A stretch of 62,790 bases of DNA, counting the filler, from Globobulimina sp. (lineage: Eukaryota), in assembly GCA_003354225.1 (NCBI GenBank). It is 29 parts of 29 records of this genome, joined end to end, with 100 filler letters (N's around TTAATTAATTAA, not from the genome) between each part and the next. Parts side by side here need not be neighbours in the genome. Positions count along the whole stretch, not along the records: positions 15,195 to 17,264 come from PIVH01009257.1; 28 more parts are not named here. The stretch is one strand, 5' to 3'. Position 1 is the stretch's first letter; each line of letters begins with the position of its first letter. Positions 1 through 62,790 of the stretch are shown here, piece by piece. The notes under the pieces were generated by a model. It made no database searches. It saw only the letters and a list, made by a program, of their open reading frames with translations, and was not told where the DNA came from. A program made the translations under genes and the position numbers.

Positions 1-15
1 ATTTCCGAAAAGCAG

Positions 16-2071
16 ATGAAAATGTATCACGAAATGATGTATTTATTAATATTATGCGATGTAGATATTGGCAAGGAATCATTGGTAGAAGCCGAGGAAA
101 ACACAGCTACAAAATCCAGAATCTGTTCCGCCTTGGAATTGGCGTATAAATTATATATCCCTCACATATTTGTTGCGTTGACATTAAATAAACGTGGAAA
201 TGTTTTTGGTCGTGACGATGACTGTAAATTACATGATATATTGACCTCAGCATCGGACCACGAAAAGATCCAACATATTATCAATAAATTATGGCGTGGA
301 TCTATATTGGATGAGATAATCAAATGCGATGATCACACATTAAGTATTTTAAGTGCTGCGTTATATTTTTATCATTTAATACGAGGCAAACAGTCTTTAA
401 AACGCATTGAAAAAACGTCATCGCCAACATCACATATTGGCGCTGGTGATGCAATGGTAACTTATTATAAATTTTTGAATCACACAAAGAGATTTTCAAA
501 GAAATGGAATGAAAAATATTATGCAAATTTATTTTTATTAAATAGATTTTGGTCCAAACCATACATTGCAAAATTAAAATTAATTGAATTACATATTGAA
601 TATAAAACATGCCAGCAAACAAAAGGATTTCTGCAATTTGTATCTTATTTGCCTCAATTTTGCAATCTTTCTTGTTTGGATTTGATATCGCTTTCAAACT
701 CACACAACGTGGATCAGCACCATTGTTGTAAGTTATTTGCGGCATTAAACAAATTTTGCCAAAAGAATTACACGTTAAAACGCATTAAATTCGAAGGGTT
801 TGAAATCAGTAAAAAATCAAGTAAATTATTGGCTGAATGGCTCAAACAATGGAATGATAGCTTTGACGCAGTACACACGATACAGGCATTATCATTGGTA
901 AATGTCAAGTTTAATAACAGGGGCATTCAGTTACTATGTGGCGCAATGGAATACAATCAACAATTAATATTTCAAGATTTAGTATTGGATGGAAACGTAT
1001 TTGATATCCCCGGCGCTCATTTCATATGTTCAATGTTACAAAATAAACGGATATCAACTCATTTACAATTGTTACAGATGAAAAATCTAAAATATTTATT
1101 TTTCGATGACGGTGACTCTTTGTTAAAAGTGTATTTGTTGAGAAGTTGCATGAAACACAATTTTCGAGTTATATTAAGTGACCGTGACAGTGACACTGAG
1201 GATGTTATTCTGGCTGCAAACAATTATATAAATAAAAACACCATCGATTATATTAAATCATGCACAGACAACGAATCGACTGCAGTGGCAATTGCGCATA
1301 AACATGATTATGATTATGATACCAAGGAAGAAGACGAAGTACAAATTGAATCGTGTTTGCGATCATTAGCTCCCAACGAAAAAGTGTGGACATATCAAAT
1401 GGAAAAAATCGAGGATACCTGCAAGGCGACAACATGTGCCACTGAATTGCAATCAAATCCTCATTTTGAAGCCGATAAACATAGTAACACATCAAATTGG
1501 AAAATACCCAAACCCAATTTCTCTAAAAATGCAAAGAAATCCCGCAAGATTTGTTTTTTTAAGCCGCGAGAATCCAATGCTAAAAAATTTAAACACAAAC
1601 GAGAACACAGCCGTAGCCATAGCCATATGCATGAAATCCATTCCTTTGAAGAAACAGACGATTGTATTGTGTACAATTCACAGTATAAATATTTATTTAT
1701 ACAGTTAAAAACAATGAAAGATGTGAATATTGAAATAGATTTAAGTATGTTCGATGCATTAAATGTCAAATTTTGTTACATCAAATTGTATAATAATGAT
1801 TCTAGTTTGACACTGTCAAACTCGTCGCTATCAAAGGAAATTTATTTCAGAAATATGATCTGTATTCAAGGAGCCAAAGAGCTTCGTTTTACCACCCATA
1901 GCCGAACTCACCATCAAAAACGGACTCATGTGAGGTGTCCATACTCCATTCATACTTGCGCCGGATCGAAATCGCCCATGCCCGACGGAAAAAGGATCTA
2001 TTCCTCTATACAAATCGAGATTGGGGAAAAACATCTCCCAGACCTCGAAGTTGCCGATGTCAGGCTCCGGG
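16..2071 (+). CDS. LRR (RNI-like) repeat-containing protein, 3' truncated
   Basis: Long ORF with degenerate LRR units (NLSCLDLISL, TLKRIKFEGFEI, IQALSLVNVKFNNRGIQLLC, FQDLVLDGNVFDIPGAHFIC). It runs into the spacer. Confidence 0.5.
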
Positions 2072-2171
2072 NNNNNNNNNNNNNNNNNNNNNNNNNNNNN
2101 NNNNNNNNNNNNNNNTTAATTAATTAANNNNNNNNNNNNNNNNNNNNNNNNNNNNNNNNNNNNNNNNNNNN
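2072..2171. other. Artificial contig-joining spacer (first of 28)
   Basis: N44-TTAATTAATTAA-N44 gives stops in all six frames and recurs about every 2170 nt. Contig lengths fall from about 2071 to 2067, consistent with a size-sorted concatenation. Confidence 0.98.
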
Positions 2172-4242
2172 TTTTCCTTTTTTTCTTCATTGTCATTTTC
2201 AACCATATCACTTGATTGTTTTACTATGGGCTGCAATTCAAGGTTGGTCTGACCTGTTGATGTTGGTTTGATGTCTTTCGTTCTATATACCTTTGGTTTA
2301 TTACTGCAATCCCAAATGGCATCGCCTCTACATTGATGATGAAATATCACTTTCACAATCCCTATTATCAGCCATTTCAGATGCGGTTGTTATTTCGTGC
2401 TGAATGAAATGAGTTGTTTTCATATTTTTCAAATCATAAGTCATAAATGAATCGTTTCCAGAACCATGGCTGATAATATGTACTATAACACCATTATATG
2501 CTGTATTTTCCAATTTGGCGGTATGGATATCAATAAAATCTATAATATCTCGTCTGGTGGCGTCCAATGTCTTTCCTTTACATGCAAATACATCGTAATT
2601 ATATACTCCTTCCCAAAGATCTAACAACTTATTAATTATACTCTGTACTCCTGGTAAAAATAATGATCTATTCTTAAATTGCGAGATTCCAATCAATAAA
2701 ACTAATGTTTTATTCACAACAAATGCTTTGTTATACCGCTTTCTATAAAGATAGAACACAATGCAAATTAAGCAACATGGAATAAGTAATAACGTAATTA
2801 GCCACAATAAGTTCCAATTAATAATGTCTTGCGAATAATCGCGTGGACGTATTGTTATTTCGATATCATCAGCAACTAACAGTTTCAAGTGTAAAGTTTT
2901 CAAAAGCTCGGGCATTGGTAACTGTTGGTTTTATTCTGATTACATCCGACACATTTACGACAAGAGTATCATCAATACGCAATTCAGCATTATAAAATGC
3001 AACGGTAAGAGGTGCAGAATAATCACTGATTATGTTTTGAAATTGGTCCGTTATAAAAAATGATAATTCCAAATATGCGTCAACAACATATTGCCGATTG
3101 TATTCAAAATAAACATAATATGGAGTTGTATGGTTAATCCATGAGGACTCATTAAATGATAATAACATTAAATGACTTTGGTCGACGTCATTGTGAGATT
3201 TATTTGTACATCGCACATGCAATTGAGAGATATATCGTTGATCATTGCTGTAATAATTTTGCAAAACGTCATAACAAACAAGGTAACAATTTCCAGCATC
3301 GTACATGAATGAGATAAATGATTCGTTGATAATGGCGTCTAAAAACACAAACACTCCTTCATTCATTTGCATTATGGCATATTTATAATTTTGAGAATCA
3401 AATATTGCAGAAAATGTAATATTATCCAGCATAATATTGGCGCCATTTGACTCAATAATTGCAGAATGAGGATTAATTGCAGCCCAATAATCCATTGGAC
3501 TCGATGCTGAAAATAGTTCATAATTCGAAACGTAACTTGTTTTTCCAAGCGATGCATAAAAACACTTGTTTTGATCCTCAAATATATTTTCAAGATTGTC
3601 TCTAAAACATGAGGTTATCGACGCTGAGTTCCCTGCTTCAACCGTAATAATAGTGGACGCGGCAAACGTGTTCCCACTAAAACAAATTGTGCGAAAGCTG
3701 TCAATATAAAATAATGCCTTGTGGTTTTTAAAAATGCTGTGTTCGATGATGTTGTTGTATACAATATACATTTTAACGCCGCCAATAATATGTATAACAC
3801 CCTTCGCTTGATATGGTACTGATGATATATTATATACACTGCCTGTATCGTTTCTGTCAATGGTGTTGTTGATGAATATAACATTAGATTGGAAAAAAGA
3901 ACTCTCATATGTTGAAGGCCAGGCTGGTGCAAATGTGATGATGCCGGCATTATCATCTGTTCTGAAATAACAATTTTGAACCAATATATCTGACCCAGTT
4001 AGAAGCAGTGGTGGAGTACGGGCCACCCAATGATCCACAGGTAACAGTAATAGCATTTCAAACATATACGATGAAAGAGTATGACACTGGCCAACATTAA
4101 TAAATTCACAATTAATTAGCTGTAACATTGAAATTTTTTCCATTGTTTGTACTGCTAAATATCCATATTGCAGGCTTGAATTAATCACGTAATCATTGCC
4201 AGAAAAAAACCTGGCTATACCACCGATAGCAACATCCAAGTT
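2172..4242 (-). pseudogene. Single-pass receptor with cytoplasmic caspase-like (peptidase C14) domain, two frameshifts, both ends truncated
   Basis: ORFs 2869-4239 (Asn/Ile-rich ectodomain), 2328-2915 (TM helix LLWLITLLLIPCCLICIVFYLY, then LVLLIGISQF...VIVHIISHGSG) and 2120-2356 (VKVIFHHQCRG) join across frameshifts near 2880 and 2357. The His-Gly and QCRG motifs match the caspase catalytic dyad. Confidence 0.75.
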
Positions 4243-4344
4243 NNNNNNNNNNNNNNNNNNNNNNNNNNNNNNNNNNNNNNNNNNNNTTAATTAATTAANN
4301 NNNNNNNNNNNNNNNNNNNNNNNNNNNNNNNNNNNNNNNNNNTC

Positions 4345-5922
4345 ATCAAATCAACATTTTATTTACCACGTACACTCATAATAGGAGCCATTGTAACTAT
4401 CCGTAACGAATTAAAATCGTACAAACCGTCGATACAATTATGTGACAATGATTTATTAGCACTTTTGCCAGTATTTAGTGAATTGGATCATATCTATGAA
4501 TTGAATCTAAGTCACTGCAATATCTCATGCAACGGAGTATATTTATTATGCGAATTACTACGCAAAAATAAAAAGATTGAACTGATTGATTTACGAAATA
4601 ATAAAATATCTGATTTGGGAGCACAAGCTTTATCCGAAATGTTGCAAATCGAAGCAACAAAACTTAAAACATTAATATTACATTTTAATGAAATCACAGA
4701 ATGCGGCGCTTTTCATATTGCTCAGGGTCTAAAAATAAACACAGTCTTACAAGAATTAGACATTTCGCACAACAAATTAGGTTCTTATGGTGCTAAAATA
4801 ATAAGAGCTGCATTATTGGAAAGGTCCATGCATATGTTCAATACAAATAATTTAATGATTGAACATAAACAAACATTTAATCTCATAGATGATGATAAAA
4901 ATGCAGAAAATAGCAGTAACGCTGACAGCAACGCTTCATCTGACACTGACACTGATGATGAAAAATCCTGCTCAAAGATAGTATCATTGCAGTCACCGCA
5001 GTTGTTACGAAGGGAGAGATCTGCAAAGATTCGCAGTCCATACCGTCCGTCACCACAATTGTTGCAAAAATGGATATCGCCGCAACAGCTACAATATATG
5101 CAGTCGCAGTTAGGTATTTTTATCAAATTTGAGGGTAATTTTGTGAAAGAGGAAATATTTAATTCCATAACGCATGCATTGGGATTATTGTTGTCCATAA
5201 TTGCCAGTATTGTACTAATGAAAGTATCTCGTGATAATTATTCACTTTTGTGTCAAATTGCAAGTGGCATCTTTTGTTTTACATTGTTTTTTATGTATTT
5301 ATCATCGACGTTGTTTCATTCTTTTTTGCGTTGTACCTGCGCCCGAAATGTGTTTCGTGTCTTGGACTTTTCATCGATATTTTTATTGATTGCAGGGACA
5401 TATACACCGATATTATTGATTGGTTTTAATCATTCTCCATTTCATTCGTTAATATTATTTATTTGCATATGGTCTGTGGCTATTTTAGGTGTCGCGTATT
5501 CATCGTATGCTGATCCACATGATTCGAAATGGAAAAAATTAACATTTTTATATTTAGCAATGTCGTATGCTGCATTGATTTGTGCCAAACCATTTATTGA
5601 AACCTTTGATTATATGGCTTGGGTCTGGATCGCCGTCGGCGGCTTTTGGTATACTGCGGGTGTTTGGTTTATTGCCAATGACGAAACTGTGCCAATATTC
5701 CATACAATTTGGCATATTTGTGTCATACTTGGAAGTGCTTCACATTTTTTTTGTATTTTATGGTATATTGTACCTATGGACAATGTGCAAAGACCGATAC
5801 ATCAGCTCACATTACAACATATATTGGATAATTTATTTTTTGCTTTACCAATTTCAAAATTATTTACGTATTTTGATAGTGATATGATGACAATGGATCA
5901 TAATGTTGTGAATGAACTATAA
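4345..5922 (+). CDS. LRR repeats fused to hemolysin-III/PAQR 7-TM domain, 5' partial
   Basis: RNI-like LRRs (ELNLSHCNIS, LIDLRNNKISDLGA, LQELDISHNKLGSYGA) are followed in the same frame by PAQR motifs EEIFNSITH, SSTLFH, RVLDFSSIFLLIAGTYTP and FHTIWH. Confidence 0.85.
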   Translation: MKSTFYLPRTLIIGAIVTIRNELKSYKPSIQLCDNDLLALLPVFSELDHIYELNLSHCNISCNGVYLLCELLRKNKKIELIDLRNNKISDLGAQALSEMLQIEATKLKTLILHFNEITECGAFHIAQGLKINTVLQELDISHNKLGSYGAKIIRAALLERSMHMFNTNNLMIEHKQTFNLIDDDKNAENSSNADSNASSDTDTDDEKSCSKIVSLQSPQLLRRERSAKIRSPYRPSPQLLQKWISPQQLQYMQSQLGIFIKFEGNFVKEEIFNSITHALGLLLSIIASIVLMKVSRDNYSLLCQIASGIFCFTLFFMYLSSTLFHSFLRCTCARNVFRVLDFSSIFLLIAGTYTPILLIGFNHSPFHSLILFICIWSVAILGVAYSSYADPHDSKWKKLTFLYLAMSYAALICAKPFIETFDYMAWVWIAVGGFWYTAGVWFIANDETVPIFHTIWHICVILGSASHFFCILWYIVPMDNVQRPIHQLTLQHILDNLFFALPISKLFTYFDSDMMTMDHNVVNEL

Positions 5923-6203
5923 AAATATGACTGTCGATCAAGTGGTATTTGAGTTTTCTTTTAATATCTGTTCGAACTTTTAATTCTTGCACAAAATAGA
6001 TTAAATATTCAATTTATTATTTTTGTTTCATCCAATAAATCTTTATACTTTGGAATGTGTGCATCTTTACTTGCAGTACTAAAGTCCGCATAAAACTTTT
6101 GGTGAGTTTAAAAATGCAAAAACAATAAAAACTGACAGCAACGTTTCTACAGCTACTTAAAAATTGAAATGAATTGTTAGTTAAAAACTGGAATGTAGTT
6201 TTC

Positions 6204-6413
6204 ATGGGTAACAGAATTAGCGTACAACAAGAAGAGCATAGTAAATCAACGAAAGTGAAGTCAAAAGCATTTGCAAAAGAATTACGAAAGAAATTATATG
6301 AACGTAATATACTATTTATTGGAGAAGCACAATGTGGTAAAACGCATATTATTAAAACAATTGTAGACATTTATGCTACCAATATTTATTTGGCAAATAC
6401 CAATGCTTTGAAT
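6204..6413 (+). CDS. Divergent G-protein alpha-like P-loop protein, N-terminal fragment
   Basis: MGNRIS myristoylation-type start, a basic helix, then ILFIGEAQCGKTHIIK (P-loop) at G-alpha-like spacing. Cut by the spacer. Confidence 0.5.
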
Positions 6414-6513
6414 NNNNNNNNNNNNNNNNNNNNNNNNNNNNNNNNNNNNNNNNNNNNTTAATTAATTAANNNNNNNNNNNNNNNNNNNNNNNNNNNNNNN
6501 NNNNNNNNNNNNN

Positions 6514-7602
6514 AAATTTTGATATTGCAATGATTAAAACAAGTGCTTTATCTACTTTATAAAGTTGTCTTTTTTGACATTTATTTAAACAAAACAGATA
6601 CAGACAATACCCCACAAAACAAATTATAACACTAGAAAGTACACTAATTATCCATAGAGCAATAAATTCATTATCCACTGTTGGTGACGGTGTAGGACTT
6701 ATGGTTGGTGATAATGTCGGGCTAATACTGGGTGACGAGCTTGGGCTCATACTTGGAGATAAACTCATTGCAGTTGGTGATGAGCTTGGTGATAATGTTG
6801 GTGCTGAGCTTGGGGTTGGAGACAAAGTTACAATTGTTGGGGTTTGTGTAGGTAATGACGTTGTCATTGTCGGTTCAATAGTGGGCCACGTGGGGTCTGT
6901 TATTGGTTCAATTGTTGGGTCTGACGTGGGTGCAGTTGTTAGATATGCACAGACTGTAAAATGTAGGTCAATTGCATCGATAACGCCAGCTGCTCTCATT
7001 TCGAATCCTGATAAATATGAATTGTTTATATATACGTCGCCAGTATCGTTTAATGACATGTTTGCTATGTTTGATATGTTCGCTACGCATTGATATGATA
7101 AACCGTTTTTGGTATGGAAATATAAAGCATGTACAAACTGTCCGTATATAACACGAAACCCTGAGATATGATCTCCGTTCTGCAAAACAAATGGCGTGCA
7201 TAAATCAACAGGATCTGAGCCGAAAACTACATGTTTATATTGCATGTCCGATGCGAATTGTAAATTTGCCACAGCATCATAATCTATATTCAATGTAGGC
7301 AGTTCTTTGCTAATCCCCCAGGAAATTGAATGAATTCTTCCCTGTTGTTTTGTAGTTGTGATCAAAGTGCCTCCTTCTCCACCAAAGAAACCAGTATGCA
7401 GCCACCAACTTGGAGGCCAATTGTAATTATACACACATTCTCCTGTAAATGTATACGTACATTTAGAAAACTACACAACTGTCCGTGAGAAATAGACGTA
7501 CTTACTTGATAATTGAGGTGAAAGCCATAGATCTGTTGCGATTGCGATTGCGATAATGACTCCAAATACAAGTAATGTGCTTATTTTTGCGAACGAAGAC
7601 AT
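6514..7602 (-). CDS. Jacalin-like lectin + Pro/Thr/Ser stalk + TM receptor, cytoplasmic domain starting like a caspase p20; 3' truncated
   Basis: Signal peptide from ATG 7602; a 63-nt GTAAGT..ACAG intron (7505-7443) removes an in-frame stop. Jacalin-type GFFGGEGG and FEMRAAGVIDAIDLHF motifs, SPT/PT repeats, a TM helix, then KVDKALVLIIAISKF. Confidence 0.7.
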
Positions 7603-7867
7603 GAGAAGGCAAATTATGTAAGAAAAAGCGCACGAAAACAGTCGTTGATTATTAAAAAGTAAACAAAATTGCATGATAATAATTAATACATAATATGATG
7701 CTATAAAATCATTGATAACTACACAATAACTAATTGTCAAAAAAAATTGTTAAAAAGAGGGCAAAAAGGTAATATAAAACACGCATACATTGTCATGTTA
7801 AATTATATCAATTAATATCAACAAAATTACATATGATTAATTATAATATTTCCTCAAAAACGCGTTT

Positions 7868-8584
7868 TTAATCAACCTCAATTTCAGCATCAACCACTGG
7901 AGCCACAACATCCCCCTTTTCATTTTTTTTTGCATCATCATTCTCAATTTCTTGTTTTTTATCCGCAATTTCTTGTTTTTTATTTTTATCCGCATTTTCT
8001 TGCACGTTTTGCTCCTCATTTTCCAATGGTGGCATTTCATCCTCTTCTTCCTCCTCTTCCTCCTCTTCCTCATTCGTTTCCGCTTGTTTTAGATCGGTTT
8101 TATCATCATTCTGTTCCAAATCATCAATGGGTTTATCATCCGAGTCATCAGAGGACGACTCATTGCCGCCCGTATTCATTCCACCCATATTTAAATTGCC
8201 ATATTCATCATCATCATCTACGACACCTTTTTTTCCTTTTTTGGCGTCTTCTTCGTCCATAAACCGGTTCCAATCTACTTTACAATGATGCTGTTTATCC
8301 GTTTTTTATTCATTCATTCATTTGATTGAGTGCAAGGATAAGAAGCAAGAAATTATTTGTATTAACTTTGAATTTTTTTTTATCGGCTTTTGGTAATAAA
8401 TGAGGCCAATACGCATTGCTTGTGTCTTTCTCTATAACTAACTCTAAAACACGAGTAGCGCGATATTTTATTGTTTTTGGATTCACAGGGAATCGGAAAT
8501 TAAAATTTATTTCGTAAGCGCCATATGAAAAGGAAAAAGAATCTCTGGTGATGTCTAATTTAGTTTCGCTGACGTCGACATCCG
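7868..8584 (-). CDS. p23/Sba1-like Hsp90 co-chaperone (CS domain + acidic tail), 5' partial
   Basis: YWPHLL..K and CKVDWNRFMDEED motifs are joined by intron 8366-8291 (GTTAAT..CAG). Long acidic C-terminus. Confidence 0.8.
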
Positions 8585-8754
8585 NNNNNNNNNNNNNNNN
8601 NNNNNNNNNNNNNNNNNNNNNNNNNNNNTTAATTAATTAANNNNNNNNNNNNNNNNNNNNNNNNNNNNNNNNNNNNNNNNNNNNTGAAAAACCATAACAA
8701 TTGTACAACAAAAAAAACACATTTCATATAATTACTTGAATTAAATGTATTTAC

Positions 8755-10011
8755 TCATTCCCTTGCTGGCAAAAAACAATCCTCGTCCTCATCATTCATT
8801 AAACCATTCTCTTCATTCTCTTGTTTCCTAATATCATATTGTTCCAATGCATTTTTTGCATCAGTACTACCAAATGCTTTCATTGATATTGTTAATAATA
8901 TATATAAACAACACAACAACATTAAAATTACAAACATCCATTCTTTTGGAATAAATAATATTTTATTAGAATTATTATTAATGTTAATATCATTAAAAGG
9001 CACAATTATATTTGTTTCAACTTTTGTGGAGCCAATAACTGCAATATATGTAATCACCACTTCTTCCAACATCCTCCTTCTTTCTGCTTCTTGCAATCCA
9101 AACGTCAAAGATAATTGTGTATGGATATATAATTTATCTCGACTTATGTTTGGCACTTCAAATTTAAATCTGATTATCCTCATTTCTTCACCATTTTCAT
9201 CATTAATTATAGTCTCAGTGTGTAATATCTTGGCATTAAATAACGGCTCTGCATCGCCGTGGTTTTTTATAACCCAAAAAGGTCCATCTTGATCAATGAT
9301 ATCATGTTGAAAACAGCCTTGCTTTGAAAAACTAAAAAGATCATTATTTTGTGGAGGCGAGGTACATAACCAAACATTTTCAAGTTGGATATTGGATATA
9401 TCGCTAACTAGCGATGTAAATGGCGACGGATAATATAATTCAATTTGCACAAAACATGCCTCATGAATGTCATATAAATCTGAAGCATGCATTTCATTTT
9501 CAAACAATTCATCTCTATAAAATCGCATTTCTCGTTTTATTAAATTTATATTAAAGACCTGCGAATTACAAATTTCATCTTTATATGTCACATCAGTTTG
9601 CAATTCAATTTGATTTATTTCATTGCTACATTGATTATCTAATATATTATTACATAAAATATCAAAACTGATTTTAAATGTTCCTTCTAAATCTAATGGG
9701 CATCCATCCACATTATGCGAGGAAATAATAAATGATTGATAACATGAGGTTGATTCGACATTGTTACATTCATCAACTACATCATTGTTATCATTTTGTA
9801 TCTCAAAACTTAAATCATTTGGATTTATAAGAGGTATTTCAAGTAGCTGCGGATTACTTAATTTGAAATTATTTGGTGTTTCTGTTAATACTCTGATTGA
9901 TAAATCATTGTTATTTTTGTTCTGTTGCATCGATAAAATGGATATATAACATTGATTATCTGTTGCTATAACCAAATTAACTACCAAGGTGAATAGAATT
10001 GAAGTGTACAT
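8755..10011 (-). CDS. Type I membrane protein of unknown function
   Basis: Signal peptide, Cys-containing ectodomain, RRRML processing-like site and a C-terminal TM helix. Confidence 0.6.
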   Translation of the reverse strand: MYTSILFTLVVNLVIATDNQCYISILSMQQNKNNNDLSIRVLTETPNNFKLSNPQLLEIPLINPNDLSFEIQNDNNDVVDECNNVESTSCYQSFIISSHNVDGCPLDLEGTFKISFDILCNNILDNQCSNEINQIELQTDVTYKDEICNSQVFNINLIKREMRFYRDELFENEMHASDLYDIHEACFVQIELYYPSPFTSLVSDISNIQLENVWLCTSPPQNNDLFSFSKQGCFQHDIIDQDGPFWVIKNHGDAEPLFNAKILHTETIINDENGEEMRIIRFKFEVPNISRDKLYIHTQLSLTFGLQEAERRRMLEEVVITYIAVIGSTKVETNIIVPFNDININNNSNKILFIPKEWMFVILMLLCCLYILLTISMKAFGSTDAKNALEQYDIRKQENEENGLMNDEDEDCFLPARE

Positions 10012-10056
10012 TGAATTTTTAAGTTGCACACTTGACTACAAAAAAACTTTGAAAGC

Positions 10057-10569
10057 ATGAACCAGAACCACAGTAACTTTACTTTCGATACAATTACAAT
10101 TGACGGAGCACCACAACCAAGGATTTATAAAGGTTCATTTTGGGTGCTTATTGATTTAGCAATTGGTGTCACTGAATGTATTGCTTGTTTTATATGTTTA
10201 ATTTATGCAATTTATCTCATTAAAAAAATCAGAAAACCAGTCTCGAAATCTTTTCTCATTTCAACCCTTTTATGTTTAATATCATTTTTAATGACAGCTG
10301 TAATATTTTCAATCAATGGTTATTATTACAATACAATATGGTGGAAACATACGGCAATCACTTGGAACACCTGGTCTTTAGGTTGGTTATTTTGGTCCTT
10401 TGGTCAATGTTTATCTTATTTTTTATTTATAAATCGATTACAATTAATATTTAATCAAACCGTATACAAACTATCAGTGTACAGTAAAATATATTTATAT
10501 GTGATGATCTTCGCATACATTATATTTATTGAATGTAGCTACAGATTCTTCGTCTCGATCAGATATTGA
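10057..10569 (+). CDS. Multi-pass membrane protein (GPCR-like fragment, probably disrupted)
   Basis: Four hydrophobic helices and LFINRL at the end of TM3. Hydrophobic coding seems to continue in another frame. Confidence 0.45.
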   Translation: MNQNHSNFTFDTITIDGAPQPRIYKGSFWVLIDLAIGVTECIACFICLIYAIYLIKKIRKPVSKSFLISTLLCLISFLMTAVIFSINGYYYNTIWWKHTAITWNTWSLGWLFWSFGQCLSYFLFINRLQLIFNQTVYKLSVYSKIYLYVMIFAYIIFIECSYRFFVSIRY

Positions 10570-10956
10570 AGCCAAACAATTTTGGGATATTCAGTTATAT
10601 TTTAGTTTTATTATGTCCTCCATTGATACATTAATGACACTCTCAATGATTTATTACATTTTCATATGTTTTATAACAACAAGTTATTTTTTTTGTATAT
10701 GAAATCTCAAAATATAATTTTTTTGTTTGAGAAAAGTTATTTTTTTTGCCATCCNNNNNNNNNNNNNNNNNNNNNNNNNNNNNNNNNNNNNNNNNNNNTT
10801 AATTAATTAANNNNNNNNNNNNNNNNNNNNNNNNNNNNNNNNNNNNNNNNNNNNCAAACTTATTTTATTTACGGCGGTAAGTGGCTAGCTAAATATGAGT
10901 CACCACAAGGTCTTCAAGGAAATGGACTTTTTGGCACGAGTACTAACCAAGAAATA

Positions 10957-12018
10957 GTGAATAGCTCTAAAAACGTTAATTTAAATGTCAATGTATTAGA
11001 TAAAATTAATACTGCTCTCCATTCAATCAATACACAGTTTGAGAGTTATTTTGGTGGTTCAGATCTAGACAAAAATGTGGCAGTCACTGGAAAAGAAGAA
11101 ATTAAACAGTGGTTAAAAAATGAAGTGAAACACAGTGAATATTATAATAATTTTATAGAGAATCATTTTGAAAATCTGTCCACTGTTTGTCAAGTATCGA
11201 GAGACGTGTTAGAACTGATTGGCATTCATAAAATAGGACATCAATTAGAGAAATTAAAACATGCAAAATTATACAATGATAGCAATGGTCAGCAAAGTTA
11301 TCATTATAATGATCATATTCTGCGTGTAATGCAGCAAAAACATAAAGGAGAAATTGCGAAATATAAACTCTTTAATTATACATCGAAAACAAGAAAAAAC
11401 AAATTCAGAAAGAAATGGCAATCTGAAATCATTGAAATGTTTGAGATCAAAAAACATGATCGAATACCTCAATTAAATGGAGATAAAGGCGTTCGATGTA
11501 AGAAATGCTACAAAATATTTATTACAAAAAGATTTGGATAATATATGGATTCGATGCAAAGGTTAATGTTGAAATGACATTGAAAGATATACAATATTTC
11601 CAATCGGAAAATATAAATTGTAATAATTATAATGAGTCAGCACTGGAACCACCAACAAAGAGACGGAAATTGAATAATGTGAATATGGCAGAGATAAAAT
11701 ACAAACATTCATTCGAAATTGTAATGGATGGTTGGAGCAATGAGCCGCGATCGTTACTGTGTTATATCTTATATGAATGATTGTAGGCGGTATTTATACG
11801 TATCACAGCCAACAGATGAGGATGATAAGTATTATAATGTGGAATTGGTGAAATTCGAATATAAAGGATGGCCGCATGTATTTGGGGTGACAAGACGGGA
11901 TATTGCACCCAATGAAGAATTGACAACATTTTATGGTGATTTTATCGGAGTGCAAAATGAACAACGCAAATTACAAGAAAAAAACGAGGAATTGAGGTCA
12001 ATTTTAGCTTGCGTTTAA
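10957..12018 (+). pseudogene. SAM + SET domain protein, frameshifted
   Basis: SAM-like IKQWL..EYYNNFIENHFENL..LELIGIHKIGHQ. SET motifs GDKGV, ISYMND and RDIAPNEELTTFYG are split over three ORFs. Confidence 0.65.
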
Positions 12019-12057
12019 TTTGAACATACAAGATTTTCTTGGCAAAAAAAACTTGAC

Positions 12058-12747
12058 TTATCTGTTCTCGTACAGTTTAGATTTCATTTGATGCCCATTT
12101 GATTGATACAATTGTGGCGCAATGAGTTCCATTTCGGCAAAATCCATATATCCACGATCATGTCCACTACTATGTTGTTTAGCGTATTCGAGAGCAACTC
12201 GCATAACAGTATTCCATCTTATTTTCTTCCATATCACTTTTTGATCATTTTCATTCAATAATAAAGACCAATTATCCTTCGATATTATCTCACGATCCAT
12301 TCCATTTTCTATTACATATTTATCAATTTCTTGTTGTATGTGTTCCATATTATCAATTAACCATAATATGCAATCCTTTCTTGTCAATACAACATGGATT
12401 TTGCTCCATTTCTCTTCTTCCACACAAATTGCAATGATATAATCTCGAACCATGAGTGGATTATTCGATGCTTGCATAACGTTTCCCATATTAACATGAC
12501 AAAATAAACTATTATTTACATCTCTGGCTATAAACCATGGAGCACATATTCCACTTATTGCATTCCGTAAGAATCGATAACAAATAAAATGTGTCAAACT
12601 ATCCAATCTTAATATTGGATCCAACAAAGTATCCTTCCCACCACACAATTTTTGCAAATAACTCTGTTTATGTGATTTCACTACACAAAAAATGTAAGCA
12701 ATATGTAGTAAGATATGAAGGCAAACCTTGGTTCGTTGCTGCAGCAA
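12058..12747 (-). CDS. Hypothetical protein, possibly a pseudogene fragment
   Basis: 229-codon ORF in AT-rich DNA with no recognisable motif. Confidence 0.3.
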   Translation of the reverse strand: MLQQRTKVCLHILLHIAYIFCVVKSHKQSYLQKLCGGKDTLLDPILRLDSLTHFICYRFLRNAISGICAPWFIARDVNNSLFCHVNMGNVMQASNNPLMVRDYIIAICVEEEKWSKIHVVLTRKDCILWLIDNMEHIQQEIDKYVIENGMDREIISKDNWSLLLNENDQKVIWKKIRWNTVMRVALEYAKQHSSGHDRGYMDFAEMELIAPQLYQSNGHQMKSKLYENR

Positions 12748-13356
12748 TCAAATATTTAGCACCCTCTGGATTTGGTATTAATTGATGAATTTCAGAGTGA
12801 AGAACAGTTCGAACATTGAAATTTATGGACGACACATATTTCGGATGCATTAACGTTTTTGTTGCTGTTGCTGTTGCTATATTTCCATCAAATGAATTGA
12901 GTGATATATTACCTGCGTTATAGANNNNNNNNNNNNNNNNNNNNNNNNNNNNNNNNNNNNNNNNNNNNTTAATTAATTAANNNNNNNNNNNNNNNNNNNN
13001 NNNNNNNNNNNNNNNNNNNNNNNNTTTGATTTGTTTTTTTGGATTTGGTTTTTTATACTGATTGGTTTGAAACTGTGCTAAATCGCCAGGTGGTTCTGTC
13101 ACTGACCGAGTTAAGCGATCAAAATCAATTTGATTGGGCGAATGTGTTGCTTTGGTTTGTATTCGATGGTTTAACTCATCCTCATCTTCCATATCTGTTG
13201 AATCATCGTCATACTCTTCATCCATTTCTATTAATTGCTCATCCATTCCTTTATATATATATATATATCGGTGAGGAAACTATGAAAATGGTGTTTTTTT
13301 TTGCTAGAAACTAAGTCACACTGCTTACTAAAGTATTATAAAACTAGCAAAGAATA

Positions 13357-14217
13357 ATGGCACATATTAACACAGTTTGGGATAATAAAAAAAGTGACAT
13401 ACCAAAAGATCATGAAATGTTTACATCTCAAGGTGGTCAGTCAGGGACCGGCGTATTACGCCCCGTAAAAGGGCCAAATAAGAGAGAAGCACAAGATGAC
13501 CCAGATTATTTAAATAAAATGATGAAATCACAAAAAGAAGACGGTATATCGACAGATAATAAATTTGAAGATGCAATATATGTATATAAGAATGGATATA
13601 AAATTGGTAATTCTGAGTTTAAAGATGCGACGAATAATGATGAAAACAAGAAATTTTTAAATGAATTAAATGAGGGGATAATACCAAAGCAGTTGGAACC
13701 TATTTTAAAACGACAATTTGGAGCGAATGCAGATGTAATGGAAGTAAAAGTAATAAATAAAAAAGATGAGGATTATAAACCACCACAAGCAAAACAACCA
13801 CAATTTAAAGCCTTTAAAGGTGCTGCACATTCAATGGTTGATGACTCAAAAAAACAAGATATTGATCAATTATTTGATACTGTTAAACCAGAAAAAATAA
13901 TATGTGATACCAAAAAACCAAATACACGAATACAAATTATATTAATTGGTGGCAAAAAAGAAACATTAAAAGTAAATAATTCAACGACCATATTACAAAT
14001 TTATGCTCATGTTAAAGCGTTAAGTTTTGCCTTTGCCTTTGCCTTTTTTCTCTGCGAATAAGTGCGAATTTGCGATCATATTATAATTAGTACATCTGGC
14101 TATGAAGGAAACTTTAGTTTATTGGCGGGATTTCCACCTCAATCCTTAAACAATCCATCAAACACTGTTAACGATGAGAAATTGCAGGGAGCGAGAATAA
14201 CACAAAAGAAACTATAA
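13357..14217 (+). CDS. p47/Shp1-like SEP + UBX domain p97 cofactor
   Basis: SEP (YKNGY..NKKFLNEL.EG.IPKQL), SHP box (FKAFKG) and UBX (TRIQIIL..G; LLAGFPP after intron 14019-14090). Confidence 0.85.
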
Positions 14218-14308
14218 TGTACTTTTATTGCATATTTTGCATTTCATTTGTTTGGTTGTTTCTGTCATTAAAATTTTAAAAAACCTCTACAGTCTACAAC
14301 TTTAAATA

Positions 14309-15094
14309 ATGTCAACTTGTTCAACTACGAAGCTAACCATAGTAATAATATACATTCTTTATGCTTTTATTATATCAACTTGTGAAGGTGGACTATTCCA
14401 AGCATTTTTCTATAGCGTAGAATGGACATCGTCGGTACCAGAAAGTAATATTATTTTAGGTGACACATTTGAGGTAGCAGAGATATCCTTAATTACAAAA
14501 AATAAAATAATAGATATTGTACCAACAATAATCGGATTTAAACATAATACGCCATTAACGGATAATTCATATTCAACAAAAACATATCCAACACAAAAAA
14601 ATGTTGCTATTAAATGGGATTTTAAGCAAATATTGACGCCGATTAATTACATAACAATTATCACAAATTGTGGCGATAAAAAGCCATCGTTATTTTGTAG
14701 TAATAGTAAATTAATATTTAATACGTCGACTGGTCGGGAAGCCATACATGAGCTTAATTATCATAATAGCAATATTTTAAAAATAATAATGTTTACATAT
14801 GATAATGAATGTGATACTAATACATTATTATTAGATAAAACAGAGAGTATTGATAAACAATGCGAAGGAGAGTGCGAGGAATGTTTACATAGTTTATATA
14901 TCGACTTAGATAGCTATATAATGAATACTTCGACCTCGACCACTAATAATCAATGTTTATGTCCATCCTATTCACTCGAATTAATTGCAAATAACCACTT
15001 ACAAATATGGCAAAACGATGAGCAGCTAAAAGAGCAAAGCATTGTTGGTCAAATAGTGCCATTTTCAGTTCTTAAACGTGTCCAAATAACATGG
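14309..15094 (+). CDS. Secreted or surface protein, 3' truncated
   Basis: N-terminal signal peptide. The ORF runs into the spacer. Confidence 0.45.
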
Positions 15095-15318
15095 NNNNNN
15101 NNNNNNNNNNNNNNNNNNNNNNNNNNNNNNNNNNNNNNTTAATTAATTAANNNNNNNNNNNNNNNNNNNNNNNNNNNNNNNNNNNNNNNNNNNNAAGATT
15201 AAAAATCAAAACCGAATTACAAATCCGATCCAAATCGAATCACGGCAAGTTATACACAAACAAACAGAGCCAAAGTCAAAGCCAAACGGAGCTGGAACAG
15301 AAAAAAAGTGATATAAAT

Positions 15319-16644
15319 ATGGCAGATTTGGAGAAACAAATTGATAATGAAATAGATTTAGACGACTTATTGCATCATATACCAAAATTAAAACATGTGT
15401 CGAAAATGGAATATTTGGATGAAAAGAAGGAATATCAATTACAATTAAAAAAACATGGCATGAAGTCCTCCACAAAAGGAGGCGACATCAATATAGCCAC
15501 AGATATGGACAATACGCAGAATAATAACCCTCATCATAACCACCATAAGTTTAAATTTGTAGATCCTGGACATTTTGTGGAAGATAATTCGTTCAAAACA
15601 CTGCAGCAACAACAACAAATGGAAGGGAATAACACCACCAATACTGAAGAAATAACATATGATACGTATCCAAATAACAATTATCCAAAATCTACCTATG
15701 TCAGCACTACCTTTTCATGTCACGTATATTACCCGCACCAATTCCGTGCCCTACGGCGTCGACTCTATGCTGACAAACAAGATTTTATTGAAAGTTTATC
15801 GCGCTGCCAATCCTGGAATACATCGGGCGGTAAATCTGGCAGTACATTTAAGAAAACATTGGATCACCGATTTGTGCTTAAATTTGTCAAACAAAATGAG
15901 TTTCGCATGTTTTTAGATAATGCACAATCCTATTTTGAGCATATGGCGTCTGTGCTATTTAAGAATTATCCCTCTGTGTTGGTGCACATATTGGGCGTAT
16001 ACCAGATATCGTGGAACAAATCCAACTCTTCAAAGTCAAATAAGTTTGGCAAATACGTGATTGTTATGCCCAATCTGTGGTACGGTAAGAACATCACAAA
16101 GCAATTTGACTTGAAAGGGTCGCTACGAAATAGATACGTCGGCCAGGACAAAATAGATAGGCATAAAAAACAAAAACTAGCCACCGGCAATACAATATTT
16201 ACGAGTCGCACTGTGATGTTGGACAAGAATTTCATTGAATACATGAAAGGTTTTCCAATGACATTAGAAGATCAATCGAAACAACATTTGCATAAAGCCG
16301 TACATAATGATACATTATTTTTATGTCGATCGGATGTCATTGATTATTCATTGTTGGTTGGCATTAATGACTGTGATGGCAACAATGAATTAGTGGTTGG
16401 TATTATTGATTATCTGAGGACATATACATGGGATAAAGCGGTGGAAGAACAAGCAAAATCCATCGGAATGGTGATTGGGAAGCAAGCGCCGACCATTACG
16501 AGTCCGAAAAATTATAAACAACGGTTTAGAGAAGCGATGGAAAGATATTTTATGGTCTCTCCGGATAGGAAATCGAAAAGAATTAATAGGCCAAAAGACA
16601 AAGGATTGACTGATGCGGTTAAAGACATACTTATACATTGTTGA
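15319..16644 (+). CDS. FAB1: PIKfyve/Fab1-type phosphatidylinositol-3-phosphate 5-kinase catalytic domain (C-terminal part)
   Basis: SGGKSGS, FDLKGSLRNR, IDYSLLVG, GIIDYLRTYTWDK and PTITSPKNYKQRFREAMERYF. Confidence 0.88.
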   Translation: MADLEKQIDNEIDLDDLLHHIPKLKHVSKMEYLDEKKEYQLQLKKHGMKSSTKGGDINIATDMDNTQNNNPHHNHHKFKFVDPGHFVEDNSFKTLQQQQQMEGNNTTNTEEITYDTYPNNNYPKSTYVSTTFSCHVYYPHQFRALRRRLYADKQDFIESLSRCQSWNTSGGKSGSTFKKTLDHRFVLKFVKQNEFRMFLDNAQSYFEHMASVLFKNYPSVLVHILGVYQISWNKSNSSKSNKFGKYVIVMPNLWYGKNITKQFDLKGSLRNRYVGQDKIDRHKKQKLATGNTIFTSRTVMLDKNFIEYMKGFPMTLEDQSKQHLHKAVHNDTLFLCRSDVIDYSLLVGINDCDGNNELVVGIIDYLRTYTWDKAVEEQAKSIGMVIGKQAPTITSPKNYKQRFREAMERYFMVSPDRKSKRINRPKDKGLTDAVKDILIHC

Positions 16645-16870
16645 ATTTGTGAAATTTTGTTTGAAATATTAAAATATTTTCTTCAATTTCTTTTTTATTT
16701 TTCCCAGTTGAGGCATTCAAACAAAAAAAAAATCAACATCGTCAATAAAATATCCATTTGACTTTTTCGGTTCGCATTTCTAAACACTTCTTTTGTGATT
16801 GACTAAGGCAACATTTAGGAGCAGCGCCCCGTTCGCATGGATTTGGTCAGGAAAAATAAATTTATTCAAG

Positions 16871-17112
16871 CGGTTCAGGTGGGATTTTAACCCACATCCA
16901 TGTGTGTTGCATGACAGAATTAATTAAACAGGATAACACTGATAAATGCTGGATTTTTATTGCTTTTAGCGGTTATTTTTTTTTTATTTTGTTTTTTTTT
17001 GTTTGAAGACGTTGCATATGATCATATATTGCATCATAAGCACATGTTGCAGTTATTCAGGGTGCAGCCAAAGCCACAAGACACACGCTCTAACGAGTTG
17101 AGCTACTGAACC
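16871..17112 (-). ncRNA. tRNA-shaped element with about 170-nt insert in the anticodon loop (copy A)
   Basis: Minus strand reads GGTTCAG-TA-GCTC-AACTCGTTA-GAGC-G-TGTGT-CTTGTGGC..insert..ACACA-TGGAT-GTGGG-TTAAAAT-CCCAC-CTGAACC-G. All four stems pair and the T-loop is degenerate. Confidence 0.8.
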
Positions 17113-17810
17113 TCATTGTATTGGTATTACTTAATATCCTGGAATCAAACAATTGTATACATATACAATGTTGAAAATACAATTAAAAGATCATGGTAAA
17201 AGAAATTAACAAATATCTATTTAACTTTTTTGGCTTAGTTTTGTTTCGTTTCATTTCATCGATTNNNNNNNNNNNNNNNNNNNNNNNNNNNNNNNNNNNN
17301 NNNNNNNNTTAATTAATTAANNNNNNNNNNNNNNNNNNNNNNNNNNNNNNNNNNNNNNNNNNNNAGGCTAGCGGGGGGGGGCTAACCCAAAATTGCGATT
17401 TTTGGCCAAAATATTGCGTTTTTGAGTTAAAAACGATAGGAATAGTAAAATTACCAAGCAATAATCACTTTTTAAGGCATACGAGATAATTATATCGAAA
17501 TTTAAAATAATTTCTGGCTGCTGTCTACGAGTTTTTATGTCAGATTTTTATGGTAAACTGCTAGGAATCGATTTCTGGCATGTTTTGAGGGCAGTTTGGA
17601 GTAATAATAAACATATATTTGGTCAGAAAACATGATTTTTGCCCAAAGTTCATGGTACGAAAATTCCCAAAAATTTTGCCCCCAGGCTAGGGGGGGGCTA
17701 GGCCGATGCTCAGGGTGGGCCAGCCCCCCCCCCGTGTGCAGGTCTGCCAGTGCAGTGCATACAACTACATAGAAATGCATTAAAAATTGCGTAAAATACT
17801 TTATTCTTAC

Positions 17811-18717
17811 GTCATGCGCTCATTGAAAAAGCCGCGTCCATATCCATCAACATCTATGGCTAACATTGATATATTATTAACACGTTTCACAATTGTAGCC
17901 AGAACTGACTTTAGATCAGCACCTTTATAATGATGACAATTGATAGTAAACATGTCACTACTGGTTCCTTCCAAATCAATTCTCAAACTAGAAAAGTCAC
18001 AGATCCAGAAAGCGCGTAACGCCTAAAAAAGGTAATCAATAATTTTGGGTTCACTCAGCAGAAACATTGCACATTGTGAACAATTTCCGATTGTTAAAGG
18101 CTAAACTCAAGAAATCTTACTACTATGCAGTTATCATTTACCTTACTGTTCTTGAAACGTCCATACATGGATTCTAATTTGACCAACTCAGACACAGAGA
18201 ACTTCTTGCCATTCACAGGTGTTATAGCAGAAACGATCATATCAATCAACTCATCGGGTAACAAATCTACATAGCAAATTCCATCCTGCAATTGTTAGGA
18301 ACAAAATGTATACATAATAATAAAATGTACACTTTTGTAAAGCTTTACTTCAGTCTTGTTCTCTGGTTCCAAGAAGTTAGGCGTGGGGTTGGAATCGGGC
18401 GTTCGATCGCCTCTAAAGTCACGGACTGTGAAGGGTCTGCAATCGCCATCTGCAGTGTCTACAAAGAAAATGAATAAAAGGTGACTATTAAACTGGAGCA
18501 AAAATAGCGAAAAATCTACCAAAAGCACAAACATAGTAAAGCTCTCTGGTAATGGTCTTGTATCTGCGTCGAAAATAATCTCTGACCTTTCGCCAACGTC
18601 GATAGACTTCTGTATGTTTTCTTGCACGTTTATACATCTTTTTCGTCTTTTTCTGTACACTTTTTGAGGTTGCCATGTGTCGTCAGCAAATGAAGGCAAT
18701 AAACTAAATATCGTCAA
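17811..18717 (-). CDS. Spliced F-box-like protein gene (approximate bounds)
   Basis: Exon with VDLLPDELIDMIV..LVKLESMYGRFK (F-box-like), flanked by TTGCAG and GTAAAT. Further donors GTAAAG and GTAAGA. Confidence 0.45.
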
Positions 18718-18723
18718 CCAGCG

Positions 18724-19260
18724 ACCTATAACAAATGGCGCATTAAAAAGTATGCTACATGTATAATCTGCGCCTAAATATTACTGTAAAATGGCAAGTA
18801 TTATTCACGTGTCACGACTTTTTATATTTTCATCTTGCAACTGTTAAAATTAGCCAATAACAGATATAACATAGGATAGGAACTTGGCCGAAAATAGTTA
18901 AAATTTCAATACCAGAATTATTTCTCATCCTAGCATTATTCCAATTGGTTTCGAACTTGGCCGAAAATCAAAATTTCAATAAAAATACCAGAATTATTTC
19001 TGATTCTATTCCAATACAAAATACAACCTATAACAAACCTATAACAAATGGCGCATTAAAAAGCATGATACATGTATAATCTGCGCCTAAATATTACTGT
19101 ATCATAAATGGCAATTATTGACGTGTCACGCACGACTTTTTATATTTTGATTCTTACATCTTGCAACTATTCAACTTAGCCAAAAACAGATATAACATAG
19201 GATAGGAACTTGGCCGAAAATAGTTAAAATTTGAATGAAAACACCAGAATTATTTCTCAT
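18724..19260. repeat. Imperfect direct duplication of about 205-225 nt
   Basis: ACCTATAACAAATGGCGCATTAAAAAG...GAACTTGGCCGAAAATAGTTAAAATT...CCAGAATTATTTCTCAT occurs at 18724-18928 and 19037-19260, with a partial third copy near 18953-19001. Confidence 0.9.
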
Positions 19261-19342
19261 AATATTATATCACAATGTCGTCACAGTGGATGATGATGAT
19301 GATTTTTATTGTACTTTATTGTGCTGTACTGTACTGTTCTTT

Positions 19343-19434
19343 ATTGTATTGTATTGTATTGTATTGTATTGTATTGTATTGTATTGTATTGTATTGTATT
19401 GTATTGTATTGTATTGTATTGTATTGTATTGTAT
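19343..19434. repeat. (ATTGT)n pentanucleotide microsatellite
   Basis: About 18 perfect units up to the contig end. Confidence 0.97.
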
Positions 19435-19534
19435 NNNNNNNNNNNNNNNNNNNNNNNNNNNNNNNNNNNNNNNNNNNNTTAATTAATTAANNNNNNNNNN
19501 NNNNNNNNNNNNNNNNNNNNNNNNNNNNNNNNNN

Positions 19535-21410
19535 AATAAACATTGCCCGCATCACCATTGACAGCATCTTCTCTTTTTAAATTTGATATAAATTTCTGCG
19601 TCAATCGCCCCGACAACCGAAATTGCCACCTTTTCACTTGTTTCACGATTTTTTGCTTTGAACGGGCTGCTAGATCTCTCCAAAGGTGCAATTAACTCAT
19701 TATTTAACGCAGCAAAAAACCTACAATCGACAGATTACGTTTTTATGCAAAATATTAATTTCAGTGATATTCCTAAGTTCAATCCATCGTATTTTACACC
19801 ATTGGAGATACCATCCAATTTAATATCGCATCTATTGGACTCAAATAATAAATTGATTGATTTTAATACCAATTGGCTCAAATCACTTTTAGTTGAGCTA
19901 CAAATCCATCCTAAAAGCATACAATTAGGCTTTACCGATGGATCAAATAAAGACCTATATGGCGGATCGGGTCTATTTTCCTGCTCAGCCCATTATTATT
20001 TCTTCGACTTATCTTATGACAGCATTATAGCGAATAAATTTATCGATCCTGATATCGATTCCAACCATAATACCATAAGCAACTATTTTTACCATGCCAG
20101 ATCAGTGGGAATTCGCTCAAGTATCGACCACTGCGAAATCGATGGTGTCGATCTGTTGCTGGATGATTTGGATTATTACATCAAAGAAATTGAGTCAAAC
20201 GACCCATTAAAAATTCCCAGTGATATTATGCTCATTATTGACAATCTGGGTGTCATCAAATGGATACTCGGATTAAATGACATTAAATCAAATCAACAAT
20301 TGTATACAATAAAATCAATCAAATTCATCGTCAAATAAATTACTTAAAGCATTATAACATCAAAGTACACATAGTTTGGAAGAATTCGCATACCGGGGAA
20401 CCTGGCAATGATTTGGCGGACTTACTAGCAAAGTTAGCGATGATAAATCTGTATCAAACCAAGGACTGGACCGAATATAAAATCAACCCATCGATAAATG
20501 AATGGCAGAACTATGACTATCAAGCCATTAAAAAGGAACATAAAAGAAATGCATGGTACAACACGCTGAGCAAATTAAGAAACACATACAAAATCTCAAA
20601 AAAGAACAAATATCGCAAATCGCTCTCTTCTCAATATGCAAAATGGAACATAACATATAACAGAATATTTAAGCAAGAATTAAAACATTTGGAGTTCGCC
20701 AAATGGAAAAATATATCAACTTTGCGCGTTGGCCATGGTATCCTCAACGCACAAACCAAATGGAAGCAAGACACCAAATGCATACATCTGAATTGTGGCG
20801 AATTGGAAACAGTTTCGCATTTTTTGTTACACTGCGAATCTTATCATCATCTAAGAACTGAGTTATTCAGGCATTATGAAGAGATATTGGGCCAATATGA
20901 ATCTGCATTTATTTGGCCTGAAAATGACGAGAAGAAATTAAAAATCCTATTATTTCCACTCCACTCACAAATCACATCTAAAGACATCATGCGAAATCAA
21001 ATAGAATGGGACAAATACTGCGAAGCACGAATTAGTTGTTTGAATATATTGTCGAAGTTTATTGATGACACAAAACGATTCACCAATCAATGGAATTATG
21101 ATTTTCATACTTGGTAAATCTTGAATCATCTGAAATAATCAAACTTTAAATTAACTTTATCTATATATTTGTGGTACACTTTTACTGACTCTGTCGAGTC
21201 TACTTTACTTTTTGTTTGTTGTTAGTAAAAAGATTTTGAAAAAATCTATTTGTGTGTTTTCTTTTTATTCATTGTATGATTATTTTGTCCGGGTTATGTG
21301 TATCTGTACACAAACTTTACCGGTTGGCTACTTATTTATTGTCTTGCCGTTTTCCTCTGGCAAGCGCTTAATTTAAAAACTCCACTTTATTCCCTCCGCT
21401 TTCCAAAAAA
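19535..21410 (+). mobile_element. 3' end of a non-LTR retrotransposon with RNase H and CCHC zinc knuckle, frameshifted
   Basis: RNase H motifs FTDGS, CEIDGV and IIDN, and after a frameshift near 20310 VWKNSHTGEPGNDLADLLAK. Then LRVGHGIL..C..CGELETVSHFLLHC, followed by a 3' UTR ending in an A-run. Confidence 0.85.
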
Positions 21411-21704
21411 GGTATGTTTGTACATGAAATAAATTATGTTTCTGTTGTACATGATATTTAGAAACAAAGGCAAACACTACACGTTTTTGGAATGATTGAT
21501 ACAATTCATAATCGATTGCCTTTATTGGAAGGAAAATAGGTTAATAATAAAATGTTAATGGTTCCCGATGAAACACAACCTTTAAGAATTCAATTTTGAC
21601 TTTCNNNNNNNNNNNNNNNNNNNNNNNNNNNNNNNNNNNNNNNNNNNNTTAATTAATTAANNNNNNNNNNNNNNNNNNNNNNNNNNNNNNNNNNNNNNNN
21701 NNNN

Positions 21705-23774
21705 AACACTGAGAAACGCCAACTTACACAGCTCGGCGTTCTCAGAGCAAGCAAGATGAAGAGACCATTCCCGCCCAAGCAAACGCAAGAAATTTCATCT
21801 GGTTATTCTGTGGGATACAATTAAAATAACCATCTTCTAAGTCACGTGTCCAATTGACATATTGTACAGTACAAAATTCGTCATGAATATTCCCGTTGAC
21901 GGATGTATCAAACTGTTTCTTCGGAAACGAATGATTTATCACAGGTCGGACGGAGCTGTCAGGTTTTGGCACTCCATGTATGGGGCTAACAGTGACCCCT
22001 AATCGTTGTGCCTGTGCTTTTGTGAAAGGCCCGAGAATCTGGCCACGGGTGTACCATTTAAAGACAGTTTTTGATAAACCCACACTAGTCAAGGGGTCTG
22101 CAGGGGGGTTACGGATAATATGCCGTGGTTCAGGCGGATGAATCATATCAAAACCTAAATCAACACCGACTTCTAACGAAATCAACAGGTTCTCAAGCTC
22201 AACTTTCGAACAGTGGTCGGTTGCATTTTTTCGCCACTGTTCGATATCATAATACTTGCGGTGTATCTCTGTTTTCTGTTTGAGCCGCTTTAATTTTAAC
22301 AGCCATTCATTTTTCAACCTCTCCTGTTGTACTGCCTGAACACAAAACAAAAGTCATTGGTGTGTAAGTTGTGTAGATTTTGGGACTGAAAACAAGTAAA
22401 ATCTTGATATATTAAATATAAAACAAAAACACCACAACGACAGAAAGAAAATGAAATATAACAAGATAAGTGTGTCAGTTTCTCCTCGCATTGTTAATAT
22501 CCACCACGTCGGCAACCTCTACCGCGACGATAACCTCCTCGGAAACCGCCTCCTCGACCTCCTCGGAAATTATTAAAGTTATTCCCGTTTCTATAATTAT
22601 TTGTGCAACTTTTCAATGTGCATCCATCTTTTTTGGACGTTGCGTATTGACACAACGACTTTTTAAATGTTAATGTCGGTAAATTATCCATGAACCAACT
22701 CTGACTGTTCCTTTTTTGAATATGTAAAGCTTCAATTTCAATCATCAAATCCGTATATAATGTATCAATCTCAAAATTCTCACTATCCAAATACGCCAAA
22801 ATAGTGGACGTAAGCTCTCCTTTTGCATCATTATAGAATAAATGCAGTATATTGTCCCACAATTTCACCAAATCCCTCAACAATTTATGTTGCTGTACAT
22901 CGGCATCGGAGTCTCCTGACAATCCAAAATCATTAATTTTTATCTTTGCCAACTTATTCAATAACGCCAACAGAACCTCATTGGGAATGTTGACGTCCGG
23001 CATCTTGATCAAGATCTCATTGAACGCCAAACCGTCGTTGGCCACCACGATGAGATTTTGTTTTGCAGCACAATGATGTGGCGGTTCCTTGACCCACTTC
23101 TTCAACAATCTCTGTGTGACCTTCAATTTATCGTTTTTATTATGCTTCTTGAGCAATTTCTTGGATTCCCTTTTCGTATTTGCATCTCGTGCCCTTTCCA
23201 AGCATCCCTGCTTCGGCTTATCGTCCCTGTCCAGGCAGTATCGTCCTCCGACGAACTCGATGACTCTGACGCATCACTGGACGCATTATCATCGGATGAG
23301 GAGCTGTCATGTTCTGTGGTATCAGCTGCCGGCCGTGATATAGTGCGACTGGCCGCAGTTGCAGCCCTTGCAGTGGCTTTCCGTTTCTTTCGACGCTGCT
23401 TTCTCTCATCACCATACATCATCGTACGAATTGCCTATATATCACAGACAACCACATAAAATCAGTTGGTGCATAACCAACGCATTGTGCACATTGCCCC
23501 GAGACTTAACCGGCTAACTATGCAATGTCTGCCACATTCATCAGACTGCTCCGATACAGAATCGGCTCACTCCTCAGTTACATGTATGGTGTATCTATTC
23601 TTTCCGTGCCAAGAGTGCACATCACAACACTGAGAAACGCCAACTTACACAGCTCGGCGTTCTCAGAGCAAGCAAGATGAAGAGACCATTCCCGCCCAAG
23701 CAAACGCAAGAAATTTCATCTGGTCCCTCTGTGGGATACAATTAAAATAAGCATCTTGTAAGTCCCGTGTCCAA
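21705..23774 (-). mobile_element. Deleted DIRS/Ngaro-class retrotransposon derivative (gag-like ORF + truncated RT), apparent 1921-nt tandem unit
   Basis: RT motifs VSPIHGVPKPDSSVRPVINHSFP..SVNGNI..TRDLEDGYF..FLAFAW at 21742-22350, stopping before any YxDD. An upstream ORF ends in RGG repeats. A 149-nt near-identical direct repeat sits at both contig ends. Confidence 0.75.
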
Positions 23775-23874
23775 NNNNNNNNNNNNNNNNNNNNNNNNNN
23801 NNNNNNNNNNNNNNNNNNTTAATTAATTAANNNNNNNNNNNNNNNNNNNNNNNNNNNNNNNNNNNNNNNNNNNN

Positions 23875-25943
23875 CGTCGCTTGTTATGCTGGATATTTCT
23901 AGGAAGAGCAGATAACGGTTTTTTAATATTATTATGAAAGCTTGAATTTAATTTTCTTTTCTTTTTTGGGGAAATAATATTATTTTTACCTATTTTTTTC
24001 TTATTTTGTTTCATCCATAATTCCCTCTCTGTTACCAATCTAAATTTATATTTATAATATTTATCACAAAGATATTTATTATCACAATTATTCCAATAAC
24101 CAGCCAAACATTTTATGCAATGACAGGTTAAAAATCGATGAAAACATGAATTTTCCTCATGATCAAAAGTAAATGAACTTAATGATAATATCCCGCTCAA
24201 TGTACGCACCACTTCTACTGATTTTTTATGTATCGATTTATCAGTGATTGCTTCATAATTTCTATCCATTAATTTACGTTTCCCCTTTTTCTTGTTTTTA
24301 TTATCATTTTTAAATTCTATTTCCTTTATTTTCATAAATTTGGCGGCAGTTATGACATAAGATTCATTTTCATTGTAAATCAATTCGTGTGATGTCACTC
24401 CCCTTCGCATAGCGGTTTTGTCAACATGTCCGTTTGCATCAACAGGTCCCTTGCCATGTTGTGCAGCACCATTTTTGAATTTTACTCAAACCCAACAAAA
24501 AAGCAGTGCAGCCAAATTCGCCATGATCCGACCATGCTGTCACATATTTCAAATCGCGTTTCAATATGTTTGAAAAATATTCTTTCCTGATTTTTATATG
24601 CTTTTCAACGACGTATAATGTCGTAGAAAAATCATGCTTTTTGTCTGAGACAAAATAACTCGTTGTATCTTCAACCACATTTTTCATATTATTTTTAAAC
24701 GCTTCATGAAAAATCATAAATGAATACGCTTTCTGTCCACCCCATTGTCCACTTGATTTTGTATGATATGTAACAGTTGGATTATTGATCCAGTCTGCTT
24801 GGAAGTATAATCCATTTATTCCTACATTTCCAATGTCGTATTTCCGTGCTTTATGCTGCCAAATCCATTTTGTATGATGTAATAAATGTTTTTTAAAGAC
24901 TCGATAATAATCTTCAATAAAGTCTTTGTATAATTGATTGCATTCTGATATTACAGTCGTTCTGTTACAAACTTTCATATATTCATATTTAATATAAATA
25001 TTGTTATAATTATGGCTATGATTTAATAATTTTTTCAACGTCCTAACACCGCAATTATTACACTCACTCAATAAACATGCTTTATTTGCATATTTCTTAT
25101 TATTTGAACAACAAAAATATGAAATATAGTTTGTTGGTGTTGATGATAATATTTTCACCAAATTCAAACACTGTATACATGGCACACATTTTAGTTTACA
25201 TTTATAATTTTTACCTTTTTTATGATATATAACATCATCATTTTGTTTGCACTCAATTTTATGGTTTGTACCATATTTCATCGAATCAAAATTAAAATGT
25301 TGAGAGCATGTTGAATAATCATTTTCTGGTTTCTTATAAATATATGGATGATGCGTTCGCCTCCTCTCTTTAAACATAGATTGAGAAGGCAATTTTTTCA
25401 AATTCAATCGTAAAAACAATGATTTATGTGAATCTATATATTGTTTATGCTGAGTTTTAAATAATCCATCAACGAAATGATAGGGATGATCATCTTTTGT
25501 GTTTGTGAGAGAATTTTTCACTTTGCGCGATAAATTAATATTTGGACTCGGATCACCAAAACCATGCAAAAATGAATCCATTGTTTCATATATTTCTCTC
25601 GGATAACTTTCCCTTGACTTATTTTCGCATGTTTTTTCATTATATAATTTTTTGGTGTCTCCAGCGATAAAATTAAATTTATTTTGTACAATTTGTGTCA
25701 GTATTGTACTGCCACAATCCTCTGACAATAACTTCCTTACCACATTGAGGTTGGTGGCATTGACATCATAATCAATATATTGCTGCTCTGCATTTTCATC
25801 TTTCTTTGGCTTTTTCCGTGGTGTTTTGTTACGTGTTTCATCAATACATAATATAGACGCACCAATGATTTGTTTATGTTGTTGCACAATATACGATTTT
25901 TCATTTCCTAATTGTCGCACTGTTATGTCTAACTGCAACATGG
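23875..25943 (-). mobile_element. Cys-rich DDD-type DNA transposase-like gene, frameshifted
   Basis: Cys clusters, ADW..N, SDKKHD, AWSDHG, and in the shifted frame QHGKGPVDANG..K (24420-24465). C-terminal LTCHCIKCLAG.W..C. Superfamily assignment (Sola-like) is uncertain. Confidence 0.65.
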
Positions 25944-26043
25944 NNNNNNNNNNNNNNNNNNNNNNNNNNNNNNNNNNNNNNNNNNNNTTAATTAATTAAN
26001 NNNNNNNNNNNNNNNNNNNNNNNNNNNNNNNNNNNNNNNNNNN

Positions 26044-27788
26044 AAAAACAAGCGGAAACTTTTATTTCTCCGAATATATTTATGGCATCGTTTATTTTCA
26101 ACGGTCCATTTCACTGTATATAGAAACACTAATTGCATAATATTGAGTATATTACAACTTATTTGTCGAATATTTATCCAAAGTTTGTCATTCAAAGTAT
26201 TGTGTTCCTGCAATAATAAAAACGAGGTTGTGATTATATTACAAATTACCAAAATTACTCCGTCCATAACACTGCGTAACTTTGCCAACTTCGTTTTGAA
26301 ATCCATAGTCTGACTATATTCCATTCGTATTTTGTTTGCTTTGATGCAAATAGCATTGCAAAGTATGCATATATTAATTATTAGCACACCATATACTGCC
26401 ACACAAATACAATTCCATATCACCTGAAAATGAATCATAATTTCTACAAAGCTCATGAATAATATTAGCAAGACATGGCGCGGTCTAATGATACAAGTGG
26501 CAAATCCGTAATATTGCATACGGTTCGCATAATATGTGTAATCTGCGCCAGATACAATATGCAAACATGTATTAAATAGTAAAATGGAAGCAAATAACTT
26601 AAGAATTACTTCATTTATAATGAATAATATATGGTTGTTATCGATATCGCTGCCATATATTATATGATTAATATGATTGTAACACTTCCAATTAAAGATA
26701 CATAGCATTTGATATTCAAAGAAAAATATTATAAAAATAAGAAAAATGGCCCAATGTATCACTCTGTCATTTAAAACATTTTTCAACTGTTTCTGAGTGC
26801 TTTCCGTTGCAGAAATGTCATCCGTTTGACTAGAGCTGCCATCCGTTGTTGCATCCTCTGGTATGTTTGGAGGTTTTTTACCTGTTTTCCTGCCATGCTG
26901 CGAAATACTGAGAGTTGTCTGTGATAAATTCAACAAATATTGGCGAATATAGTCATGATAGATATTCAAACATAATGCAAGTGACGTGACAGCAAACCCA
27001 TTTAAAATATATCGCATTGCCAATAAAGCATAAGTTAAGAAATCATACGATGTATGTTTATAATTATGGATTTGTGATAATATTAAAGTTGCAGTGCAGA
27101 TATAATGCAATAATGCCAACATAGAAGTTATTCCAAATTCAGTCCATTCGAATATGAAAATCTTTTTATAAAATTTGAATAAATTAATACATTTTCTGCG
27201 GTTGGACATCTTTGCTTTGCTGAGTAGAATTAATATGCTGCTCAATGCAACTTTGCTATGTGTGCGGCGTGAATGTTCTTGGACCGTTCTATTATTTTTA
27301 TATTGATAAACAAATATAAAACATACTATAATCAGAAACATATAAAATAAAAACGCTGCGATATTAAAAACATTTATATATAAAATTTTAATGTTATATA
27401 TTTTAAAATATTCATTGTAGTTTGCTATGTATTGAATAAATGAGCAAATATATAATATGATAAACAATATAATTATAATATAATACAGTGGTTGTTGTCC
27501 ATTTCGCGGTATGTTATATGAGTTCGCAAGAATTGATTGATTGTTATTTGTTGCGATGGACAAAAGACTTTGTTGTTTTTCATGATGACCATCCATTTTA
27601 ATGTTAATTTTGTGTTCAAGGATGTTGCAATCTATCTCTTCCGCACTGTCAATAGTTTCATACGACGGAGAATCGGATAATAGCAGGAAATCACCAGATA
27701 CATCAGTAGCCAGCGTCGATGTGGTTAAATTTGAATTGCATGCACTGAATCCAGAAAGCTGTGATGTATTGCATCCTAACCGGTCCAT
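26044..27788 (-). CDS. Polytopic membrane protein of unknown function
   Basis: ORF of about 580 codons with roughly 10 hydrophobic segments. Confidence 0.55.
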
Positions 27789-28212
27789 TATTCGATTACG
27801 TACTGCAGCTAGGTAAAAAATTTTAATTCGAAAATTACTTTATTTGGAAACATCTCATGTATGTATTTCAAGCTATATAGATTCACATAAACATGCAAGC
27901 TGCAGTCACAAGCAAGCAATGGTCTGAGCTGAGGATACAATATGGTATTCCTTAAGTTTAGTAAGGGATGGCTAAGTAAGTAAGTAAGTACTTAGATATA
28001 ATTAATACAAAGAGGTTTTCAGTTATAGGGGGGTATCATATGTCAATATACCACATTACTCCCTTTTTCAGGAAAGTCTGAAGTTCTTTTTATTTTAAAG
28101 TCTTTACTTCAANNNNNNNNNNNNNNNNNNNNNNNNNNNNNNNNNNNNNNNNNNNNTTAATTAATTAANNNNNNNNNNNNNNNNNNNNNNNNNNNNNNNN
28201 NNNNNNNNNNNN

Positions 28213-29720
28213 GAAGGATAGCCACAATCATTTTTCAATATATCATAAATATATTCATATCCTTTTGAATAATCAGATTGTTTGGGCAAACAGCCAATAA
28301 TTTGAGCAATATCATCAATAAAAGGATGTGCTGAAAGTGCTGGAAGAAACCAAAATGGATCATAATCAATCAAAGTTTTTTGAATCCATTCATTTTGTAT
28401 TTCTGTTGAGGGTAATTTCACATTTCCGCTCCAAACTTGTCCAATTAACCTTGCTTGCAATTCATGCGTAAATGTTGATATCACATGATTTGCGCCATTA
28501 AATGCAATATTATCCTGTTCAAATCCTGTAATAAATGATAATAAATATAATAAATTCCGTTGCCTTTTAATTTCTGGCTTATAAAATTTATCAATAATAT
28601 CTTTTGACAATATTTTATTATACGCTTCATTCACATTGTAACCCGTTGCAAAAATTATGGTATCAATGTCTTTTAAACATTGACAATTATTTGTTAAATA
28701 TACATTATTTCCAGCAACAGAATCAATTTCATTTTGAATGCCAACCAATATACCTTTTTTACAAAAATATTCAAAACCTTTAACAAATCCGAATTTCATT
28801 TTATTTTCATTGACTTTGTTATCGACATCACCAGGTGTTATAAATCCATATTTATCTAAATATATCGCAAATTTCTTATAATCCAATTCTCCATTTCTTG
28901 CCATTATGATCGCATCCAAAGTTTGATCAGATTCATCCAAATTGTTTACATTATCAGTTTGCCAAAATCGCAAAAATACTCGTTGTTCGCGATACAAATT
29001 ATATACAAATTTCGCATTATTTATGCATAAATATTCAGAAACATCACAGCCGGAAACAGAATTGCCAACAACTAATACGTTCTTATTTGTTACATCAGTG
29101 TCAATATTAATTTTTTTAATATCTGTTGAATGATAAATATTTCCGTTAAAATTTTCTTTCATTTTATCAATATTTAAATGTTGTGGATATTTTGGAGATG
29201 AAAATGTTCCCAAACACAACACAATTTTGTCAAATAAATATTTCTGTGTTTCATTATTATTTACAATTATTTCCCATTTATTATTATTTTTATTTATTTT
29301 TGTAACCGTTGAATTAAATTCGATATCTTTGTATAAATCAAAATGTTTGCTGTAATTTGAAAGATGTTTATGAACATATTCAATATTTGTATATGTTGGA
29401 TGGCTTTCTTTTGTGTGTCCATGATCTTCGCATTGATAAATATAATCAGAAAATGGCCAATGTGTATAAGAAGAGTTACTGGTCATTCCTTTATATCCAC
29501 CACCTTTCGCATTCTGTACATCCCAATTTCCGCCGATATCATTGCTGTATTCAAATAATTTAATATCATTAAATCCTATTTCTTTAAATTCTTTTAATGT
29601 TCCAATACCTGCAATGCCACCACCAACCACTCCAATTGACGACGAAATGGAATTATTAAAAAATCTCAAATTATAATTCTGTTCATGTTTACAGAGTCTT
29701 GCAAGTAAACGAGTATTCAT
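28213..29720 (-). CDS. Flavin-containing monooxygenase (FMO family), 3' truncated
   Basis: VVGGGIAG FAD motif, IGGNW, FNGNIYHS fingerprint, VLVVGNSVSG, DTIIFATGY and ELQAR. Confidence 0.9.
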
Positions 29721-29937
29721 TACCAAAAAAATGTTTTTGCTGACTAGCCCACTGAATTTCGGTCGATTGAGTTAGATTGATATTATATCAAATCCATAAA
29801 ACTATTATTCACATATAAATCAATAAATCAATAATAAATTATAATACGTGTATACAATGAAAACACACAAAGAAATTAAACAATACAAAATATATAAAAT
29901 ATTGTACAAAAATATGATAATAAGTATGTTAAACATG

Positions 29938-30280
29938 TCAATTATATTGATTATATAATATATTTCCAGCATTATTCCTCCAACCATTCAATTTTAGAAA
30001 AATGGCATGTCCTTTGATATAAAAATAATTCCCTACAAATACAATAACAAATCCACCCGCTCTAATCCATGAATATTTTTCTTGCCAACTTTCACCATAA
30101 TGGCCATATCCAAATTCATTTGCTATTCCAAATGCAATTAATGACATTAACCAAGTACCGCTGGGATATATTTGTTGAAATAATTTACGTGTTAACGAAC
30201 TCGACAACACCGTCATTTTCATTTGCATCGTATCCTTGCTATAAATAGCAATCAAAAACAATACAAAACATATACTAAAC
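29938..30280 (-). CDS. C-terminal fragment of a membrane transporter (DMT-like)
   Basis: Hydrophobic helices ending GESW..YSWIRAGGFVIVFVGNYFY, resembling DMT/SLC35F termini. Confidence 0.45.
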
Positions 30281-30380
30281 NNNNNNNNNNNNNNNNNNNN
30301 NNNNNNNNNNNNNNNNNNNNNNNNTTAATTAATTAANNNNNNNNNNNNNNNNNNNNNNNNNNNNNNNNNNNNNNNNNNNN

Positions 30381-31304
30381 GAGAATGAAGCAAATAATGA
30401 TGATTTGGTCGGTTTTGATGGTGACTTGTCATCAATGCTGAATCCATCCATATTTGCATCACGTTCCAGCTCGCCGCTATCCTCACAACTGACTGGCATG
30501 ACATTGGAGCATTTATCCATGACAAACAATGCACCGTCGACCAATGCGGCAGAGAGTATCTGCGATGAGGAGCAAACAAACAATGATGATATGGCTGCCC
30601 AGGCTTTGCTGTTACTGAAAAATTCAAAACAAAATGAGTCCAATGACGCGGAGGACACTGTGATGGACAATCAATGCAAAAAAGAGAGTACAAAACATAA
30701 AAATGGGCACAAAAATAAGACTGATAAGGAGGAGATCGACGATGATGATGCCAAATCGATGGAGATTGATAATGAGAATGAAGCGAAATGTATGGAAAAT
30801 AATGCGAATGCAGTATGTAATATCGATTGGGAGAATGAATCTGATTCAAGTGAAGAAGAGGAGAGATATTTGACGCAAAAAGATAAGGATATATTGCGGA
30901 ATGAACAGCGTCGATTGAAGATATCTTGCAAAATGAGTGAGGATTTTAAAATGCCGGATGGGTATTTGTCGCATTCCATATTTGTGTGTCCGATACAAAC
31001 TGATTATGTGCCGGATCCACAGACAAAGTTAGGATGTGGGCATTTGATCTCGTATCAAACCTTTGTGCGGTTGCAAAATATGCAAAGACAGAGACATCAG
31101 GAAAATAGGAATCGACCGTTGAAGATACATTGTCCAAATTGTGATCAACAATCGGATGTGGAGAAAGATGTAAGATATGTGTATTTGGGGAGGTTTCCAG
31201 ATTTAAGGGTTGATCCGAGATTTATGGATATTTTGGATAAGAAATTGGATGCAAATGCTACGAAATGGGTGCCCGGTGCCACTCAAATTAATGGCCAAGA
31301 GTAA
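30381..31304 (+). CDS. RMND5/Gid2-type degenerate RING protein, 5' partial
   Basis: HSIFVCPI..P.TKLGCGHLIS..IHCPNC after an acidic low-complexity region. Confidence 0.65.
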   Translation, partial: ENEANNDDLVGFDGDLSSMLNPSIFASRSSSPLSSQLTGMTLEHLSMTNNAPSTNAAESICDEEQTNNDDMAAQALLLLKNSKQNESNDAEDTVMDNQCKKESTKHKNGHKNKTDKEEIDDDDAKSMEIDNENEAKCMENNANAVCNIDWENESDSSEEEERYLTQKDKDILRNEQRRLKISCKMSEDFKMPDGYLSHSIFVCPIQTDYVPDPQTKLGCGHLISYQTFVRLQNMQRQRHQENRNRPLKIHCPNCDQQSDVEKDVRYVYLGRFPDLRVDPRFMDILDKKLDANATKWVPGATQINGQE

Positions 31305-31539
31305 TTATATGGGATGTAATGATTTTTTTTTGTAGTGTGAGAATCATAAAGCGTTTACTTTCTAAATATAACCATCGGTCTACAGAATGTAAGTTTTTTG
31401 ATAATCGTGAACTTCAACGGTTTTTAAGTGAACTTCAGAACTTGGGAATATGTCTCTTGTTGTTATCAAACAGCTGTTTCAGTTGTCAGTTGACGTCATT
31501 ACTCAATACTAATCAATATATATCAGGATAAAAATCAAT

Positions 31540-32337
31540 ATGACACTGAAAATACTAATTATTGCATTAATTGTAATTTTCGTGGAAATCAACGATGCAA
31601 TGGAGAAAGAGAAACCAGGCACACCAGCCATAGCTAATCAAGACGCAGCGCGCACAGATACAGCAGGCCAAGCAATTTCAACTGCAATACAGTCTCATAG
31701 ACAGGAAGGCATTGCAAAAGTAAACACCGGAGATCTTTGCAAAGGCAATCCAGAACATGCAGATCCAACAAGTTTTGTTATGATATGTAATATGAAACAC
31801 TCTGATATATTTATAAATATTTTTTTTTAATTATTCAGTAAAAGATAAAGACAATTTTATACCAGCATGTGCCACATGTATCTCTGCATCAGCAGTTGAA
31901 GGACAATTCTGTTATTTAAACACATGGACATGGAAAACCCATTGCAAGTGCGACAGTGCCGAATATGCAAACTGCCAATGCTACAAAGGTCTAAATTATG
32001 GGGGTGCCTTTGCGTACATTGTTCTCCCATTTGTCACGATAGCAATTCTTATCATTGTGCAAGTTTGTATGCGTCATAGATTCTGTCCAATAGCAAAAAT
32101 GGAAGCGGAGTTGAGAAAAATGGACAAAAATGAAGCTAAAAAAAAGAAACGCAGAAGTCTGAATGGTATGTGATGTATACGATATGATATCAAATAAATA
32201 CAAAATGCCGATATATATATTTATGTTATGTTCAGAAACAAGCGGTGGCGAACTAGTCGAAGAAACAACTGAATTGCCAGCACTTGACAGTGGTGCTGAA
32301 GATAATGGAATGCGAACAACCAACGATGTAAATTAAT
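31540..32337 (+). CDS. Small secreted Cys-rich protein, spliced (approximate)
   Basis: Signal peptide, with Cys-rich coding (HCKCDSAEYANCQCY) resuming after a probable intron near 31771-31838. Confidence 0.35.
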
Positions 32338-32548
32338 AAATAATTGCATGTATACTCCAACTCACTTAAAATAAATTAATGTATCTTTTGTAGTCGTGTT
32401 ACAAATTACAATTTAATTTCGTTTCAATTAAATGTTTAAACAATAAACNNNNNNNNNNNNNNNNNNNNNNNNNNNNNNNNNNNNNNNNNNNNTTAATTAA
32501 TTAANNNNNNNNNNNNNNNNNNNNNNNNNNNNNNNNNNNNNNNNNNNN

Positions 32549-34616
32549 ACTTATACCAATTGGTATTCATCAATCACTACCGACCATAAATATTGTGTAG
32601 AAATGACAGCGCATAAGAACTATGAATGGGAAACAAAGAACTGTTCTGATAGCAACACTTTTATCTGTAATTCATGCCACTATGATATAGCCGATAACTC
32701 CCAATCATACCATGTAAATCCAAATATATTAAGCTGGGATAATTCTCAATTATATTGTACCAATCATTGCAATTCTGACCTGGCATCAATACATAACGAA
32801 CGCGACCTGAATTATGCAAAATATCTATCAATCAATGGCCATAAATTAAATATAAATGAATATTCAAACAATGTATCAATTGGATTATTCAAAAATGAGT
32901 TATCAATTGAATGGGAATGGATAGATGGCTCAGATTTCAATTATGGGCATGATTATAGGCATCCGGATGGCAGACCATATCCATGGTCGGCACTATTGAC
33001 CAATACTTCTGATGCACAGTGTGTGAGAATGAAATCTTCTCAGAACTATGAATTCCATGATGGGAATTGTAGTGGCTCTGCGCAATCAAGATTTATGTGC
33101 CATTCATGCGATGCAACGCTGAATAAATATGTGGTTGTTAATATTGACAAATTACATGCCGATGGCAATGCCTTTTGTCAACGCGAATTGGGCACAGCTT
33201 TAGCATCCTTACACAGCACATCTGATCACAACGAAGCTAAATATTTATGCCAACTCAGTAGTAATAACAATGGAGATTGTCATATTGGATTAGCATTTTA
33301 TAATTCGTATCAATACGATGATGGGACAGGTTTTGATTTTGGTACTGAGCTCGCAGCATATCCATGGAGCTCGTATACGAGTGGTGATAATGTGGTGTTA
33401 TCTCAACTTGACGATTATTTATGGAAAGCTGTAGATTCGACGGCGAAACATAATTTTATTTGCAATTTGCCTTCGCAATTGTGTACAGTCAGTGATTGGA
33501 ATGTTTTTGGTGATTGGGATGCATTCGAGACAACAAATAATTGCAATCTGCAGCATAGTAACAATGGTGCCGCTGTGATGACGGATAAACAATTTATTAA
33601 TCATAATAATGAATTATTGATAGAATTAATTTATGCCATAACAGATATCAATTCCGCTTTTAGCTCAATTGCAGCCGGAATTATGTTATTTAATATGCAA
33701 TCAGTATGTGATTATTATTATATATCAATTACACCTCAAAATAATGGCAAACGTAGTAAATTATCGCTGGGAAAGGTTAATAATGGTATTTATGATATAT
33801 TATACATGAATGATACAATGCTGTTTAAAATTGGAGTCGATTATGTGTTAAGAGTACAGGTTATTGATGGAGATATATTTAAGATTTCTATCAATGATAA
33901 TTTAATGATTGAATTCAGTGATTTTAGCTCCACTGTTAATGGCGGTGTATTATCAGGTTATATTGGTATAATGAATAGAAATTTGGCTACAATTTTCAGA
34001 TCGTTGCATGTTTCTGGTGGTGAATGGATATACGATACAGTCCCATTAAGTACATGCCTTAAATCTGAATATATTACATTGTCGCCAACAAATGAGCCTA
34101 CAATCAATCCATCTTTACAACCTACATTTGTTCCCACAAATATTCCAACAAATATGCCAACAAATGTTCCCACATTTGAACCAACAAAATATCCAACCAC
34201 TGAACCATCATATTATCCAACAGCAATACCAAGCTTACAACCAACCAGTCGACCAACAGTCGATCCAATCGAATTAAAAAGTGGCAGTGTTGACGATGTG
34301 AGTTCAACCACAATCATTCCTGATATAAATAACAAAGATTTGGATGATATTGATGATGGCGCTTTATTTTTGAATATTATTTATGTAGCGGTTGCTGTAA
34401 TTTTTTGTTGTTTGTTGAGTATTTGTGTTGTTATGATATATGTTAATAAAAAGAAACAGAATGTGGCAAGATATAATGTGCAATATCCACAAAAAGACTT
34501 GGAATTAGAACAAACAAAACCTGATAGGATTAGTGTTAAAGTAACAAGAAAAAGAGAGTTAACTACATGCACAGATGATAGTATTGAAGGATTGTATGAC
34601 GCGGATGATTTGTTGG
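32549..34616 (+). CDS. Multi C-type lectin domain receptor with PT-repeat stalk and TM helix, partial
   Basis: Repeated CTLD motifs (LASIHN, IGL..WEWIDGS, FIC), a beta-rich domain, PTxxPT repeats and TM IIYVAVAVIFCCLLSICVVMIYV. Confidence 0.85.
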
Positions 34617-34716
34617 NNNNNNNNNNNNNNNNNNNNNNNNNNNNNNNNNNNNNNNNNNNNTTAATTAATTAANNNNNNNNNNNNNNNNNNNNNNNNNNNN
34701 NNNNNNNNNNNNNNNN

Positions 34717-35269
34717 GTATGTTTTGGTGTTTTTTTTTTATTCATATTAAACTGAATTAATAAAATTAAATACCTGTAAGTTGAAGGATGCTTTGTGGGA
34801 AAGCTTCGATTATTGCTTCCATTAAAAATCCTAAATGTTTATATAATTTTTCATCTAAATATTGCTTGATTGGACTTGCATTTTGATCGATATATAATGA
34901 GTGCCAACTAAAATTATAACAGACCACTTTATCAATCATGACACGGACAAATGAGTCATCATCACTCACCAAATAAAAAATAAATGATAAGAATGGAGTG
35001 AATGGTACAGTCAATAAACATGATACAATGCTATGCAAAAAATCTGCTTTGCTTTCTGGTTCTTTACCGTGATTTAAATAAAATATGGCAAGATACGATA
35101 TTTGTGCCAATATTAAAATGGCCAGACTTATGTAGAAAAATACCATTCTATCCTTTGAATACCATGTTATCATTATGATTATATCCGTAGTTAAGTCTAA
35201 TAACGATACAATTCCGGCAATCGCATCAAATAATAATCCAATTGCTTTATACTGATGAGATACTACCAT
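34717..35269 (-). CDS. XK-related membrane protein, first exon
   Basis: DLTTDI and EAIIEAFPQSILQL match the XK-family E..PQ..LQ motif. Confidence 0.7.
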
Positions 35270-35335
35270 TATGTTTGAAAGTTAGTACCGGGCCAAGTAC
35301 TGAAGTTTTACATTAATTAGTAAGTACTACATGAT

Positions 35336-35821
35336 TCACCCCAAAAGCGTATCAACTGATTCTATTAGCTTTTGGATTTTGACAACCAACGGATTTGACT
35401 CAAACTCAATATAAAATCCCCAATACTCATCATTGAAATCCTCAACTAATGCTTTGTCCAAATGATATTTTCTGATCCAATTATCTGCGCCTTTATTTAG
35501 CACACAAACTTTAATAGAATCTGACACAACAAATTCAACTGTAAGAAGAATGGCTAATCTTGGTCCTCTACAAACTGATTCCATGCAATGAACGATGATC
35601 CAAGTATCCTCATTTTCGTTTGTCATTTGATCATTTTCGATTCTTTTTAATAGATCAGATAAGAAATTAATTTTCTTATTGTAAACCATGTTATTTGGCA
35701 CATGAATTGATCCAATGATATGTCCTCCTCTCCGATCCTCGTCACGAGCATCCAAAACATAACATCGCATATTGTTCTTTATCAAATTAACTAGAAATTC
35801 ATCATCGATCCTACTCACCAT
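35336..35821 (-). CDS. Rhodanese-fold Cdc25/ACR2-like phosphatase or arsenate reductase
   Basis: LDARDEDRRGGHIIGSIHVP and HCMESVCRGP (HCx5R). Confidence 0.85.
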   Translation of the reverse strand: MVSRIDDEFLVNLIKNNMRCYVLDARDEDRRGGHIIGSIHVPNNMVYNKKINFLSDLLKRIENDQMTNENEDTWIIVHCMESVCRGPRLAILLTVEFVVSDSIKVCVLNKGADNWIRKYHLDKALVEDFNDEYWGFYIEFESNPLVVKIQKLIESVDTLLG

Positions 35822-35947
35822 TGTGAAATTAAATTATTTTATCGAGAAATCTATCATGCTGATTCATACATTTTCGACTTAGGGCTAAGGCCTTGCCCCT
35901 TTGTTTTTAAATGTTTTATAATTAGTAATGGCAACAATAGTGTAATA

Positions 35948-36784
35948 ATGTCGCAGTTAGAATCGTTGGATGAAAAGCAAGAAACAGCAGGCAGTAAATT
36001 TATGAAATTATTCCAAAAAAAAGAAGAGCCAATTGAATGTAAACAATGTTTAACTGAACATTACGATATTAATAAAAATAAATATTGCTATAACTGCGGA
36101 TATTGTTTAAGTCTGCAAACAATTACATTTACAACAGATAGACACAAACATAAATACAAGAAATTAAGGAAAAAATTATTGTCATTTAGTACAAAACGAT
36201 TTAAGCTAGTCACAGAATATCAAAATCAATGCAAAATTATGGATGCAATGATGATACAACTCATCCAAAGAAAGATAAAAATCGAAAAAGAGTACATTGA
36301 AAATAATAAATTGTTAATAAATAAATATAATGAGAATAAAAATAAAAAAACAGAATTTACATCGATTTTACAACAAATAATATCAACATACATTGAAGCA
36401 ACGGATGAAACAATAAATGTACATTCAAATTATTTGCTATTTCTGTTGGAAATATTGAAATATCTACAAACCGAAAATGAAAATATGCTTGATTTTATTT
36501 CGGGATTTAAACAAGAGCATGATACTAAATTGAATGATATTTGGTTAGCCTGGAAAAATAACGAATATTTATTAGATTCGGATAAAATTATAAATGAAGA
36601 ATATGAAAATAGAAAAAAGAAAATATGGAATGAATGGCAAATGTTTTTGAAAGAATCATTAAAATCTTTTCCAAAGTTTATTAAGAAGCGATATAAAAAA
36701 ATTGTGGAAAAAGTATTAAAACCGGTTATTTTAAACGACATGGAAAAAAATAATAAAATACATTGCAAATATTTAAATATATGG
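35948..36784 (+). CDS. Zn-ribbon + coiled-coil protein, 3' truncated
   Basis: CKQC..YCYNCG followed by a helical Lys/Glu-rich region. Confidence 0.45.
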
Positions 36785-37148
36785 NNNNNNNNNNNNNNNN
36801 NNNNNNNNNNNNNNNNNNNNNNNNNNNNTTAATTAATTAANNNNNNNNNNNNNNNNNNNNNNNNNNNNNNNNNNNNNNNNNNNNATTATGGGATCCTACA
36901 TGTATGTCTTATCGGGAACACAACTGTATACGCAAAGTTCCACGAATTGGACGACTATTTATTGAAACAACATATATGATATATCGTAGAATTAACATAT
37001 TTCATCATGCATCAAAAAAACTTTTTTAACATTATTATTATGGCACATCAAATGTATTAAATATAAAATCAATGATCAAATTGGAATCATTGGAAGCATT
37101 GACAACATAAATCGTATCAATTATTTATTTGATAGAGGTGGTGTAAAT

Positions 37149-37424
37149 TTGCTTGATTCGTATTTTTGGTGGGGAGATAAAGCAATTTATAGGCGATATC
37201 GCCCATTTATAAGACCGCATGCTTTGGAGAATAGGCCGAGTTGGAAAGATGGTGATATAATTACTGTTAAACTAGATTCAGAGCAATGGATACTTGAGTT
37301 TTTTAATAATGGGAAGTTGGTATACGAGCCGGTTAAACTGAAGGACGTGACTGATAATACTTGTTTTTATCCAGTTATCAGAATGTGTCAAAGTGCTATG
37401 TATCGCAATTTGTTATACTCGTAA
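37149..37424 (+). CDS. SPRY-like domain C-terminal fragment
   Basis: WKDGDIITVKLD..LEFFNNG..FYPVI. Confidence 0.6.
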   Translation: MLDSYFWWGDKAIYRRYRPFIRPHALENRPSWKDGDIITVKLDSEQWILEFFNNGKLVYEPVKLKDVTDNTCFYPVIRMCQSAMYRNLLYS

Positions 37425-37435
37425 ACCATTACCAT

Positions 37436-37616
37436 TGAGGAGTGCAGAATTTTGTAATATAACTCGATTGTATATGGCTTATGATTGATAGATACATAAA
37501 TATTCTGTACCTATCAATTATTTATAACTAAAGAGCGCTATGAATTGAAAGAAGACAAAAACACTTGTTTCAAGTCGATTTGTCAGGATGTTGAGGTTTT
37601 AAATCTGCACTCCTCA
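37436..37616. repeat. Short element with 13-bp perfect terminal inverted repeat (MITE-like)
   Basis: TGAGGAGTGCAGA (37436-37448) pairs with TCTGCACTCCTCA (37604-37616). Internal hairpin at 37484-37518. Confidence 0.7.
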
Positions 37617-37780
37617 TTTGGCGCAAATGTATGTTTTTTCAAACGTATAGCAAGATCAGCGTCAAAATCTTTAAACTTACTTGAAGAAATATGTTAAATA
37701 CTTAAAATCCATATCATGTGCCTTCCCTTTACCAGGAGTCTTTTCCTCAAACGATATCTAAATAGCTCAAATAACCCAAA

Positions 37781-38686
37781 ATGAAAGAAGCTCCAGCAAA
37801 AATTGTATCAATTGCAAGCAGTTTAGCAGGTGTTGTAGAAGCATGCAGTGTGCAGCCATTTGATATGATCAAAACTAGAAATCAATTAAACAGCGGACTC
37901 TCCCCATCCTTGATCAACTCATTCAAAAGTGTGTATTATGAAGGCGGTTTTTTAAGATTTTATCGTGGTTTATTACCTGAACTGATCGGGTTTATACCAA
38001 AAACAAACGCACAATATTTTTCATATGAATATACGCGAAGATACTTAAGTCATTACAATGATGGTCAATGTCATTGGGCTATTTGTGCATTTTCAGGATA
38101 TATTGCTGGACATTGCACTGCTTTCACAGTGACACCATCCCAAATCATTAAAGTTAGATTGCAAAGTAAACAGCATTTAGGTAAATATGCAAATACATTT
38201 GATTGTTATTATAAAGTATTATCAGAAGAAGGAATAAGATCATTAATGCTTGGTTTTGGTCCAACAATTTGGAGAAATAGCACATGGAACACCATATATT
38301 TTGGTTTAATGTATTATATCAAAGAGGAAATATTACCAGACGTTGAAAACAAACATAGAATTTATGGATTGTCACAAACATTAATCTCTGGATTTATTGG
38401 TGGCGTTGTTGCAACTTTGTTTAATGCACCATTTGATGTCGTAAAGTCAAGATTTCAGCAGCAAAGTTTAAACGATCCAAATCGACATAAATATACATTA
38501 TTAACTTTATATAATATCTATAAAAATGAAGGAATAAAAGGATGTTATCGGGGATTACAACCAAAGATCTTAAGGATGGGAATTGGTGGCGCTGTTTCCA
38601 TGGCAACGTTTGAGGTTATATGCAACTCATATGTTGAATATAAATCAAAGCATACAAATGTTACTGAGGGAGCTTTTGCATTATGA
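37781..38686 (+). CDS. Mitochondrial carrier, 2-oxodicarboxylate carrier (SLC25A21/ODC)-like
   Basis: Three carrier repeats (PFDMIKTR, PSQIIKVRLQ, PFDVVKSR) with ODC-type RNSTWNTIYFG and PKILRMG.GG. Confidence 0.88.
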   Translation: MKEAPAKIVSIASSLAGVVEACSVQPFDMIKTRNQLNSGLSPSLINSFKSVYYEGGFLRFYRGLLPELIGFIPKTNAQYFSYEYTRRYLSHYNDGQCHWAICAFSGYIAGHCTAFTVTPSQIIKVRLQSKQHLGKYANTFDCYYKVLSEEGIRSLMLGFGPTIWRNSTWNTIYFGLMYYIKEEILPDVENKHRIYGLSQTLISGFIGGVVATLFNAPFDVVKSRFQQQSLNDPNRHKYTLLTLYNIYKNEGIKGCYRGLQPKILRMGIGGAVSMATFEVICNSYVEYKSKHTNVTEGAFAL

Positions 38687-39052
38687 CTAATCTGCTTTGC
38701 GTTATTTAATCATTGTAAATATATAAATGCAATACTGGGACTACATTGTCACGTTTAAAAATTACCAAACATTTTCTTACCATGCCATGCTTTCAAGCGA
38801 GTTTGAGCTGAACTTACAATTTACAAAACATGATAAAACAGCATTTTGTTTGTGGTACAGTAGTGTTTCCGATAAGATATACGTATATGATTAGATAATA
38901 TAGCTAATATATTGATCATATAATATATTACACAGCGAAGATTACCTTAGGANNNNNNNNNNNNNNNNNNNNNNNNNNNNNNNNNNNNNNNNNNNNTTAA
39001 TTAATTAANNNNNNNNNNNNNNNNNNNNNNNNNNNNNNNNNNNNNNNNNNNN

Positions 39053-39259
39053 AACAGCTAATACATCATAGATTTTATTACTTTTCTTTCTGTGTTTCCT
39101 CTTTGGACATTCTGCAAATTCTTTGCATGAATAATATTTTTTTAACGGATATCCATTTTTTTCTAATTGTTCTTTGTTTAATATCAATCGTTCGAATTGT
39201 TGATTTTCATATACTTCCAATGGATCTCCAGTTCGTTCTGTGTGGAACATTGTAAACAT
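39053..39259 (-). CDS. Possible Rex1/REXO-family RNA exonuclease fragment
   Basis: LILNKEQLEKNGYPL followed by VLAV at the contig end, where a DEDDh DCEM motif would be expected. Confidence 0.4.
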
Positions 39260-39642
39260 TTACAGCGCTGCGCTTAAACTTTAGAGTAATAGGTTGATGA
39301 ATGTTGAATTTTGAGAATTACACTAATTGCGAGATTGCGATGACGACGTGGCTGCAGCTGAGCTATTGTGCTGCTTTAATTCTTTTCGGACTTCAACTTT
39401 TGGAGTTAATCGCTTACCACAATAAATTAGCTCAATACTTGTGACTGCAGTGTTTTGGTGGGAGTTACATTCAACATATTACACAATAAATCCAATGACA
39501 TTAAGCAGATACAAAAAAACATCGGCGGCTCACAACCAAATAAATCGAAACATCACTGATCAAGACATTTATGGGATGAATTCATAAATTTAAAATCAAA
39601 TCAAAATATAACACAACAATACAATATTTTTAATTTTTATGT

Positions 39643-40436
39643 CTATGAAACACGCTTCAAACGAACAACCCTCATTTTGCAGTGATGATTATGGCATATT
39701 TTAGTAACACGAACAATGTTTCCTCTTTCATCCGTACTTTGTTTGTTATACGCGGCTTGGATCGGCATTCCACCCATCATTTGTAATAAGGGCATTACCA
39801 TCGGGAATGAAGGTATTGCTGTTCTAATTGGATTGTTCTGACCCTGTCCGCCACTAAAACGAATACCAAATATTCCAAATGATGACTGTTTCTCTCCCAT
39901 CATTTGTTCAAACATTTTAAACACATTCATTGCGTCATCCATTGAAATATCAGGTTCAGATTTGTGTTTTTCCACTGTGCAAACAAAAAACAATCTGATT
40001 AATGACGGAAAACACACACAAAGATCACATAACTGTTTGCTTTCAATTTCATGTCATAATTGGCGCGTTTTCGTGCATCTTTTAACGTTTCATAAGCCTC
40101 AGCAATACGAATAAAAATTTTCTCTGCAAAGGGACTCTTATTTCGATCTGGATGGAAAGCTTTGGACAATTTATGATATGAATGTGCTATTTCTTGCATT
40201 GATGCGTCTGCTTTAACTTGCAACACATTATAAAATGTTTTCTTATCTTGTGATAATTTGGAGATATCTTCAGTTTGTTCGTGCAAAACAATTGCTTTAT
40301 AATCGTCAGTTTGTAATGATTCTAAATGTGCCTTTTGTACATCATCTAAAGTCGGAGGACCTGTAATGATGACATAGATGGAAATAGTAAATGCAATGAA
40401 TAATACAATCAAAGCAATGGCCAATACGCAAGCCAC
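39643..40436 (-). CDS. Membrane-anchored DnaJ (J-domain) protein, spliced
   Basis: TM helix, then FYNVLQV..FHPDRN..FIRIAEAYETLKD..R..YD. Intron 40033-39975 joins the second exon in frame. Confidence 0.85.
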
Positions 40437-40906
40437 AAACTTCCAAAATGCTCCTTTGTATTTTGCCTCTGTTTATTTTAGATTTATGATTGCAAATTGC
40501 GATAACATTTAGTCTACAAATGAAAAGATAGATATTTAACCTGCATCAGATGTCATTCAATGTGCGCTTTTAATACTATTTGATCGATTTATTGCAGTGG
40601 TAATACCGTTGCAATAATAATACACGGGTTAATTAATGAAATAATGTTTGATTTCATAATTCATATAAATCCGATATGCGAGCTTCCGTGGTGAGATTAT
40701 CACTGTTTTGCGCAGCTGCAACGGATATTTTTTAACCTAATTCTTCTTGTTTTATAGATGGAGCATTAATATATTTTCGAACTCAAATAAGTTATAATTA
40801 TAATAAACATACATTTTTGTGAATCCCATAAATAAAAAGGTGTTTTTTTAACACATTGTATATATGGGTGTAAACATACGTTGATTACCAATATAAACAT
40901 AAGATC

Positions 40907-40960
40907 GACTCAGTAGCTCAATGGATAGAGCGTGTGTCTGCAGCTTCTGCTGTCCCTCCA
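40907..40960 (+). ncRNA. tRNA-shaped element, 5' half only (copy B)
   Basis: GACTCAG-TA-GCTC-AATGGATA-GAGC-G-TGTGT-CT-GCA-GCTTCTGCTGTCCCTCCA. No 3' half appears before the contig ends at 41120. Confidence 0.75.
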
Positions 40961-41220
40961 CAAAACTACTCTAATTTCTATACAGAATAGGTAAAAGAAA
41001 CCTGGCATCAGTCAGTCACTTTGCTGGCTAGTGTATGGGTGCTCTTTGTATCTGCTCGGTAACATCTAAGATTTCATTGATTTAACAACCCAACCAATCT
41101 TAAAAAAAATCGTAATATTGNNNNNNNNNNNNNNNNNNNNNNNNNNNNNNNNNNNNNNNNNNNNTTAATTAATTAANNNNNNNNNNNNNNNNNNNNNNNN
41201 NNNNNNNNNNNNNNNNNNNN

Positions 41221-42225
41221 TTTAAATACATCACTTGAACCATTATGATTGTCATATAATATACAATGTAATATTGTATTTGTGGCTTGTTTTGGCGTCA
41301 ACATTGCTAATTTCCTGAACCAGCCAAATGAGAATGAGCAACAACGCTGGAAACAGTTATAATTTTTCCTATATTCATCAGGATTTCCCGTATCTACCAA
41401 ACCGGGATGTATTGAGCTTAAAATAATATCACAATTCTTCTCTTCACAATGCTCATCAATGATTCTTTGAAACTTTCTAATCCATAAACATTGAGCCAAT
41501 TTTACCGAACAATACATCGAAAAACTATTGTAATTTGATATATTCTCTTCATTATCAAATATATCACTGATTTCCTCCTTTGTTACCTTATAAATCGAAT
41601 TTGGAATAAACAAATTCCAATCTATTGAACCATATTTTAACACACTGGATACAACACAAACAATTCGAGCAAAATTATTCTTTTTAAATATATGAAATAA
41701 TTTATTTGTTAGATAAATATGACCAAAGTAATCGACAGCAAAGTTTGTTTCCAATCCATTAATATTTGATAAACAATTTGGAGGATTAATAGCTGCATTC
41801 AATACCAATATATCTATTCTAATGTGGTTTGTAACGATATTATCGACGAATGTATCAATTGATTCGAATGAACTCAAATCTAATTCAATAAATCTCATAT
41901 CACCCAATCTATTTCGCAATTTTGTTTCTTGAGTATTCAATTCATTTTTGATACACTTAATAGCCTCCAATGCTTTTTCCTTATTCCGGCAGGCGAGAAT
42001 TACATTGCATCCTCTTTCAATTAATAATGTTGTAACTGCACGGCCAATACCACGGTTAGCGCCTGTTACAATTGCATATTCACCGCGTATATCACGGGAA
42101 AATGGTGTATGTTTTACACATAATCCGTCATTGGAATATTGGCGAATGCATGCAACCAGAATCAAAATGCTTAGAATCAATACAATTACACAGAGCACTA
42201 CAATGTAATACCATGAAAACTCCAT
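41221..42225 (-). CDS. Short-chain dehydrogenase/reductase (retinol dehydrogenase-like), 3' truncated
   Basis: N-terminal TM helix, IVTGANRGIG, LDLSSFESI, YCSVK and HPGLVDT. Confidence 0.9.
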
Positions 42226-42318
42226 AATGAATAAAGTCAAGTCAAGAAAATAAAAAACGTTTGTATTTAAAATAATTAAAATAGTCAAATCCAAGTCAAG
42301 AAAGATCAAATAACATTG

Positions 42319-42450
42319 AACGATATATTAAGATAGATAACTCCCCTGTATACCGAATATTTCCCTTACGTTTCCAACAAACGTGAACCGTGATAATGGT
42401 ATACAAGCCTTTAATACAAGGGGGAGTGTTATCTTTTTAATCGCATCGTT
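42319..42450. repeat. Fold-back repeat, short member of the family at 55541-55996
   Basis: AACGAT..ATTAAGATAGATAACTCCCCTGTAT pairs imperfectly with ATACAAGGGGGAGTGTTATCTTTTTAATCGCATCGTT. Confidence 0.7.
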
Positions 42451-42510
42451 GAATCGTGTGAACCATGTTTAAAACACAAATCACCTAACACCATGTTTAA
42501 AAGTTCGAAT

Positions 42511-42570
42511 GGATCCATAGACTTTTGGGATTTTGGAACTTTGCGATTCTTCTGTCTCCAAGGCTGCAGC
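42511..42570 (+). repeat. Dispersed repeat module
   Basis: GGATCCATAGACTTTTGGGATTTTGGAACTTTGCGATTCTTCT matches the reverse complement of about 43778-43820 on another contig at 42 of 43 positions. Confidence 0.85.
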
Positions 42571-43643
42571 ATTTATAAAAAGATTTACTGACGTATTCTG
42601 AGGAAGGAAAATAGGTTAATAATAAAATGTTAAAGGTAACATTTAACTTTTTGCTTTTCAATTTGAAATTACTGTTTTTTACTGTAAACTCTTTGAATTT
42701 ACAGTTTTTTACAGATTATTCAAAATAAAAACGTTATATTCAACGCACAGTTAATTGTAAATAAGTTATATTCAACGCCGTCCTCTGTTGCAGACAATAC
42801 CATATCTTCTATTTTGTGCAATGCTTTAAATATACCAATATTATCCACATTACATCCAATATAAAAATGCTTAATAAATTGTTTTAAAATTGTTTTGAAT
42901 TTATTTGGATATAATAAGCATTGCGTTGGCAATAATGGTTTATTTGTATTATTTCCAATATTTGAGATGTTGGAGCTCAGTATTTTTAATAAAATAGATA
43001 CAAATAAATGTATTTTTATGTTATTATCCAGTCCAACGTTTTCGTTACAAAACTGTATATTAGCTATAGATATAGATGGAATACTTTGTGTAATTGAAGA
43101 CAAAACAAAAACGTGCGTACAAACACGAATGCGTAATACAAAAACGAATGCGTAATACAAAACGAATTTGGATAAAATAAGCAATTTCCGTATATCTTTG
43201 CATTATGCTTTGTAAACCACTTTATTGATGCTTGAGTGTATCCATTTTGTGCTGAATAATTTATTTCTGATCCATTCCATGACAATANNNNNNNNNNNNN
43301 NNNNNNNNNNNNNNNNNNNNNNNNNNNNNNNTTAATTAATTAANNNNNNNNNNNNNNNNNNNNNNNNNNNNNNNNNNNNNNNNNNNNGAGTTCATAGGTG
43401 ATAGGAGGACTGGATTATAGCGTTGGTTTGAGATCTGTGTATGACATCTCGAAACAATTAAAAAAAAACGAAGTTCTGAACATTTCCAAAACTTCACAAC
43501 TGTGTAGTATTCGAATCCTAGTATTCAAAGTTGAAAACCACTCTAGCTAACTCAAAAAGGCAAAAACAATGCCAATCACAAAAGAAGTGTTTAGAAGTTT
43601 AAGCCTAAAAAGTCAATTGTCGCTCAGTTTCTTAGGAATTCCA

Positions 43644-43820
43644 GGACTTTTAGAACTTTGCGTCTGTACAGAAATGAATTGCTGGGTAGCAAAAACGTTA
43701 TATGGTAACAAATGCGTTACTGATTGACAGAAAATCCTGCTCAAAACCTTGAGAAACGTTTCTATCTGCAGCGGGATAGAAGAATCGCAAAGTTCCAAAA
43801 TCCCAAAGGTCTATGGATCC
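43644..43820. repeat. Dispersed repeat module with internal inverted repeat
   Basis: GGACTTTTAGAACTTTGCG (43644-43662) is inverted to CGCAAAGTTCCAAAATCCC (43786-43804). The right arm is shared with 42511. Confidence 0.75.
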
Positions 43821-43939
43821 TAAAACATGAACGACAATGATTACGAAAATTAGTATAAAGACTTTACCGTGATTAATCACGTATATTGTGGTTATTTGAA
43901 GTTTTCATTTTGTAGCGCACAAACATTGACAAACAAAAC

Positions 43940-44776
43940 ATGAATTTGGGGGTTTTCATCTCAAACTTTTCCACAATATCCGATACGTTAATTTTAAATT
44001 TGTTTACCATGTACGTGTCGTTAAGGAAGCAACCTTACAAAGTTCAGAGAGCATCGAAGAGAGAGTTATCGCACAGATTATGCGTGTATGGCTACATCAG
44101 AGAGCATTGTGTTACATATGAAGTCCCCAATGTGCTCCAAGAATTATGTTTATTAATGACAATCGACCCAATGGATGAATGGAATGGAACATTGTCGAAC
44201 CGAGATTTAATATATCAATCAATATCAGAATCAGAGAATAATATCTGTCGACTGATCGACCACAAAAAAGATAGTAATAAATGGAGAAATGTATTTGGAT
44301 CACTCGTAGTGAAACACGGAGAATTACAAATATGGAGGTTACGAATTATAAACAATGCAAAGCCTGGTCAGTTTTTATCGACTGGCAAATTGAAGCGATC
44401 CGTAATGATTGGTATCATAAATTGCAACGTACCAAATGAAAATATCTGTAATAATCCACATATTAATTCCATGACATCTTATTTTGCCGACACAAAACAT
44501 AAAAACATATGTGATGGATATGCCTTTTATGCTTATGACGGCAACCTATTTTGCACAAAAACAAAGAGGAAAAAATATGGTAAACAGTGGGATCGCGGAG
44601 ATATTATTACTATGACATTGGACATGACGCAGAAAAATAGTGGCAATGCTATATTGTCATTCAAAATAAATAATAAAAACCAAAGTGTTGCATTTGATAA
44701 TATTGATATCCATAAAACATATTGTTTGGCTGCGTCTTTTTTCTTTGAAGAGGAAGTTGAAATAATTAATGAATAA
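43940..44776 (+). CDS. F-box-like N-terminal motif + SPRY-like domain protein
   Basis: LCVYGYIRE..VPNVLQELC, then VMIGII..YAFY..G..YGKQWDRGDIITMTLDM..LSFKIN. Confidence 0.75.
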   Translation: MNLGVFISNFSTISDTLILNLFTMYVSLRKQPYKVQRASKRELSHRLCVYGYIREHCVTYEVPNVLQELCLLMTIDPMDEWNGTLSNRDLIYQSISESENNICRLIDHKKDSNKWRNVFGSLVVKHGELQIWRLRIINNAKPGQFLSTGKLKRSVMIGIINCNVPNENICNNPHINSMTSYFADTKHKNICDGYAFYAYDGNLFCTKTKRKKYGKQWDRGDIITMTLDMTQKNSGNAILSFKINNKNQSVAFDNIDIHKTYCLAASFFFEEEVEIINE

Positions 44777-45060
44777 ATATTGCATTTTATACTTTATGTA
44801 TTGTTTTATGTAATTTTGTGTTATCTTTCTTATATAATTGAAAAATGTATGCATGGCAAACATGCAATTATTCGTTTTAAGTTGCTTTCTGTTAAATATT
44901 TTTCCGCTCTGTTTTTGTTATTGTTTTTTTTGCATACATTTAAGAACAAAAACAGATTTTTTTTTGAGTGTTTGGTGTTTTTGTTTCGCATTTCCAGGTT
45001 TTTAAGTTTAAGCTCGTTCTGTCGAACATTTCTCACATTTCAGTTGCTTTTAAATATTAA

Positions 45061-45454
45061 ATGGCACAACCTGTTGCTAAACAATTGGAAGCAGATAAGA
45101 CGAGTTATGATGGATCAAAATTATTTTATCCAACCTATTGCTATGCTAAAACCTCCAAATTAGAATACATAAAGGACAGCAATGATGAAAAACAAACAAA
45201 TGAGAATCTATTTGATTATTACATGACAAGTTCAGTTGCATTCAGTATTTTTACAGATACATTTATTAGTTATTACACAATTTAATTTACAGTTGGTTTA
45301 AATTCAAGCATTAAAAAAGAAGGCTTTAGTCGTAAACATTTAAATCTAATCATACTTTTAGATGTTTCTGGTTCGATGGGTTCACCATTTTACAATGACA
45401 CCAAAAATACAAAAAAGACCAAAATGATGGTAGCCAATGAAGCTGTGGTATCTT
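45061..45454 (+). CDS. von Willebrand factor A domain protein, 3' truncated
   Basis: After intron 45230-45292 the frame reads IGLNS..FSRKHLNLIILLDVSGSMGSPF (MIDAS DxSxS). Confidence 0.8.
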
Positions 45455-45554
45455 NNNNNNNNNNNNNNNNNNNNNNNNNNNNNNNNNNNNNNNNNNNNTT
45501 AATTAATTAANNNNNNNNNNNNNNNNNNNNNNNNNNNNNNNNNNNNNNNNNNNN

Positions 45555-47389
45555 TTGCCTTTTTGTTGAGTAAATAAAACAGCAACAGCAACACCAACAA
45601 CATGCAATACAACAACCGCACATTGCACGCCACGATGTACAAAAAACCATTTTGGTCCGGAAGGATACAAAAATTTGAAGGCACTCGACATAATGCCAAA
45701 TGATGCCAAAACACCCCACGCCACAAACATAATTATACCATGCACGATTTGCAATGATATGTCATCCGCAACGACCGCTGCTTCGCCAGTCAATAAATCC
45801 AATGCCAATGTGGCAGACGATCGACCTGCAACATCATGATAGGATACCTCCAATCCGTTATCGTCGCCTTTGGCCCATCTCATTTGTAAATGCGTCGTAT
45901 AAATATCAATAAATGAATCGGCATTGTCCACACTCTGCGTATACACAATATTAATTATTTCGTCATTTATCGTTTCTGAAACTTTGGTCCATTGTGCTGC
46001 CACATCATATTTCACCGAATCCCCAATTTTATCTGTAATCAAATATTGATATAATGCCAAATCTCTCGCCGTTTCTCCATTTTCTGCGTTATGCGTCGTC
46101 CAAATTAATGCGTTTCCAATCATACTGTCACTGAAAACAATGCCAAACCAATTGTTGCTATATTTAGAATATGTAATATCGATCGATACTGTTTTTGCCT
46201 CACAATCCATTGTAACCGCAATGGTGAAATCATTCAAACTTCCCTCCGCTTGCAAGAAATCGTTGTCCGCACATCCAGTATCTTCGCTATTTTGTTGCTG
46301 TTCCTGTGTAGTGCTCATAACTCCGTCACATCCGCATATTCTATCAATGGCACTACGGCCGCGACTTTGATGGTTTCCAAAGTTAACACCCGACCAACCC
46401 ACAGCTGCTATTATATCGATTGAACTGTCCGTGCAGTTCATAAATGAGGTAAAATCATACGTATTTGCATCATTCCACAGTCGCGTCATTATCATCGTCC
46501 GTATGCCAGATTGTGCATCATCAGTCATAGTGAGATCGCCCACTGACGCATAGCTCGACGGAGTAATAATAATACCTTCAGCCCATTTGCCCAATTTACG
46601 TTCAATTACAGTGGAATCCGCTGTTACTATCACAGCATACGTATTATTCATCGAAGTATCACCAAACCCAAAAGCGAACCATTTGTTGATTGGTCCCCAT
46701 ATCTCTATTTCTATCATCTTATCTTCGATGTGGCGTCCTATTACAGCCTCCACTCCGTTTACCAACGTTATCGGTGCTGTACATGCCTCAAATCCTCCAG
46801 ATAATTGCGAAGCGTTCATGACAGTAAAAGTGCCCGTTGCTCTCTGCTGAGTCGGGTGTTTTTGTACATTGTTTAATGAATTGCATGGATTGGCGCAAAG
46901 ACCATAAGCCCATAAAAACGGGAAATCAGTGGCAACACTGGGAAACGAATAAAAACCATCCGTTTGTTGTTGAGAGGTAGCGACCCGATTTCGTGTTATT
47001 TGAATGGTGCGTGTAGAGGTTACAGCGTTTATGGTATCACTGGTTACTGTAATCATCGCAGGAGATAATAGTGTTGCCGGCCCAGTCACTGTCAACTTAT
47101 GTTCGCTAACTATATTGCCGGCATATGCAAGAATGGCATAACTGTCAATCATGGAATTTGTTTGGTTGGTGTCTGAAGTCTCTGAAGCAAATCCAATTGC
47201 AAACCATTTATTGGATGGGCCAATTATTGTGAGATCAACAGTGTTTGCGGCAGTATCGATAGTGACTGTGACATCAATAGCGGAGCCAAGATTGCTTTGT
47301 GATCCTAATAGTATTTACGTTTCCGACGCAACAAATACAAAAACAAAAACAACACTTATTGCTAGTGCCAATTGCAAGGACCTCGACAT
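45555..47389 (-). pseudogene. Multi-DOMON + cytochrome b561 protein with one in-frame TAA, 3' truncated
   Basis: Signal peptide from ATG 47389, TAA at 47317-47315, then an open frame. Three DOMON-like units (GPSNKWFAIGF, GPINKWFAFGFG, NNWFGIVF) and b561 motifs VHGIIMFVAWG and WFFVHRGVQ. Confidence 0.8.
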
Positions 47390-48642
47390 GATTAAAGAAA
47401 GAAAGAAAGAAAACTTTGCATCTGAAAATACACCATCTGGAACTTTAATTATTATTTTTTAGCATCAAAAGAAAAAGAAAATATACAAATTACAAATTAA
47501 TATACAACAAACAAACAAAAACAAACAAAAAGGAAGGAAGGAAGGCAAACATTGTACAATAAAATCAAATTAATTTAATTTAGAAAAATGAATCATTGCA
47601 TCACATCTGCATCTTTGACAGNNNNNNNNNNNNNNNNNNNNNNNNNNNNNNNNNNNNNNNNNNNNTTAATTAATTAANNNNNNNNNNNNNNNNNNNNNNN
47701 NNNNNNNNNNNNNNNNNNNNNGCACCAAATTCATCCAAAAAAACACGCATTGCTCCGGTTGATAGGAACCTTGCCACTAAAAACAAAAAACAACAAAATT
47801 ATTATTTGCACCGCGTCCGGCACCAAAATTGAACAGATTTCGAATGCTGTATTCGGGCTATATCACATTGCATAAGTTTACGGCTATGACGATGTCAAAG
47901 GATCCGCAGATTTTATCCTCGAAGGCTCGAACAGCACTGGTAATTCGAGTGGGTATTTCCCAAAATATCCCAATACGAATACATTGACAGTAGCCACAAC
48001 CTCTGACAACAGACATTATCAACCTCCGCCAGCGCAGCAGTATTAGTACCATGGCCATCCACAGCCAATTCGAATATTATTTGGTGGCATATTTTCCTTC
48101 AACATTCGCGTTTGCTTTAATTGCGTTCAACCAATTACGATGCAAACTATTCAATACTTCTTTTGCTTTATTACATGGTTTTGATTGCCTAATAATTGCC
48201 AACAATGCGTTTAAATCATCCAAAACTGGTTTAATATATTACTTTGTATTGCGAACCATAAATTAGATATGCTTCTTTTATTTCATTTTTAGTCCACGAT
48301 ATGCTTTTTTCTATTCATTGTCTTTTGCTGTCAGTTTTGTATATATATGTTGAACATACTATTTGTTAACCCTCAAATTATACATTTGATTCCGCCTTTC
48401 CGAATGTGTTATTAATCGTATATTATAGTTTCTATATGCCCAAACTGCAGATCTGAGCTGTTTATGCTGTTTATTTAATTATGGCATTCAATAATATCAA
48501 GGTAAACGAGATTAGAAAACTTTGTAACTGTGTTTAATGTACGAAAATATCACTCGTAATTTATTGTGGGAATGCAAAAACTCGATACGAAATTTAAGAA
48601 AAGTGTTTTTCTGCACATTTAATAGCTAAATTAAGCAACACC

Positions 48643-49258
48643 ATGGCAGAAACAATAGAAACCCCTTTGACAAAGCTATTTGGTATAAAATATCCAATCA
48701 TGTTAGCTGGGATGAATAAAGCATGTTAAGTTGCTGTATAAACGCACTGTTGTGACAAATGAAAAACCAAATATTCTAATCATTATAGCAGGACCAAAAT
48801 TAGCTGCAGCAGTCTGTAATGCAGGTGGTCTGGGCGTAATTGGTGGATACAATATGACCCCAAGAATATTAAAATTAACCATAAATATTTTAAAACAAAA
48901 TCTGACTCACAAAAACTCTTCATTCGGAGTAGATTTATTAATCCCAAAAGTGGGCGGTGGCGCCAGAGCAACCAACACAGATTATACAAAAGGAAAATTG
49001 CATGAATTGATTGATATCATTATCGAGTCCGGTGCCAAATTATTTGTATGCGCAGTAGGTGTGGCACCGAAAAATATCGTGAAAAAGTTACATGACAACA
49101 ACGTATTATATATGAATATGATCGGATCTCCGAAACATGTCAAATACGCATTAGGTGCAGGTGCGGATATTTTATGTTGCCAAGGTGGCGAAGGTGGTGG
49201 CCATACTGGCGAGGTGGCAACGACTTGTTTGTTACCAAAAGTAGTGGATATGATTAAA
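48643..49258 (+). CDS. Nitronate monooxygenase / 2-nitropropane dioxygenase family, 5' exons
   Basis: TPLTKLFGIKYPIMLAGM, intron 48725-48788, then GPKLAAAVCNAGGLGVIGG and QGGEGGGHTG. Confidence 0.88.
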
Positions 49259-49428
49259 GTTAGGTTCATCGATTAATTAAAAAGAAAAATGGGATGATTT
49301 ATTATTAAAAGATCAATTATTATTAAAATACAATGGAAAATAAGGATGCTTTTGGTGGATTTGAGGAATCGGTCTTTACGAAAATATGTCTGATCATAAA
49401 TATGTGTTTATGTACAAAAAATATATAC

Positions 49429-49631
49429 TGACTCAGGTAGGATTCAAACCTACATCCATGTGCATTGTAATCACAACATTTCATATGACGATTTTTATGT
49501 TGATAAAGTATCGTTTACGGAACACCATAAAAACAAACTGTTTTAAAAAAAAGCAAATGAAGTTAATTGTTGGTGGAACAGCATAAGCTGCAGACACATG
49601 CTCTATCATAAACTAGTTGAGCTACTGAGTC
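49429..49631 (-). ncRNA. tRNA-shaped element with about 120-nt insert in the anticodon loop (copy C)
   Basis: Minus strand reads GACTCAG-TA-GCTC-AACTAGTTTATGATA-GAGC-A-TGTGT-CT-GCA-GC..insert..GCACA-TGGAT-GTAGG-TTTGAAT-CCTAC-CTGAGTC-A. Confidence 0.82.
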
Positions 49632-49894
49632 TTTTTTTAATCAATAACGGATATAATATGTTGTATTTACACAGTTGTAATTTTCTCTCATTTTCAGACA
49701 TCGCGTTTTGAAGCACTCAATACAACTAAAAAGAACAAATATGCAATATTATATTGCAGATCGTTCAGCAATGAATATAAAAACAATTNNNNNNNNNNNN
49801 NNNNNNNNNNNNNNNNNNNNNNNNNNNNNNNNTTAATTAATTAANNNNNNNNNNNNNNNNNNNNNNNNNNNNNNNNNNNNNNNNNNNNGCAGAT

Positions 49895-51230
49895 TCAGTA
49901 AATGCCATTTGGTAATTTACCACCATTGGCAAAAGACAAAGAATACGGATGCTTCCATTTTTTAATCTCACTCAATCTCACATCACTTTTACTCATTGCA
50001 TCAATTAATTCCACCACATTATCCAAATACATTTCGCTTTCTTTTGTATTATCTCCGTCCTCCGAATATTGACAAAGCACAATCACTTTTTGCTTCTCCT
50101 GCACACATTTTCTATATAATTTCTTTGCGATTCCATGTCCAATCACTTTATAACACCCATCTTCATCCTCAATGCTATCCTTATCCTTATCATCATCCTT
50201 CAATGAGGCCATCCATTTCAATCCACCATCAACAGCGGATAACGGACATCCATAATACACCATTTTTATACCACTTTTGGTTTCAAAATCACTCCGTTTT
50301 GTGATATATTCCGATGTCAAAACAATAACTTTCTCAAACTCATATTTCTCAATAAATCGCATCAAACCATCAACGTATTCCGCTCTGCCACCAATTCGAA
50401 CATTACATCGTTGCTGAATCAATGTCAAATTACATTCTTTATTCCAATATACCTCCACTGGCATATTCAACACTGTTTTTCCTTTATTTCTCTCCTTTTT
50501 TGTCATAAGTCCGTTATTTCCCACTCCACAAACCATATTTCGATCATTTATAAATCCAATTTTTATTATTTTATGAGAACACATTAATGTCGTCAATAAA
50601 ATATCCATTGCGATTTGCCCAATATTTCCGACACAAACGGTTGGAATTATTAATGTGGAGCCCTTCAGATTTAATGAGGCAATATTTATATCATTACATG
50701 CAATAAAAAAACGTCCAAATGATGTTTTGCTGCTTTTATAGCTGGTTTTTATTTCCATTGCAACTTTTTCTTCTGTTTTTAATGCGGATTTTGTGCTTTT
50801 TCTTGCTGTTTTTATTTGTTTTCGTGGTTTGCGTGCTGTCCACTTTAATTTTTATGTTTTGTTTTTGTTATCCTTGCACTCATCGAATGAGATATATTTA
50901 CTAAACATGACTTATTTGGTGTTGACAATTTGAGTCAATCTGCGTAAATCCAGTGGATGATAAATCCGATTTAATATCTGTTTCTTTGCCAATTTGTATC
51001 ATAACAATACCGCCAGGTTTTAATGTACGCATTATTTCCGAGAGTATAATGCGAGAATAGGATTGTTTGGTAATTCCAGTGCAAACATCGAATGTATTTG
51101 ATTTGATGTCATTCAGTTTTGAATGTTCTTCCCGTGTTAACGTTGTATGTGGCTTGAGATTTGGCAATCTTTCATCTTGAAGAGGGAGATAAAGAATTTT
51201 ACTTTCTTGTGCTTCAAGATTTAATGACAT
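49895..51230 (-). CDS. Anamorsin/Dre2 N-terminal-like domain fused to proteasome assembly chaperone 2 (PAC2)
   Basis: Exon 1 contains LSEIMRTLKPGG..L..TGF. A 64-nt GTTTAG..AAAG intron (50906-50843) joins it in frame to WTARKP, a basic linker and the PAC2 motifs TLIIPTVCVGNIGQIAMDILL, SEDGDN and WKHPYS. Confidence 0.75.
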
Positions 51231-51312
51231 CACTAATGAATTAATTTAACTGTCAAATGTGTGATTTTTTGTATCTTGGAAAATGGTAAGAGACACTAAT
51301 TATTTACTATCA

Positions 51313-51852
51313 TCAACAAATTGTGACACTAAATAGACCTGATTCAGTTTTAGATTCACGTTTTGATGTTTCTTGTTGTGGTGGTGGTTCATAATTAATT
51401 TCCTTGATTGCTTTTAAAATGCTCAATTTATCGCTCCTTCGATCACCCAAAAAACTCAAATCATTGAATCTTAGCGTATCCTTCAACGCGTCAAGTTTGT
51501 GCAAACTAAATCCATTGTTTTGAAACTGCTCAAAATAATTTATAAAACCAATATTATTGAGCCAATCATTCATATTTGAGAAACATTGACATTGTTTCCG
51601 CTGTGCATCTTCACAAAATATATAATTCATGATTATCTCTGCAATTTCTTGATGCACATTTATTTCCTCAATCAGACATTGTAGAATCGGCAGTTCTGTG
51701 CTAATTCGCCTGTATAATTTTCTCGTTTTACTCAAATCTATGCCATTCAGATGTGTCTTACGGATAAAACTGAAACAAAATTCATATCGTTTGATATAGA
51801 AAAAGCCAATACATATCACATAAATCATTGACAATATTTGGATGGATAGCAT
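51313..51852 (-). CDS. Membrane protein with C-terminal SAM-like domain, partial
   Basis: TM helix and MNDWLNNIGFINYFEQFQNNGF..DLSFLG..DKLSILKAI. Confidence 0.55.
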   Translation of the reverse strand: MLSIQILSMIYVICIGFFYIKRYEFCFSFIRKTHLNGIDLSKTRKLYRRISTELPILQCLIEEINVHQEIAEIIMNYIFCEDAQRKQCQCFSNMNDWLNNIGFINYFEQFQNNGFSLHKLDALKDTLRFNDLSFLGDRRSDKLSILKAIKEINYEPPPQQETSKRESKTESGLFSVTIC

Positions 51853-53031
51853 TGCATTAAATTGTTTTAATTCTTTCCAATAAACAGCAAACCATCCGAT
51901 TGGAAATAGAAAAGTAGTTAGAAACTTTAAAAAAATACAGATTGCAAATAATTTCNNNNNNNNNNNNNNNNNNNNNNNNNNNNNNNNNNNNNNNNNNNNT
52001 TAATTAATTAANNNNNNNNNNNNNNNNNNNNNNNNNNNNNNNNNNNNNNNNNNNNTAGAATGTTATCAAAAAAATGCACAGAAACATTGCGTAGAGTTGT
52101 AACAGACTTTAATTTGTCAATCGATTTACCAAAAAAATAGATCGACAATTCATTAATTAGTGATATTATTCGCAAAACATCTGATTCCAAAAAAATAGAA
52201 ACCAAAAATGAACATTGATCTCAATTCGCGTACTTATATGAACCAGATTGATTATTTTTGTTTTGTTTTGTTTCTTGTCAGATTGCATGCGCTAAATTAA
52301 TAATTAAATATCGGCTATAACTGAGTCTGAGTCATCTGACTTTTTATAAGCAAAAAAACTAATTTTAAGCAACTAACAGCAACTAAGATGGGTCTCTGTA
52401 GTTCAACAGAAAATGTGTCAAAAGTCGACGTAAATATTGATGAAGAAGATAAGAAAGATACTGTACATTCCATGACCAGGCCACAAAATAAATCAATTCC
52501 TCCCACACCAGAAGCATCTGAAAACAGTTCCGTATGATGTACTTGTTTGAGCACGCGACATTTTACAAATTAAACCCAAACAAAAAAAGGAGGCATTGGT
52601 GATATTGGTCAAATAGTATCATTTTCCAACAAAGTTTAGATCGTAAGATTACTGAAAAAAAGACATTAATGTAAATTAAATTAAATTAAATTTTTAATTA
52701 AACGTTTTATTCTTTTTATAATAGTGGATTTATATAATCAAACCGTTGACGGTTTTAAACAGCCCGAACTATGAATGATCGAAACATACAGAGATCAATT
52801 CATACATTCTATATTCTTTTACAATATTTGTGATCAATCTTGCTTGATGTTATATCTTTATTTTATAATAATAAAAGTCAGGATAAAAGTGTTTCTATTT
52901 TGTTCCAATTCGATATTTCTTTTTCTGTAATATACATAAACGACAATGGATCATAAAACAGGAACGACAATGATTGTGAAAATTAGTATAAATGAAAGAA
53001 ATCCTTGCACTCAGAAACGAAAAGAAAAAGC

Positions 53032-54122
53032 ATGTCACAATCAAGTCATAATCAAGAAGCAGTCGATGAAAGCCATATCATCAAACAAGGATTGCTACAA
53101 AAAAAAAGTTAAATAGTAATTATATATTATCAAATTGATTCGTATTTGTATTTGACATATGATCTGTAGGCAGCCATATTGGTTCATGGAGATCACGATG
53201 GACAGTTTTGAGTCCACACTGTTTATTTACATTTAAGACTCGAAATGAGAAAGAAAACGCGACCGTTATAATACCGCTATCCAATATACATAATGTCCGG
53301 TCATCGACAGACACAATATTTTGCATTGAAGCTGAAGCAGACAATAATTATAAATTGAGAGCAAATTCAGAGTCTGAAAAACAAGAATGGATAAATGCCA
53401 TCAATGCGTATTCTCAAAATTGTATCAAAATACCCATTGCCATTCAATGTGATCGAAATAAGGATTTTAACCACAATTTTGATTTAAGAGTTCCATTTGA
53501 TTTAAATTATGCATATTCTGTGAATAAACTGATTGAAGATATTATAGATTGGATAGAAAAGCAACATTCTCCAATCACATTCTTTGCGGCGCAAATTGAA
53601 ACTGACTCATTTATTGGACAGCAACTAAATTATTCTGATTATGACTGGAAAAATATGAATGCGAACATCACTGATTATGCTAAATCAGATGTGATTGGAT
53701 TGGGAATGCATTTGTTGACTGACATTAATATTTATAAACATAATGTAAGCTCATTCGAATTGGATTTGTGTGAAGAAATGAAGAGTAATAATGGTTTATG
53801 CCCGATTTATGCCAAAATGAAATATCAATTTACTTTTTCTGAACAATATTTGTCGCATTTATACGAATATAAACATGTTAACCAAACTGAATGCGACCAC
53901 GGTGATAAATGTTATGCGTACAAAAGATTGGAGGAAGGAGGCAATGATTTGGCAGATCGGTGTCATGCAATGATATATAAACATCCGCCGAGAAGAAGAA
54001 AAGAAAAATTAAAAGAAGGGATAAACTCATTTTGTTTAAATGACGAATGGGCAGAAAATGTGCCATTATTTGATGTTGCTGACGAATATAAAGCAGATTA
54101 TAAGGAAGAAGATGGATTTCTG
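53032..54122 (+). CDS. PH-domain protein with Cys/His zinc-finger-like motifs, 3' truncated
   Basis: IIKQGLLQKKS(intron 53108-53169)SHIGSWRSRWTVL..LRANSESEKQEWINAI, and later C..G..C..Y..CH....H. Confidence 0.8.
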
Positions 54123-54223
54123 NNNNNNNNNNNNNNNNNNNNNNNNNNNNNNNNNNNNNNNNNNNNTTAATTAATTAANNNNNNNNNNNNNNNNNNNNNN
54201 NNNNNNNNNNNNNNNNNNNNNNA

Positions 54224-54583
54224 ATGTACCGTTTAATAAATTCAGACTATTACGGCTTTGGAGATGACGATGACAATGAATTGTTTTGGAGGGAAAAAAA
54301 TATGCAGCAAAAATTACGCAAAGCTAAAATTGAACAATGGAGGAAAGACAATAAAAATGACACTCAGAAACGATCGTTTTTGGAAATGGATAAGGAGATT
54401 AATGATAGAATGGGTGATATCGATGGGAAGCGGAGGAAGAAAAAAAGAATGAGAGTGACAAAGATCAGCGGTTATGTGCCCAGTCAGGAGGAAATTGATA
54501 AAGCTATTTTACACAAACGAAAGGAGTTATTGTTGAAAAAATATGTTGGGAATGATGGTGATACGGAGGAAGCAAAGAGTTGA
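54224..54583 (+). CDS. ISY1: Pre-mRNA splicing factor ISY1, C-terminal part
   Basis: DYYGFGDDDD and VPSQEEIDKAILHKRKELLLKKY. Confidence 0.8.
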   Translation: MYRLINSDYYGFGDDDDNELFWREKNMQQKLRKAKIEQWRKDNKNDTQKRSFLEMDKEINDRMGDIDGKRRKKKRMRVTKISGYVPSQEEIDKAILHKRKELLLKKYVGNDGDTEEAKS

Positions 54584-55540
54584 GCAAAAAGTTTACAAAT
54601 ACAACAAATTCATGATAGATTGAATGCAAATGCGAATGAAAAGGATGATGATGGAGATCAGGATATTGATATGAAGGAAGACAAATGATGGACTGTTTTG
54701 TGACTTTGTTGAATAACACAAATTGTATTAATAACTCGATTGTATCATCAGTGCAGATTATGATTCAGCCAGCCTTTTAGCGCAAGGATGGAATGCGTGC
54801 GTTCTTTTTAATAATTTTTCTAAAACTTTGCAGTACATCACAACATGGTAGCTATAGCTGTATTGTGGCTTGTTCCACTAATTGTTGCAATAGGAAATGG
54901 TATGAAAAATGGAACAAATCGTACGTTGCCAAGTGTTGGATGTGAGAGATTAATGCAAACTCATACAAGAGCGACTGCACGAGCGCATTTAAAACAAGGG
55001 ATGCCAAGATTCATTGGAGATGGATGTGGTAAACGCGTACCGATAGTAAATGAGTTTCTTGGTGGTGTAAGTGCCAAAGAAGTAATGGGCCACAGTCCAC
55101 AAGTGGCAAAAGGTACAAGTTGATTATTATAGATACATATTTGTTTTCTTTTGGTTAACGAATTTATTTTTGTTTAAAATAGATACAAGAAGACGTGGTT
55201 CAGTGGAAATAGAGATGCATGTCGATGGTGTTGAGGGTTCAACATTGCCATCGTCATCATATCACAAAAGACCGCTGACTCAGAGTCAGAGCTTGAGAAG
55301 AAAGCCCGGACATTGTCAATAAGTTGTTTTCATTAATGAACATTGTCTGTTTCCGTTTCCATTTCCATTAATGACCTTTTGTGTTTCTCATAATGCGATG
55401 ATGTGTTAATTTAGTCCCAGAAACGCATTTATATCTATATTAAATCATTTAATTATTTAGCGACCACACCAGCCAGAAGGCAATAATGTCTAAGTTCTGT
55501 GTAGATACCGCTTTCATCATATTATTATTTGCAATGTAAT

Positions 55541-55996
55541 GTATTCAAAAAGATAACCTCTCCGTGGTCGATAAGTTGAATACATTTTTTCAATTATTTG
55601 AGAAACGGTTTGCAATTCCAGAAACAGTTTGCTATAGATTTGTCTTGGATTTGACTGTGTTTGTTATAACTTTGCGATTTACAATATTGTAATTTTATTT
55701 GAGTCCGTTTGCGTGTACTACAAATTATCATATTTATAAATTGCAACAAACCTACGTCAATTCAACATTATCGGTCAGCACCAAATTCATTCAGAAATAT
55801 AGTTATTGGGAGTGGATGTATTGCAACAGGACAATTCAATTATCAATTTGTTCTGACTTTGTTCTGGATTTGCAAACCCAAGACAAAGTTATAGCAAACC
55901 GTTTCTGGATTTGCAAGGAGTTTCTCAGATAATTGAATAAAATGTATACAACTTATCGACCAGGGAGGGGGGGCTTATCTTTTTAATAGCATCGTT
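55541..55996. mobile_element. Fold-back/MITE-like element with about 110-nt imperfect inverted arms
   Basis: AAAAGATAACCTCTCCGTGGTCGATAAGTTGAATACATT..TTTGTCTTGGATTTG (55547-55653) is the near reverse complement of 55873-55984. Confidence 0.85.
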
Positions 55997-56389
55997 TAGT
56001 TGGATCGTGTAAAACACTCATTTAACCCTTTTTTATTAACAGCATCGTGTTTAAGAGTTGCTATAATGATATCAATATTATGCAATATAAATCATTAGAC
56101 ACTAATAATACGTATACCGGAACAAGCAGAATGAATGCAAATTCATCAGTTAATCCTAGAATGGAATACAAAACAACGTTTGATTTCTATAAAATACTGG
56201 TTTCTATTATTTCATGTGGTTATGCAGTTGTTACAAAAGGTTTGGATATTATATCCTTGCACTTTACTATCATAAATGTATAAATGTATNNNNNNNNNNN
56301 NNNNNNNNNNNNNNNNNNNNNNNNNNNNNNNNNTTAATTAATTAANNNNNNNNNNNNNNNNNNNNNNNNNNNNNNNNNNNNNNNNNNNN

Positions 56390-56687
56390 CATTTATATAA
56401 TAAAAAAGGTGAGAAATGGAAAAATATTGATAAGGAGAAAATATTTTTAGAAAATTTCTTAAGTGATGATGGTAAAAAACGATTTGTTGTCAACGAATCA
56501 TTCATACCATTTGGTGTTGGGAGAAGAAATTGTGTCGGAAAAGGATTAGCAATGAAAGAAATACAAATTACTTATAAATTAACATTGGATAAAGAAATTG
56601 ATATTAAATGTATTGGATTATAGAACGCCAAAGACTGGCACAATGTTTATTGATCCGCCCATTGGAGTTAAAGTGCAACCGTTATAG
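56390..56687 (+). pseudogene. Cytochrome P450 C-terminal fragment
   Basis: Heme-binding motif FIPFGVGRRNCVGKGLAMKEI. The flanking frames are disrupted. Confidence 0.75.
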
Positions 56688-56875
56688 TTATACATAATTT
56701 TATGTTTACCGTAACATATTATAGTTTATATTAAACACAACCAGAGTTAGTGCTTGCATCCAAACATTCTTTTCACTAAAAGTTTTATAAAATCTGCATT
56801 AGAGGTTTAGGGATGACCACACTGACTCTTTCGTCATTTTCTTGGAACTACTGAGCAGTGAGCACTTGAGATAGA

Positions 56876-58127
56876 ATGCATCCATCAAAAATGACTGGTA
56901 TTAACCAACTTTTGGTTGAAGGTTACATCAGAAAAAATGAATGGAATAATCTAATTCCGCAAGATATAGTTTATGTAATATACATTTCATTTGTTACAAT
57001 ATTGACAATTTGTGAGGGACAAACTGTAGAATTACAAAGTGATAAATTACATGATTATTCATCGATAATTATTGAAAAGAAAGCAAATTTAACAACAAAT
57101 GAATGGGATGCAAAGAAAAAATGCGGTGGGAAATTATATTTAAAAGTTTTACATAATATAACATTCAAAGCACACAGTTCAATCAATTTAAATGCTAAAG
57201 GATATAAAGGAGCAAATAATCCGAATGAAACAGGAGAATCAATTAAAGGAAAAGCAACATATAAACACAATAACAAAAATAAACAGAAATTTATAACATT
57301 CAATATATTGCCATGGTCCTCTCAGAGATGGTCAAACTCGATCAGGTTTGGCTTATGGTGGAGGTGGAGGTGGATATGCAACAAAAGGCGGAGCAGGACA
57401 ATTTTTTTGGGACTATTCCAAGCGATGTGGTGTTGGCGGAGCTTGTTATGGTGAAACAAATAAACGTTTTAAAAAAGGATTGTATTTAGGCAGCGGTGGA
57501 GGAGCTGGAATGGAATTTGTTGATCCTGAGTGGAAAAATGATGTGCAACGAGGTAGTAATAAAATTAGTGGAGGGAATGGAGGAGGGGCAGTATACATTG
57601 ACTGTGGTGGATCAATCATAATGAATGAATACAAACATTGTAAAATTCTATGTAATGGGGGTTATGGTGAAAATATAGGAAGTGGAGGAGAGAGAAGATA
57701 TGACTGTTGGAGTGGCAGTGGGAGCGGAGGAAGTATATACCTTAGGTTTGGTGTTGGATTTTTGATTGGTACTAAATGCAAAATTGAAGCCCTCGGAGGT
57801 GTACAACAACAGATCGCTGGAATGGATTATGACTCTGTTGATGATGTTGGAGCGGGAACGGGAGGGAATGGAAGAATATATATACAATATAACGGAAATA
57901 GAAACAAATTTGTATTGAATAATTCGCACAGAATTTTCCCCAAAGCATTTGTTGATAAAAGTATCGTTCTCAAAACAAACTATCACAAAGAGGCCCCTAT
58001 GTGTCCTGATGATGAAAGTTATGAATGGATGAACATACAACATCGTTCAAGATACGATGAAGAGAGTGAATCGGATCTATCCTCAGATGAGGATGACGAT
58101 AATAAAGAGGGGATAGATGATATTTGA
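56876..58127 (+). pseudogene. F-box-like motif + glycine-rich repeat protein, frameshifted
   Basis: LLVEGYIR..IPQDI N-terminus. GGKLYL, INLNAKGYKG, YGGGGGGY, LYLGSGGG, GGNGGGAVYI and GTGGNGRIYI are split over ORFs 56876-57454 and 57348-58127. Confidence 0.6.
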
Positions 58128-58287
58128 AAGTCAGAAAACTGTACTTGCTTTAATTGGCATCTCATTGTGCATGCAACAAAATAAAAATTATAAATTGTTT
58201 GTGTGTGTATTTAGTGCAATATTTGTACATATTTGTGTGAAAGTATTTAGTAGTTTGCCATCTTTGTTGTGAATATCAATTTTTTTC

Positions 58288-58350
58288 ATACCTTCTCGGC
58301 CTTTTGGCTAAGATCAAGTGTAGTATCAGTTCTTCTCAATAACTGACATA
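58288..58350 (+). ncRNA. U2: U2 spliceosomal snRNA 5' domain (variant or pseudogene)
   Basis: ATACCTTCTCGGCCTTTTGGCTAAGATCAAGTGTAGTATCAGTTCTT matches the conserved U2 5' end, including the branch-recognition sequence GTAGTA. Similarity fades after about 50 nt. Confidence 0.85.
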
Positions 58351-58748
58351 TTTGCATCTGTAAAACAAACAATCAAATCGAATAAACTCGTACAATCATT
58401 CGCAATTTTAACATCAATATATGCTGCTCGTAATTTGTATTTATTCGCTTACCGAANNNNNNNNNNNNNNNNNNNNNNNNNNNNNNNNNNNNNNNNNNNN
58501 TTAATTAATTAANNNNNNNNNNNNNNNNNNNNNNNNNNNNNNNNNNNNNNNNNNNNTTCTTGAGCCAATTTGGCACCCTAAATAAAGAACTACTTTCTTT
58601 TTGCGAGGAAGAACTACGTTTCAAATTTTGCATCAGACTTACGTTTTAAATACACATTTAAAATTCCATACTTTTTTAATCAAGCAATAACAACAAATAT
58701 TCAGATGTCTGCACAGACACACACCAGCCACTCCTTTCCAATAACATC

Positions 58749-60623
58749 CTATGAAATGATGCAACCACCACCACCATCACTACTATCACTATCTTGATAA
58801 TATGTTTGCCTTTCTTTTTGAAGTCTATTTTTTTCCCTCGCCAATTTGTTACGTTGTCTCACTTTTGCGTTATACTGATCAACTTTTTTTCTTTCCAGTT
58901 GTTGCTGGTATTCAAATTGTCTCCGTTTGGCAGCTTCTTGCTTAGATAAAGAATCCCGTGTTGCAAACAACTGTTCCTCTATACCAACACATTCAATCTG
59001 CTTTTGTAAACAGAAAATATAACCTTTCATTAATGTAACATTCTCATTTTCTAAGCCTTGTTTGTTGCTTTTAAGCCCTTGGATTGATTCATATAAAATT
59101 GCTTTTAACTCATACAATCTATTATTTATTTCTGTAGTTTTTCCAATTAATTCATTATCTAATAAATCTCTGTCATCATTTAAACTTTGTACCTTCTCCC
59201 TAAATCTTTCCATTTCTTCTTCATATTCATTTCTAGCTCGATTATGTTCAGCCACCGCTGCATTCCGTCGTTCCGTTTCATTCGATTTATCAATTTCAAG
59301 TTCATTTCGTTCATCTTCAAGTGTAGTTTTTTCATTTTGTAATCTATCCTTTTCTCGCTGTTTTGATCTGATTAACTCTTCATACTCTTTTTGTTTTCGA
59401 ATCAATGCTTTATATTCTTGAATTTTATTTTTATGGTTATTCTGCTGAGTTGAATATTGATTAAATTTCCTTCTGAATCTTCTGATTTGATGCTCAGTAA
59501 ATCCAATGTCGAGTAAATCTTCATCTTCTAAGTGAGCCTCATCCCATGTTTCTACATCATATTGATTCGTATCAACAAATGTTTGATAAAATGGTTCAAA
59601 ACCCCATTCTTGTAATAATCGTTTACATTCATTCTTTTTCCTATTGGCGAAGTCTCCCATTTCAGATGGATTATCATGATCTGCCCTGTCGTCGTATGCT
59701 CTCATTGCTGCAATCTCTTCTTCAGTAAATTTTCGTTCTATTTCATCTCTGATTTGTTTCATTGCATCCTCCAAACTAATTATTTCCTCTCTTACTACCA
59801 CCAATTTTGCATTGCGGTTACTTATATCTCTGGCTTTTATCTCAATTTCTTGCACCAATTGTTTTATTGATTCATCATATCTTTCTGTATGGAAGTGTTC
59901 ATCCACATTAATGGGTGGTTCTTGTGCAGCAATACCATTTTCATTGCTTTCCAAACGATTTTCAATCTCTTTTTGTTGGTTTAACAAACACATCAATGCA
60001 GTGTCCTTTTCTGCCCATTCTGATGGCGTAGTGTCATCGAAATCCGTTTGTAACCGTTCAATCTCAATTTCTAATTGGCGGATTGCGTCAACATTTGCAG
60101 TTCTTTGATCATTAATACGTTTTGCTACGGCTGCATACTGATGGAAAGTTTGTTTATTTTGATTAATTTTTAGGTTGTTTGCATTGATTTTATCTATAAT
60201 ATTACTATGCTGTGAACGTATTACTTTCGCCTTTGAACGTATTCTTGCGAGTTGTTGTGAAATATGCTTTTTATCATTATCTAATTCGGTAATTTGATGT
60301 GTACAATCTTGAATTTCTGCCGATAATGTATCAATAACACCATCCGCAGCCCGACAATCGTCATAACACATAAGTGCAATTCCGCAGGCTATTACAGTCA
60401 CAGTTGCTGCCACCAAAAACCACAAAAAATTGCCATTAAACTTTGTAAATGATAACAATTTCTGTCCTTGCTGTGCTTCATAATATTGAATCCTTAATTT
60501 CCAATAAGTTTCATCTTTATCTTTCCACTTTTGTTGATCCATTTTTTCGTCACTAATATTAACATCATGGTTACCACGAATATCATCAATTGACTCATAT
60601 TTTGCTAATTTTTCAATAATATC
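58749..60623 (-). CDS. Long coiled-coil protein with TM segment, embedded SAM-like domain and C-terminal CaaX, 5' partial
   Basis: Heptad-rich sequence, LLQEWGFEPFYQTF..DEDLLDIGF..IRRF, and the ending GGGGCIIS-stop. Confidence 0.7.
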   Translation of the reverse strand, partial: DIIEKLAKYESIDDIRGNHDVNISDEKMDQQKWKDKDETYWKLRIQYYEAQQGQKLLSFTKFNGNFLWFLVAATVTVIACGIALMCYDDCRAADGVIDTLSAEIQDCTHQITELDNDKKHISQQLARIRSKAKVIRSQHSNIIDKINANNLKINQNKQTFHQYAAVAKRINDQRTANVDAIRQLEIEIERLQTDFDDTTPSEWAEKDTALMCLLNQQKEIENRLESNENGIAAQEPPINVDEHFHTERYDESIKQLVQEIEIKARDISNRNAKLVVVREEIISLEDAMKQIRDEIERKFTEEEIAAMRAYDDRADHDNPSEMGDFANRKKNECKRLLQEWGFEPFYQTFVDTNQYDVETWDEAHLEDEDLLDIGFTEHQIRRFRRKFNQYSTQQNNHKNKIQEYKALIRKQKEYEELIRSKQREKDRLQNEKTTLEDERNELEIDKSNETERRNAAVAEHNRARNEYEEEMERFREKVQSLNDDRDLLDNELIGKTTEINNRLYELKAILYESIQGLKSNKQGLENENVTLMKGYIFCLQKQIECVGIEEQLFATRDSLSKQEAAKRRQFEYQQQLERKKVDQYNAKVRQRNKLAREKNRLQKERQTYYQDSDSSDGGGGCIIS

Positions 60624-60795
60624 NNNNNNNNNNNNNNNNNNNNNNNNNNNNNNNNNNNNNNNNNNNNTTAATTAATTAANNNNNNNNNNNNNNNNNNNNN
60701 NNNNNNNNNNNNNNNNNNNNNNNAATTTTTACAGAATCGGAAATACAAAAAAGTACTGTTTTTATGAAATTAAAAGTTTTGAGGATTCAAAAAAA

Positions 60796-61422
60796 ATGTC
60801 CGTCGATCTTGCAGACACCAAAGCAGATGAGGATGAGTCCTGTGACATTATCAAACTAAATGTGGGGGGTGTCAGGTTTGAAACATCCAAAAGTACTTTA
60901 ATAAAATCGAATTATTTCAAAGCATTGTTATCAAACAATTTTGGTGATCAGCAGCAGGATGGATTTTACTTCATTGACAGGAATGGGAAATATTTTGAAT
61001 ATTTATTAGATTATTTACGTTGTGGATATGTTGCAATTCCTTCCAGATTGGCCAATATTATTCATTTTGAAGCGGAATTTTTTCAAATTGAAATGGATTT
61101 GACTGATATTATCAAAAAAATGCAATCTCCAAATTTAACTTTGCGACATGATGACACATACGATCAGTATCATATCACGATAAACGAAAAAAATTAGCAG
61201 CAAATGCAAAATCGTTACAAAATCACAAATGACATGCTTCAAATTCAGGATTCACAATCTGGTGGTTTTATGGAGATTGCTTTACATTTGGAGAAAGAAT
61301 GGGGATATGAAATTTCACAAATTGCATTGAATACTTCTAGGAATAGCTGGATAGAAAAAATAATTTATATGAAACCAAAAATCGCGGAAACAATTATGAT
61401 TATGTCCAAAAACTCAAAATGA
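60796..61422 (+). pseudogene. KCTD-type BTB/POZ protein with in-frame TAG
   Basis: IIKLNVGGVRFETSKSTL, YFIDRNGKYFEYLLDYLR and EAEFFQI. TAG at 61195-61197, then the same frame continues. Confidence 0.75.
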
Positions 61423-61559
61423 TTATGACTCGGATGCACTTTTTTATCACATCACACAAGTTAAACAACAAACTTTTTTGATTATCGATTCCGCATAACT
61501 ACAAATATTAGTAGTCACACATTGAAACAAAAATAATTAAGCATCACAAACAGACATTT

Positions 61560-62447
61560 TTGACAGAACACACTGTAGACGGAAGAAATCAATGTAATTA
61601 CAGAGATGTAGAGTGGCATCCTTTGGATAAAACTAGCAAAACGTTAGGCCGAATGTCATTTGATAATTTATCAAAACTATACAGTGAGAAAAGTATCAAT
61701 GAAGACTGTTTTGTATGGAATGGAATTGATATCAATGAATGGACAAAAATTAAGGACATAACATTATTGTATAATGAGTTAGAGAAAGAAAAAGAAAAAA
61801 ACGAAATTACAGAAACAAAAAACAGAGATACGGAGGATTATGAAACAGAAACAGCGCATAATATTTATGGACAACAAGACGATGAACAAATTGAATCATT
61901 GCCAAGGTTTTTAGCAGAAACAGCAATTTGCAATGCATATGAAGATGATGACGAAGACGAAAAATGGTTCATTCGAAACCTAGAAACCAATCAAAAACTG
62001 GGACCATATTCAATTGATGAGTTATTTAAATATTTTAAAAATAAGCAAATCATAGAAAATACATATTTGAAGGATGAGATCAACATTCAACAATGGACCC
62101 AATTAAAAGATATCAATGACTTATATCATACATTGTTGATTATGTTAAATGAATACAGACAACAACAACACCGAGAAAATGTGAAAAAATCGCAACATAT
62201 AAACGCAAAAAGTGAAAAAATGGAAAATAAAATGGAGAATATAAATGAAAAAACTCCAATGAAAGAACTGAAAACAAGGATTGAAATATTAAAGAAATTA
62301 TTACGAGAAGAATGCGGTGATACTGATGTTGAATTATTAGATGAATTGGAGAGAGTGATTGGAATGGCCAGATTATCTCAAATCGAATCGAAAAAACAGT
62401 TTAAATTTATTCATAGTCCGAAAGTAAAACGAACATATAATTTTTGA
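61560..62447 (+). CDS. Protein with two GYF_2 (DUF4339)-like domains
   Basis: W...LGRMSF..L..LY....INEDCFVW.G..EWTKIKDI and WF...LGPYSIDEL..YF....I...TYL....QWTQLKDI. Confidence 0.65.
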   Translation: MTEHTVDGRNQCNYRDVEWHPLDKTSKTLGRMSFDNLSKLYSEKSINEDCFVWNGIDINEWTKIKDITLLYNELEKEKEKNEITETKNRDTEDYETETAHNIYGQQDDEQIESLPRFLAETAICNAYEDDDEDEKWFIRNLETNQKLGPYSIDELFKYFKNKQIIENTYLKDEINIQQWTQLKDINDLYHTLLIMLNEYRQQQHRENVKKSQHINAKSEKMENKMENINEKTPMKELKTRIEILKKLLREECGDTDVELLDELERVIGMARLSQIESKKQFKFIHSPKVKRTYNF

Positions 62448-62584
62448 GTTGGTTGCTTTTCTGGCCAGTGACTCCAAACAAAGTGAGATAACACCAACAA
62501 TACAGCATGTCAAATTCCTTAAAACATGCAAAAAAACATAACACAATTTGATTGGATGGTGATATGATAATTTAGAATTGCTAA

Positions 62585-62702
62585 CGGGATTATAATCATA
62601 CACAAACTTGGTTAGTCACTTATTTATTGTTTGCCGTTTTATTCTGGCAAGCGTTTTAATTTACCCCCTCAACAAATTCCCTCCGCTTTAAAAAAAAAAA
62701 AA
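62585..62702 (+). mobile_element. Short retroposed copy related to the LINE 3' UTR, with poly(A)
   Basis: TACACAAACTT..CTTATTTATTGT.TTGCCGTTTT..TCTGGCAAGCG..ATTCCCTCCGCTTT is shared with 21290-21410 and followed by A13. Confidence 0.8.
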
Positions 62703-62790
62703 CTATTGCTTCTATATGTTTTTGTTTCTGCGATTTGGGCAATTTAATTAATACATCCATGCGTAAAAGTTGTAATTCTTCGTTTTCTGA

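Follow-up and report, generated by a model that had tools for sequence, protein, structure and literature searches.

Animal caspases, paracaspases and metacaspases are normally soluble proteins, which reach receptors through adaptors. Among the caspases, caspase-8, caspase-9 and Dronc are zymogens that are activated by dimerisation. In the death receptor-FADD-caspase-8 complex (DISC) of animals, a ligand clusters a single-pass receptor and proximity activates the protease at the membrane, the work being divided between three proteins with death-fold adaptors. To our knowledge, the layout of an ectodomain, a membrane helix and a protease in one protein has not been described for the caspases of animals. 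In receptor protein kinases, a variable ectodomain is joined by a single helix to a cytoplasmic enzyme which phosphorylates. The bacterial anti-sigma factor DdvA (PDB 8rot) is a single-pass protein with a clan-CD protease-fold domain and a sensor across the membrane, and the eukaryotic GPI transamidase subunit PIGK/GPI8 (clan CD, C13) has a one-helix anchor, with the catalytic domain lumenal and N-terminal of the helix. From foraminifera, 'caspase-like' Peptidase_C14 proteins of Reticulomyxa filosa branch with animal caspases and not with metacaspases, according to the available portion of Klim et al. (2018; PMC5982838), and have since served as an outgroup in trees of metazoan caspases, according to the available portion of PMC11463336. 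In these portions both papers deal with the protease domain and phylogeny only; in the former the word 'transmembrane' occurs once, in connection with mitochondrial potential, and 'receptor' never, and in the latter 'transmembrane' is absent. Foraminifera are unmentioned in PMC8195603. Among the papers listed on foraminiferal, transmembrane or membrane-bound caspases and metacaspases, no description of the architecture reported below was found, and the literature matches listed for 'receptor caspase' used the words only in the sense of caspase-11 or -4.

The window, i.e., the whole stretch of DNA that was analysed, comprises 62,790 nucleotides from Globobulimina sp. (assembly GCA_003354225.1) and consists of 29 short contigs of a fragmented assembly, joined by stop-codon linkers. 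Positions 2172..4242 are one whole contig of 2071 bases, as the N runs of the N44-TTAATTAATTAA-N44 linkers on both sides of it indicate. The gene runs off both contig ends and is therefore truncated at both: the N-terminus is lost, and so are the p10-like half and everything past the start of the inter-subunit linker. What remains on the minus strand is an ectodomain, a membrane helix and the first half of a Peptidase_C14 domain, spread across three frames, and each frame switch amounts to one extra base. The C-terminal 457 aa of the ectodomain are encoded at 2872..4242. They are followed by a single transmembrane (TM) helix of 22 hydrophobic residues at 2745..2810 (hydrophobic stretch LLWLITLLLIPCCLICIVFYLY, then RKRYNK) and by the p20-like first part of a caspase-type domain at 2359..2720, the translation of which begins with the first strand VVNKTLVLLIGISQF at 2676-2720. 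Within 2172..2356 the p20-like part ends and the variable inter-subunit linker starts, as judged from the translation and the alignment to the relative P0001. In tblastn this relative, a protein of 1912 aa, was collinear with the window copy through all three frames, its residues 1054-1498, 1506-1678 and 1682-1727 matching them at 58, 62 and 41% identity, respectively. The earlier note had read this region as an ectodomain of more than 450 aa, one TM helix and a caspase-like protease domain; this order was confirmed, and all strings it had quoted were located on the minus strand of 2172-4242. The piece with the TM helix and the protease alone matched relatives at E 3e-63, and, by sequence, the match of the window copy to its relatives is more than chance.

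The window ectodomain has 10 Cys and 11 N-x-S/T sequons in its 457 aa, and no Pfam family was matched by it in the Pfam scan. Its AF2 model (pLDDT 75, pTM 0.75, from an alignment of only 12 rows) is a right-handed parallel beta-helix over approximately residues 1-370, followed by a membrane-proximal region. The best structure match by VIA was the adhesin PfbA (Z 18.7, rmsd 2.9, 240 aligned), and Z scores of 17-18.6 were obtained to PL6 polysaccharide lyases and phage tailspikes. The 50 VIA matches listed ranged from Z 14.6 to 18.7, and the titles checked among them were those of beta-helix adhesins, polysaccharide lyases or hydrolases, and tailspikes. As modelled, the ectodomain fits the Pectin-lyase-like right-handed beta-helix fold, a fold which alone is no proof of sugar binding. 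A second family member was found on another contig, at 6514..7470 on the minus strand. It consists of a jacalin-like ectodomain, a stalk rich in Ser, Pro and Thr, a TM helix and a first strand, VDKALVLIIAISKF, at which the contig ends. The Jacalin match is weak (Pfam E 0.0054, 17.6 bits, below the 22-bit cut-off). Two relatives, P0003 (E 2.8e-4) and P0007 (E 0.003), were placed on this region by tblastn, and both alignments stop at 6514.

Against Pfam Peptidase_C14 (PF00656), the 200-aa protease piece of the window copy matched profile positions 3-94 with E 0.045 and 13.9 bits, the cut-off being 21.4 bits. Its relatives were above the gathering score in 13 of 18 cases in one scan and in 28 of 37 in another, with 30-59 bits, and the window fragment can be assigned to Peptidase_C14 through its 50-62% identity to members that pass the threshold. 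Pfam matches of the relatives span profile positions 3 to approximately 220 of 233 in order, that is p20, linker, p10, as in animal caspases. The inter-subunit linker has a median length of 46 aa (range 28-130, n=119). In the AF2 model of the relative P0006, the protease domain of which was built from 57 alignment rows, the linker between the Cys and the next strand is disordered (pLDDT 45-64), and the core of the domain has pLDDT above 90.

The earlier note had made its proposal depend on a caspase-hemoglobinase fold and on intact proteins that join ectodomain, TM helix and protease. For the fold, the P0006 domain was used. In Foldseek its top matches were all caspases, caspase-8 with E 8.9e-12 and a TM score of 0.75 normalised to the target, and the best caspase entries in VIA had Z 26.1, 25.2 and 25.0 (219 aligned and rmsd 3.1 for the top entry). 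Across the animal caspases, especially the initiators caspase-8, caspase-9 and Dronc, and CED-3, Z ranged from 20.5 to 26.1 with 198-223 aligned residues and rmsd 2.4-3.4. MALT1 and the metacaspases (MEROPS C14B) share the fold and the dyad, scored 3-8 Z units below the caspases and, unlike the proteins described here, are soluble; Z was 22.1 and 19.6 for MALT1, 17.5-18.5 for three metacaspases and 13.7 for a fourth (4af8_A). Searches of PDB sequences gave matches to caspases only, with no paracaspase or metacaspase at E <= 1 or E <= 10. A feature search of the atlas returned animal caspase clusters at 0.91, which was considered as a lead only. Judged from the model, the cytoplasmic domain has the caspase/hemoglobinase fold, and its structure together with the PDB sequence matches places the family domain closer to caspases (C14A) than to paracaspases or metacaspases. 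The branching of the caspase-like proteins of R. filosa, as given in the available portion of PMC5982838, agrees with this structural ranking, and those proteins and the ones described here, which were compared by description only, probably belong to the same family. The two membrane-anchored systems are more distant. The CHAT domain of DdvA reached only Z 9.6, and DdvA is bacterial and differs in its ectodomain and protease subfamily; PIGK/GPI8 reached Z 16.5 and is one conserved housekeeping gene, whereas the proteins described here form an expanded, receptor-like family.

A profile search for this family, hereafter receptor-caspases, returned 316 representative clusters at E <= 1e-3, and 136 at E <= 1e-30. 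Among the 150 of the 316 matches that were listed, all 26 members with a species name came from the foraminifera Bolivina argentea or Nonionella stella, and all of these from the predicted proteomes of the two species in EukProt, which we take to be transcriptome-derived. Many of the predicted proteins of the family join an ectodomain, a TM helix and a C14 domain, and one intact member of 898 aa is encoded on a 10.8-kb NCBI genomic contig. With both the fold and the intact relatives in its favour, the one-polypeptide 'receptor-caspase' architecture stands, which supports in part the proposal of the earlier note, a ligand-activated protease receptor analogous to a receptor kinase. The ectodomains of the relatives contain C-type lectin, jacalin, Kelch, LDL-receptor class A, LNR and LRR modules. 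In single-linkage grouping, 119 ectodomains fell into seven groups, of 81, 32 and 2 members and four singletons; since the few groups result from shared modules, we make no claim that the ectodomains are mutually unrelated. On these predicted sequences, a large foraminiferal family with an ectodomain, one TM helix and a caspase-type protease in one protein stands, with hundreds of members.

The position of the helix was followed across the family by hydropathy, with a 19-residue stretch of Kyte-Doolittle mean >= 1.8 located at most 70 aa upstream of the protease domain. Such a helix was present in 127 of the 135 members that cover the start of the domain. In an earlier count of fewer members, 111 of 119 had the helix, and the median distance between helix and domain was 10 aa. 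In two of the 135 (P0027 and P0086) the domain lies well within the protein without an upstream helix. In the P0006 model, the helix (residues 73-101) is continued almost directly by the first strand. Ldl_recept_a, Lectin_C and LNR modules were found N-terminal of the helix in Pfam scans of the relatives, and a hydrophobic 10-mer occurs within the first 30 aa in 84 of 153 proteins. Lys and Arg were more numerous after the helix than before it in 76 proteins, fewer in 24 and equal in 21, and N-x-S/T sequons occur at 2.1 per 100 aa in the ectodomain versus 1.1 in the cytoplasmic part. By these crude hydropathy methods, the family is predicted to have the layout of a type-I single-pass receptor, i.e., a signal peptide, an outer N-terminus, one TM helix and a cytoplasmic C-terminus.

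We consider it somewhat better than an even chance (probability roughly 0.55) that the window copy is a broken paralogue of this family, and that the intact members are one-component receptor proteases activated by clustering. An intact member would, in order, carry a signal peptide, a variable ectodomain of the carbohydrate-binding or adhesion type, one TM helix and, some 10 residues later, the Peptidase_C14 domain, so that the cytoplasmic part would hold a conserved His/Cys dyad, a variable disordered linker and the p10-like half. The receptors would be clustered by an extracellular ligand that is multivalent and probably a glycan, borne by prey, microbes, substrate or other cells. The juxtamembrane caspase domains would thereby come close enough to each other to be activated by induced proximity, as happens in initiator caspases, and cleavage in the linker may accompany this step. 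Cytoplasmic substrates in the vicinity of the membrane would then be cut by the active protease. Both the ligand-driven activation and the protease activity of intact members are inferred by analogy. The likeness to the DISC would lie in the clustering of a single-pass receptor by ligand and in activation by proximity at the membrane, with the difference that receptor and protease are one polypeptide in the foraminiferal proteins. Unlike in animal initiator caspases, an ectodomain and a TM helix take the place of the CARD or DED prodomain, so that the protease is part of an integral membrane protein; no death-fold family (CARD, DED) was found in any Pfam scan of the window or the relatives. 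Ligand-induced dimerisation may be presumed for receptor kinases and receptor-caspases alike, and the output of the latter would be irreversible proteolysis; this is an analogy only.

The strongest competitor of this reading, to which we give a clearly smaller yet real share of probability, is a constitutively active protease tethered to the membrane. The ectodomain would then serve in adhesion or matrix binding and position the enzyme, e.g., on reticulopodia, for local, ligand-independent processing of cortical or cytoskeletal proteins, or of its own tail. The beta-helix resembles bacterial adhesins as much as lyases, which suits such a role, and so does a protease domain some 10 residues past the helix, as it fits a fixed cortical location. 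In the Pfam scans, moreover, the cytoplasmic tail of the relatives showed neither an adaptor nor a regulatory domain. The closest folds, however, are those of caspase-8, caspase-9 and Dronc, which are zymogens requiring dimerisation, and a very large family whose lectin-type ectodomains vary is more readily explained by recognition than by a housekeeping role. Both points speak, indirectly, against a constitutively active protease.

The state of the window copy itself was examined by comparison with contigs of the public runs X1, X2, X3 and X5. Among the runs listed for this stretch none is firmly marked as RNA; for X2 and X5 the RNA label is a guess. Parts of 3642-3851 were uncovered in X1, and 4202-4242 in all runs. 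Break 1 lies at 2877..2878, where 20 bases are absent relative to near-identical copies: a contig from X2 adds 20 letters behind 2877, and a loose end from X5 at 2878 carries the identical letters, whilst the frame switch in tblastn falls at 2878/2876. Break 2 lies at 2356..2357, where 2 bases are absent; TA is added behind 2356 in contigs of X2, X5 and X3. The X2 and X5 copies that carry the 20 additional bases at 2877 are 90-99% alike, and each of the two insertions (+20 and +2) restores the frame. The four other indel events relative to those copies were all frame-keeping (+6, -3, -6 and 5+1), and third codon positions took 16 of the 30 listed X2 substitutions (one-sided p 0.019). Introns were considered as a cause of the frame switches and rejected, as the genomic copy is without bases that related copies have, the reverse of what an intron would produce.

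By this comparison the window copy has truly lost 20 bases at the first frame break and 2 at the second. The two frameshifts reported in the earlier note were thus found, as two breaks between three frames, but they are not simple one-base slips. Since near-identical copies in frame carry the missing bases, the window copy is most likely a recent pseudogene paralogue, disrupted in frame and truncated by its contig. That the copy is functional, the breaks being sequencing or assembly errors or sites of programmed frameshifting, appears improbable to us. The contig is short and the assembly fragmented, and, the breaks aside, no internal stop occurs in any of the three frames over the homologous parts, all of which would suit a functional gene. 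Against it, gaps of 20 and 2 bases are not homopolymer slips. Contigs from the separate Logan assembly of X1 bridge each site and show both gaps at 100% identity to the window (record 1, 2172-2736; record 2, 2712-2988); X1 may be the source data of the window itself, so this agreement excludes an assembler artefact only. Further, P0001, P0003 and P0004 have residues at break 1 that the window copy lacks, and a simple frameshift could not restore them. With two frame breaks and a contig end before the p10-like half, the window copy is non-working as it stands.

The putative catalytic residues are present even in this broken copy. The His codon lies at 2466-2468 (motif HIISHG, within VIVHIISHG) and the Cys codon at 2330-2332 (motif HHQCRG, within KVIFHHQCRG), both on the minus strand. 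In the alignments, the dyad falls on that of caspase-2 and of the ancestral caspase-3/6/7, and, as in animal caspases, the His stands in S-H-G and the Cys in C-R-G at aligned positions. In the family the motif around the Cys is H-x-C-[R/Q]-G, in which C-[R/Q]-G is conserved. The residue before the Cys is mostly another one than Gln (G 52, A 32, S 11, C 10, T 7, V 6; Q is a minority). Of the His-Gly and the QCRG close to the caspase QACRG that the earlier note had pointed out, the His and the Cys are conserved; the Gln is not a family feature, and the resemblance of QCRG to QACRG is partly coincidental. We take the S1-pocket residues of caspases to be an Arg in the first loop, an Arg in p10 and the Gln that precedes the catalytic Cys. 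In the alignment, the family has a two-residue gap where the ancestral effector caspase has its first-loop Arg. An Arg in G-R-x-x-S-D is conserved in 121 of 134 members. Judged from the alignments, the canonical Asp-binding S1 pocket of caspases does not seem to be kept, and with the first Arg in a gap and the Gln unconserved a caspase-like specificity for Asp is unlikely.

The altered S1 residues would also suit a non-catalytic scaffold, a pseudoprotease comparable to c-FLIP that recruits proteins below the membrane, and the protease-like domain of c-FLIP is indeed among the structural matches (Z 19.9). We regard this as improbable too, slightly more so than a functional window copy: 130 of 133 aligned members retain the catalytic His and 127 of 131 the Cys, the Gly residues flanking the dyad are also nearly invariant, and this in members that are only 30-50% identical overall, as one would expect of an active enzyme. 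For most members the predicted proteomes of two species are the only source, but an origin of the joined architecture in chimeric transcript assemblies or animal contamination is very improbable, as ectodomain, helix and protease are contiguous on the genomic contig of the window, the second contig has ectodomain, helix and first strand, the 898-aa member is genomic, the architecture recurs in 127 of 135 members, and identity to solved animal caspases is only 11-19%.

The window copy is only a broken fragment, and the interest lies in the family it revealed. With a receptor and a caspase-type protease united in one membrane protein, signalling would follow a new layout, being irreversible, proteolytic and one-component, and the family would lend itself naturally to tests of the induced-proximity model of caspase activation. 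It also adds to the evidence for caspase-type enzymes outside animals, as presented in the available portion of PMC5982838. We suggest, tentatively and with more doubt than for the clustering-activated protease as such, that the hundreds of foraminiferal receptor-caspases form a one-component surface recognition repertoire, in which glycan-reading ectodomains switch on the fused protease. If so, lectin-type and beta-helix ectodomains would read the glycans of prey, microbes and other foraminiferal cells, and would trigger local proteolytic responses, e.g., pseudopod retraction, fusion rejection, phagocytic commitment or cell death. Death-receptor signalling would then have been compressed into one protein that evolved outside animals, and C14A-like proteases would not be an animal invention. 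Pattern-recognition pathways of foraminifera are uninvestigated according to the available part of a review, in which a cursory look gave no Toll-like receptors (PMC9533005). The receptor-caspase family may be relevant to the way in which foraminifera recognise their food, microbes and one another.

The 12-mer TTAATTAATTAA, flanked by N runs of 44 bases, was found regularly spaced along the window, and these N44-TTAATTAATTAA-N44 units are six-frame stop linkers that divide it into 29 length-sorted contigs from 2071 down to 2067 bases. Since the contigs are length-sorted pieces joined by linkers, adjoining ones are not genomic neighbours, and gene neighbourhood across any linker is meaningless. 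The GC content was 26-39%, the standard code gave long open frames, and other contigs carried ordinary eukaryotic Pfam domains (PIP5K, mitochondrial carrier, SEP, SAM, PH, FMO and others). A 690-aa plus-strand frame at 1-2070, open to the contig start, looks leucine-rich-repeat-like by eye and gave no Pfam match at E <= 1e-3. Another plus-strand frame (4345-5919, 525 aa) combines RNI-type leucine-rich repeats (LRR_6, E 3e-11) with a HlyIII/PAQR seven-helix domain (E 2e-31), which is an unusual fusion.

The region 2172-4242 is exactly one contig, with three successive open frames on the minus strand. The first frame (2872-4242) encodes an ectodomain of 457 aa. The second (2331-2930) contains a hydrophobic transmembrane helix of 22 residues (2745-2810), a basic stretch, the first strand VVNKTLVLLIGISQF, and the motif VIVHIISHG with its His codon at 2466-2468. 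The third (2172-2389) holds KVIFHHQCRG, with the Cys at 2330-2332, followed by a low-complexity stretch up to the contig end. All strings from which the earlier note had proposed a membrane receptor with a cytoplasmic caspase-like protease were found on this strand, and the two frameshifts it described are present, each frame change being accounted for by one additional base or by a loss of 3n+2. The predicted relative P0001 (1912 aa) was collinear with the contig across all three frames, which makes ectodomain, helix and protease parts of one gene and puts the breaks near 2877 and 2357. The window's own protease fragment reached only 13.9 bits against Pfam Peptidase_C14.

Words of this contig were present in six public sequencing runs from two studies, and four runs (X1, X2, X3 and X5) were compared with it. 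X1, from organism A, held 84% of the contig words; its contigs were identical to the window and bridged both breaks (record 1, 2172-2736; record 2, 2712-2988). Copies from X2 and X5, both organism B, were 90-99% alike to the window contig, and a copy from X3, the same sample as X1, was 95-99% alike. The copies from X2, X5 and X3 had an extra TA behind 2356, and 20 extra bases behind 2877 were seen directly in X2 and with the same letters on a loose end in X5. Both insertions are 3n+2 long and restore the frame; translated by hand in frame, the 20 bases align with a segment which P0001 and the relatives P0003 and P0004 have and the window is without. All other indels that separate the window from those copies keep the frame (+6, -3, -6, 5+1), and 16 of the 30 listed X2 substitutions, beyond which there are 14 more differences, fell at third codon positions (one-sided p 0.019). 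The breaks are therefore real deletions in the window copy when it is set against these close copies, which look constrained. X1 may be the source data of the assembly itself; its identity across both breaks therefore excludes an artefact of the assembler and leaves room for an error common to the reads. The window copy is most likely a recent pseudogene within a large family. A 537-base contig from X3 (record 13) matched 2172-2347 and continued into unrelated sequence, which suggests another paralogue sharing only the linker-proximal part.

Of 730 candidates for a 200-aa middle-piece query, 18 longer proteins passed E <= 1e-3; the top one had E 3e-63 with 61% identity and 88% query coverage. 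A profile of five members run against 1.84 billion representatives matched 316 of them at E <= 1e-3; 179 of these reached E <= 1e-10 and 136 reached E <= 1e-30. The best 150 of the 316 were covered individually. Exact-sequence look-up assigned 30 members to EukProt Bolivina argentea (20), Nonionella stella (6), NCBI (1) and ENA (3), while a second, word-based search yielded 67 proteins (63 EukProt, 1 NCBI, 3 ENA). Every member with a species name was foraminiferal. The Peptidase_C14 gathering score was exceeded by 13 of 18 and 28 of 37 relatives in two Pfam scans.

The catalytic His is kept in 130 of 133 aligned members, the family motif there being H-x-[I/L]-S-H-G, and the Cys in 127 of 131, with the motif F-x-H-x-C-[R/Q]-G. 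The position ahead of the Cys is usually G, A or S, so the Q of the window is a minority state. An AlphaFold2 model of the relative P0006 (57 rows; pLDDT 77, core > 90, pTM 0.66) placed a helix at 73-101 leading nearly straight into the first strand, and disorder at about residues 245-285 between the p20-like and p10-like halves. The caspase fold anticipated in the earlier note was recovered in this predicted domain. Top Foldseek matches in the PDB were caspases only (4ps1_A, E 8.9e-12, target-normalised TM 0.75), and animal caspases ranked first in the structure searches. Among 48,161 representatives, VIA gave caspase entries Z scores of 26.1, 25.2 and 25.0, followed by MALT1 (22.1), CED-3 (22.0), Dronc (20.5), three metacaspases (17.5-18.5; a fourth 13.7), GPI8 and legumain (15.9-16.5) and a SAVED-CHAT protein (14.3). 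When the PDB was searched by sequence, the matches were again caspases only: the family profile reached E 0.13-0.45 to caspase-2, CED-3 and circularly permuted caspase-2, and the relative P0021 reached E 6e-4 to an ancestral effector caspase, the two catalytic residues being in register. In the latter alignment a two-residue family gap falls at the Thr-Arg of the caspase first loop, the site of the S1 Arg. Both the predicted fold and the dyad are thus of caspase type, but with the S1 Arg position in a gap, Asp specificity is not expected.

The architecture was assessed in 160 proteins, 157 of which match the cytoplasmic-domain family model and 135 of which cover the domain start. In 127 of these 135, a 19-mer averaging at least 1.8 on the Kyte-Doolittle hydropathy scale lay at most 70 aa upstream of the domain, giving intact counterparts to the combination of helix and C14-type domain proposed from the broken copy. 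Six of the eight members lacking it have their first residue at the domain start or close to it and appear N-terminally truncated; in P0027 and P0086 the caspase domain lies well inside a protein with no hydrophobic helix upstream, and these two are perhaps soluble forms, or else the result of assembly problems. A previous count on fewer proteins found the helix in 111 of 119, with a median gap of 10 aa between helix end and domain start and a pre-helix part of 0 to 2718 aa. Pre-helix Pfam modules were of extracellular types (Ldl_recept_a, Lectin_C, Notch LNR, LRR), with Jacalin and Kelch added from precomputed domain lists. Lys and Arg were more numerous after than before the helix in 76 proteins, fewer in 24 and equal in 21; sequons were twice as dense before the helix as after, and 84 of 153 proteins had a hydrophobic 10-mer at the N-terminus. 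These measures are crude, but all agree and support an N-out, C-in topology, that of a type-I membrane protein whose outer part is of carbohydrate-binding type and whose apparently catalytic caspase-type domain lies some 10 residues below the membrane. The member P0005 (1447 aa) has a variant layout of short ectodomain, helix and caspase domain, beyond which come at least four more hydrophobic helices, with LRR and Notch LNR modules after them; its protease would lie within a cytoplasmic loop of a multi-pass protein.

The ectodomain type of the window copy is common to 11 of 153 members. In its AlphaFold2 model (12 rows; pLDDT 75, pTM 0.75), about residues 1-370 form a right-handed parallel beta-helix, and the final 90 residues ahead of the transmembrane helix are poorly modelled. 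The closest structure was the pneumococcal adhesin PfbA (Z 18.7, 240 aligned, rmsd 2.9), and further best matches were an autotransporter passenger, PL6 alginate lyases and phage tailspikes; the predicted fold is of an adhesin or polysaccharide-binding type. A second family member at 6514-7470 (minus strand) has a weak jacalin-like ectodomain, a long Ser/Pro/Thr-rich stalk, a transmembrane helix and the first caspase strand before the contig ends, so at least two paralogues with different ectodomains occur within 62 kb of small contigs. The plus-strand frame 32549-34615 (689 aa), open over its whole contig, matches C-type lectin twice (E 3e-17), contains PT repeats, and matched the ectodomains of members P0011 (E 2e-5) and P0017 (E 2e-4) in tblastn; possibly it encodes the outer portion of a third receptor-caspase.

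The foraminiferal protease family itself is already known. Reticulomyxa proteins are reported to branch with animal caspases (Klim et al., 2018; PMC5982838), one caspase-like protein from this genus serves later as outgroup (PMC11463336; PMC10565124), and the passages of these three articles on the proteins treat the protease domain alone. In those of PMC5982838, "transmembrane" occurs once, about mitochondrial potential, and "receptor" is absent. Literature searches by phrase, judged by title and the opening of the abstract, brought up no paper on a caspase or metacaspase that is transmembrane or is membrane-bound, membrane-anchored or membrane-tethered, and searches that added foraminifera yielded nothing relevant. 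The bacterial membrane protein DdvA has a caspase-fold domain, but with a VIA Z of only 9.6 against the P0006 model. What appears undescribed is the receptor architecture, together with how nearly universal it is among the members and how far the family has expanded. Initiator caspases, the nearest structural relatives of the family domain, are activated by proximity and may serve as a model: ligand-driven clustering of the receptors would activate the protease by proximity, and the active protease would then cut substrates near the membrane. The evidence is entirely computational and the window copy is a broken fragment, but the family provides a testable model and is striking for the fields of cell death and protist signalling.

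Follow-up and report, generated by a model that had tools for sequence, protein, structure and literature searches.

A foraminiferal gene for a jacalin-type lectin receptor that probably carries a cytoplasmic caspase-type domain

The window analysed here, a stretch of 62,790 nucleotides from Globobulimina sp. (GenBank assembly GCA_003354225.1), consists of 29 contigs of 2,067–2,071 bases each, separated by spacers of N and with a G+C content of about 28–43%. The minus strand of contig 4 (PIVH01009253.1; positions 6514–8584, 2,071 bases) carries a spliced lectin-receptor gene that is cut by the contig end, the visible portion being the front three-fifths of the gene. Its features, in the order of translation, are as follows.

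7506..7602, minus strand: exon 1, 97 bases, with the ATG at 7602–7600 and, on translation, a signal-peptide-like hydrophobic N-terminus
7443..7505, minus strand: intron, 63 bases, GT..AG, skipped by run contigs
6514..7442, minus strand: exon 2, with a reading frame still open where the contig stops; the residues read from 7440 are referred to as P0002
6946..7404, minus strand: jacalin-type beta-prism I domain, P0002 residues 13–165, assigned from a Pfam match below the cut-off, a structural model, Foldseek and a profile
6667..6945, minus strand: P/S/T-rich stalk, residues 166–258, in which P, S and T account for 21 residues each among 93 (68%)
6586..6666, minus strand: single membrane helix, residues 259–285, assigned from hydropathy and helical in the model (pLDDT 93–95)
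6562..6585, minus strand: basic juxtamembrane linker NKCQKRQL, residues 286–293, placed on the cytoplasmic side by the positive-inside rule
6514..6561, minus strand: predicted start of a caspase-type Peptidase_C14 domain, comprising 16 residues (first beta-strand) up to the contig end

Exon 1 translates to MSSFAKISTLLVFGVIIAIAIATDLWLSPQLS, in which the hydrophobic stretch after the ATG reads MSSFAKISTLLVFGVIIAIAIATD (recognized by eye from the sequence, with no dedicated signal-peptide predictor), and its product begins with MSSF/MSSL, as do the related public proteins P0004, P0005, P0042, and P0043. P0002 comprises the 309 residues of exon 2, the visible frame being open for all 309 codons. 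The intron is defined by one contig each of the sequencing runs X5 and X6, which omits exactly 63 bases here, with the ends CT..AC on the plus strand. In run X5, the contig in question has a length of 1,732 bases, lies on 6514–7441 and 7505–7608 without the intron, and extends 709 bases past position 6514. This corresponds to approximately 236 codons and is near the 259–270 residues that follow the equivalent segment in P0004 and P0005. As the library type of the X5 and X6 runs is not on record, a DNA copy lacking the intron is, in principle, another possible source of the spliced form. Run contigs also differ from the window by 9 bases at two places, left out at 7058 (X5, X8) and put in at 7070 (X6), in a loop of the lectin domain where P0004 likewise has a three-residue gap; with a length of 9 bases, both differences keep the reading frame, as expected for coding sequence. 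The neighboring gene on the same contig (7868–8584, minus strand) has an intron at about 8290–8366 that run contigs skip, and encodes a long acidic tail ending in AEIEVD. Its summed contig depth in X5, X6, and X8 is far above that of the lectin gene. Pfam gave no match in this gene, the product of which may resemble a p23-type co-chaperone.

The outer part of P0002 was compared with known lectins at the level of profile and fold. Pfam Jacalin (PF01419) matches P0002 over positions 2–135 of its 136 with 17.7 bits and an E-value of 0.005, which misses the gathering cut-off of 22 bits; the relative P0005 passes the cut-off with 23.9 bits, as do 8 of 60 scanned relatives of the lectin domain. An AlphaFold model of P0002, calculated from 35 sequences, has a pLDDT >90 over residues ~13–165. 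Foldseek with this model returned ZG16 (7o88_A) as the best match (E 8e-10, TM 0.81 by target length), followed by griffithsin, banana lectin, and artocarpin, and a jacalin-family profile searched against solved structures matched 2jz4 (3.5e-6) and ZG16B (8.5e-5) as well as PPL3 and artocarpin. Model, Foldseek, and profile thus all place P0002 in the beta-prism I fold. The domain contains four N-x-S/T sequons. P0002 carries the motifs FFGGEGG and AAGVIDAI. We take the sugar-binding loops of jacalins to be defined as a GG loop and a G-x-x-x-D loop; presumably the GG-x-GG near the start and the Asp of GVIDAI sit at the binding-loop positions of mannose-binding jacalins. The first Gly of the G-x-x-x-D loop is Ala in P0002, where P0004 and P0005 have GGVID. 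A second match of the jacalin profile in the window, in contig 16, was rejected as it came about via the PT stalk and the helix only, with no lectin fold.

The stalk is modelled as disordered (pLDDT <50 over residues 192–252) and leads into the sole strongly hydrophobic segment of P0002, where the best 21-residue Kyte–Doolittle mean within residues 259–285 is 2.43. We infer a type I membrane protein whose tail is cytoplasmic, given the presence of a signal peptide, sequons, a mucin-like stalk, and basic residues just past the helix. An initial annotation of this DNA, made from the sequence alone, had placed a signal peptide, a jacalin-like domain, a mucin-like stalk, and a transmembrane helix between 6514 and 7602. 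These assignments hold: the N-terminus after the ATG is hydrophobic (as read from the sequence), the Pfam match spans nearly the full jacalin profile and the fold matches that of ZG16, and a stalk with 68% P/S/T is followed by a hydrophobic helix. The coordinates are correct as well, with the amendment that the 63-base intron at 7443–7505 was missing from them.

Past the linker NKCQKRQL, the sequence continues with YKVDKALVLIIAISKF, where the contig stops. The contig ends before the catalytic residues, as had been noted initially, and includes just the first 16 residues of the predicted C14 domain. To classify this tail, a family profile was built from nine public C14 domains, none of them from the window, and searched against 2,926 six-frame fragments of the window. 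The tail matches profile positions 2–17 with 10.8 bits and E 0.026–0.043, ranking third behind two pieces of the gene at 2172–4242 (7e-47 and 4e-5); the next match has an E-value of 1.8. Taken alone, the tail is thus borderline as evidence for a C14 domain. A similarity between the tail and the gene at 2172–4242 had been proposed in the initial annotation and is recovered by BLASTP (E 0.001, 12/36 identical, in one single comparison). AlphaFold draws the 16 residues as a continuation of the membrane helix, which we treat as an artefact of the truncation of the protein.

Full-length relatives provide the context for the tail. The best protein matches come from the foraminifera Bolivina argentea and Nonionella stella at 49–58% identity, and of 619 matches obtained in a search of 1.84 billion representatives, P0004, P0042, P0005, P0043, and P0044 are the best five. 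P0004 (613 residues; E 1.1e-76, 49% identity, 98% of the query covered) and P0005 (543 residues; 58% identity over 54% of the query) are both named Bolivina argentea in EukProt and both carry PF00656. Four of these five proteins (P0004, P0005, P0043, P0044) have a C14 domain, and P0042 ends within the stalk. The Pfam E-values for C14 are 1.3e-16 in P0004, 1.8e-11 in P0005, and 1.5e-14 in P0044, and these three share the motif VDKALVLIIG, followed by HILSHG and IFYDACRG. P0043, from Bolivina argentea, has the same jacalin–stalk–helix layout, but Tyr replaces His (HILSY) and Cys (YDAYN) at the catalytic positions; it is, judging by its sequence, a pseudo-caspase paralogue.

It could be argued that the likeness of the tail is due to chance, or to a sorting motif shared by membrane-proximal segments, and that the missing part of the gene encodes something other than a caspase-type domain. 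The segment is, after all, 16 residues long and scores just 10.8 bits, and other tails are found on the jacalin-like module as well. Against this, the tail follows the helix in precisely the register of profile positions 2–17, and all four of the closest relatives that reach past the helix have a C14 domain. Furthermore, the BLASTP alignment of P0002 with P0004 (E 4e-86) is colinear through lectin domain, stalk, helix, and tail, and within it 15 of 16 tail residues are identical to P0004 residues 339–354 in the same register; this segment of P0004 includes residue 345, at which its Pfam Peptidase_C14 match begins. As the colinear alignment includes the tail, its resemblance is more than chance, and we consider a non-caspase continuation highly improbable. 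The profile search with the juxtamembrane segment, which the initial annotation had called for, is therefore borderline when the segment is taken by itself and strong once the whole-protein alignment to P0004 is included. The SHG and (Q/A)CRG motifs that it expected downstream are found in the full-length relatives P0004, P0005, and P0044, while the corresponding stretch of the gene itself lies off the contig. P0002 has the layout of a receptor-caspase, which we define as an ectodomain of at least 150 residues and a helix at most 50 residues upstream of the ..VDKALVLIIGIS.F start of a C14 domain: 258 residues of lectin domain and stalk are followed by the helix at 259–285 and the tail at 294–309. 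On these grounds the contig-4 gene very probably belongs to the receptor-caspase family.

The kind of C14 domain was assessed on the family profile and on the full-length relatives. Searched against the sequences of the PDB, the profile matched CED-3 (1.8e-5, 2.6e-4), an insect caspase (3.4e-3), and caspase-2 (~0.02), and all matches up to E 0.034 are caspases. Metacaspases and paracaspases do not appear among the PDB profile matches up to E 10, an absence that is no evidence of exclusion. A single-sequence PDB search with P0004 returned nothing relevant, the caspase matches having come with the nine-sequence profile. The AlphaFold model of P0005 (pLDDT 81.2) contains six main strands in its C14 domain, for which Foldseek returned caspases only (CED-3 and caspases-9, -11, -7, -3, and -8; E from 4.9e-11). 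VIA-align Z scores of the same model range from 25.6 to 21.4 for caspases (top 25.6, 24.8, 24.6), with 21.8 for the paracaspase MALT1 and 18.5, 17.4, 16.2, and 13.1 for metacaspases. In the model of this relative, the C14 fold is nearer to caspases than to metacaspases.

The substrate pocket differs from that of a strict caspase. Pocket columns were taken from an alignment to CED-3 and counted over 81 family members: Leu lies under the first P1-binding Arg of caspases in 80/81, the Gln of QACRG is replaced by His in 73 members or by Asp in 4 (the jacalin clade), and an Arg lies under the arginine of the caspase SWR motif in 73/81, with a gap in 4. The family thus lacks the P1-Asp pocket of strict caspases, formed by two Arg and the Gln of QACRG, and an aspartate specificity is doubtful on the basis of these residues. 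With Leu in place of the first Arg and His or Asp in place of Gln, we refer to the domain as caspase-type rather than caspase and do not assume aspartate specificity; the jacalin clade may have an altered, non-aspartate cleavage specificity.

A search with the nine-domain profile retrieved 78 proteins of 574–2,000 residues at E ≤ 1e-3, all from EukProt, and in total at least 81 public proteins match the family profile; the family counts given here refer to these 81. All 20 family proteins that were looked up by species name belong to Bolivina argentea or Nonionella stella, and two further ones are unnamed. At least 150 residues precede the C14 domain in all 81 members, and a 19-mer resembling a membrane helix lies within 50 residues upstream of it in 77. 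The catalytic His is present in 76 members, the Cys in 76, and both in 75, three of the other six being truncated. Pfam, run on 42 members, recognized only C14 (24/42) and PT repeats; for a few members, C-type lectin, jacalin, and Kelch-type repeats are given by precomputed labels. The outer domains are varied, with few of them recognized by Pfam.

The lectin module was followed in the other direction by scanning 60 of 150 listed relatives, chosen because their match covered the lectin part. Four of the 60 carry a C14 domain, which in three of them (P0069, P0073, and P0083) is of a second, different type. SAM tails are present in 3/60 and an added C-type lectin domain in 5/60. The occurrence of the lectin module with SAM, with a second C14 type, and with a C-type lectin domain indicates that sensor and effector modules have been combined in several ways. 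A profile built from the second C14 type (P0069, P0073, P0083) had no match in the window (best E 0.46). The four jacalin-clade members share the signature DAC/DAY and, on that basis, probably descend from one fusion. The initial annotation had anticipated a large family in which varied sensors are shuffled onto one caspase-like effector and had suggested enumerating the domain architectures. The size of the family bears this out, and the enumeration revealed a helix upstream of C14 in nearly all members together with varied ectodomains. The family is modular and its outer parts vary, but the effector is not a single one, given the SAM tails and the second C14 type.

Other contigs of the window carry genes of related or unrelated make-up. 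The gene at 2172–4242 (minus strand, contig 2) is a second member of the family and is interrupted: the ORF of its ectodomain stops at about 2869, the helix and the first half of the C14 domain lie in another frame at 2930–2331 (157.7 bits, E 7e-47), and a piece containing KVIFHHQCRGD lies in a third frame at 2389–2174 (E 4e-5). It is either a pseudogene or the product of an assembly error. At 32549–34615 (plus strand), one frame spans the contig and contains two C-type lectin stretches (Pfam E 3.2e-17), a PT stalk, and a helix; its cytoplasmic tail starts unlike a C14 domain, making it another receptor on the same chassis. An ORF at 4465–5919 (plus strand) joins leucine-rich repeats (LRR_6, E 1.8e-11) to a seven-helix domain of the Haemolysin-III/PAQR type (HlyIII, E 1.6e-31), which is an unusual fusion. 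The 703-residue ORF at 1–2071 (plus strand) is open at the contig start and has the look of leucine-rich repeats in its middle part, with no Pfam match at E ≤ 0.001.

Considering the above, we propose with a probability of roughly 80% that the locus is a real, spliced foraminiferal gene for a type I lectin receptor with a cytoplasmic caspase-type C14 domain, belonging to a large family that couples many different outer domains via one helix to this caspase-type domain. Read from the sequences, the order is signal peptide, jacalin-type lectin domain, P/S/T stalk, helix, and C14 domain, and there are full-length relatives with this order that retain intact His and Cys. For the contig-4 copy itself, an intact catalytic pair is a likely prediction. 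The alternative is that this copy is catalytically dead or decaying, a pseudo-caspase scaffold or a pseudogene, with a tail that would do no more than bind partners or would be idle. Such copies have precedents: P0043, one of the five nearest relatives, carries Tyr in place of both His and Cys, and the member at 2172–4242, whose Cys-bearing part lies in another frame, is broken by frame shifts, which means that dead copies exist. In addition, the tail of P0002 has Ala where 78/81 family members have Gly. The same Ala is found, however, in the remaining 3/81 members, both catalytic residues are kept in 75/81, the frame is open over 309 codons with the intron removed in the run contigs, and the 9-base differences at 7058 and 7070 preserve the frame. 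We therefore regard a dead copy as improbable.

A further reading accepts the lectin-caspase receptor as such and assigns it to feeding or adhesion, where limited proteolysis triggered by glycans would remodel the pseudopodial cytoskeleton or membrane, outside of cell death or immunity. It shares the architecture of our preferred explanation, and it would be in keeping with the altered S1 pocket, which speaks against the death pathway of animals having simply been copied, and with the non-death effector SAM that the same lectin–stalk–helix chassis carries in 3/60 relatives. Nothing in the present evidence, though, separates one cellular role from another, and we consider this particular role rather unlikely.

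For the receptor with a caspase-type effector, as we propose it, a mechanism based on ligand-induced clustering is putative and offered tentatively. The ligand of the lectin domain would be a glycan, presented by prey, by a microbe, by another cell, or on the surface of the cell itself, and a multivalent ligand would cluster the receptors. Proximity-induced activation is the known mode of initiator caspases, and the cytoplasmic domains could be activated in the same way, as in initiator caspases and MALT1. A long disordered linker, which in P0005 has a pLDDT <50 at residues 403–453, separates the large subunit part from the small one; self-cleavage may then occur in this linker, and local cytoplasmic substrates would be cut. 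Extended to the whole family, this gives an equally tentative picture of a surface system in which jacalin-type, C-type lectin, Kelch-type, and Pfam-unknown ectodomains are fused via a helix to a caspase-type protease, with exchangeable effectors and signalling by direct proteolysis.

Animal caspases (caspase-8, caspase-9, Dronc, CED-3; MEROPS C14A) are the best profile and fold matches of the relatives' C14 domains. They have in common with the family the His of SHG, the Cys of ACRG, the order of large part, long linker, and small part, and the Arg under the SWR arginine (73/81). Unlike animal caspases, which are soluble enzymes brought to receptors by adaptor proteins, the family has no CARD, DED, or death domain, and its protease is tethered to a helix and a lectin in one chain. 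It also differs in the Leu for the first P1-binding Arg, the His or Asp for Gln, and its protist host. MALT1, with a Z score on the P0005 model inside the caspase range (21.8), is missing from the PDB profile matches up to E 10; it is activated by dimerization and not aspartate-specific, and it is soluble, with death and Ig domains. Death receptors of the TNFR superfamily have Cys-rich repeats outside and a death domain inside, neither of which was found by Pfam in P0002, P0004, or P0005. The outer domain resembles jacalin-related lectins such as ZG16 (PF01419) in fold (TM 0.81; Z 18.2 for ZG16 on the model of a relative) and by profile match. In contrast to these lectins, it is anchored to the membrane via a stalk, has two nearly invariant Cys, and scores below the Pfam cut-off in P0002.

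Two sets of proteins from the literature come close in part. Cyanobacterial metacaspases or orthocaspases with a membrane helix or with CHASE2/ANF-receptor domains are described by Jiang et al. (2010, PMC2853523). Like the present family, they combine a sensor-type domain, a helix, and a C14 domain in one chain and were catalogued from genomes; they differ in being bacterial, in belonging to a metacaspase-like branch, and in their sensor domains (PMC2853523). Caspase-like proteins of the foraminifer Reticulomyxa filosa group with animal caspases and not with metacaspases, according to Klim et al. (2018, PMC5982838), and are similar to the present family as foraminiferal C14 proteins of the caspase type. 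The words "lectin" and "receptor" occur zero times in that article text, and "transmembrane" is used there only for the mitochondrial potential. One caspase-like protein from Reticulomyxa serves as an outgroup in two later studies (PMC10959488, PMC10565124). A full-text literature search found no description of a membrane-anchored, receptor- or lectin-fused caspase-type protein of a protist, and papers with phrases like "receptor-caspase" concern animal cell death, cancer, and neurobiology, as far as their titles and the openings of their abstracts tell.

A caspase-type domain coupled directly to a lectin ectodomain would alter the view of caspases as soluble, adaptor-recruited enzymes and would make for a much shorter route from an outside signal to proteolysis. 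Such a protein would be a one-protein version of the animal combination of receptor, adaptor, and initiator caspase and, if ligand-induced clustering fires the protease, a novel form of signalling across the membrane that acts via direct proteolysis. The family spans at least 81 versions in two other foraminifera in addition to the present genome, and it would bear on the debated origin of caspases outside animals (Klim et al. 2018, PMC5982838). The contig-4 gene adds a putative glycan-binding member and supports an exchange of sensors and effectors in both directions. If the proposed reading is true, possible roles of these receptors would include innate immunity and the recognition of self and non-self or of prey in a giant single cell.

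Follow-up and report, generated by a model that had tools for sequence, protein, structure and literature searches.

A conserved tRNA-shaped gene family whose members carry a long insert at the intron site of the anticodon loop, in Globobulimina sp. and in metagenomic contigs

Introduction

How should one understand sequences that have the shape of a tRNA at both ends and carry, in the anticodon loop, a long stretch of DNA that seems to differ from copy to copy? The question is raised by a window of 62,790 nucleotides from the Globobulimina sp. assembly GCA_003354225.1, by which we mean the whole stretch of DNA analysed here, composed of 29 contigs of 2067-2071 nt each, with N spacers between them. 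A first-pass annotation of this window had reported three such copies on three unrelated contigs, and had proposed a Pol III tRNA-scaffold cassette, a mobile element or an intron-encoded RNA system. All three copies lie exactly where they had been placed (Table 1), and their contigs are indeed unrelated, the window being made of separate contigs joined by N spacers.

The window has a G+C content of 33%, without CpG depletion, and contains long intron-free reading frames with PIP5K, FMO, HlyIII+LRR, C-type lectin, mitochondrial carrier, DnaJ, PH, SAM and SPRY domains. One of its carrier proteins shares ~45% identity with its closest named relatives (diatoms, Thecamonas, Chlamydomonas) and 62-82% with metagenome proteins. 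The frames, the G+C content and the carrier-protein identities therefore point to a protist with a genome rich in A+T and dense in genes, from a lineage that has been poorly sampled. Several repeats were also observed in the window: (i) a 149-nt direct repeat of 96% identity at both ends of one contig (21705-21853 and 23626-23774), which has the highest G+C content of the window (42.6%) and may be a circular molecule or a ~1.9 kb tandem unit, (ii) a ~225-nt direct repeat of 85% identity (18724-18928 vs 19037-19260, region 18724-19266), with shorter echoes, and (iii) a 117-nt inverted repeat of 85% identity (55542-55653 vs 55873-55988).

Results

Three window copies recognised by their tRNA halves

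Covariance models of the 5' and 3' halves were run on the window and recover three 5' halves and two 3' halves, with E values from 8e-13 to 1e-19. The three matches of the 5'-half model reach 63.8-81.1 bits (E 8e-15 to 1e-19) and the next one 12.5 bits (E 1.2); the two matches of the 3'-half model reach 58.7 and 70.6 bits and the next one comes at E 1.5. Neither model finds a further copy in the window below E 1. The stems quoted in the first-pass annotation are all present, namely GGTTCAG/CTGAACC vs GACTCAG/CTGAGTC in the acceptor stem, GTGGG/CCCAC vs GTAGG/CCTAC in the T stem, and the shared TGTGT anticodon stem and TGGAT variable loop.

Table 1. Positions of the three window copies, of their parts, and of the U2 snRNA gene of the window.
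Feature	Position	Strand	Size or score
c1, whole	17112..16871	-	242 nt
c1, 5' exon: acceptor 5' strand, D arm, anticodon-stem 5' strand, loop C32 U33 UGU G37	17075..17112	-	5'-half model 63.8 bits
c1, insert: A-rich middle, no T run of 4 or more, ends G-C-A-A before C38	16907..17074	-	168 nt
c1, leader hairpin: first ~12 nt of the insert paired with the 'anticodon'	17078-17063	-	
c1, 3' exon: position 38, ACACA anticodon-stem 3' strand, TGGAT variable loop, T arm GTGGG/TTAAAAT/CCCAC, acceptor 3' strand, discriminator G	16871..16906	-	3'-half model 58.7 bits
T5 run 15-19 nt after c1, Pol III terminator-like	16852..16856	-	
c2, 5' exon: GCA type, D loop keeps GG	40907..40943	+	5'-half model 81.1 bits
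c2, insert, to contig end: leader hairpin 40940-40953, no T run of 4 or more	40944..41120	+	at least 177 nt
c3, whole	49631..49429	-	203 nt
c3, 5' exon: GCA type, 15-nt D loop	49588..49631	-	5'-half model 72.8 bits
c3, insert: leader hairpin 49591-49578, internal T8 and T5 runs, ends A-C-A-A before U38	49465..49587	-	123 nt
c3, 3' exon: T arm GTAGG/TTTGAAT/CCTAC, discriminator A	49429..49464	-	3'-half model 70.6 bits
T6 run 8-13 nt after c3, terminator-like	49416..49421	-	
U2 snRNA gene	58288-58400	+	69.2 bits (Rfam)

With its default settings, ARAGORN finds none of the copies in the window; with introns allowed it detects c1 alone and miscalls it as SeC, and the Rfam tRNA model gives no match in the window even at E up to 10. 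The inserts had been said to share only a short leader. This is right for c1, whose insert has nothing above chance in common with the others beyond the leader, and has to be corrected for c2 and c3, which share one extra 14-nt block beyond the first 30 nt (13/14 identical, a score equalled by 5/300 shuffles). Runs of A8-A10 occur in the c1 and c2 inserts. c3 is probably a decayed copy, because its internal T8 and T5 runs would stop Pol III, and its 15-nt D loop is a further sign of this.

The family beyond the window

Relatives were found by pattern scans of public contigs, L003b and L004b being added by eye and with the model, and L003c with the model. Because the pattern imposed 24 letters of the exons, identity between exons is overestimated and members at a greater distance escaped sampling. 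The family comprises 18 members, three in the window, 11 on eight metagenome contigs (31-48% G+C) and four on contigs of one metagenome-assembled genome (MAG; 30-32% G+C). Thirteen of them are complete and measure 194-244 nt; c2, L007 and L003c are cut by contig ends, and L005 and L008 are 5' parts without a 3' half anywhere on their locus. Viral contigs scanned with the pattern gave no match, and no description of such a family was found in open-access papers and bioRxiv.

The Rfam tRNA model (RF00005) exceeds its gathering score in 6/13 complete members (35.6-45.8 bits), the insert being treated as one giant insertion, and falls below threshold in c1, c3, L002, L003b, L004a, L006 and L009. 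Placement of these elements by Rfam in a family already described had been named at the outset as a refutation; this outcome is half realised, since it holds for 6 of the 11 complete relatives and for neither of the two complete window copies.

Family members are dispersed between protein genes in this genome, and elsewhere they are found in small-RNA clusters (tRNAs, tRNA-Sec, 5S, SRP RNA, U2) or in a non-coding repeated unit of ~2 kb. The 3.9-kb contig L002 carries, at 124-3807, a 5S rRNA gene, 29 different tRNA genes and one family member; the tRNA array has nearly one gene per anticodon, including the eukaryote-type Val-AAC and Arg-ACG, and its spacers of 3-109 nt often contain T runs. A tight cluster of a family member, tRNA-Arg(CCG) and tRNA-Sec is kept in L001:289-989, L003:4-397 and L004:686-1081, with spacers of 10-17 nt devoid of T runs and with SRP RNA fragments and a U2 gene nearby, an arrangement that suggests one polycistronic transcript. 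Three paralogues lie within 1.76 kb of L003. Inside the L006 insert (1150-1260), tRNA-like pieces occur in permuted order, first T-arm-like and then D-arm-like, with weak matches only (22.9 bits for Rfam tRNA, 11.2 bits for the 3'-half model).

L001 is a metagenome contig that carries both a family member and a U2 snRNA gene (822-989), the first 54 nt of which are identical to those of the window U2 gene. Both U2 genes share, in the stem I region, departures from what we take to be the consensus. The shared 54-nt identity suggests that the window organism and that of L001 belong to one lineage.

The MAG contigs (L009-L012) are titled Gammaproteobacteria bacterium, and each of these short contigs has a complete member followed by a T7-T14 terminator. 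L010 and L011 are 91% identical over ~1.45 kb, and the ends of L012 match adjacent inner parts of L010/L011, as expected of a repeated unit of ~2 kb. This unit gives weak U3-like matches on L009-L012 (28-30 bits, below threshold), and L012 has no ORF of at least 80 aa. These are probably eukaryotic contigs binned by mistake.

A cloverleaf maintained by compensatory changes

The differences between the two complete window copies had been described as compensatory, and this description extends to the 13 complete members. When these are laid on the cloverleaf completed by the anticodon-insert hairpin, 95.6% of cells are paired, and double-sided changes are found in 16/26 pairs, a number reached by 0/500 shuffles and to be compared with at most four such pairs in slid controls. 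They affect 7/7 pairs of the acceptor stem, 4/5 of the T stem and 3/5 of the anticodon-insert hairpin, the D stem being invariant. Pairing is complete (100%) in the acceptor, D and T stems; most members have an anticodon stem of only 4 bp, and the hairpin of L003b and L004b, which forms in a shifted register, was counted as broken. A nine-member version of the test gives the same picture. The family is real: it is a conserved set of genes that are shaped like tRNAs and carry a long insert where the intron site lies.

Position and ends of the insert

The insert lies between positions 37 and 38 in 13/13 complete members and measures 120-180 nt. Its leader is homologous in 17/17 members with a 5' half and forms a hairpin, usually capped by UUCG, in which G34-G37 and insert nucleotide 1 pair with insert nucleotides 6-10. 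Among the eight GCA-type members, insert identity is 93% over nucleotides 1-12, 55% over nucleotides 13-24 and 27% beyond, so that conservation declines as it does in an intron.

The 3' end of the insert reads R-Y-A-A in the complete members, or A-T-A-G in two of them: position -2 is A in 13/13, position -1 is A in 11 and G in two, and position -3 is C in eight and T in five. Position 38, which follows, is U in 12/13, and L003c adds one more GCAAT. The partner expected for C32, at position -4, is G in 5/14 and A in 9/14. A C/A-rich tract after the hairpin tends to pair with a G/U-rich tract near the insert 3' end (combined p = 6e-5 over 13 non-independent members, p < 0.05 singly in 4/13), which is suggestive of a closing helix. 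In the human endonuclease substrate, a 3-nt bulge C51-A52-A53 comes after the C32:G50 pair and is cut before U54 (PMC10539383). The Y-A-A/G end of the insert looks like such a 3' splice-site bulge, and would bulge out in the same way. The 5' cut site (G37|N) falls within the hairpin and not in a bulge, which counts against a spliced intron; moreover, from reading the sequences, the human-type 4-bp anticodon-intron helix is mostly absent and the pairs after C32 are mostly unformed.

Other ways of reading the insert were set aside. A cut register at 33/34 also yields ARAGORN tRNAs in 9/9 members (ACA 4, GCA 2, AUA 3) and was judged less probable over A34, which to our knowledge is unused by cells in the Cys and Tyr boxes. 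An archaeal-type bulge-helix-bulge was dropped, as it would need the anticodon to pair with the other end of the insert; so were a telomerase-template reading of the C/A-rich tract, which varies between members, and a GUG...CAC extension that RNAalifold adds to the leader hairpin and that is missing in L002, L006 and L004b. Inspection of the inserts by eye revealed no consistent boxes or pocket of a C/D or H/ACA guide RNA.

Exons compared with decoding tRNAs

The 17 members with a 5' half combine a single body type with four 'anticodon' triplets, GCA in 12, GCG in three, GUG in one and UGU in one (c1), and paralogues with different triplets share a contig in L003 and L004. The family is apparently derived from a Cys-type tRNA. 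Cys identity needs U73, and we know of no eukaryote that uses a GCG anticodon.

These exons bear on whether the members are ordinary working tRNAs (Cys, Thr, Arg, His) with unusually long introns. Such a reading would account for the canonical 37/38 site of the insert, for the covariation of its pairing with the anticodon, for the tRNA that ARAGORN returns in 9/9 members tested after in-silico removal of the insert at 37/38, for the six complete members accepted by the Rfam tRNA model, and for the conservation of U8, A14, A21, U33 and G53-C61 and of a purine at position 37 in 16/17 (L003b has T). It accounts poorly for the four anticodons, GCG among them, on one body type, and for the state of the exons themselves: pair 31-39 is broken in 9/13 complete members, the D loop keeps GG18-19 in 3/17 and the T loop TTC in 4/14, and the discriminator is U in 1/8 complete GCA members. 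An ordinary tRNA-Cys gene is present beside the family member in the 29-tRNA array of L002, and the insert leader is about as conserved as the exons. We therefore regard working tRNAs as improbable. The exons keep their cloverleaf by compensatory change but no longer bear the features by which a decoding tRNA is recognised; for this reason, they are read here as a possible scaffold for transcription and processing.

Transcription signals and read depth

A T4-T14 run is present within 40 nt of 11/14 3' ends; downstream of the remaining three, at a distance of 13-17 nt, comes a tRNA-Arg gene and then tRNA-Sec. These signals suggest that the family is transcribed by Pol III. Internal runs of at least T5 occur in 2/13 complete members, c3 (T8, T5) and L002 (T6), and count against a Pol III cassette.

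Depth was taken from the assembled contigs of runs X1, X6, X8 and X9, which may be of RNA or of DNA. In X1, summed depth is 2.7e5-6.6e5 over 16851-17057 vs ~55 on the PIP5K gene, i.e., ~10,000-fold, and only 2.8e4 in the 5'-exon bin of c1. In X6, it is 1.5e4-2.0e4 over 16851-16988 vs ~45, and zero over 16989-17057; in X8, it is ~8-14 over c1 vs 1-61 on the PIP5K gene. In X9, the contig of c1 is represented by hardly more than a single 206-nt contig, which is identical to 16873-17078. Contigs of X1, X6, X8 and X9 cross the border between insert and 3' exon unbroken, and in two X6 contigs adapter letters begin immediately at 16870 and 16872, at the tRNA-like 3' end. Among the contigs of these runs there is neither a junction that skips the insert nor a back-joined, circular one; as rare or short products are invisible to contigs, this speaks only weakly against splicing. 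Positions 17127-17195 are covered by none of the runs, a gap to which no weight is given. A ten-thousand-fold difference in DNA copy number is not to be expected between near-identical organisms; we therefore infer that X1 and X6 at least are RNA and that unspliced c1-type RNA is abundant.

Several features of these profiles were observed besides. The X9 contig starts exactly at the first 'anticodon' base, 17078 (tRNA position 34), and X1 depth falls 10-20 fold over the 5' exon; both might stem from a branch in the assembly graph, from reverse transcription halted at a modified base, or from a genuine end of the RNA. An inverted repeat of 16 nt without mismatch (16716-16731 vs 16992-17007) links the A-rich middle of the c1 insert to a T-rich stretch ~140 nt downstream of c1, and this low-complexity repeat may explain the raised depth at 16713-16781. 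At the contig end upstream of c1 (17196-17264), depth is raised in three runs (2161, 145 and 52) and an X8 contig diverges at 17218, which points to another repeated or abundant sequence.

The abundance of unspliced sequence raises the possibility that the insert is never removed, and that the transcript of ~200-245 nt is a stable tRNA-scaffolded RNA, in the manner of vault RNAs, Y RNAs or tmRNA. The tRNA-shaped ends would then provide transcription, end processing and stability, and the junction module, made of the tetraloop hairpin, the C/A-rich strand and the R-Y-A-A strand, would be a putative protein-binding site. This possibility, our main alternative and one that we hold tentatively, agrees with the depth of unspliced c1 relative to PIP5K, whose spread between X1, X6 and X8 seems to fit RNA abundance better than DNA copies, with the 206-nt X9 contig and with the X6 adapter positions. 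It is also in line with exons devoid of decoder features, with a base-paired 5' cut site and with a G partner for C32 in only 5/14. The pattern of conservation speaks against it: a functional domain conserved over its first ~12-24 and last few nucleotides only, with 27% identity in the rest, would be odd, and such a pattern is typical of introns; likewise, the insert 3' end mimics a splice-site bulge. As for the depth, Pol III precursors can far outnumber a weak mRNA and short spliced products escape these libraries, so that precursors alone might explain the abundant unspliced c1 sequence, in runs that may be of RNA or of DNA.

Mobile element or repeat

The first-pass annotation had also considered a mobile element. 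The corresponding alternative is a tRNA-derived SINE, or another mobile or decaying repeat, in whose anticodon loop unrelated sequence has landed. That 29 short contigs contain three copies, none of them farther than ~215 nt from a contig end, would suit a repeat, as would the internal terminators of c3, the 5' parts of L005 and L008 without a 3' half on their locus, and the very high c1 depth in X1. The very high copy number deduced in the first-pass annotation is still conjectural: 3/29 is the count of a biased sample, because short contigs break at repeats, and the depth over c1 may reflect RNA abundance and not DNA copies.

The usual marks of mobility were not found. The longest words shared by the flanks are of 5 and 7 nt, equalled in 819 and 344 of 1000 shuffles, respectively, so that no target-site duplication rises above chance; no terminal inverted repeat and no primer-binding site was detected, and there is no 3' tail, a T run lying downstream instead. 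Furthermore, the 3' tRNA half comes after the insert, unlike in a SINE, and the leaders are homologous in 17/17, which argues for inserts of one origin and not for repeated landings. Compensatory evolution across organisms of 30-48% G+C, and the location elsewhere in small-RNA gene clusters, also speak against a repeat. We consequently consider a mobile or decaying repeat very improbable, and the mobile-element proposal is not supported.

Discussion

Of the initial proposals, the tRNA-scaffold cassette and the intron-encoded RNA fit what is observed, i.e., conservation in other organisms, covariation, Pol III-type terminators and an insert always at 37/38. The explanation that we favour, while considering that it could equally prove wrong, is that the members are Pol III cassettes whose insert would be a long tRNA-type intron and whose exons would serve as a scaffold. 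The A-box-like and B-box-like regions, located in the two halves, would drive transcription of an RNA of ~200-245 nt ending at the downstream T run. In this precursor, the 'anticodon' and G37 would be locked in a tetraloop hairpin of 5-6 bp with insert nucleotides 6-10, and the C/A-rich tract after the hairpin would tend to pair with the G/U-rich tract near the insert 3' end. The 3-nt R-[Y-A-A/G] bulge before U38 would be the cut site for the tRNA splicing endonuclease, and it is because of its resemblance to a 3' splice site that the insert would behave as a long tRNA-type intron. The exons would act as a transcription and processing scaffold, the product being either this precursor or the insert once set free. 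Transcription by Pol III, endonuclease cleavage and the part played by the exons as a scaffold are the presumed steps of this scheme; what has been observed directly is the membership of the family, its structure and covariation, where the insert lies, the terminators and the abundance of unspliced sequence. A wider proposal, advanced with more caution, is that the family could be a natural tRNA-scaffold RNA class of a deep, barely sampled protist lineage. Its Pol III genes would retain the tRNA shape merely as a chassis on which transcription, processing of the ends and recognition by the endonuclease depend, and the 120-175 nt payload, different in each paralogue, would be kept as a stable RNP domain or released as a long-lived RNA, possibly as a circle.

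The nearest analogue that we know of is the fly gene CR31905, in which the host is a working tRNA-Tyr of an animal. In CR31905, too, an intron of unusual size interrupts the anticodon loop; it is conserved, its pairs covary, and RNA from its region is abundant in sequencing data (PMC4536317). The same source gives 113 nt for this Drosophila intron (CR31905/tric31905), the whole fold of which is conserved and for which circles were demonstrated (PMC4536317). Unlike it, the present family, known here from sequence, belongs to a protist, has inserts of 120-175 nt conserved only at their ends, and has exons without decoder marks.

A second comparison is offered by the substrates of the splicing endonuclease TSEN. 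The human pre-tRNA-Arg (PMC10539383) shares with the family a 37/38 insert, an intact cloverleaf, an anticodon-intron pairing and, presumably, a 3-nt Y-A-A bulge before U38. The differences are that the anticodon of the family pairs with the 5' end of the insert and not with the 3' end, that the 5' cut site lies inside that helix, that the partner of C32 is G in 5/14 only, and that the insert is several times longer. As regards length, a tRNA intron of ~64 nt in a green alga is called 'unusually long' in a 2026 review (PMC13578239). With tRNA-derived SINEs, the family shares a tRNA-like head with A-box-like and B-box-like regions, and several dispersed copies in this genome; unlike in SINEs, the body lies inside the tRNA, the 3' half follows it, there is no tail or target-site duplication, and covariation extends across organisms.

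Vault RNAs and Y RNAs are short Pol III transcripts whose ends pair and whose promoter boxes are internal; their paralogues have common ends and differ in the middle. The family would share these traits, but keeps a full cloverleaf and is longer, and no member has an Rfam match to vault RNA, Y RNA, tmRNA or SRP RNA, with E values of up to 10 considered for the window and of up to 1 for the other loci. A tRNA shape that hosts another RNA domain is also found in the archaeal pre-tRNA-Trp, whose intron holds a C/D box guide RNA, in tmRNA and in the bacterial YrlA. Unlike the archaeal pre-tRNA-Trp, the family has a eukaryotic host and inserts in which no consistent C/D or H/ACA boxes are seen by eye; unlike tmRNA, it keeps the D arm and the anticodon stem.

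Practical consequences follow for annotation. tRNA finders overlook these genes or annotate them as Cys, Arg, His or Thr tRNAs, by which tRNA censuses are distorted, and the four copies filed under a bacterial MAG are a binning warning. If our favoured explanation is true, tRNA genes can become pure expression and processing cassettes in nature, which has so far been mainly an engineering trick and the case of one fly gene, and long conserved tRNA-type introns would be extended to protists. The family would also provide a natural test of the splicing endonuclease on a helix-buried 5' site and a 170-nt intron. Finally, if the more tentative proposal of a scaffold RNA class holds, the family would become the first example, outside animals, of a tricRNA-like or scaffold system, with a host tRNA that has abandoned decoding.

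Follow-up and report, generated by a model that had tools for sequence, protein, structure and literature searches.

The window analysed here is a stretch of 62,790 nucleotides of Globobulimina sp. DNA, filler included, composed of 29 pieces, each about 2070 nt long, with N44-TTAATTAATTAA-N44 linkers between them; the three tRNA-shaped copies within it, A, B and C (Table 1), may therefore not be neighbours in the genome. Copy C lies just downstream of an NMO (nitronate monooxygenase) exon and on the opposite strand, as an earlier note on this DNA had stated, and contigs from DNA runs overlap in a chain that leads from the exon into the copy. None of the protein genes of the window has a close relative among named sequences. 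For a PIP5K-like ORF, the best named matches belong to assorted protists and fungi and reach about 43% identity, and an origin from a bdelloid rotifer was dropped as an idea. C-type lectin, DOMON and PH domains among the window proteins, like a 64-nt GT..AG intron, mark the organism as a eukaryote and no more narrowly than that.

All pairs of copy C are formed in the acceptor (GACTCAG / CTGAGTC, 7/7), the anticodon stem (TGTGT / GCACA, 5/5) and the T stem (5/5). U8 and A9 follow the acceptor strand, the D stem GCTC / GAGC encloses a loop of 15 nt without GG (AACTAGTTTATGATA), and A26 follows the D arm; the anticodon loop reads C-T-GCA-G, then comes the insert, and T38 stands after it, with TGGAT as the variable region. 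The 5' part reaches 72.3 bits with our family model R1, and the copy stays below threshold with the Rfam tRNA model. Directly at the start of the insert is the hairpin that involves the anticodon triplet; its base-pair probability is 0.99 in the full-length fold, and its loop is TTAT where relatives have TTCG. Both ends of the insert align with those of four other members (L009-L012), including a common AAATGTTG near the 3' end. The TCCACCAACA tract can pair with TGTTGTG (~49477..49471) near the insert 3' end, with a duplex energy of -5.5 kcal/mol vs -3.6 +/- 1.7 for shuffles (fraction 0.14, not significant).

The earlier note had described a 5-bp hairpin with a 4-nt loop, followed by a C-rich tract, in all three copies, and every string that it quoted is correct; the T-loops (TTTGAAT in copy C, TTAAAAT in copy A) and the enlarged D-loop of copy C likewise read as it had claimed. 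Copy A has discriminator G, and its hairpin is preceded by one extra T, contains two G-U pairs and has a pairing probability of 0.38. Between copies A and C, two acceptor pairs and one T-stem pair are compensated. A linker starting at 41121, 168 nt past the hairpin of copy B, leaves the 3' half of that copy out of view.

Table 1. Copies A, B and C and adjoining features, in window coordinates
Feature	Position	Strand	Basis or remark
Copy C, whole tRNA-shaped gene, 203 nt with 123-nt insert	49429..49631	(-)	read from sequence
Copy C 5' body, nt 1-37: acceptor 5' strand, D arm, anticodon-stem 5' strand, C32 U33 G34 C35 A36 G37	49588..49631	(-)	
Copy C hairpin GCAGC-TTAT-GCTGT, 5 bp: nt 34-37 and insert base 1 with insert bases 6-10	49578..49591	(-)	
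Copy C insert, 123 nt, canonical 37/38 intron position	49465..49587	(-)	
C-rich tract TCCACCAACA, directly after hairpin	49568..49577	(-)	
T8 run inside insert, likely Pol III stop	49545..49552	(-)	longest T run = 8
T5 run inside insert, 3' of T8	49533..49529	(-)	
Copy C 3' body, nt 38-73: GCACA, TGGAT, T arm GTAGG-TTTGAAT-CCTAC, acceptor 3' strand, discriminator A	49429..49464	(-)	
T6 run, terminator-like, 8 nt past discriminator	49416..49421	(-)	
NMO exon, ORF	48716-49276	(+)	Pfam NMO, E 1.7e-21; 152 nt from copy C, convergent
Copy A, full-length, 167-nt insert	16871..17112	(-)	ARAGORN with introns allowed; R1 57 bits
Copy A hairpin GTGGC-TTTG-GCTGC	17077..17064	(-)	
Copy B 5' body, normal D-loop (AATGGATA), hairpin, C-rich tract	40907..40975	(+)	R1 76.4 bits
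Copy B hairpin GCAGC-TTCT-GCTGT	40940-40953	(+)	

Members of the family and their setting

A pattern derived from the 5' halves matched six metagenome contigs and five contigs in a prokaryote genome collection, these five being short, AT-rich or tRNA-rich; two scans of a viral contig collection gave 0 hits each. The members seen number 16, three in the window and 13 in other contigs. Thirteen are full-length (copies A and C, L001, L002, L003a, L003b, L004a, L004b, L009-L012 and L013), and three are represented by the 5' part: copy B, which is cut by a linker, and L005 and L006, where the 3' half is absent within about 5 kb. Two unrelated bacterial matches to the pattern in the prokaryote collection, L007 (a tRNA-Asn) and L008, were excluded from all counts. 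R1 confirms the members at 51-84 bits and, across the window, reports no family copy beyond A, B and C. Weak R1 matches were excluded at 52294-52366 and 19849-19907 of the window, at 1371-1455 of L013 and at 2129-2213 of L002; the first of these scores 15.7 bits, and its sequence is not tRNA-like on reading.

The genes escape standard annotation to a varying degree. ARAGORN at default settings predicted no tRNA in the window and so missed all three copies, and an Rfam scan of the window at gathering thresholds reported U2 and none of the copies. With introns allowed, ARAGORN called copy A alone in the window and 8 of the 13 full-length members overall, assigning arbitrary anticodons (SeC, Thr, Tyr, Cys; copy A received an arbitrary one too). 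The Rfam tRNA model (RF00005, gathering threshold 29 bits) was passed by neither of the two full-length window copies and by six of the ten relatives scanned (35.6-45.8 bits), which by that measure are tRNA genes with introns. The ARAGORN calls and Rfam scores thus favour reading the family as ordinary tRNA genes with introns, of the tRNA-Cys(GCA) kind in the main subfamily, together with pseudogenes: the hairpin would be this lineage's version of the anticodon-intron helix, the splicing endonuclease would find the 37/38 cut by its distance from the tRNA body, the ligated exons would give a product that decodes, and the long intron, once freed, may persist as a stable RNA, linear or circular. 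The location of members in tRNA clusters (L002 holds 30 tRNA genes within 3.9 kb) points the same way. In view of the sequence features set out below, we hold this reading, the main rival to the one favoured in the end, to be less likely than not.

The failure of both full-length window copies to pass the Rfam model, together with the existence of the half copies L005 and L006, speaks for a different proposal, namely that the family is functional elsewhere and that the three window copies are dead relics whose oddities reflect plain decay. Among the genes found next to family members are tRNA-Arg(CCG), tRNA-Sec, tRNA-Gly(CCC), U2, a partial SRP RNA and a weak U3-like match; in L001 and L003 the members adjoin the SRP RNA gene, and half copies occur beside protein genes.

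Covariation of the stems and fate of the triplet

All 16 members have a hairpin of 5-6 bp (minimum required, 5 bp) that is anchored at nt 34, with the triplet, nt 37 and the first insert base as its 5' strand. Six different stems are seen (GCAGC/GCTGT, GCGGT/ACCGT, GCGGC/GCCGT, GTGTCC/GGACAT, GCACTC/GAGTGT and GTGGC/GCTGC), and C(UUCG)G closes the hairpin in 9 of the 16, the best-kept copies among them. When the partner region is shuffled, about 5% of the trials for each member yield such a hairpin; set against its presence in every member, and given the compensatory changes, this rules out chance as the origin of the hairpin.

The numbers from two alignments agree in direction and are stronger in the second. 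In the R1-fitted alignment of all 16 members, 96.3% of hairpin cells pair, three of the five pairs show double-sided changes, and 0/500 shuffles reach the covariation score. When the 13 full-length members are aligned plainly with MAFFT, pairing is seen in 97.0% of 338 cells (65/65 in the hairpin, where four of the five pairs are compensated), double-sided changes affect 17 of 26 pairs, and covariation is found at 7/7 acceptor pairs and 4/5 T-stem pairs; here, too, none of 500 shuffles reaches the score, and slid partners pair in 25-55% of cells. A cloverleaf is formed in each full-length member, with acceptor 7/7, D 4/4, T 5/5 and anticodon stem 4-5/5 pairs, pair 31-39 being unpaired in 10/13. 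The 5' body is the most conserved block of the family, as judged from invariant columns. The thermodynamic model gives the anticodon stem low probabilities (0.00-0.42) and gives the hairpin, at the bond between nt 37 and the insert, 0.77-0.99 in 11/13.

The anticodon itself takes part in this covariation. Nucleotides 35 and 36 change jointly with their partners in the insert, and the triplet at nt 34-36 changes only together with its insert partner. L003b and L013 illustrate the point: their acceptor, D arm and anticodon stem are the same, while four of six hairpin pairs differ, all of them compensated and including nt 35 and 36. The hairpin, acceptor, anticodon and T stems are thus maintained by compensatory substitution while the triplet changes. 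The proposal of the earlier note that stems are kept while the triplet drifts, implying selection for shape over decoding, is supported in this larger sample by the double-sided changes and the shuffles. That note had named a single invariant anticodon with an intact B-box in most copies, or loss of the hairpin in a larger alignment, as observations that would speak against it; what we found is GCA in 12/16 members (copies B and C among them), GCG in 2/16 and GTG in 2/16, a canonical T-loop (TTCRANT) in 5 of the 13 full-length members, and the hairpin in all.

The count of GCA is, taken alone, compatible with cysteine decoding in the main subfamily, as expected of ordinary tRNA genes with introns. 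U73 is the tRNA-Cys discriminator and the major identity element for CysRS. The family, however, has discriminator A in nine of the 13 full-length members (including copy C), G in two and T in two, and this base varies even among near-identical copies: L010 has A and L011 G, and L012 has T while its near-twin L009 has A. Also contrary to that reading, L002 holds, near its family member, an ordinary intronless tRNA-Cys(GCA) with U73; this gene was not among the best five matches of any family body tested. The best canonical matches to family bodies share 45-54 of 68-76 positions with other isoacceptors, which is no close likeness. GG occurs in the D-loop of 4/16 members, and the elbow bases are missing in an AT-rich subgroup (copies A and C and L009-L012) that lacks C56 and the D-loop GG and has perfect stems. 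Because of the triplet, the discriminator, pair 31-39, the D- and T-loops and the separate tRNA-Cys of L002, a decoding role for the family, with cysteine identity above all, appears unlikely from its sequences, and RNAs such as copy C and its relatives, with the anticodon tied into a hairpin, probably do not read codons.

Since the absence of C56 and of the D-loop GG is common to L009-L012, whose stems are perfect, whose hairpins have UUCG loops and whose inserts are free of T runs, we regard these oddities as features of a lineage rather than as private decay. The earlier note was right that the T- and D-loops of the window copies are aberrant; the aberrations are not private to those copies. 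This counts against treating the window copies as dead, as do the full pairing of all stems in copies A and C and the compensated nature of the differences between them. In favour of decay are the extra T, the two G-U pairs and the weak hairpin of copy A and, in copy C, the TTAT loop in place of TTCG and the T8 and T5 runs of the insert. The longest insert run is <=T3 in 9 of the 13 full-length members; for individual members, the avoidance of such runs is not significant. T runs stop RNA polymerase III. The polymerase would probably stop at the T8 run, and copy C is probably a crippled member, with T runs in its insert, its UUCG loop lost, a 15-nt D-loop and intact stems; alternatively, it may be the source of a short RNA consisting of the 5' body plus hairpin. 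That all three window copies are dead relics is a serious contender that we nevertheless place on the less probable side. In L005, similarly, T runs come directly after the hairpin.

We also weighed a tRNA-derived SINE, or another retroposed repeat with a tRNA-resembling head. DNA run X1 has a depth of 10.7 in the NMO exon and of 285-578 across the 5' body of copy C, from which we take the family to be multi-copy and the 5' body with hairpin to be its most conserved block. Such SINEs are likewise multi-copy, with a tRNA-like 5' head containing an A box, and the half copies next to protein genes would suit them. They lack, however, both a T arm and acceptor strand that close a cloverleaf at the 3' end and covariation over the whole element, and the family has both, its T arm and acceptor strand covarying with the 5' end. 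The flanks, moreover, differ between loci or belong to clusters of small-RNA genes, no tail or target-site duplication is seen around copies A and C, and a search of the window for a retro-element primer-binding site, complementary to the 3' end with CCA added, recovered the gene itself and nothing else. A SINE origin is rejected on the covarying 3' T arm and acceptor and on the lack of target duplication, and we consider it extremely improbable.

The insert, its splice sites and its transcripts

Every member carries an insert, and no intronless paralog occurs among the 16, a circumstance that does not favour ordinary introns. In all 13 full-length members the insert starts right after nt 37, the canonical 37/38 position expected of an intron, and measures 117-167 nt. 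The eukaryotic endonuclease measures from the tRNA body and tolerates sequence variety around the sites (PMC4090602), so that the insert may still be excised.

Around the two sites, the resemblance to known introns fails in several respects. Nucleotide 32 is C in 13/13 and faces C (8) or T (5) at insert position -3, and a C32-G proximal pair is possible in none. In fly intron-containing tRNAs, by contrast, this pair lies next to a 3-nt bulge in 16/16, and splicing is impaired where the proximal pair is broken or the helix is over-strong (PMC6614914). The 5' site (G37/C) lies inside the stable hairpin stem in 16/16 members and the 3' site in a single-stranded A/T-rich linker, while eukaryotic splice sites normally lie in single-stranded stretches (PMC4090602). 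It is at the 5' start of the insert, not in its 3' part, that the anticodon has its partner. The missing proximal pair, the 5' site in a stem, the broken pair 31-39 and the covariation of nt 35 and 36 with the insert all argue against ordinary introns. The earlier note had suggested recognition by RNase P, RNase Z or the splicing endonuclease; the 3' tail described below fits the part on RNase Z, and the features expected for the splicing endonuclease are absent.

Structure beyond the hairpin is less uniform. The C-rich tract after the hairpin can pair with a G/T-rich tract before the insert end, giving a three-way junction; this insert-closing helix beats 96% of shuffles in 6 of the 13 full-length members and was accordingly dropped as a universal feature. 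Insert interiors diverge fast among paralogs, and the ends are conserved, together with a 3' hairpin within subfamilies: L001, L003a and L004a have such a hairpin in common, with one compensated pair, although their flanks are unalignable. Variable interiors, and insert ends that pair in some members, are also what introns would show. MFE folds also pair GUG (nt 28-30) with a CAC that follows the hairpin; this pairing was discarded, as it is by eye not conserved in L004b, L009 and L003b. Inspection of the inserts by eye revealed no box C/D or H/ACA motifs consistent across members. A BHB-like alternative in which a palindromic UGCA at the insert 3' end pairs with nt 33-36 was likewise rejected, reaching 4 bp in L010 and L011 only. 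In the L001 type this pairing amounts to 3/4 by eye, and it may be the relic of an older helix.

Evidence on transcripts comes from assembled contigs of sequencing runs on a related organism, with which identity is 90-95%. The NMO intron (GT..AG, 64 nt) is spliced out in runs X6 and X8, which hence contain RNA. In X6 and X7, contigs end at the discriminator (49429), followed by C-C and then adaptor (the X6 contig at depth 219), and C-C does not follow the discriminator in the DNA of any family locus examined. A tail without a DNA template fits tRNA-type 3' trimming and CCA addition, by RNase Z plus the CCA-adding enzyme. Contigs of X6 and X7 also run unbroken across 49572-49609, spanning the D arm, hairpin and C tract (depths 710, 174 and 76), and one junction contig from these runs continues for 35 nt into a different insert. 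RNA that contains the insert therefore exists in the related organism and is not rare, whether as precursor or as final product. No contig of that organism joins 49588 to 49464, and none from its RNA runs covers the interior of the copy C insert; we give no weight to either result, since the organism is a related one. In yeast, pre-tRNAs that are still unspliced but already mature at their ends and CCA-tailed are normal intermediates. The C-C end and the junction contigs, as possible precursors, could also be accommodated by tRNA genes with introns.

Interpretation and comparison with known RNAs

We put at roughly one in two the probability that copy C and its relatives constitute a structure-selected, probably non-decoding family of tRNA-like RNAs whose insert lies outside ordinary splicing rules. 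In such a family the triplet would be selected as one strand of a helix and not as a decoder. Transcription would be by Pol III from internal promoters of the A/B-box type, the ends would be trimmed like those of tRNAs (by RNase P, RNase Z and the CCA-adding enzyme), and the product would most likely be a non-decoding tRNA-like RNA in whose middle arm the anticodon stem, the hairpin and the insert stem meet at a three-way junction. The insert would not be removed by the route that measures from the body and relies on the proximal pair, and any removal would need non-canonical recognition. A bolder version, which we advance tentatively and think improbable, is that of a new class of Pol III-made, CCA-tailed tRNA-shaped RNAs of ~200 nt, belonging to a eukaryotic lineage that has been under-sampled, in which the three-way junction permanently replaces the anticodon loop, and which never decode, keep the insert and act as scaffold or partner RNAs, for example of an RNP possibly encoded in the same clusters of small-RNA genes; a short RNA of 5' half plus hairpin would then come from loci in which a T run occurs early (copy C, L005).

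The closest precedents are the anticodon-intron helices of canonical pre-tRNAs and the long structured intron of the fly gene CR31905 (PMC4536317). Canonical 37/38 introns (yeast, fly and human Tyr, Ile-UAU, Leu-CAA, Arg-UCU) resemble the family in following nt 37 within an intact cloverleaf, in pairing with the anticodon, in occurring in tRNA clusters and in the 3' C-C(A). They differ in that the anticodon pairs with the 3' part of the intron in a bulge-helix-bulge-like arrangement, where the family has a local hairpin with the 5' start of the insert. The proximal C32-G pair, for which the fly count of 16/16 stands against 0/13 here (PMC6614914), separates the two as well, as do the 5' site in a stem, the long insert (117-167 nt) in every full-length member and a triplet that covaries with the insert. 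Drosophila tRNA:Tyr CR31905 contains a 113-nt intron that gives rise to a circular RNA, tric31905, and it shares with the family an unusually long insert with conserved, covarying structure across related species (PMC4536317); it is thereby a precedent for a conserved, structured intron in a decoding tRNA gene. CR31905 is, however, an ordinary tRNA-Tyr that decodes and has the helix and bulges typical of such introns, in contrast to the many genes and variable triplets of the family.

The family can also be likened to RNAs that do not decode. Some of its members adjoin an SRP RNA gene, and the likeness to mascRNA and to the trypanosomatid SRP tRNA-like RNA lies in the tRNA-shaped body. Both of these RNAs, of which mascRNA is cut from MALAT1, are handled by tRNA end-maturation enzymes and have no decoding role; they measure ~60-85 nt and are without an insert. 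Literature searches, at the level of listings and abstracts, returned no description of a tRNA-shaped family of the present kind.

If the non-decoding reading is true, an entire family of genes has given up the anticodon while retaining tRNA shape and end-processing, and the short list of non-decoding tRNA-like RNAs gains an addition from eukaryotic nuclei. The evidence is unusually direct in that anticodon bases covary with insert bases. With its long inserts, its buried 5' site and its lack of a proximal pair and of elbow bases, the family would also offer a natural test of what the CCA-adding enzyme, RNase P, RNase Z and the splicing endonuclease really require. Since default tRNA finders miss these genes or assign arbitrary anticodons to them, the annotations of the genomes concerned will be wrong.

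Small-RNA genes around the family members

Several members of the family lie among ordinary small-RNA genes (see table). One stands inside a tRNA array that also carries a normal tRNA-Cys(GCA), and neither a Tyr nor an Asn gene is present among the 30 genes of that array. A tRNA-Arg(CCG)/tRNA-Sec pair recurs next to family members in four contigs outside the window (L001, L003, L004 and L013); in L001, L003 and L004 the family gene and tRNA-Arg are not separated by any T run, so that the two may be co-transcribed there.

Coordinates of features in the window and in contigs outside it that carry relatives (L numbers)
Feature	Location	Strand	Remarks
U2 snRNA match	window 58288-58400	+	only 113 nt; 69.2 bits vs gathering 46
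Intron, GT..AG	window 48725-48788		64 nt; in nitronate monooxygenase gene; spliced out in contigs of X6 and X8 (RNA-containing runs)
U2	L001 822-989		168 nt; adjoins family member, tRNA-Arg and tRNA-Sec
tRNA array	L002 1-3869		30 tRNA genes in 3.9 kb; includes family member
Family member	L002 403-601	-	inside tRNA array
tRNA-Arg(CCG)/tRNA-Sec pair	L001 521-693
tRNA-Arg(CCG)/tRNA-Sec pair	L003 5-177
tRNA-Arg(CCG)/tRNA-Sec pair	L004 687-857
tRNA-Arg(CCG)/tRNA-Sec pair	L013 429-659
Half copy	L005 673-750	+	5' body and perfect UUCG hairpin
Half copy	L006 5403-5473	-	5' body and perfect UUCG hairpin

The window itself consists of 29 pieces, each 2067-2071 nt long, with N44-TTAATTAATTAA-N44 linkers between them (window 2072-60723, one every ~2170 nt), which account for its 56 N runs and each of which interrupts ORFs; adjacency of neighbouring pieces in the genome is not implied, and they may be non-adjacent.

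Variation within the gene and half copies

The D stem is invariant in all 16 members despite expansion of the D-loop in the AT-rich subgroup, as grouped here, where A/T-rich insertions of differing length give D-loops of 12-17 nt (the window copy at 49631..49429 and those of L005, L009 and L012). Contigs from a DNA run (X1) and an RNA run (X7) have the 5' body (nt 1-37) and the hairpin in common, but at window 49574/49575 both change to another insert sequence, similar between the two, so the two organisms conserve a second insert type.

For the half copies of L005 and L006, the 3' half is absent within about 5 kb. The L005 copy is directly followed by T4 and T5 runs, with an ORF 125 nt downstream on the same strand; the L006 copy extends into a convergent ORF at that ORF's 3' end.

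AT-rich contigs in a bacterial MAG

Four short, AT-rich contigs (L009-L012; 30-32% GC) are assigned to a single bacterial MAG. In each, a eukaryote-type family gene sits within a repeat unit common to all four, with blocks conserved both upstream and downstream, and the contigs appear to be eukaryotic DNA that was placed in a bacterial bin. In L010 and L011, U3 snoRNA is matched weakly (28-30 bits, below threshold) ~435 nt downstream.
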